Assembly: GCA_030167865.1 (NCBI GenBank)
Contig: JALAGF010000383.1
Coordinates: 110,480 to 130,479 of the forward strand
Direction of reading: 5' to 3'
Length of the DNA: 20,000 nucleotides
DNA from: Craspedostauros australis
Lineage: Eukaryota
The position numbers were made by a program, and so were the translations under genes. Positions 1 through 20,000 of this stretch are shown piece by piece; the first letter of the stretch is position 1; every line of letters starts with the position of its first letter. The notes beneath the pieces were generated by a model that saw only the letters and a program-made list of their open reading frames with translations, ran no database searches and had not been told where the DNA came from.

Positions 1-1334
1 TCCGTGGTCGTCTTCATCTTTGCCTTCGCCACCTCCAGCAATGCTTCCCGCATAGCGGCAGATCGCCTCGCATCCTCTTCGCAGTCGTTGGCCAATGACA
101 AGGGCTCAAGCACACGCCACACATCCATTTCGCCATCCTTCGTCCAGTAGCCGTACACGTCCTCCCATGTCAAAGCATCGGCCCCGATGCTATTGACGAA
201 CTCTTTGTACTTGCGACGCAGCGGGCCTGCTGCCATCTTCGATCGAAAAAGCAACGAGACAGGCTGGGGACACGCGCATCCCCGTGCTGTGTTCACACTC
301 TTGCAGATCAAACCAGAACTGCGCACCTTCGTGTCATCTTGGGTCTCATCTTCTTGTCTCAACGATGGGCCGCACTCGGCTGTTGCTATTGGCTTGAAGG
401 AGAGCAATGCAAATCCGCGGGACATTTTCGTGGTTGGGTCTTTGGGCCGCATGGCCTCGAACACGGTGGGCAGATCTACCCAATGGACGCCGTACTTGAA
501 TCTGGCCGTGTCAAGGATGAGGACCTTGTCTGAGACTTCATCGTATGCTGCAATGGGAGAAAAGTGACCGCTCCCTGTCTGACCAAGTACCTTGCGAGAG
601 TAGGAAGCAACCAGCAGCTGCGTCGGTCCAGTTTGCTCCGCGCTTTGCTCGCGGTCTGCGAGGTCATCCGACGACTCGGTGCAAGCAATTCTTACCGCCT
701 GTCGGAAATCATCCAGCTGGTCATCGCTGTTGCAGTGCGTCGCATCGACGGAGAGGCCCTGGCACTGAGCCAAGCAGACGAAATCTTTGAGCGTGATCCC
801 AGTCTTCGCCACATCTTCCAGATCTAAACAGCAGTTCAGCATCCCCTCATGATACCACCGCCACGGCCCTTTCCACGTTTGGCGGGGGTCCACCGCCAGG
901 GCATTCAGCACAACGACCAAGGTGGAGATGCCGCAGAAGGCGGGCTCGGACTGCGTCGTGAATTGCTCCATCAATGGGAAGTACGACTTCAGCCCATTCG
1001 TTTGCAACGCGGACGCAAAAATGGACCTGCCCGCAGGCGATGTAAATGCCGTGCACGTTTCCGGCAGTGGACGCTTGTAAAAGGAGACACCGGCTTTGGG
1101 GCGGTTCACCTTGGCCTTCACAGCATCTGCGTCAGTATCGGCACCTGTTCGATTGACGAGAGCTGCGACTTGCTTGCGAGAAGGACACCGCCCTGCTGGT
1201 CCTCGCATTGAGGACGGCAGGCTGCTGACACCAAGTGACAAGCAACCTTGCATGACGAGCGTGAACAACAGCAGCAGCGGTGTGGAAAGGTGAATCAGTA
1301 CCAAAAACGATGCGCCACGCTGCCTTTGGGTCAT
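1..1334 (-). CDS. PCS: Phytochelatin synthase (glutathione gamma-glutamylcysteinyltransferase), 3' end beyond the window edge
   Basis: Manual minus-strand translation from ATG at 1334 is open to position 1. It reads MTQRQRGASFLVLIHLSTPLLLLFTLVMQGCLSLG...SFYKRPLPETC...YFPLMEQFTTQSEPAFCGISTLVVVLNALAVDPRQTWKGPWRWYHEGMLNCC...GITLKDFVCLAQCQG...SYSRKVLGQTGSGHFSPIAAYDEVSDKVLILDTARFKYGVHWVDL. These are the hallmark PCS motifs, with catalytic Cys (933-935), His (564-566) and Asp (510-512). It is missing from the ORF track because there is no stop codon in the window. Confidence 0.95.
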   Translation of the reverse strand, partial: MTQRQRGASFLVLIHLSTPLLLLFTLVMQGCLSLGVSSLPSSMRGPAGRCPSRKQVAALVNRTGADTDADAVKAKVNRPKAGVSFYKRPLPETCTAFTSPAGRSIFASALQTNGLKSYFPLMEQFTTQSEPAFCGISTLVVVLNALAVDPRQTWKGPWRWYHEGMLNCCLDLEDVAKTGITLKDFVCLAQCQGLSVDATHCNSDDQLDDFRQAVRIACTESSDDLADREQSAEQTGPTQLLVASYSRKVLGQTGSGHFSPIAAYDEVSDKVLILDTARFKYGVHWVDLPTVFEAMRPKDPTTKMSRGFALLSFKPIATAECGPSLRQEDETQDDTKVRSSGLICKSVNTARGCACPQPVSLLFRSKMAAGPLRRKYKEFVNSIGADALTWEDVYGYWTKDGEMDVWRVLEPLSLANDCEEDARRSAAMREALLEVAKAKMKTTT

Positions 1335-1629
1335 TCGATGGGGATGGCGGTTCGTTTTGTTGAAGGAGAGAGTAGTCTGTTGTTGATGGAAGTCCTCGTG
1401 GTGCACGAGTACTCGTACGAGAATGTAGGTGTGGAGGATGGTCGAGTAGTTATAGTGTTACGAGTGATCCACGGACAGGACGGTGTTGCATCATTCAATC
1501 CTGGTGGGTGCCATCATCTTCGATCACCAATGACCGTGTCTCTGCTTGGCAGGTTTCCTTGTTGGGCACAGGTTTGGTGGTTGGCTCGTCTTGGATGCGA
1601 TGGGATGGGCGCGGAACAACGTTCGTTGT

Positions 1630-1658
1630 TGCTTCGGCCTGCTTCGGCCTGCTTCGGC
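1630..1658. repeat. 10-bp tandem repeat (TGCTTCGGCC, ~2.9 copies)
   Basis: tgcttcggcc tgcttcggcc tgcttcggc read directly, in the PCS/RING divergent intergenic region. Confidence 0.85.
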
Positions 1659-2015
1659 AGAATCGTCCCCGTGACTTGTTCTCTGTTGGATCACGAATAG
1701 CTTCGTTTAGTCGTGCATAAATGTGGACGTTGGGCTGTTTTCCACACGGAACGACGACAGCATTAATTTGTATTCAGATATGAGTATATATATATTGTGT
1801 CGTAGCAGAAACGATCACCTCCTCACAATTTCTCCCGACCAACAACGACCAACAACGACCAACTGACAACCAAAACGACGATTTTGCGGATTGGCACATC
1901 AAGTGTGCGGAGAGGTGCATCCAACAGCAACGGTATCGCAACGGCGCAAACAACGTCAACTGCCATGATCGGTGGTGGTAGTACTCACATTGCGCCCGAA
2001 ATAGTGCGGTGGGAA

Positions 2016-2080
2016 CACCTCACCTCACCACACCACACCACACCACACCACACCACAACACTTCTCAACACTTCTCAACA
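2016..2080. repeat. Pentanucleotide microsatellite (CACCT)2(CACCA)6 followed by (CTTCTCAACA)2
   Basis: Read directly from the sequence. Confidence 0.9.
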
Positions 2081-2542
2081 CAGCAAAAGCACTACCATCA
2101 CTACCATCGCTGCCGTCACTGCCAAATCATTTTCCACATCAAGATACGAGCCGTTCTTGCACTTGGTGGACATACAAGCACATACTAGCACATGCGAGCG
2201 CTCTTGCCCTTCCTCTTTCTGGAACTCGCACTCCGTCCATACAGTACAAGGAATGTTTCATGTAAATTGATTGTCTCCATCATCCCTCAAAGAACGAACG
2301 CTTCATTCCAAGACACAATCAAAGACTACCGACACATCATCAAGCACGCAGGGAACAGAAGCATCGAAAACACGTCTTCATTCGATATCCTCCAATCTCC
2401 ATCCTCCTCTTAACCATTCAATCAAGCATCTGCTGGGTCAATCATCCATCGAACCACCCCTCCACCCCTCGATCAACCCAGCATTATCAAGCTCGGCTAC
2501 ATCCACGAACAAGCCGGCATCGTTCGAACCAACCACACCGAC

Positions 2543-3766
2543 ATGATGGGCAAGTTATGTTTATTCGTTGGCTTCCTTTGGCTGAATGCAAGCCATATGA
2601 TCGTCGCTGCAACACCCAAAGCAAACGAGAATGAGCATGCAGTAATGAGGCCTTTCCAAACGCCTCAGCCTGCGGGACATGCCAAATCCAATTTGATCGC
2701 CGATGAATTCATAAAAAAGCGAGCCCTTTCCGATTCCGATGACACGGCTTCGCCGCTCGCAGGGCCTGCGCCACAGACACCGCCGGATGGGGGAGGACCC
2801 AACAACACAACAAGCGGCTGCATCGATGTGGGATTTGGGTGTATCGATGCCTCCGAACGGTCATCATCATTCTCCTGGGATGATATTGACCGCCAGAGTG
2901 CAGACGAAGAGGGAGATGGGAATCCTTCGCGTTTGGCGAAACGCCCCAAGGACCTGGAACTGTTCCTGATAGGTCTGTTTATCTTCGCAGCCATGTGGCT
3001 CCTCATCGCGATCATCTACTCGCTCCTTCTCTTGCTCGTGCTTCACATGCAGGCTCATGGGCAGCTGGATATCTACGACGATGATTTCGGCACCTTTCGG
3101 TTCTGCGGAGGCCGCTTGCGCATTCGCATGGGATGCATCCTTCGCCGGTACGCCATCCAACTGGACTTGAACGACCAGCAGCGCAGACAGCCACATCAAG
3201 AGGGACAACCAAGCACCATCCGAATCATGACTAGGCACGAACGACGCAATGCGATCGATGCTCTGCTGCAGGCTTGCGTTTCAGAGTCGGCGGAAGAACC
3301 TTCAATCGAAAAGCCGCGATCTCCTGCGAAGTCAACATCTCGGGAAAGTGCACACAGCGATGCCTCAGCTGGACATGCCTCGGTGGCAAGCGAATGCACG
3401 TGTGCCATATGCTTGTCGGGATATGAAACTGGGGATAAAGTGTACAAGTCGAGCACGTGTTCTCATCACTTCCATCACGAGTGCATTCTGGACTGGCTGC
3501 AACGTCGAGCGAACAGCCAATGCCCCTGTTGCCGCAAGGATCTTGTCGACGAGGAAGAGGTTTGGCAGCACGTGAAGCAGACCCGAAAAAAGCTCCGCAA
3601 ACAATCGCAGGGCGAAGCAGTTGGCCTCAAGGCGAAGCTTGCAAGATGGTTCCTTGGGCGATCGGATGACCAGTCGCTGGTAAGCGAATCGGTGGAAGGT
3701 GAAAACACTGACAGCAGCGACCACGACGAAAGCGATCTTGAGATAGGGAACTCTTCTGGTCGCTGA
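2543..3766 (+). CDS. Membrane-anchored RING-H2 (C3H2C3) E3 ubiquitin ligase, ATL-like architecture
   Basis: 407-aa intronless ORF. It has an N-terminal signal-like segment (MMGKLCLFVGFLWLNASHMIVA) and one long hydrophobic helix (LFLIGLFIFAAMWLLIAIIYSLLLLLVL). The RING-H2 motif CAICLSGY...CSHHFHHECILDWL...CPCCR lies at ~3401-3535. Confidence 0.9.
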   Translation: MMGKLCLFVGFLWLNASHMIVAATPKANENEHAVMRPFQTPQPAGHAKSNLIADEFIKKRALSDSDDTASPLAGPAPQTPPDGGGPNNTTSGCIDVGFGCIDASERSSSFSWDDIDRQSADEEGDGNPSRLAKRPKDLELFLIGLFIFAAMWLLIAIIYSLLLLLVLHMQAHGQLDIYDDDFGTFRFCGGRLRIRMGCILRRYAIQLDLNDQQRRQPHQEGQPSTIRIMTRHERRNAIDALLQACVSESAEEPSIEKPRSPAKSTSRESAHSDASAGHASVASECTCAICLSGYETGDKVYKSSTCSHHFHHECILDWLQRRANSQCPCCRKDLVDEEEVWQHVKQTRKKLRKQSQGEAVGLKAKLARWFLGRSDDQSLVSESVEGENTDSSDHDESDLEIGNSSGR

Positions 3767-4232
3767 GAGAAAACATAAATAGGAGCATGCATGACTTTAC
3801 CAATTTGCAGACAAGCATCCAGCATCCCTTGTCCGTGGCATGGCGAAGTGTGGCGTGGTGTGGCAAAGGCGATAGTATCAACTGATTACACGGCAGATCA
3901 GCGTTTGCGCTTGGAGACGAGGCATCAGGAAAAGCAGCGATGGCATAACGACGACAAGGCATGTTCTTCTCGCTACTGAAATGCCGCGACGACACGCTGG
4001 AGTGCAGGCACATCACCCCTCAAGGACTTGTATTGTAGAACAGGCCCAATCTCTCTCCGAGCGCACGTCGAACAGACAACCATTTCGTGTGAGGACCAAC
4101 AAGATATTATATCAATATCCGAGTTTGTGTTATTGCGGCATGGCGCTCCACTGTCCTATGAGTACTCGCAGTACTAGTATGAGCGTGCACGTGTGCGGCT
4201 CACCATCCGAGTACACACAGTGTGACCATGCT

Positions 4233-5021
4233 CTACCAATTCTCGACGCTTGGGCGTACGTCTAGTTCGAACGTCCAGCATGACTTTGGCTGGCATGCGA
4301 CGTTCCAGTAGGTGTTGGCGATCGCATTGGGGTCAATCTTGGTCTCGTCAGAATCATCCTTGCCGATGCCACCGTCGATGATGAAGTATCCGACATGGAC
4401 GCCCTTGGGTCCCAGATCTCGCGCCAACGACTGTGCCAGCAAGCGTTGCGCGCCTTTCGCAGGGGCAAAGCCAGCCGAGAAGGGCTTGCCACGAAGGGAA
4501 GCCGTTGCGCCTGTCACCAGGAACGTACCTGCTCCACGTTCCACCATGGCTGGCGCGATGGCCTGGGCAGTCTTCAGCAGACCATGGACGTTGGTTTTCA
4601 TGCTCTGGTCGAAGCGATCCAAATCAATCTTGTCGTAGGTGTTCCAAACTCCGTTGCCAGCATTGTAGATGCAAGTGTTGATGGGCCCGAGATCCTTCTT
4701 GATGCTGGCAACGGCTGCCTCGATATCTTCAGGCTTGGTGACATCGCAAGCGTACCCCGTTGCGCTCGGCATCGAGGATTCCGCCGCCTTCAGCTTGTCA
4801 ATGGAACGGGCAAGGATGGCGACCTTGTACCCTTCTGACGCCCATTTTGCTGCACACGCAGCGCCCAAGCCTGGGCCGTATCCGAAGATCACGCAGACTT
4901 TCTGTGCTGCACCTGTCGCCATGGCTCTTGAATTTGACAAACACAGAAGGAGCAGTAGCGCAATGAGAATATTTGTTGCTCGCGTAGACCTTACGATGTT
5001 GAGAGGTGCCAGCGATTTCAT
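4233..5021 (-). CDS. Short-chain dehydrogenase/reductase (atypical, FxxxK instead of YxxxK)
   Basis: Contains the Rossmann motif VIFGYGPGLG, YNAG, VTGATASLRG and FAPAKGAQRLLAQSLARDLGPKGVHV...IIDGGI, ending in WTFELDVRP. The most plausible start is ATG 5021 (MKSLAPL..., followed by a hydrophobic signal-like stretch); ATG 4922 is an alternative. The track's start at 5219 probably includes UTR. Confidence 0.9.
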   Translation of the reverse strand: MKSLAPLNIVRSTRATNILIALLLLLCLSNSRAMATGAAQKVCVIFGYGPGLGAACAAKWASEGYKVAILARSIDKLKAAESSMPSATGYACDVTKPEDIEAAVASIKKDLGPINTCIYNAGNGVWNTYDKIDLDRFDQSMKTNVHGLLKTAQAIAPAMVERGAGTFLVTGATASLRGKPFSAGFAPAKGAQRLLAQSLARDLGPKGVHVGYFIIDGGIGKDDSDETKIDPNAIANTYWNVACQPKSCWTFELDVRPSVENW

Positions 5022-5622
5022 CCGTCGGTCGGAGGTTGTGTGATTATGACTCAAAGGCGACGATGAGAGAGGATGCGGATGAATAGTACTGTGCAGCCAG
5101 GCAACTGCGCGTACCTCATGTTTCTCATCACGTTGCTGTTGCTGGCATCTCCCCGAAGATCCTTTGTGTTCTTTTTCGTTCTTGACGCTGGATCTCTCCG
5201 TCTCGAAAGATACCGACACAGAATCGCTGTTTTGTGGACAAGATGCACGCGGAGTGTGCGCAGACAGGGCAGTAACAGGAAAAGGAAAGCGTGGTGGCGG
5301 AAAGCAGCTCGTAGCCGATTGTCGCTGTCGGTCACACCAACGACGGGCGGAGGATCTTCGACAGTCGTGCGCAAAGTCTACTAACAGAGAGTGCCGCAGC
5401 TCGTACTACTACACATACGACGAACCATCGCCTGTGCAGTACCAAGAGTCTCTTTTCATCCGAAGATACCCACCCTAACCGTTGTTGGTGTTGCATCCGA
5501 AGCAACCGACACCAGCAGAAAATCTCACCCCACACCAACATCTTGATCATCAGGCAACATCAGTACTGTACTAGTGGCGTAGATGGTAGAGAAGAATTGG
5601 CGACTGCGCGTACGGATGAAGC

Positions 5623-6897
5623 ATGATGAATCCATTCAAGCCGCATTGGGATCTTTACCCCAAGACGTACACAGCTCCAAAAGCACCGACCTCCTTCCTG
5701 GATCAGCTCAACGGGGATTTGACCAAGCCTGCGTGGGCATCGGTGCCGTGGTCTGACGATTTTGACGATATCCGCGGAGTGGAAGATGCGCCGCAAGCGG
5801 AACGACCGTCGCCATCCTGCCGCACGCGTTTCAAAGCCATGTGGGACGACACCCATCTGTACTTCGGCGCATTGGTGGAATCGGACTTCGAAACGCAAGC
5901 CCACTTCACCGAGCGGAACTCGCCGATCTATCAGAAAGATTCCGACTTTGAGATCTTCGTCGACCCCATCGGAAGCTGTCACCACTACAAGGAATTTGAA
6001 GTGAATGCCATCAATACGGTCTGGAACCTCATGCTGGACAAACCGTACGGCGACGGCGGCAGGGAGTTTTCGGGGCGAGTTGCCAAGCCTGGGGAAGAGC
6101 AGTACTACGAGGTTTACAATCAACGAAGTGCCACCAAAGTGGTCAAAGGTCGCTTGAACAGCCCCGGCCAAGGGGCGACGTGGTCTGTGGAAGTCGCGAT
6201 GTCCTTTGACGACTTACTCAAGGATGAGTTTCTCGAGGATCACGTCGGAGATACGAGCATTGGCTCCACCACCACTCCAGCAGCTGATGACGGCGCACAC
6301 TCACGCATCAGTCCACCACCTCCACGGGCTGGCACAATGCTGAGGGTGAATTTCAGCCGGGTGGAACATCAGGGTGATACCAACTGGACATGGCAACCGC
6401 AGATTGTATGGGACCCAACACGGAGTAGATACGGCGGGTTCATTCAGATGCACTTCCCGGATGCCTGGGGATACCTTGTCCTTGGTGATAGTAGTGACGA
6501 GGGCGAACGTGCGTTGCAATCGAACGGAACGGGTCGTCTGGATCTTACAATCGCGAACAATGGCGATTCGAACGGAAACGCTGGTGCGACCGTCCGTGAT
6601 CCTAGTTGGCCAGCAAGATTGGCTGCGATGAATGTCTACTATGCCCAGCACGCCCACCGTGATGCCGAAGGAGTATTCGCGTCGACGATGCAGCAGCTCG
6701 CGCCATTCGTTGATCGCAATGTGACGGAGCCGTTCAGCATCCGGCTGTCGACACAGTCGCCATCGTCGTCGGAGCCATCCAGTGATCACTTCTCCGCGGT
6801 GATATCAAGCGAGCACCTGAATTGTGAGGTCTCCATCACGGACGATCGACATGTGCAAGTCCAAAACGAGGCAACAGATGTTTCCGATGCGAGATAA
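5623..6897 (+). CDS. Carbohydrate-binding family 9-like (CBM9/DOMON-like) protein
   Basis: 424-aa intronless ORF with an in-frame TGA just upstream (5617-5619). Motifs LNGDL..PAW, RFKAMWDDTHLYF, DSDFEIFVDP, YKEFEVNAINTVWNLMLDKPY.DGG, WSVEVAM, RVNFSRVE, NWTWQPQ and MHFPDAWGY match the CBM9-like family as recalled from bacteria. Confidence 0.8.
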   Translation: MMNPFKPHWDLYPKTYTAPKAPTSFLDQLNGDLTKPAWASVPWSDDFDDIRGVEDAPQAERPSPSCRTRFKAMWDDTHLYFGALVESDFETQAHFTERNSPIYQKDSDFEIFVDPIGSCHHYKEFEVNAINTVWNLMLDKPYGDGGREFSGRVAKPGEEQYYEVYNQRSATKVVKGRLNSPGQGATWSVEVAMSFDDLLKDEFLEDHVGDTSIGSTTTPAADDGAHSRISPPPPRAGTMLRVNFSRVEHQGDTNWTWQPQIVWDPTRSRYGGFIQMHFPDAWGYLVLGDSSDEGERALQSNGTGRLDLTIANNGDSNGNAGATVRDPSWPARLAAMNVYYAQHAHRDAEGVFASTMQQLAPFVDRNVTEPFSIRLSTQSPSSSEPSSDHFSAVISSEHLNCEVSITDDRHVQVQNEATDVSDAR

Positions 6898-7312
6898 ATG
6901 TTGCAGCGGATTGCAAGTAGTATGATGCACTCGTAGCATGTGCGTGCGCGCGACTTTGGCAAGAGCGTGGGCAACATGAGTGCCGCGTCAGTCTCTTCAA
7001 GCGCTGTTGCCCACGCGATGGTATATGTCGCAATTTGCAGCTTCCTCTGTAAGGCTCGCATTTACTCGCGGTCAATCCACACTTGCAGCCCTTGCTCCCG
7101 TTTCGTTCTGCGAGGCCAAGAGCGAGCGACCGCCTCAGCTTCTCCGCAGAGTGTTAGTGATTGTATGTACCACACGAGAATCATACACAGGCACCTATGC
7201 CGGCTACCTACGTACAGGAGCATCCGTACAGAATTACCCAGAGCCGGCAACACATCAGGAGGGAATGCGCATTTCGAGTCGTGCATACGAAGACCAAGAA
7301 AAGTATCAATGA

Positions 7313-7398
7313 TTTCGTAAAAGTTCGACTGCTGTGACTCTTGTGACTGCTCCTTCGGAAACTGAAAATCGACGACGAAAGAAGCGCCGCGAAGATCT
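7313..7398 (+). promoter_or_regulatory. Candidate cis-regulatory module upstream of RPN3, shared with PSMB2
   Basis: TTTCGTAAAAGTTCGA (7313-7328), GAAAATCGA (7364-7372) and CCGCGAAGATCT (7387-7398) have near-identical counterparts in the same order at 16392-16471. Confidence 0.45.
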
Positions 7399-7634
7399 GT
7401 TGTTGTTGTTGTCGTTGCGTTGTCGTTGCTGTTGTTTTGGATCCTGTCTTCTCTTGTGGTCATGAGCGGAACCGCGGCGAAGAGCGCTGTTGGCCGAGTT
7501 GTAGCAGTTCCCGACACAAGAGAGAGGATCAGGTTGATTTCGAACATTGGGAAGTGCGATACACCATTGCACGAAATCAGCACGAGCAATAGCAATACCA
7601 AAAGTAAGAGCAAGAGAGAAAAAGAACGTCAAAG

Positions 7635-9738
7635 ATGGTTGACAAGAAGGCAGAAGCGAAGAAGGAAGACAAGGGGGCTGCAGGCGCAGCCGACAACTCG
7701 CCATCGTCATCGGGAGACAGCAAGGAGGCATCGGCCGCCGCAAAGAAACTGCCTCCACTGATCGCCGCGTCCCGGCGTTTGGATGCGCAGCTCGGCGGTG
7801 GGTTGGCCGCGAAGGATAGAGCGCTGTACTCTTACATCAACCCAGTCAAGGTGCTGCGGCGATGGCTGGGCATGGCCTCTGGCGCATCCTCGAGCTGCGC
7901 CTTGGGTGATATCGCGAAGGCCGCTGAGAGCTTGCTGGACCCAGAAGGTCCCTGCAAGGCTGGCCGCAACTTGCTGCTCGGATTCGCAGCGCCGGAGAGC
8001 GACAAAGCCGAATCCATGGAGGTCGATGACGCAGCTCCTTCGAAGGATGGCGAAGCGGAGGCACCCGCTTTCCTGTCTCTGTCGTCGGCAAGAGAGATCG
8101 AGGGTTGGCTGATCAGCCTGGCAGTGCGCTTGCTCATCAAGGACAAGAAGTACAGCGAGGCCATGGAGCTGTCGCAGAAGGGAATCGCGATCACACACAA
8201 GCACATCCAGGCATCGTCAAGCCAGCTGACCGCCAAGAACGGATTCTCCGCGAACTCGCTGTTCCCAGGACTTGCCCGGCTGTACAGATACAGGTCGTTG
8301 GTGTCGGAACTGCTCAATGACCCCAGTCTTGCCGCCGATCTCCGACAGGACTTGGTCAAGGCTCACAACATGGCCTGTCTTCGTCGTGATGTCGACTCCC
8401 AGTCGACGTTGCTGAATCTCATGCTGAGGGACTACCTGTTGCATGACCAAGGTACGTGACATGGTGTTTATCACAACACGGAGATTTGCGTCGCGATGCC
8501 TTTCCCTCGCGTTGCAGCTAGGTCTCCATGCCTTCCATCTCGTGTGACATGAAACGATGCGATGTGTTGTGTTGTGACGATGTGGCGTGACATGACGGAA
8601 CGCAAGTGTTTCCTCACTCCGCAGAATACCATCGTTAGTGATAGTATTCGGTTGAGTGCGGGTCCATCGTATTGTTAGATCAGAGATGCAAGCCATCGCC
8701 ATGGATGCTCCGCTGCAGAATGCGCCGATGAAAGAGATCTGAACCACATTTATATGGCCGGCTACGAAGAAACGAACAAACCTCACGAAGGTGGCCTCAT
8801 GCACTCACTCGCTCACTCAATCTCGCCGCTCCTTCCACTTTCCCGACCGCTCGACCGATCGCCCTGCTTTAACCGCTACGTTTCATTCCATTCCATTAAA
8901 TTCCATTTCATACCCAGTCGAACAAGCGCACAAGCTCCTGACGAATTCGACCTTCCCCGACTCCGCGTCGAACAATCAGCTCTGCCGTTACCTGTACAAC
9001 AGCGGCCGAATCCACGCGCTGAGACTCGAGTACACCAAAGCATTCTCCAGCCTCTCCCAGTCGTTGCGGAAGGCGCCCAGCAACACAGGGTTGGGATTCC
9101 GCATCGAAGTGCAGCGCTTGCTGATTGTGGTGCAATTGCTGATGGGCGAGATCCCGGATCGGCATCTTTTCTTCACCGAAGGCATGAAAACAGAGCTGGC
9201 TCCGTACCTTCGTATCACGCAGGCTGTTCGCAAGGGAGACCTGAAGACGTTCACGGCTGTCGTGTCTGAAAATGCTCCTCGCCTTCAAAAGGACCGCACT
9301 TACACGCTCATCTCGCGTCTTGCTCATCAGGTCGTGAAGGCAGGATTGCGCAAGCTGCACATCAGCTATTCCCGAATGTCGTTGCAGGACGTTGCCGATC
9401 GTTTGGGACTTCCTTCTGCAACTTCGGCTGAATTTGTGGTGGCAAAGGCCGTTCGCGACGGTGTGCTGGATGCCACGATCCACCACGAGGAGGGGTACAT
9501 GCAGAGCCACGACCTCGTCGATGTCTACGCCACGCAGGAACCGGCAGAGGCATTCCACAGACGTATCGCGTACTGCTTGACAACGCACAACGACGCCGTC
9601 CGAGCCATGCGCTATCCGCCAGATGAGTACAAGCGTCAGCTGGAGGCCAGCCGCGGGAACCGTGGCAAGAGCAGCGACGACAAGACCGACGAGGAGAAGG
9701 CAAGAGAATTAGAGGATGAGATGGATGATGACTACTAA
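7635..9738 (+). CDS. RPN3: 26S proteasome regulatory (lid) subunit RPN3/PSMD3; exons 7635-8451 and 8918-9738, 545 aa
   Basis: Splicing joins ...LLNLMLRDYLLHDQ-V-EQAHKLL... in frame. The PCI domain and Rpn3 C-terminus are clear: SNNQLCRYLYNSGRIHALRLEY, VVQLLMGEIPDR, ISYSRMSLQDVA, AEFVVAKAVRDGVLDATI, DVYATQEPAEAFHRRIAYCLTTHNDAVRAMRYP. Confidence 0.96.
8452..8917 (+). other. Spliceosomal intron of RPN3 (466 bp, phase 1)
   Basis: Donor G|GTACGT, pyrimidine-rich 3' end and acceptor CCCAG|TC. Removal restores the conserved reading frame. Confidence 0.93.
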
Positions 9739-9973
9739 GCGCCGCGACCGGAGTGTTGAAAGATGGCGGGCAGACAGAAGGTGGTAGCCACTCGGCGCTT
9801 GCAGCGCTGCCAATACTCGCGCGGGTAGTATGGTATTAAGTTGACTTTGCGTCCCAACTGTTCACGCTCTTCTACTCGTACATACTGTGGAACTCCCCGC
9901 TGACCAGCCTCTAATCGATGATGGCATTCTCTATCTCCTTCGGGCATCACCGCCGTGAAGTTCAATAGTACTG

Positions 9974-11083
9974 TCAAGTTTGTTCTCGATGGTAAATCCA
10001 GACGGGCGCCCCCCTCCAGGCATTCTTTGTCCACGACATTTCCACATGCTCCATCTCCGGTTTTTGGAATCCCATCCGGTTCTCTGTGTTACGCATACGA
10101 GTCTCCAAAGGTCCATTCCGATACTGGTGGGCTGAATTTTCTGCGCATGGAATATTCTCAGCGTCACCAGCAAATTCACCACCGGGGTTGGGCACGCCTC
10201 GGAGCTGATTTGGGAATGGCCGAAGTGATGCGATGCACTTGAGGTTTGGACAATCACGCCAACCGTCCTCGCACAGTTTTTCCTCCAGCTGACGCAGAAC
10301 GTCAGACGGGAAGCACAGCGACGAAACGAAGAGATGTGTGGTTTGCGATAAATCTGCATCGACCAAATCGCCCTCCACAAATCCGATCGTCCTGTGCTTT
10401 GCATATTGGTGGCCTTCCAGGTTCGCGATGATGCTGTGAAATGAACGCAACTCCTCGCTGCGCCTCAGTCGACCCCATGCCTGCACCGCCTGCGCATGCC
10501 GGCTGGCAACGAGCTCGATACCTCGGCTATCCCTCAAATGCGGTATCTCCAAGTACGCCTGGACCACCAGCTTTCCAACGCCAGATCCCATGTCCATAAA
10601 GTTGACTTCGTCAGATGCCGACTGCGCATGAGATGAATAGAGTCCCATATGATGAAATAGCTGCCTGGCGCCGGTGGTCGTCACTTCACCGTACGTGAAT
10701 CTAGTTTGGTGATCTCGGAACGGATCGGAAAAAACTGATTCTGCAGAATAGGAAGACTCGTATTGGTCAGAGCGCGTTGCCAATCTGCTGTCGCATCCAG
10801 CGCCTGTGCCGCTCGCAGTGCCAGTACTACTTGCAGTTGTAGTGACAACGCCAGGAGCAGGGCCATCGATCCCATCGCCATACCCGGCATCGTCCACCCA
10901 GAATGGTTCGGCTCCATTTCCACGTTGCGGTTGGAAGATGAGATCGATGCAACGTCGGGAGCGGTACACGTCCCAGCTCGATGGGATCGGTTCCGCGCAG
11001 GGTAGATGGGAATCAATCACGTCGGGCGGCAGAAGGATGATCGATCCCACAACCTGCGACAACCAACCGGAGAAGCATAGCAT
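9974..11083 (-). CDS. DOT1-like class I SAM-dependent methyltransferase (H3K79 methyltransferase family)
   Basis: 369-aa ORF with TYGEV, motif I FMDMGSGVGKLVVQA, GIELVASRH, FVEGDL and THLFVSSLCF. These follow the DOT1 catalytic-domain order YGE / DLGSG.G / GIE / GDF / F.N..F. Confidence 0.75.
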   Translation of the reverse strand: MLCFSGWLSQVVGSIILLPPDVIDSHLPCAEPIPSSWDVYRSRRCIDLIFQPQRGNGAEPFWVDDAGYGDGIDGPAPGVVTTTASSTGTASGTGAGCDSRLATRSDQYESSYSAESVFSDPFRDHQTRFTYGEVTTTGARQLFHHMGLYSSHAQSASDEVNFMDMGSGVGKLVVQAYLEIPHLRDSRGIELVASRHAQAVQAWGRLRRSEELRSFHSIIANLEGHQYAKHRTIGFVEGDLVDADLSQTTHLFVSSLCFPSDVLRQLEEKLCEDGWRDCPNLKCIASLRPFPNQLRGVPNPGGEFAGDAENIPCAENSAHQYRNGPLETRMRNTENRMGFQKPEMEHVEMSWTKNAWRGAPVWIYHREQT

Positions 11084-11875
11084 GGGATTGTATCACCGTT
11101 GCTCTTCAGCTCTTCTGTTGCTCTGCTTTTCTCTCCTCTGCGAGTACTAGTGTGGACACTGTCTCTTCGTTCTTGCGTCGTTCTGCGTCACGTTGTGGGA
11201 TGGCCTCCTTAGTATGTGACATCTATGTATCCGATGTAAAGTATGGTATGATGCCATGGAAGTATAATAATATAGCACGACCTGGAGAGAAGGAAAGCTC
11301 GAACGATGCGGGCTCATCGGCAGAGCATGGTGTCATCATCGTATCTTCTGTGTGGGTGTCGGCACCAGATTGTCCAGCACCGAATGTGTCATCGTCGATG
11401 GTTTGATCGGACGAGTCATCCGCAACCCGAATATGCATCCGACAGACAGACTTCGCGCCAAAACGCCTCCGCGAACGTGTTGGGACTTCGCTGGCTCGAA
11501 TTCTGGCGATTGTCTCGCGAACCAAAACAGAAGCGTTTCACACAAAAACGCTGCGCCCACAAAACCACGCTCTTCCGAGAAAGCTTGTTGTCAAAGTTCA
11601 TGACAAAGCATCGCCAACGAGATGACAACCAACCAGATACGCAAACCACATCAAATCACATTTCTCCATTCTACTCTCCTGCACTCTCCAAAGTGGAGCC
11701 AACTGAACTCCATTCATCTCAATTCCACTCCGCAAAGACAATACCGAATACAACAACATCCCCAAGAGGCAACTTCCTGATCCAAATCACCGCCGTTCAG
11801 AGGATCACCCATACAGTTACCTGAGCGTACTATACACCCTGCTGCTGAATTCCAATTGAAATCGAGTCTGGGACA

Positions 11876-14800
11876 ATGAAGTTCTGCTACTGTGTGGTGC
11901 ACGGGAGAGAACTGGGGATCTTCTTCTCATGGGATGAGACCAAGAAGCATGTGATTGGCTTCTCGAACGCCTCGTACCAAGGATGCGAGACGCTCTCCGA
12001 AGCCAAGGCGTACATGCGGCTGTGCGGGATGGTCCCACGAAAGGAGGTCAAGGCGGATCAAACGCCTGCCGCGGACGAAGGCTTGTTGTCGTCAAAGGGT
12101 TGGACGACGCGCATCCTTTACGTTGATGCGGCACCCAGAAGCACCACGCGGGGGTCATCGTCGCCTTACTTTCAAGCCAAGCAGGACAACAAGCGAACGC
12201 ATGAAGAAATCATCTCCATTTGTTCCTCCGATAAGGAAGATCAACCCAGCACAACCGCCACCAAAAGTCGTCGAAAGACCAATGGCGTTGCAACACGAGT
12301 GCAACCTCGCCGCGGTGCCAAGGCAACGCCGTGCGATGAGTCAAGCCATCCCAAGAATGAAGGTTGCGGTGCCACTGGCACAGCCACTGCTCGCATCTCT
12401 GCTAGTAACAGAAAGAGCGAAAGTGATTCTCCAACCATCAACAATCGCAGCAGCAGCAGCAGCAGTCCATGTGGCAAGTCAAAGAACAACAACTTTGCGA
12501 AGAATGAGGCGGATCGCCACCCCAGCAACGAATATGTCGACAACGATCTTTACCTCGACGACTACGACAATGATTATCATCACGAGCACGACCATGAGCA
12601 TGACCATGGGCACCACGATGATCATGACGATGAGGACGAACGACACGATGATCATGAAGACTACTGTGGCTACGAACAGGATGTCTACGAACAGGCTGAA
12701 TACGAACGAGACTGCGACGAACGACATGCTGAGGAGCAGCATGCGCAAGAACAGTATGACTACGAACAGGATGCCTACGAACATGAGGAGTACGAACGAG
12801 AATGCGATGAACGACGTGCCGAAGAGCAGGATGCCTACGAACAGGATGATTACAGACGACGGCGCGAAGAAGAGTACGCACTCGATCCTGTCCAACAACT
12901 CGCCGTAGACGCCGCCTTGGAGGGCAAGAACATTTTCCTCACTGGCCTTGCCGGCACAGGAAAGTCATTGGTGACGAAAATCATCGTTCAGAATGCACAA
13001 AGCCAGAATCGTCAAGTCGCCGTGGCTGCTCCCACTGGAGTCGCAGCCGTCAACCTCGGCTTGGGTGCGCAGACCCTGCATTCCCTTGCTGGTGTCCGTG
13101 TGCCGCAACGAGCTCGTGATTTCGGTAAGTTGCAGATGATTGTCGTGTTGTGTCATGGTGGGGATGGGATGCTTGGACAAATACATAGGAGGCCATGTTA
13201 GTTTTCTTCTTCACTGTCCCCCCTCCCCTATCGGAGGTGCATGCCATCTCGCTTTTCTTCGGTTCTTCGTCCAACGCATGCATGCATGTATACAAGCGAG
13301 CAGGTCAAGCAGAAGACGATGGAGAAGACAAACGACCGACAGAACGGAACGAGAGACAACAGAGCACCCGTGGATGCGTATCATTTGACCTTCGTTGACG
13401 CAGCTACTGTGTTCTCGAGAAGCACGTTGCCACTCAACTCTATGCTCTCCTCCACACGCTGCCATGCTCTGCTGGCAATAAGATGTGGCTCGCCTCCCCT
13501 CTTGGTTCTCACCTTCCGACTGTCAATTCTCTTCGTTTTCTGCCGTGATTTTCCGTGCTGTTGCTCGCGCTCATGCTTGCTTTGTTACATTTTGATACAC
13601 CGTACCACACCAAACAATGCCATGCCATGCCATATCATACCATGACGCATTCCACTTTCTCACACCGTCTACCAGGCACGATGCATGGCTGGGAGAATTC
13701 AAAGAAATGGAGGCAGATGGAAGTCTTGGTGATCGATGAGATTGGTATGGTGAAGGCCGACTTTCTCGACTTTCTGGATGTGACGGTGCGAAACATTCGT
13801 CACAGACCGCATGCTCCATTTGGTGGCATTCAACTGATCTTCGTCGGTGACTTCGCTCAGCTCGGTCCGGTGCCTGGATCGCTTTCTCTGCGTCGTGATC
13901 ACGCTTACAAACCAGGGGAGGATGGCGCAGATTGCTTCCTTGAAGTGCAGGATTGCACAGCGTACGCATTCCAAAGCGCGTGCTGGCGAGAAGCAAACTT
14001 CCACCACATCCGCCTGAACAAAGTGTTCCGCCAAGCCGACATGGATTTTGTGGCGGCGCTGACTGATTTGCGCGAGTCGAGGTCCGGATCCGATCGCGTC
14101 AGCCGGATGATCAAGGATTGCGCCAAGCCGCTGGCGAGAAGGAAGGACTTGAAAATCCCGGAGGGCATCGAGCCGACCATACTGTACTGCACCAACGCCA
14201 AGGTCGACAGACAGAATTCGGATGCCCTTCGGTCACTGAATACCGAGAGACAAGTGTACAAGGCGGTGGATACCACCAGCGTGGACGACGAAGTCCGCCC
14301 AGGCTACGCGGATTCCATGAAGCGGACGCTCACGAAAGACAAGTTCTTCGAGCAGTGTCAGGCCTCCAAGCACTTGGAATTGAAGCTCGGTGCCCAGGTG
14401 ATGCTGCTGCAGAACTTCAGCCAACTGGGTCTCGTCAATGGCAGCCGTGGCGTCGTCGAATCCTTCGAGCCTTGTCCCGTGGCGGTGGATGTGAGTGGAG
14501 AAGAGAATTTGATCCGCCCCGACGATCACGAGAAGTTCGAAGGACGCATGTTCGAGAAGATCAAGATCGGGATGCAGCTCCGCTTCGATGACAAGGTGTG
14601 GACGGTGAAACGATTCAAGAAGTTCCCCCTCGTCAAATTTCTGAATGGACAGCAGCAGATCATGGTCCCTAGCAACTTCGAGCGGACCATGTACAGGAAG
14701 GGCGTGTGCCGCAGGACACAGATTCCGTTGCGGCTGGCGTGGGCGTTGACGGTTCACAAGTCGCAGGGTTCGACATTGGATTTGGTCGTGGCGGATCTAA

Positions 14801-15939
14801 AGGGCTGCTTCTCTCCTGGTCAAGCGTACGTGGCGCTGAGCCGTGCCAAGTCGAAAGAAGGACTGCAGATCCGCAACTTCAGCAAGACCACGGTCCTGAC
14901 AGACCGGCTGGTGGAAGGGTTCTATCAGGCCGTGGATGATGGCGGTATGGCGAAATTCCTCAAAGAACAAGCTGGCATCTGGTGGTTCCCTGTCCTGAAG
15001 CACGCGGACTGGCTCACCATGTTCCAACGTGCATCGAGCGCCGAAGGCAAGGCGAGCGCGAAACAGTTTTGCCACTGGCTCTCCAAATACAAGCCGAAGG
15101 CGAGCTACAAAGGTTGGTGTGGGTACAAACGCAGCTTCGTGTCGTATTCAGGCCCCTCCTCCAAGCCTGTCACTCCATCGCCCTTGAGGCAGAAGGCGTC
15201 CACAAGAACCACCCACGCAACGACGACCGCAGGAGATGACAGTGACGGTTCTGATGGCTGGAAGCAGCTGAAGCTGACCTTCGGCGCAGGTGCGGGCAGT
15301 GCGTGCAAGTATGGAGGCAGCGGTGGCTTCGTCAAGGCTTCGACGCTGTTGCAGCGCAACGCCACTCACGCCAGCGGTTCAAAGAAGGCGACGAAGTCTG
15401 TAAGCGGCCAATCCTTGAAGAGCAAGACAGTCGACACGCAGAAAAAGAGGACGTTGCCGTCGTACGCTGACATCATGAGCATCCCCGACGACCTCAGCAG
15501 TCTCGATGGGTGTGGTGATGGCTTCGGCAACGACAGCAGCAATCCGGCTCCCAAGCCAATCAAGGCACCAAGGCCAAGCAAGAAGGTGATGGAAAGCGTC
15601 AACGTGCTCACTCCGGACACAACCAATGCCAATGCCAGCGACCAGAGCGGGGAGGACGAAGCCGAGGATGAGTGCGACAATTCAGAATTGATTGGAGTCT
15701 TTGATGAGCTTGGCGAGCTCTATCGGTTGCAAGGCAATGCGCACGCCGCCAACACGTATCGGAAGGTGTGCTCAGCTCTCGAGACGCTCGATTACACCAT
15801 CACCTTGAAGAACGCGAAGGCGCTCGGAGGCAAGAGCAAGGTGCCAGGCATTGGCAAGACGACGGTGCAGAAGATCGTCGAGTTCCTTCGAACAGGCACG
15901 ATGGCGAAGCTCGCAGAGAAACGAGCGCTGGACTTGTAG
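11876..15939 (+). CDS. PIF1: PIF1-family 5'-3' DNA helicase with N-terminal RNase H1-type hybrid-binding domain and C-terminal Pol X 8-kDa HhH domain; exons 11876-13124 and 13676-15939, 1170 aa
   Basis: Exon 1 has Walker A NIFLTGLAGTGKS, APTGVAAVN and GAQTLHS. Exon 2 has LVIDEIGMV, PFGGIQLIFVGDFAQLGPV, LNKVFRQAD, LKLGAQVMLLQN...GLVNGSRGVV, RTQIPLRLAWALTVHKSQGSTLD and GQAYVALSRA. The splice RDFG|TMHGW joins the two ORFs in frame. Confidence 0.95.
12671..12853 (+). repeat. Coding tandem duplication (90-bp period) in the acidic/His-rich linker of PIF1
   Basis: TACGAACAGGATG at 12671 and 12761. It encodes YEQDVYEQAEYERDCDERHAEEQ / YEQDAYEHEEYERECDERRAEEQ / DAYEQDDY. Confidence 0.85.
13125..13675 (+). 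other. Spliceosomal intron of PIF1 (551 bp, phase 1)
   Basis: Donor G|GTAAGT and acceptor ACCAG|GC. It separates the helicase motif Ia/Ib region from Walker B, and removal restores the frame. Confidence 0.92.
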
Positions 15940-16391
15940 CGTCCAAAAGAAAAGGGAGGTGGCAGTGAACAACCATGGCAGAACGCTGGGAGTGTAGCAG
16001 AGTTGATGTCGACGACACAACATGGATCGTATCGTATTGTACGAATGTACGAAGAAGTATTATATAATATAATATATCAATAGTGTGGAATGTGGAGTAT
16101 TGTAATGCAGAATACAAAGTCAAAGTCTTGTAACAACATATTGCAAAATGCCACGTTGGTACAGTGTTAAGCCGAGCAGCCAACTAGGTTCCTCGTTGTA
16201 GCTCGTGCTTGTGTTTGGTTTGTGTGGGTTCGCATTCCAGTCTCATCGAGTTCTCTTCGAAAGGGGCTGCGTGGAAATCCATATTACTTTGATTGAACTT
16301 GTGAAAAATAGCCTAACTTCGAAGCAGTACTGTGTTGTTCGAATCAACTGACCCACCGACTTTTCCGATTCGATCGAATAAATCTTCGATT

Positions 16392-16471
16392 TTTCGTACA
16401 AGATCGATGCCGTTCTTTGTGGAGACACAGAAAATGGAGATCCGTGTTGCCTTTGGCGGCCGCGGAAATCT
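16392..16471 (+). promoter_or_regulatory. Candidate cis-regulatory module upstream of PSMB2, shared with RPN3
   Basis: TTTCGTACAAGATCGA (16392-16407), GAAAATGGA (16430-16438) and CCGCGGAAATCT (16460-16471), matching the motifs at 7313-7398. Confidence 0.45.
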
Positions 16472-16616
16472 CCGCAACGACACCTCCAACCACAACAAGA
16501 GCAACAACAAGAGCAACCACGGGAGTAGCAACAAGGGCGACGCAAACCGCTTCGAGAGACGAAAGACCACAACTGATCACAGAAAGGTGTTTTGAAGAAA
16601 GAGAGACAAGTGAAAG

Positions 16617-17563
16617 ATGGATACTGTTCTCGGAATCGTATACGATGGTGGCGGTGAGTGTTTGGGCATGCCCGAGTGTGTGCAGGTTGCGACGGATGTC
16701 CTTGATGCTGCTGCTTCTCTTGCCTGGGTACGACCTCTCTGTGCGTCTTGTCGGAAGGAGCAAGATACGAAATTTTGTGTTGGTGGGGATGGAAGTGGGC
16801 ACGATGGCGAATGGCACGCCAAGGGGTGGTGCGTTGGGGCAGCAACCACGCAGCCACCTTCTTGATGATGGCGCTCCAGACTGATGCAACAAACTGGTAC
16901 AGCATCAAAGTAACTCATCCGAATTGCCTGAACATATTTGCACCCTCTTTTGTTTGCGTGACGGCATCCGCGATTTCGTGCTGGCGACGAGCAGTCATTA
17001 TCGCCGCCGACCAATCCAATGGCAGATCCATTCTGACCTACCAGACGAACCTCGACAAGATCAAGCCGTTGACATCGCATTCCATGATGGGGGTATCGGG
17101 ACCGAACTGTGATTTGGTCAACTTCACTGAATACGTCGCAAAGAACATCAGCCTGTACGAGCTGTCGAATGATGGCACGAAGCTTTCGACCCACGCGCAG
17201 GCGAACTTTTGCCGGCTGGAGCTGGCGACCGCGCTCCGCAAGGGTCCGTACCAGGTGAACATCCTGCTTGCCGGGTACGACGAGAAAACCAAGTCCAGCA
17301 GCCTCTACTACCTGGACTACATGGGGACGTTGCACAAGGTTCCGCACGGATCCCAAGGCTATGCCACATACTTTTGCAGTTCGATTTTCGACAAGGAGTA
17401 CAGAGAGGGCATGACCGAGGAGGAGGCGGTGAAGGCGATCGGATACTGCATCCAGGAAATACAAACTCGCTTCATGATCTCGCAGCCAAATTTCATCATC
17501 AAGAAGGTTGACAAAGACGGTGTATCAGTCCTGTCCTTTGGGTCAGATCCAGCAGACTCGTAA
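16617..17563 (+). CDS. PSMB2: 20S proteasome subunit beta type-2 (beta4; PSMB2/PRE1); exons 16617-16653 and 16995-17563, 201 aa
   Basis: The spliced product is MDTVLGIVYDGG-V-IIAADQSNGRSILTYQTNLDKI...DLVNFTEYVAKNISLYEL...ANFCRLELATALRKGPYQVNILLAGYD...LYYLDYMGTLHKVPHGSQGY...CIQEIQTRF...KKVDKDG. This is typical of the non-catalytic beta4 subunit, with no propeptide or Thr1. Confidence 0.95.
16654..16994 (+). other. Spliceosomal intron of PSMB2 (341 bp, phase 1)
   Basis: Donor G|GTGAGT and acceptor AGCAG|TC. Removal yields the conserved N-terminus. Confidence 0.92.
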
Positions 17564-18941
17564 ACACCTGCCATCGTATTTATTACTCCATGATGATTAT
17601 GCGAACCCGCCCACCAACGCATCAGTTGTCAACCCGATTCTGCCATACTCTAATGCAATTCCAAGTGAAACTAAAAACGTCTACTCTGCTCTCTTTCCCC
17701 AACGTGTACTTATGGTACGGCGTCGTTGAGCTCATGCCATGATAGAGTGCATGGCAGTTGGATGCTACGATACCATGCATTCAAGCATCCGCCGCTAACT
17801 GATAGACCTCTTTGACTCATCGCATGGCTGGCCTGAATATGTTTACCAGTGTTTGTCGTACTGCGCGTTATGCTGGGAGCATGGGGAGGGGGTCTCCTGG
17901 CTGCTTTGTGCGTTTACTCGTGCGAGCGCAAGTGTCCGTGCTGGTGCTCATGGGTCGTTGTCCGCCGTAGTCTTCAGTGGTCGTACTTTTCTCCTCGTGT
18001 GTTGCTCTAGAACAACTCTACAAGTGCAGCTATACCCTTGCGCCAAACACGCGGAGATGACAATCACAGAGTACGAGTGCCTTGGTCCAGAAGGATGCAA
18101 CAGACGATGGCGACACTCCCGTTCAGCCGTGACGCGAGAAGCCAGTCATTCCCCCAGGATTCCAGGCAGGTCTGCTCCCTGAGAGACCAACCGTCACGAA
18201 CGGGCTACCGCTCTCGAGTGGAGATGCACCATGTCGTCTTCAGCCAACCACTTTGGAGAGTACGTGTATGAGCGGAAGAATCATGTACATATTCACGCGC
18301 AACAGAGCATGGATTGATGAAAGCTTCTGCCGCATCCTTGCCGAGAGGTACAACGGAGCGACAAGCTAACGACGACGGTTTCGCGAACTGCCATCACAGC
18401 ATTGCCACACACAAATGCGTGAGTGGTTGCATATGCGTAGGCATGGTACGAGTATGTAACCAGCGTGGCTTTTATGGTCTTACTCGTATGCACCAATATA
18501 GTGCCGTGCCTCACCATGGTCTCTCTCTTCTCTCTCTGGAGAGTCTGGATGGGTCCTCATGCCGGTACGGTCTCGTTTGCTGGGATTTTCTTGCTGATCT
18601 GTGGCTCCCCAAGAATACTGTGTATAAAAGATATCACAGAGAAATAGAATAGAATAGTATGTATCAAAATAGCTTTCAATCATCTGCTTTGACACTGCAT
18701 CCCCAGTGACATATGTACATGTACATGCACACTGCATGATGCGATTGTTGCGGGAAGAGTCGGGTGTCGCGCCTGCGCGTCCTGACCTCTGTGCGCTGAT
18801 ATGCATGCACATGGTTGCGCCTTGTTTCTGTACGACGACTGCGGTTGTCGCATTGGGTCTGCAACGACTCATCAACCAATGTCGGAGCCCCCTCCCTAGA
18901 AGACTGGCTTGGTAGGTCTTGTCTCTCGCAGTTCGTGATGA

Positions 18942-18962
18942 CAGCAGCAGCAGCAGCAGCAG
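18942..18962. repeat. (CAG)7 microsatellite
   Basis: Read directly from the sequence. Confidence 0.9.
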
Positions 18963-19100
18963 CGAGAGCATGGTACTCGTATGAGCAGTGGAGTGTATGA
19001 GCTATGCACCGCATCATATGATATCACACTCGCACTTCGTTGCAGTTTTCCCGATTGCATGCGGTGGACTCTGCTGTGCTGATACTCGTACGGCGGACCG

Positions 19101-19442
19101 TCATCGAGAGGCGCGGCTTGACATGTCACGATTCCTGCGAGCATGATTCTTGATGAGCATGCGGAAAACGAACATGCATCCTGCGTCAGGATCCACCTCC
19201 ACCCAACAATCCATCGCCTCTGCGAATCGGAGGAACCTGCCACCACGACGATGAACGTTGGTCGTGATGAGGCGTACGCTTGGCCAGACCTTGTGGATAT
19301 GATTCGCATCGATCTCCTTCGTTTCCACAATGGCATCCGCCATCAGCATGGCCATCCCCATCGTTCTTGGAACACGTGGCCTGGACGGCTCCTGCGCCGA
19401 GCTGGTGATGAGGACATCGGCCTGGTTGATCTTGATCGGCAT
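19101..19442 (-). CDS. Divergent DUF6824-like small protein (113 aa), possibly a pseudogene
   Basis: MPIKINQADVLI...VRLITTNVHRRGGRFLRFAEAMDCWVEVDPDAG resembles the diatom-expanded DUF6824 pattern 'xDVL.GRG...IV..I...GGRFL......W.EV...A..KV...L'. The GGRFL and W.EV blocks are intact, while GRG and H.GN are degenerate. A CA-rich UTR-like sequence lies upstream on the minus strand. Confidence 0.6.
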   Translation of the reverse strand: MPIKINQADVLITSSAQEPSRPRVPRTMGMAMLMADAIVETKEIDANHIHKVWPSVRLITTNVHRRGGRFLRFAEAMDCWVEVDPDAGCMFVFRMLIKNHARRNRDMSSRASR

Positions 19443-19561
19443 GGGCAAGACTTCGGTTGCTTGATGTATGGTGCGCAAAGGGAGAGAGATTGGTTGCGGC
19501 AGTGCAAGCATGTGCGTGATGGGGGTCAAGACGGTTTGATTTGTGTGAAAGTACGGCCTTC

Positions 19562-19637
19562 GTGTCAAATGCACAGATAACCACTATGCTACTATGTGTA
19601 CACATAGTAGCATAGTGGTTATCTGTGCATTTGACAC
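19562..19637. repeat. Perfect 76-bp palindrome (38-bp arms, no spacer) flanked by TTC direct repeats
   Basis: GTGTCAAATGCACAGATAACCACTATGCTACTATGTGT|ACACATAGTAGCATAGTGGTTATCTGTGCATTTGACAC, centred between 19599 and 19600. TTC occurs at 19559-19561 and 19638-19640. Confidence 0.97.
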
Positions 19638-20000
19638 TTCGAAGTTGTGACCTTGTGAGCTATGATTACTATTATTATTATTGTGAGATTGTGAGGTTGT
19701 GAGGTCGCAAATAGCCACCCACGCCCCACACGAATTTGTGGGCTGATGTCCAACCCTCTCTTGTTCAGATTGTGGGACTGCGTGATTGCAGGGATCGCGG
19801 GAAAGAACAAACGAGGGAAACTGTTCGCTCCTGCCTTTCCGTCGTCCGAGTGTTCTTCATCCAATCAGCAACTTGTTCTCGTTTTGCGTGTTTCCAAGCA
19901 ATGGCGATCCTGCTACTATGAGCCCGATCAGTGAGTCGACCTGCACTCCGTTATTGGCCTCCAGAAATTTTAGCTTGGATATCCCAACCAAGAACATATT

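What the first reader, a model, noticed from the sequence alone, without database searches (positions are those of the whole stretch)
7313..7398. Shared upstream motif module in two unrelated proteasome genes: candidate diatom proteasome-regulon element (RPN3 copy)
Seen: three motifs occur in the same order and orientation upstream of RPN3 and PSMB2. TTTCGTAAAAGTTCGA vs TTTCGTACAAGATCGA is 14/16 identical. GAAAATCGA vs GAAAATGGA is 8/9. CCGCGAAGATCT vs CCGCGGAAATCT is 10/12. First-to-third spacing is 74 vs 68 bp, and the first motif lies 322 vs 225 bp before the ATG. The genes are not paralogues, so shared ancestry does not explain this. Established: proteasome genes are co-regulated through dedicated elements in yeast (PACE/Rpn4), Arabidopsis (PRCE/NAC53-NAC78) and mammals (ARE/Nrf1). 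I know of no equivalent defined in diatoms. The TTC-5nt-TTC layout of the first motif resembles a gapped heat-shock element, and HSFs are expanded in diatoms. Inference: this may be the binding site of a proteasome-stress transcription factor.
Basis: partly seen in the sequence, partly recalled or inferred. Interest (0 to 1): 0.7.

Follow-up and report, generated by a model that had tools for sequence, protein, structure and literature searches.

The report
Diatom proteasome promoter repeat element
Most genes for the cell's protein-shredding machine in this diatom, and the same gene in distantly related diatoms, carry a short DNA word repeated three times one helix turn apart, which looks like an undescribed on-switch for the whole set, possibly read by a heat-shock factor.

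Summary
The three motifs are there, but not as a module. Motif 1 is two units of a wider element B: three same-strand nTTCn-like units (first base T or A) at exactly 10-bp period, either orientation, mostly 200-350 bp before the ATG. B is in 22 of 30 proteasome promoters (14/14 20S, 8/16 19S) against 18 of 152 controls; best of 4,576 triple-repeat patterns, 0 of 2,000 permutations reach it. It recurs at UMP1, RPN10, RPN13, DSK2, RAD23, CDC48, not UFD1 or UCH37, and upstream of PSMB3 in 9 of 11 other diatom-like contigs (0.72 expected; 0 of 21 distant eukaryotes), pennate and centric. Its geometry is that of a step-type heat-shock element; 6 of 15 chaperone promoters carry it; the genome has 133 HSF-domain matches. 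RPN3 itself has only two-unit copies; PSMB2 has five in-phase units. A second, genome-wide element A (316 exact copies) often lies beside B. No binding or expression data; no prior description found in ten literature searches.

The parts
7313..7328 (+).
7336..7346 (+).
7369..7395 (-).
   Evidence: best site under the matrix built from other diatoms only; 76th percentile of controls
7635..9738 (+). RPN3/PSMD3 gene, exons 7635-8451 and 8918-9738 (predicted)
16363..16415 (+).
16367..16382 (+). Element-A-like site of PSMB2 (matrix score 10.8), overlapping the upstream B units
16430..16471 (+).
16617..17563 (+). PSMB2 (20S beta-4) gene, exons 16617-16653 and 16995-17563

Best explanation
Diatom proteasome genes share a cis-regulatory element (B): a direct repeat of three or more nTTCn-like units, first base T or A, one helical turn (10 bp) apart, in either orientation, mostly 200-350 bp before the ATG. 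Shown: enrichment, spacing specificity, positional bias, presence at proteasome cofactors, conservation across diatoms. Inferred: units on one helix face are bound by an oligomeric factor, most likely one of the many diatom HSFs reading a step-type heat-shock element, which switches the proteasome, its cofactors and some cytosolic chaperones together under proteotoxic load (direct HSF-to-proteasome wiring instead of a dedicated Rpn4/NRF1/NAC factor). A second element (A), common genome-wide, often sits 20-90 bp upstream and probably supplies basal promoter activity.
For: B in 22 of 30 proteasome vs 18 of 152 control promoters; other periods 5-15 give 1-10 of 30; top of 4,576 patterns, 0 of 2,000 permutations reach it; found on 20S genes alone (14/14 vs 9/76) it holds on 19S genes (8/16 vs 9/76, p=1.5e-3). 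24 of 28 proteasome sites start at -350..-200 vs 10 of 23 control sites; 15 plus, 13 minus. Held-out genes: UMP1, RPN10, RPN13a, RPN13b, DSK2, RAD23, CDC48 carry it, 0 of 13 other ubiquitin-family genes do. Upstream of PSMB3 in 9 of 11 distinct relatives at >=70% identity (0.72 expected from shuffles), 0 of 21 distant, 7 of 88 other windows of those loci; carriers span raphid pennates, Thalassiosirales and an Odontella/Trieres clade. A matrix from those foreign sites alone ranks this genome's proteasome promoters at AUC 0.77. Step-type HSE layout as stated in PMC4552642. Cytosolic HSP70 and HSP90 promoters carry triples and no two-unit inverted HSE; chaperones 6 of 15, p=0.01; 133 HSF matches.
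Against: No binding, reporter or induction data. About 40% of second and third units begin with A, and strict TTC triples are 1 of 30 vs 3 of 152, so B departs from the textbook step HSE. RPN3 and seven other 19S genes lack a strict triple. UFD1 and UCH37 lack it, as do polyubiquitin, HSP110 (only 431 bp seen) and 3 of 6 small HSPs. The reverse split (19S to 20S) did not rediscover it. The triple was guessed after seeing PSMB2, PSMB7, RPN12, UMP1 and CDC48, so only RPN10, RPN13, DSK2, RAD23, UFD1 and UCH37 are blind tests (4 of 6). Only one gene was tested across species, and five of the carriers are Thalassiosirales. The HSP70 sites score at the control median under the own-genome matrix. Oomycete HSFs mostly bound inverted units; the top PtHSF2 CUT&Tag motif was telomere-like.
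Confidence: 0.58

Rival explanations
1. B is a genuine proteasome-regulon element but is read by a non-HSF factor (a diatom-specific analogue of Rpn4/NRF1/NAC53-78) that binds direct repeats.
For: Frequent A in the first unit position and a preferred G before and T after the unit; no inverted HSE units; weak chaperone enrichment; proteasome elements are lineage-specific in plants and algae (Langin et al. preprint, section read).
Against: Unit and 10-bp period match the step-type HSE; HSFs are the conserved binders of nTTCn, also in an oomycete; HSP70 and HSP90 carry triples.
Confidence: 0.24
2. B is structural or generic: a 10-bp-periodic nucleosome/bending signal or core-promoter feature of strongly expressed genes, not a factor site.
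For: 10 bp is the helical and nucleosomal period (general knowledge); period 5 is also somewhat raised (10 of 30); transcription starts are unknown.
Against: Controls show no period-10 excess (18 of 152 vs 8-26 at other periods); CCT 2/8, eIF3 1/7, GTPases 3/16 and ribosomal ubiquitin fusions 0/2; conserved upstream of one gene across diatoms of 31-50% GC.
Confidence: 0.09
3. The reader's three-motif module is the functional unit.
For: Such chains are rare among control pairs (3 of 2,500) and commoner among proteasome pairs (8 of 435); motif 2 exact 3/28 vs 1/152.
Against: No third promoter has the module; motif 3 at <=2 mismatches 3/28 vs 16/152; motifs 2 and 3 of RPN3 overlap a minus-strand B site.
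Confidence: 0.05
4. Chance resemblance amplified by post-hoc pattern choice.
For: Patterns were refined on the data; control starts come from my own gene finder.
Against: Permutation-corrected search, split test, blind genes and other species all agree.
Confidence: 0.04

Closest known systems
Step-type heat shock element (yeast, mammals)
   Same: Three same-orientation nTTCn units separated by 5 bp, i.e. 10-bp period (definition read in PMC4552642).
   Different: First base is often A; sits directly on proteasome subunit genes; binding by an HSF untested; up to four or five units (UMP1, RPN5, RAD23, PSMB2).
PACE/Rpn4 (yeast)
   Same: Shared element on most proteasome subunit and cofactor promoters.
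   Different: PACE is a compact hexamer bound by a C2H2 finger; Hsf1 acts one step up, on RPN4 (PMC6568242 passages). B is a gapped direct repeat on the subunit genes themselves.
PRCE/NAC53-NAC78 and other green-lineage proteasome elements
   Same: Enrichment and positional bias in proteasome promoters; lineage specificity.
   Different: Different sequences; the 2026 survey covers green plants and algae only, with 0 mentions of diatoms or HSF.
ARE/NRF1 (mammals)
   Same: Element A often begins with the same AP-1-like word as the NRF1 consensus given in PMC6568242.
   Different: A continues differently and occurs before many unrelated genes; B is unrelated to ARE.
Phytophthora infestans HSF sites (protein-binding microarrays)
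   Same: Stramenopile HSFs bind TTC units with variable spacing.
   Different: Reported sites are mostly inverted; 8-mer arrays cannot show a 23-bp direct repeat; no mention of proteasome.

Membership tests
Step-type HSE | Three same-strand units at 10-bp period | tested here: met
   22/30 at period 10, 1-10/30 at periods 5-15; FWER 0/2,000
Step-type HSE | All three units strictly TTC | tested here: not met
   1/30 vs 3/152; enrichment needs T-or-A at the first base
Step-type HSE | Present at heat-shock genes | tested here: inconclusive
   6 of 15 chaperone promoters, p=0.01; HSP70 and HSP90 yes, HSP110 and 3 of 6 small HSPs no
Step-type HSE | Bound by an HSF; confers heat or proteotoxic induction | not testable with these tools
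   133 candidate HSF domains; no binding data
Canonical (inverted) HSE | Three alternating inverted units with 2-bp gaps | tested here: not met
   0/30 and 0/152
Gap-type HSE | Two inverted units plus a third after a 5-bp gap | tested here: not met
   1/30 vs 0/152
Proteasome control element (PACE/PRCE/ARE class) | Enriched and positionally biased in proteasome subunit promoters | tested here: met
Proteasome control element (PACE/PRCE/ARE class) | Extends to assembly chaperones, shuttles, CDC48 | tested here: met
   UMP1, DSK2, RAD23, CDC48, RPN10, RPN13 yes; UFD1, UCH37 no
Proteasome control element (PACE/PRCE/ARE class) | Mediates feedback induction on proteasome inhibition | not testable with these tools
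   needs reporters or RNA-seq with MG132/bortezomib
PACE or PRCE proper | The yeast or Arabidopsis sequence itself | not tested
   not counted directly; neither came out of the word enrichment or EM runs
ARE/NRF1 (for element A) | Full NRF1 consensus, specific to proteasome/antioxidant genes | tested here: inconclusive
   5' part shared in about half of 40 sites; downstream genes diverse

The most novel reading that the evidence does not exclude
Diatoms run proteasome homeostasis through a heat shock factor that binds a relaxed step-type direct repeat directly on proteasome, shuttle, CDC48 and cytosolic chaperone genes, conserved since before the pennate-centric split: a fourth, independent solution to proteasome feedback control, and the first native target element for the hugely expanded diatom HSF family, with the direct repeat rather than the inverted repeat as their working HSE.
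Probability: 0.42. Interest if true: 0.85.

Novelty: new variant of a known kind. Interest (0 to 1): 0.74.

Why it matters
Proteasome gene co-regulation is characterised in yeast, animals and flowering plants only; I found no element described for diatoms or other stramenopiles. A short, conserved, mutable element that is present upstream of a PSMB3 identical in protein to the P. tricornutum one (L224) makes the question of which factor drives it directly testable in a transformable model, gives a handle on what the expanded diatom HSFs bind, and could yield a stress-inducible promoter part. Element A is a second, apparently undescribed, widespread diatom promoter motif.

Tried and rejected
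Exact three-motif module in other proteasome promoters: not found. Two-unit B pattern genome-wide: 138 vs 70 reversed, only twofold. Sense-strand-only model of B: leave-one-out AUC 0.55, rejected; both strands 0.88, with a seed taken from the full set. Element A as the proteasome-specific signal: exact 7/30 vs 2/152 and relaxed 16/30 vs 15/152 after the fact, but five-fold de novo cross-validation gave AUC 0.64 vs 0.58 for a housekeeping null and genome-wide copies precede diverse genes; kept as a general element. Canonical and gap HSEs: absent. De novo discovery on 19S genes alone did not return B. No RNA holder listed; the one run laid covers neither RPN3 exon 1 nor a defined start. Earlier scan findings: none. 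A larger random background could not be fetched, and a genome-wide search for the triple repeat with the genes behind its hits was not done, so the size and breadth of the B regulon are open. RPN3 orthologues in other diatoms were not examined (one metagenome scan, spent on PSMB3).

Full report
Observation. The three motif pairs are in the window as described, upstream of RPN3 (ATG 7635) and a 20S beta-4 gene, PSMB2 (ATG 16617). A contig of run X1 (RNA status only guessed) bridges the predicted PSMB2 intron and a deep contig begins at 16538, downstream of all PSMB2 motifs; this is a weak hint only, and RPN3 exon 1 was not covered. The genome's PSMB3 groups with Fragilariopsis and Nitzschia, so it is a pennate diatom. 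A chain of 14/16, 8/9 and 10/12 matches arises in 3 of 2,500 control pairs and 8 of 435 proteasome pairs. The exact module recurs nowhere else.

Data set. Family searches of the own genome gave 30 canonical subunits: 14 20S, 6 RPT, RPN1, 2, 3, 5-9, 11, 12; 29 ATGs were placed by hand, RPT1 by gene model. Controls were 152 promoters: CCT 8, eIF3 7, CSN and similar 7, small GTPases 16, other 114, with starts from a gene finder I trained (27 of 29 curated ATGs recovered, partly in-sample). Dropped before counting: 7 divergent neighbours sharing a proteasome promoter and 11 models set aside as wrong starts, duplicates of subunits, or CDC48. Some control pairs share one divergent promoter and so count twice. 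Nine divergent 20S-like genes were kept apart. Gene labels other than those from Pfam calls rest on my reading of the translations.

Unbiased enrichment. Among 33,255 words and gapped words, permutation-corrected signals were gapped words that align on motif 1, plus one 5-mer. EM returned a different top motif, element A.

Element A. Its 12-base pattern occurs 316 times genome-wide vs 20 reversed and 105 with one extra spacer base, many of those microsatellite. Of 40 of the first 42 listed hits, 36 lie outside predicted genes and 24, by my count, 190-470 bp before a predicted ATG of diverse genes. It is enriched at proteasome genes (7/30 vs 2/152 exact; 16/30 vs 15/152 relaxed; chosen after the fact) but cross-validates poorly (AUC 0.64 vs 0.58 null). 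It is also upstream of PSMB3 in L224, L233 and L238. I read it as a widespread promoter element. RPN3 has a degenerate copy at 7336-7346.

Element B. Relaxing motif 1 gave a two-unit pattern in 17/30 vs 12/152, with no enrichment at spacings one or two bases off, and a sharp autocorrelation peak at 10 bp. Three units at period 10 occur in 22/30 vs 18/152 (p=2e-11). Other periods give 1-10 of 30. It is the best of 4,576 triple-repeat patterns and no permutation of 2,000 reaches it; discovered on 20S genes and half the controls it holds on 19S genes and the other half (8/16 vs 9/76, p=1.5e-3), whereas the reverse split did not find it. Sites cluster at -350 to -200 (24 of 28) on both strands. 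PSMB2 has five in-phase units (16363-16415).

Held-out genes. Of 20 genes fetched afterwards, all 7 proteasome-linked ones (UMP1, RPN10, two RPN13 paralogues, DSK2, RAD23, CDC48) carry the triple and none of 13 other ubiquitin-family genes does. UMP1 and CDC48 had been seen when I framed the triple, and the RPN13 promoters are related. A second batch gave misses at UFD1, a UFD1-like gene, UCH37 and UCHL3. Blind tally for proteasome-linked genes: 4 of 6. The divergent 20S-like genes carry it in 1 of 9. Chaperones: 6 of 15 (p=0.01), including cytosolic HSP70 and HSP90, which have no two-unit inverted HSE within 700 bp; one small-HSP locus gave no gene model.

Other species. One metagenome scan with PSMB3 gave 62 loci; 45 with usable 5' ends were examined, 9 were duplicates and 4 had under 280 bp upstream. 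Of 11 relatives at >=70% identity, 9 carry the triple (0.72 expected from dinucleotide shuffles); of 21 distant ones, none; 7 of 88 other windows in those loci. One of the four short ones (L228, same as L229) also carries it. Misses: L226 and L249. Named homologues at 72-82% are diatoms and Parmales; the tree places carriers with Phaeodactylum (L224, identical protein), Mayamaea/Entomoneis, Thalassiosirales (five with L229) and Odontella/Trieres; L222 is unresolved among pennates and L238 was not placed. A matrix from ten foreign sites ranks own proteasome promoters at AUC 0.77.

Mechanism. Shown: a phased direct repeat, specific to the proteasome set and conserved. Inferred: units on one helix face bind an oligomeric factor. 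The layout equals the step-type HSE (PMC4552642, passages), stramenopile HSFs bind TTC units with flexible spacing (PMC11267843, abstract and HSF passages), and this genome has 133 HSF-domain matches, not a gene count. Against: strict TTC triples are not enriched, inverted and gap HSEs are absent, chaperone enrichment is modest, and the one diatom HSF profiled gave a telomere-like top motif (PMC11986044, passages). I therefore say B works like a step-type HSE and do not file it as one.

Known systems and novelty. PACE/Rpn4, ARE/NRF1 and PRCE/NAC are unrelated lineage solutions, with yeast Hsf1 acting on RPN4 (PMC6568242, passages). A 2026 preprint surveys proteasome elements in the green lineage only (abstract, one results section, term search; supplements not seen). 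Ten searches (listings only, except the papers named, plus passages of PMC10661051 and PMC4686930) found no diatom proteasome element. The library lacks most subscription papers; diatom co-expression studies with motif tables (recalled, not seen) could contain it.

Verdict. New variant of a known kind; interest 0.74.

Noticed in passing
G000 genome-wide; window 11402-11417 (DOT1/PIF1 divergent promoter): Element A is a widespread, spacing-specific promoter motif (316 exact copies) for which I found no description; two small-HSP genes are among the first 40 hits (L187, L201).
   Followed up: partly
L005, L013, L018/L028, L020-L022, L025-L027, L029: A second set of divergent 20S-like genes, many with signal-peptide-like N-termini; probably the periplastid-compartment proteasome (recalled). 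Only 1 of the 9 tested carries element B.
   Followed up: partly
window 5159-5181: A period-10 triple in the shared promoter of the short-chain dehydrogenase and the CBM9-like gene, next to a motif-3-like word at 5151.
   Followed up: no
window 19562-19637: Perfect 38-bp inverted repeat with no spacer.
   Followed up: no
window 11876-15939: PIF1-like helicase with an N-terminal RNase H1 N-terminal domain and a C-terminal helix-hairpin-helix domain.
   Followed up: no
window 7635-17563; G000 C4599, C6658: RPN3 and PSMB2 lie 9 kb apart; RPN8 is near a CCT gene and PSMB5 near CSN1. Clustering not tested against chance.
   Followed up: no
G000:C6020:23644-26766: One 1,366-aa open frame with 12 diverged ubiquitin-like matches.
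   Followed up: no
L286, L287: RPN13 is duplicated; the two promoters have diverged but keep a similar stretch around element B.
   Followed up: partly
window 7000-7292: A contig of run X1 covers the region past the upstream gene's stop and ends 21 bp before motif 1.
   Followed up: no

Follow-up and report, generated by a model that had tools for sequence, protein, structure and literature searches.

A two-exon gene was predicted on the forward strand of the window, that is, the whole 20,000-nt stretch of Craspedostauros australis DNA that was analysed. The coding sequence begins with an ATG at 11876-11878, upstream of which an in-frame stop is located (the ORF opens at 11849 and spans 11849-13201), and ends with a stop codon at 15937-15939. 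Translation of the spliced sequence gave the 1170 aa proposed in the initial annotation, with a single terminal stop. The gene and the parts of its predicted product are as follows.

11876..13124, + strand: exon 1, residues 1-416 and the first base of codon 417; HBD, linkers and N-terminal PIF1 core
11876..12016, + strand: RNase H1-type hybrid-binding domain (HBD)-like domain, residues 1-47, from Pfam, PDB alignments and AF2/Foldseek
12017..12520, + strand: basic, Ser/Thr-rich linker, residues 48-215 (K+R 17%, S+T 24%, net charge +11; no Pfam match)
12521..12880, + strand: acidic, His-rich linker, residues 216-335 (D+E 43%, H 12%, net charge -42)
12881..13123, + strand: N-terminal part of the PIF1 core, residues 336-416, from Pfam PIF1/AAA_19/AAA_30 and alignment to relatives
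13125..13675, + strand: intron of 551 nt, GT...AG, phase 1, within the helicase core between motifs Ia and II
13676..15939, + strand: exon 2, residues 417-1170 and the stop codon, in the matching frame of ORF 13549-15939
13678..14946, + strand: C-terminal part of the PIF1 core, residues 418-840, with motif II VIDE, the Pif1 signature motif, GDFAQLGPV, 2B/SH3 and HKSQG (Pfam PIF1, Pif1_2B_dom)
14947..15141, + strand: Trp-rich conserved segment, residues 841-905, kept in diatom relatives and outside the region aligned to solved Pif1 cores
15142..15672, + strand: C-terminal low-complexity linker, residues 906-1082 (S+T 24%; no Pfam match)
15673..15936, + strand: stand-alone X-family polymerase 8-kDa-like domain, residues 1083-1170, from Pfam HHH_8, PDB Pol beta/PolX and AF2/Foldseek

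When exon 1 was read through without splicing, translation stopped at 13199-13201. Across the 13124/13676 junction, the spliced protein was aligned without a gap to P0072, P0073, P0011, P0004 and other relatives, whose ORFs run through this site with no intron. The HBD-like domain and Walker A are encoded by one ORF, motifs II-VI and the HHH_8 domain by the other, and the only splice is located inside the core. Since this sole splice lies in the core and the alignment is gap-free at the junction, a working helicase must carry both end domains; the single-chain architecture given in the initial annotation was thus upheld. Both ORFs were intact (416 and 754 codons) and all the helicase motifs were present. 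The best matches of the gene were found in raphid pennate diatoms. Its neighbours are ordinary host genes, namely those for a phytochelatin synthase, a RING-finger protein, a short-chain dehydrogenase, Rpn3, a DOT1-like methyltransferase and a proteasome beta subunit, and the next gene downstream encodes a proteasome subunit. As judged from the sequence, the locus is an intact nuclear gene of diatom type.

The SF1B-type PIF1 core is complete at about residues 336-840, and Pfam matches to PF05970 were obtained in both exons. Walker A, GLAGTGKS, was located at residues 357-364 (12944-12967), Walker B is the VIDE containing D437 and E438, and the 2B/SH3 domain was found at 14353-14463 (Pif1_2B_dom, E 2.8e-11 for exon 2). 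The exon 2 half of the core matched the solved PIF1 structures 7otj (E 3.9e-50), 5o6b (E 1.5e-48) and 6hph (E 2.4e-42). The signature motif and motif III (GDxxQLxPV type), DFLDFLDVTVRNIR...PFGGIQLIFVGDFAQLGPV, were aligned residue for residue with 7otj and yeast Pif1 5o6b, and the C-terminal motifs V and VI, LAWALTVHKSQGSTLD, were also aligned to Pif1 structures. The protein is a predicted PIF1-family 5'->3' SF1B DNA helicase. Among the regions flanking the core, the acidic linker contains a 90-nt x2 tandem repeat at 12670-12853 (TRF), and the C-terminal linker is little conserved and varies in length between relatives.

At the N-terminus, Cauli_VI (PF01693, the RNase H1 N-terminal domain) was assigned to residues 5-46 with an E-value of 2.2e-10 and 41.1 bits against a cut-off of 21. 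The domain matched 1qhk (E 2.9e-5) and 3bsu (E 5.2e-4) in the PDB, and its AF2 model, with a pLDDT of 83.6, was matched by Foldseek to 3bsu with a target-normalised TM of 0.90, an rmsd of about 1 A and 33-35% identity. In the alignment, Y5, W19 and Y34 are equivalent to Y29, W43 and F58 of human RNase H1, the aromatic residues that contact DNA in this domain. Tryptophan occupies the W43 position in 14 of the 18 PIF1-linked HBDs; the PIF1 orthologue of Nitzschia inconspicua, which has no HHH_8, carries R there. At the positions of human K59 and K60, the window protein carries Q35 and G36, and K or R was found at the K60 position in none of the 18 PIF1-linked HBDs (G in 12, S in 5 and V in 1). 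The commonest pattern at this K59/K60 site among the 18 was A-x-[FY]-x-G-F; the window protein has C in the last position. The residue numbering follows our own PDB alignment together with the W43 and KK59/60 named in PMC10639055, where hybrid binding of human RNase H1 was abolished in the KK59/60AA mutant.

At the C-terminus, HHH_8 (PF14716) was assigned to residues 1083-1158 (E 2.2e-15; 57.2 bits against a cut-off of 30), and the same residues matched the Pol beta 8-kDa domain 1bno (E 7e-5) and Thermus PolX (E 2.7e-6). The AF2 model had a pLDDT of 93.8 and was matched by Foldseek to Thermus PolX and human Pol beta with a query-normalised TM of 0.73-0.78 and an rmsd of about 2 A. With the family profile, the best solved relatives were Pol beta (E 2.6e-10) and the Pol lambda 8-kDa domain (E 2.9e-9). 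No DNA_pol_B_palm or thumb match was obtained with Pfam when fingers, palm and thumb were looked for after the 8-kDa domain, and the stop codon comes 12 residues past the HHH_8 match. We compared the domain with the lyase-pocket residues of Pol beta listed in a passage of PMC2241857. K1149 (codon 15871-15873) is equivalent to the Schiff-base Lys72 and Y1111 to Tyr39, and the His34 equivalent is kept; the PGIGK hairpin is also present, the second hairpin Gly being kept in 124 of 125 family members. At the Lys72 position, K was found in 6/7 PIF1-linked domains and 96/125 family members (the sister sequence P0001 has R), and the Tyr39 equivalent is Y in all 7 and in 108/125, respectively. Relative to Pol beta, the pocket of the window protein shows Glu26 replaced by Q, Lys35 by A and Lys68 by T, and a 4-residue deletion removes the Ser30 loop; a Lys is found at the Thr67-equivalent position, adjoining the lost Lys68. 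The Lys35 equivalent is A in 7/7 PIF1-linked domains and the Lys68 equivalent is K in none.

Hence, all four parts named in the initial annotation were found in one protein: an RNase H1-type N-terminal domain, the disordered linker, a complete SF1B core with Walker A/B, signature motif, 2B/SH3 and motifs V and VI, and a Pol-beta-like 8-kDa/HhH domain. Cauli_VI, PIF1 and HHH_8 all scored above the curated Pfam cut-offs, with E-values well outside what chance would give, and the folds of both end domains were matched to solved structures.

The nearest relatives of the window HHH_8 domain were the C-termini of diatom PARP-zinc-finger proteins and of a PNK-phosphatase. Zf-PARP accompanied HHH_8 in 44 of the 71 HHH_8 profile matches, from named diatoms, and in 16 of the 70 scanned representatives, among which the PNK3P-HHH_8 combination was seen once. 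The HHH_8 domain of the zf-PARP protein P0159 showed 52% identity with the window domain over 84 residues, and identities over the whole set of profile matches were 38-55%. This kinship of sequence points to nick, gap or single-strand-break repair as the probable setting of the helicase.

Among the best 120 relatives, Cauli_VI and PIF1 were annotated together in 15, including Nitzschia inconspicua, three Picozoa records, Pycnococcus and Pseudoscourfieldia; this fusion is thus found in diatoms, Picozoa and prasinophytes. HHH_8 and PIF1 were found together in 4 of the same 120, and also in P0188 and P0289. The PIF1-HHH_8 proteins are a small diatom-like group: on the tree, 7 PIF1-linked HHH_8 domains fell in one clade of 10 of the 126 tips (support 0.76). 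All three domains were present together in none of the 120 best relatives and in none of the 71 HHH_8 profile matches. The N-terminal fragments P0072, P0073 and P0087 end at window residue 597, the C-terminal fragments P0012 and P0014 begin at 598, and the records of P0072 (HBD and the N-terminal half of PIF1) and P0289 (the C-terminal end of PIF1 and HHH_8) each give 2 JGI contigs, the longest being 28,330 bp. These complementary fragments and matching contig records suggest that the three-domain form exists in other species. The presence of the HBD on the PIF1 core tree was unclustered: 11 changes were counted, shuffled trees averaged 12.4 (113 of 1000 shuffles were at or below the observed value), and a single ancient HBD-PIF1 fusion is accordingly not established.

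Taken together, these findings probably describe a PIF1 helicase in which two long disordered linkers tether two small readers of nucleic-acid structure to the core; the domain combination hints at the place where the helicase works. Both end domains would be tethers that target the motor to intermediates of replication and repair and so concentrate it there. At a nick or gap, the 5' end of the downstream strand would be the docking site of the 8-kDa-like domain, as in X-family polymerases; the HBD-like domain would bind an A-form-like or RNA:DNA duplex. The PIF1 motor would then peel the RNA or the downstream strand from the template in the 5'->3' direction. Flap generation, removal of an R-loop or primer, and long-patch repair are candidate settings. 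According to sections of PMC8998199, Pif1 unwinds RNA:DNA hybrids and has a role in Okazaki-fragment flap processing, and it is debated there whether Pif1 in cells acts directly on RNA:DNA hybrids or only on adjacent G-quadruplexes.

A wider reading may be offered tentatively. Diatoms might use the stand-alone 8-kDa domain as a portable reader of 5' ends at nicks and gaps, possibly also as a lyase, attached to several single-strand-break repair proteins that have no other kinship, namely zf-PARP, PNK 3'-phosphatase, Top1-type zinc-ribbon and PIF1 proteins. The three-domain enzyme would in that case be specialised for docking at the 5' end of a downstream strand that contains RNA or is damaged, and for stripping this strand off in the 5'->3' direction. 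If this is true, the natural fusion would speak for a direct action of PIF1 in vivo on RNA:DNA hybrids and gap intermediates.

It appears unlikely to us that the end domains are generic or regulatory modules instead of substrate readers. The ligand of the HBD-like fold might be dsRNA or something else, or this fold might autoinhibit the motor, and the HHH_8 domain might be a scaffold-like tag for protein-protein contact or oligomerisation of diatom repair proteins. KK59/60 is indeed missing from the HBD, and HHH_8 is always the last domain, at the very C-terminal end, in unrelated proteins (zf-PARP, PNK3P, Zn_ribbon_Top1 and PIF1) and also forms tandem arrays, as recruitment tags do. Furthermore, close orthologues vary, the Cylindrotheca models having neither end domain; since several orthologues lack one or both, neither is essential to core function. 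However, conservation within the family is highest at the equivalents of the DNA-contact and catalytic positions of Pol beta (Y39, K41, K72 and the GIG hairpin), the DNA-contact aromatic residues of the HBD are conserved, and among the solved matches neither fold is known in any role but nucleic-acid binding. If the end domains were inert tethers, the finding would shrink to another decorated Pif1.

Under the reading with two tethered readers, K1149 may perform lyase chemistry. The stronger proposal is that the C-terminal domain is an active 5'-dRP/AP lyase, making the protein a bifunctional helicase-lyase for base-excision or long-patch repair, in line with the "cleaning" of the 5' end proposed in the initial annotation. 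We consider this rather improbable. Lys35, Lys68 and Glu26 are replaced by Ala, Thr and Gln, the Ser30 loop is deleted and the sister P0001 has Arg at the nucleophile position, whereas the equivalents of Lys72, Tyr39 and His34 are all present in the window protein and lysine prevails at the Lys72 position in the family. The conservation of this lysine also fits plain 5'-phosphate binding. In favour of a lyase, Pol beta and Pol lambda, to which the family profile is closest among solved structures, are the two X-family polymerases known for lyase activity.

Eukaryotic PIF1-like helicases are often Helitron-borne (stated in a portion of PMC8788227), but it is highly improbable that the gene is an artefact of the gene model combining domains of separate products, a pseudogene, or a Helitron-like or virus-derived mobile PIF1 copy, as each end domain shares an uninterrupted ORF with part of the core, both ORFs are intact with all motifs, the neighbours are ordinary host genes, the domain order is syntenic among relatives, and the Pfam search gave no Helitron_like_N/Rep match of a Helitron RepHel at E<=1 in exon 1 and no other mobile-element domain in the gene. 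In the Helitron RepHel transposase, a Rep (HUH) endonuclease domain precedes the Pif1-like helicase.

The initial annotation knew of no characterised protein with this architecture. A literature search found no paper describing the HBD-PIF1-HHH_8 architecture, and the claim stands to this extent; on the other hand, HBD-PIF1 fusions from several protist lineages were already in public databases, unremarked, and it is already known that Pif1 helicases can bear accessory domains (10.1101/163188, PMC9964779). In diatoms, Picozoa and prasinophytes, PIF1 is recurrently fused to an RNase H1-type HBD fold; this is "Rosetta-stone" evidence that the link to hybrids is direct, and it provides a tractable test protein. 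The C-terminal domain would mean that the 8-kDa module of repair polymerases can function apart from any polymerase, and its occurrence in several diatom break-repair proteins suggests a lineage-specific organisation of nick and gap repair. If the specificities hold, the isolated domains could serve as sensor tools for hybrids or 5' ends.

Finally, the window protein was compared with known systems. The N-terminal domain has in common with the RNase H1 HBD (human 3bsu, yeast 1qhk) its fold and the Y29/W43/F58 equivalents, but it is joined to a helicase and not to the RNase H catalytic domain, and Q/G stands in place of K59/K60. The C-terminal domain shares with the 8-kDa domain of Pol beta and Pol lambda the helical fold, the HhH GIG hairpin and the H34/Y39/K72 equivalents, whereas it stands alone at the C-terminus with no polymerase domains and has lost the K35, K68, E26 and S30 equivalents. 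Outside the PIF1 group, the closest HHH_8 domain is the C-terminal one of the uncharacterised zf-PARP proteins of diatoms, for example those of Seminavis robusta, Nitzschia inconspicua, Fistulifera solaris and Cylindrotheca closterium; these have no helicase, and their N-terminal partner is a zf-PARP nick-sensor-type finger in place of the HBD and PIF1. The exon 2 half of the core was aligned to S. cerevisiae Pif1 and human PIF1 (5o6b, 6hph), and Walker A, motif II, the signature motif, 2B/SH3 and motif VI are common to these and the window protein. The canonical yeast and human PIF1 are not known to have either end domain; in comparison with them, the window protein adds a folded HBD-like N-terminus, a folded HHH_8 C-terminus, the Trp-rich segment and about 460 residues of low-complexity linker. 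Amoebal Pif1s with accessory domains were reportedly described by Harman and Manna in 2016. The Pif1 of Thermotoga elfii is reported to have a C-terminal WYL ssDNA-binding domain (10.1101/163188). Both the T. elfii and the amoebal Pif1s share with the window protein the principle of a conserved core with an extra nucleic-acid-binding module, and the extra domain differs between T. elfii Pif1 and the window protein, being WYL in the former and HBD and HHH_8 in the latter.

Two long ORFs in different frames were found within 11876–15939 of the forward strand, namely 11849–13201 and 13549–15939, and the first ATG, at 11876, was located downstream of an in-frame stop codon. The two ORFs are joined by the following intron.

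13125–13675, + strand: phase 1 intron of 551 nt, with GT at 13125 and AG at 13674–13675

Spliced translation of 11876–13124 joined to 13676–15939 gave 1170 residues with a single terminal stop, exactly reproducing the gene model of the initial annotation. The RNase H1-type hybrid-binding domain (HBD) and Walker A were in one unbroken ORF, and motifs II–VI and HHH_8, the 8-kDa domain of X-family polymerases, were in the other. Because each end domain shares an ORF with part of the core, the sole splice needed falls inside the helicase core. At this junction (...RARDFG / TMHGWENSKKW...), the protein aligned without gaps to database relatives including P0072, P0073, P0011, P0004, P0002, P0003, and P0001, whose ORFs run straight across the splice site of the window gene; the BLAST HSP with P0072 covered residues 335–597 in 263 columns. 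Nothing points to a broken helicase. Unless the helicase is broken, all three domains are predicted to lie on one chain, and both the ORF sharing and the ungapped junction alignment agree with the single chain that had been proposed. The small run X1, whose kind was guessed, contained a 278-nt contig identical to 15748–16025, which extends past the stop codon into flanking sequence, together with a 20-nt piece; nothing in it reached the intron junction. The C-termini of the relatives lie 3–15 residues beyond HHH_8, and that of the window protein is consistent with them.

Pfam analysis of exon 1 detected Cauli_VI ('Ribonuclease H1 N-terminal domain') at residues 5–46 (E 2.2e-10; 41.1 bits, cut-off 21), and PIF1, AAA_19, and AAA_30 starting at residues 336–409. 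PIF1 continued in exon 2 (E 1.6e-14), where Pif1_2B_dom (E 2.8e-11) and UvrD_C_2 were also observed. HHH_8 was found at exon 2 residues 666–741, corresponding to protein residues 1083–1158 (E 2.2e-15; 57.2 bits, cut-off 30), and its match spanned profile positions 1–72 of 73. All three Pfam families that the initial annotation had expected were thus present, the end domains above their cut-offs and PIF1 in both exons. Against solved structures, the N-terminus matched the RNase H1 HBDs of yeast (1qhk, E 2.9e-5) and human (3bsu, E 5.2e-4). Exon 2, which holds the bulk of the core, matched the PIF1 structures 7otj (3.9e-50), 5o6b (1.5e-48), and 6hph (2.4e-42). The C-terminus matched Thermus PolX (2.7e-6), the isolated Pol beta 8-kDa domain 1bno (7e-5), and also Pol lambda. 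AlphaFold2 models of the end domains were built from alignments of relatives. The HBD model (pLDDT 83.6) was superposed on 3bsu with a target-normalised TM of 0.90 and an rmsd of ~1 Å, and a structure search with it gave nothing unrelated below E = 1. The HHH_8 model (pLDDT 93.8, pTM 0.83) consisted of five helices and gave query-normalised TM values of 0.73–0.78 and an rmsd of ~2 Å on Thermus PolX and human Pol beta. Both end folds are confirmed by these predicted models.

Residues 48–215 form a basic, Ser/Thr-rich stretch, and residues 216–335 are very acidic and His-rich (43% D+E, 12% H), containing a 90-nt tandem repeat in two copies. This repeat, at 12670–12853 (82% matches), codes for an acidic block of 30 aa in duplicate, YEQD.YE..EYER.CDER.AEEQ; a further repeat, of His/Asp and with a period of 12/24 nt, was observed at 12584–12639. 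The helicase is followed by a conserved Trp-rich segment at residues 841–905 (14947–15141) and then by a low-complexity linker at 906–1082. The Trp-rich segment matched no Pfam family and lay beyond the part of the protein that aligned to Pif1 cores of known structure; its consensus, around GLWWYPIL...WL.MFQ...W...YKP..GY.GW.GY, is common to diatom PIF1 relatives. The protein thus comprises an intact PIF1 motor and long flexible linkers, with two nucleic-acid-binding folds at its ends.

With exon 2 as query, a word-indexed search gave 4047 matches among 8000 scored candidates. The best were from the raphid pennate diatoms Cylindrotheca, Nitzschia, and Pseudo-nitzschia (52–57% identity), and none of the 120 matches listed was identical to the window protein. 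According to precomputed Pfam assignments, 15 of these 120 had Cauli_VI with PIF1, four had HHH_8 (P0001 and P0012–P0014), and none had both Cauli_VI and HHH_8. The four HHH_8-bearing proteins were all N-terminally cut and hence give no information on their HBD. By local phmmer, the window HBD was matched by 16 of 134 proteins. Named HBD-PIF1 records came from Nitzschia inconspicua, three Picozoa data sets, Pycnococcus provasolii, and Pseudoscourfieldia marina, under the source name of simply 'ATP-dependent DNA helicase PIF1'. The end domains varied even among close orthologues, and the Cylindrotheca models had neither. When 103 near-complete cores were placed in a tree, the window protein was sister to P0001, a PIF1-HHH_8 protein (support 0.70), inside a 10-tip clade of close relatives including named diatom records (support 0.81). 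No clustering of the HBD was detected on this tree (11 parsimony changes; the shuffles averaged 12.4, and 113 of 1000 gave 11 or fewer). A single clade of HBD-bearing PIF1s is accordingly not supported, their distribution being indistinguishable from shuffles; the absences of HBD are unreliable and many may be truncation artefacts, since many gene models are N-terminally cut. The ESM Atlas returned generic PIF1 clusters alone, all scoring < 0.9. A metagenome scan with alignment A1 confirmed no locus, and that with P0072 returned solely L001, a 35%-identical relative. Other accessory domains on protist and algal PIF1s, among the same 120 matches, were zf-CCHC (~11, green-algal or related), BRCT (4), G-patch (3), and SAP with RING (1); such additions to PIF1 seem frequent outside animals and fungi.

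The three-domain gene may also occur in other species. P0072, P0073, and P0087, which carry the HBD and the first PIF1 half, lose similarity past window residue 597, and P0012 and P0014, which carry the second half and HHH_8, start at residue 598. Fragments meeting at 597/598 indicate an intron there in those organisms and a gene split by a prokaryote-style gene caller. Furthermore, P0072 and P0289 (PIF1 end with HHH_8) were both recorded on two JGI contigs, the longest being 28,330 bp. These findings are good circumstantial evidence, not proof. Intron positions vary by species: P0072, P0073, P0011, and others lack the window intron at residue 417 (between motifs Ia and II), and the window gene lacks the relatives' intron after motif IV (597/598). 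P0087 has an in-frame read-through insertion inside motif III.

The C-terminal domain was also examined as a family. An exhaustive phmmer search with residues 1081–1170 against 1.84 billion cluster representatives yielded 269 proteins at E <= 1e-3, 81 of them at E <= 1e-10; a word-based search limited to the HHH_8 region gave bacterial PolX alone (E ~2e-3 to 9e-3). In most of the 150 matches listed, HHH_8 was at the extreme C-terminus, and two of them (P0014 and P0188) were linked to PIF1. A Pfam scan covered 70 of the 149 new representatives, mainly those longer than ~280 aa, the other 79 being mostly shorter fragments.

Domains found with HHH_8 in the Pfam scan of 70 representatives
zf-PARP at the N-terminus: 16/70
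Two to four tandem HHH_8 copies: 7/70
Zn_ribbon_Top1: 3/70
True PolX (palm and thumb): 2/70
PNK3P (PNK 3'-phosphatase): 1/70
PIF1: 0/70

When the profile of alignment A2 was used, zf-PARP was found in 44 of the 71 matches listed and PIF1 in none of the 71, in a type of listing from which relatives may be crowded out. The pennate sources were Epithemia, Nitzschia, Amphora, Cylindrotheca, Seminavis, Fistulifera, Pseudo-nitzschia, and Mayamaea. MMETSP entries with names beginning Leptoc..., Dacty..., and Cosc... were also obtained, which we take to be the centric genera Leptocylindrus, Dactyliosolen, and Coscinodiscus. The best solved relatives of the family profile were Pol beta (2.6e-10) and the Pol lambda 8-kDa domain (2.9e-9). 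The window HHH_8 was 52% identical to that of a Seminavis protein. In the domain tree, whose rooting is arbitrary, the seven PIF1-linked HHH_8 domains fell in one clade of 10 of the 126 tips (support 0.76), a pattern compatible with one acquisition of the module by a PIF1 gene.

These searches also disclosed a diatom-wide family of ~450–500 aa in which a long domain-free region separates a PARP-type zinc finger at the N-terminus from a stand-alone HHH_8 at the C-terminus (P0159, P0342, P0351, P0365, P0371, P0378, and others). Its members are named only as hypothetical, 'PARP-type domain-containing' or 'poly ADP-ribose polymerase', and may represent an uncharacterised nick or gap repair factor. 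P0278, with 11 cluster members from marine assemblies, has PNK3P fused to a C-terminal HHH_8 (375 aa) and is, judging from its predicted domains, another repair enzyme with this module. P0135, P0137, P0161, P0199, P0250, P0262, and P0264 have two to four tandem HHH_8 copies without a polymerase or other catalytic domain; P0137 is in both NCBI and Tara sources.

With moderate confidence, we propose that the end domains serve as tethers. At a nick or gap, the 5' end of the downstream strand would be bound by the 8-kDa-like domain, a docking role that it has in X-family polymerases and that suits its diatom partners (PARP-type finger and PNK phosphatase). The docking site of the HBD-like domain would be RNA:DNA or some other A-like duplex. 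Once loaded on a 5' single-stranded end, the motor would then remove RNA or the downstream strand in the 5'->3' direction. This proposal fits the Pif1 activities on hybrids and Okazaki flaps described in the relevant part of PMC8998199.

Alternatively, the end domains could have regulatory or assembly roles that do not involve the substrate, which we consider unlikely. The relevant part of PMC10639055 reports that hybrid binding by human RNase H1 is abolished by W43A and by KK59/60AA. The window HBD has Y, W, and Y at the Y29, W43, and F58 positions, and Q and G at K59 and K60. Among 18 PIF1-linked HBDs, the W43 equivalent is W in 14 and the K59 equivalent K or R in 12; no basic residue occurs at the K60 equivalent (G 12, S 5, V 1). 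In N. inconspicua, whose protein is without HHH_8, the key Trp of the HBD is replaced by Arg. Both P0004 and P0061, from this species and a relative, have this Arg, and hybrid binding may have been lost in their lineage despite the retained fold.

An active lyase at the C-terminus appears more doubtful still. The lyase pocket of Pol beta, as listed in the relevant part of PMC2241857, comprises Glu26, Ser30, His34, Lys35, Tyr39, Lys68, and Lys72, the last being the nucleophile that forms the Schiff base. The window equivalents were taken from the HMMER alignment to 1bno.

Pol beta lyase-pocket residues and their equivalents in the window protein
Glu26: Q
Ser30: 4-residue deletion across the loop
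His34: H
Lys35: A
Tyr39: Y1111
Lys68: T, with K at the Thr67-equivalent position
Lys72: K1149

Among 125 aligned family members, the Lys72 equivalent is K in 96, Tyr39 is Y in 108, Thr67 is K in 102, and Lys35 is A in 86. In the seven PIF1-linked domains, the Lys72 equivalent is K in six and R in one (P0001), and Tyr39 is Y and Lys35 is A in all seven. The docking role within the tether proposal remains our preferred reading of this domain.

The following genes surround the PIF1 gene.

3–1457, − strand: phytochelatin synthase
2414–3763, + strand: RING-finger protein
4233–5402, − strand: short-chain dehydrogenase
5620–6894, + strand: CBM9-like ORF, weak
7608–8456 and 8743–9735, + strand: Rpn3/PSMD3, proteasome regulatory subunit; its two ORFs imply an intron
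9974–11089, − strand: DOT1-like methyltransferase
16706–17560, + strand: proteasome beta subunit, the next gene downstream

An artefact or mobile-element origin of the three-domain gene is highly improbable, since these neighbours in the window are ordinary host genes and not mobile-element genes. The mean G+C of the window is ~53%, with no compositional break at the gene, and Rfam and tRNA scans of the window gave no match. Reading the gene as a Helitron, a virus, or a pseudogene was rejected.

Taken together, the sequence evidence indicates that the HBD-PIF1-HHH_8 protein is real, uncharacterised, and hypothesis-rich, with a putative function. Its architecture had been put forward as novel, and this view held in a full-text literature search, which found no description of it; the amoebal Pif1 paper (Harman & Manna 2016) was outside the scope of that search. 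Accessory domains on Pif1 are themselves a known theme, represented by WYL in thermophilic bacteria and by amoebal Pif1s.
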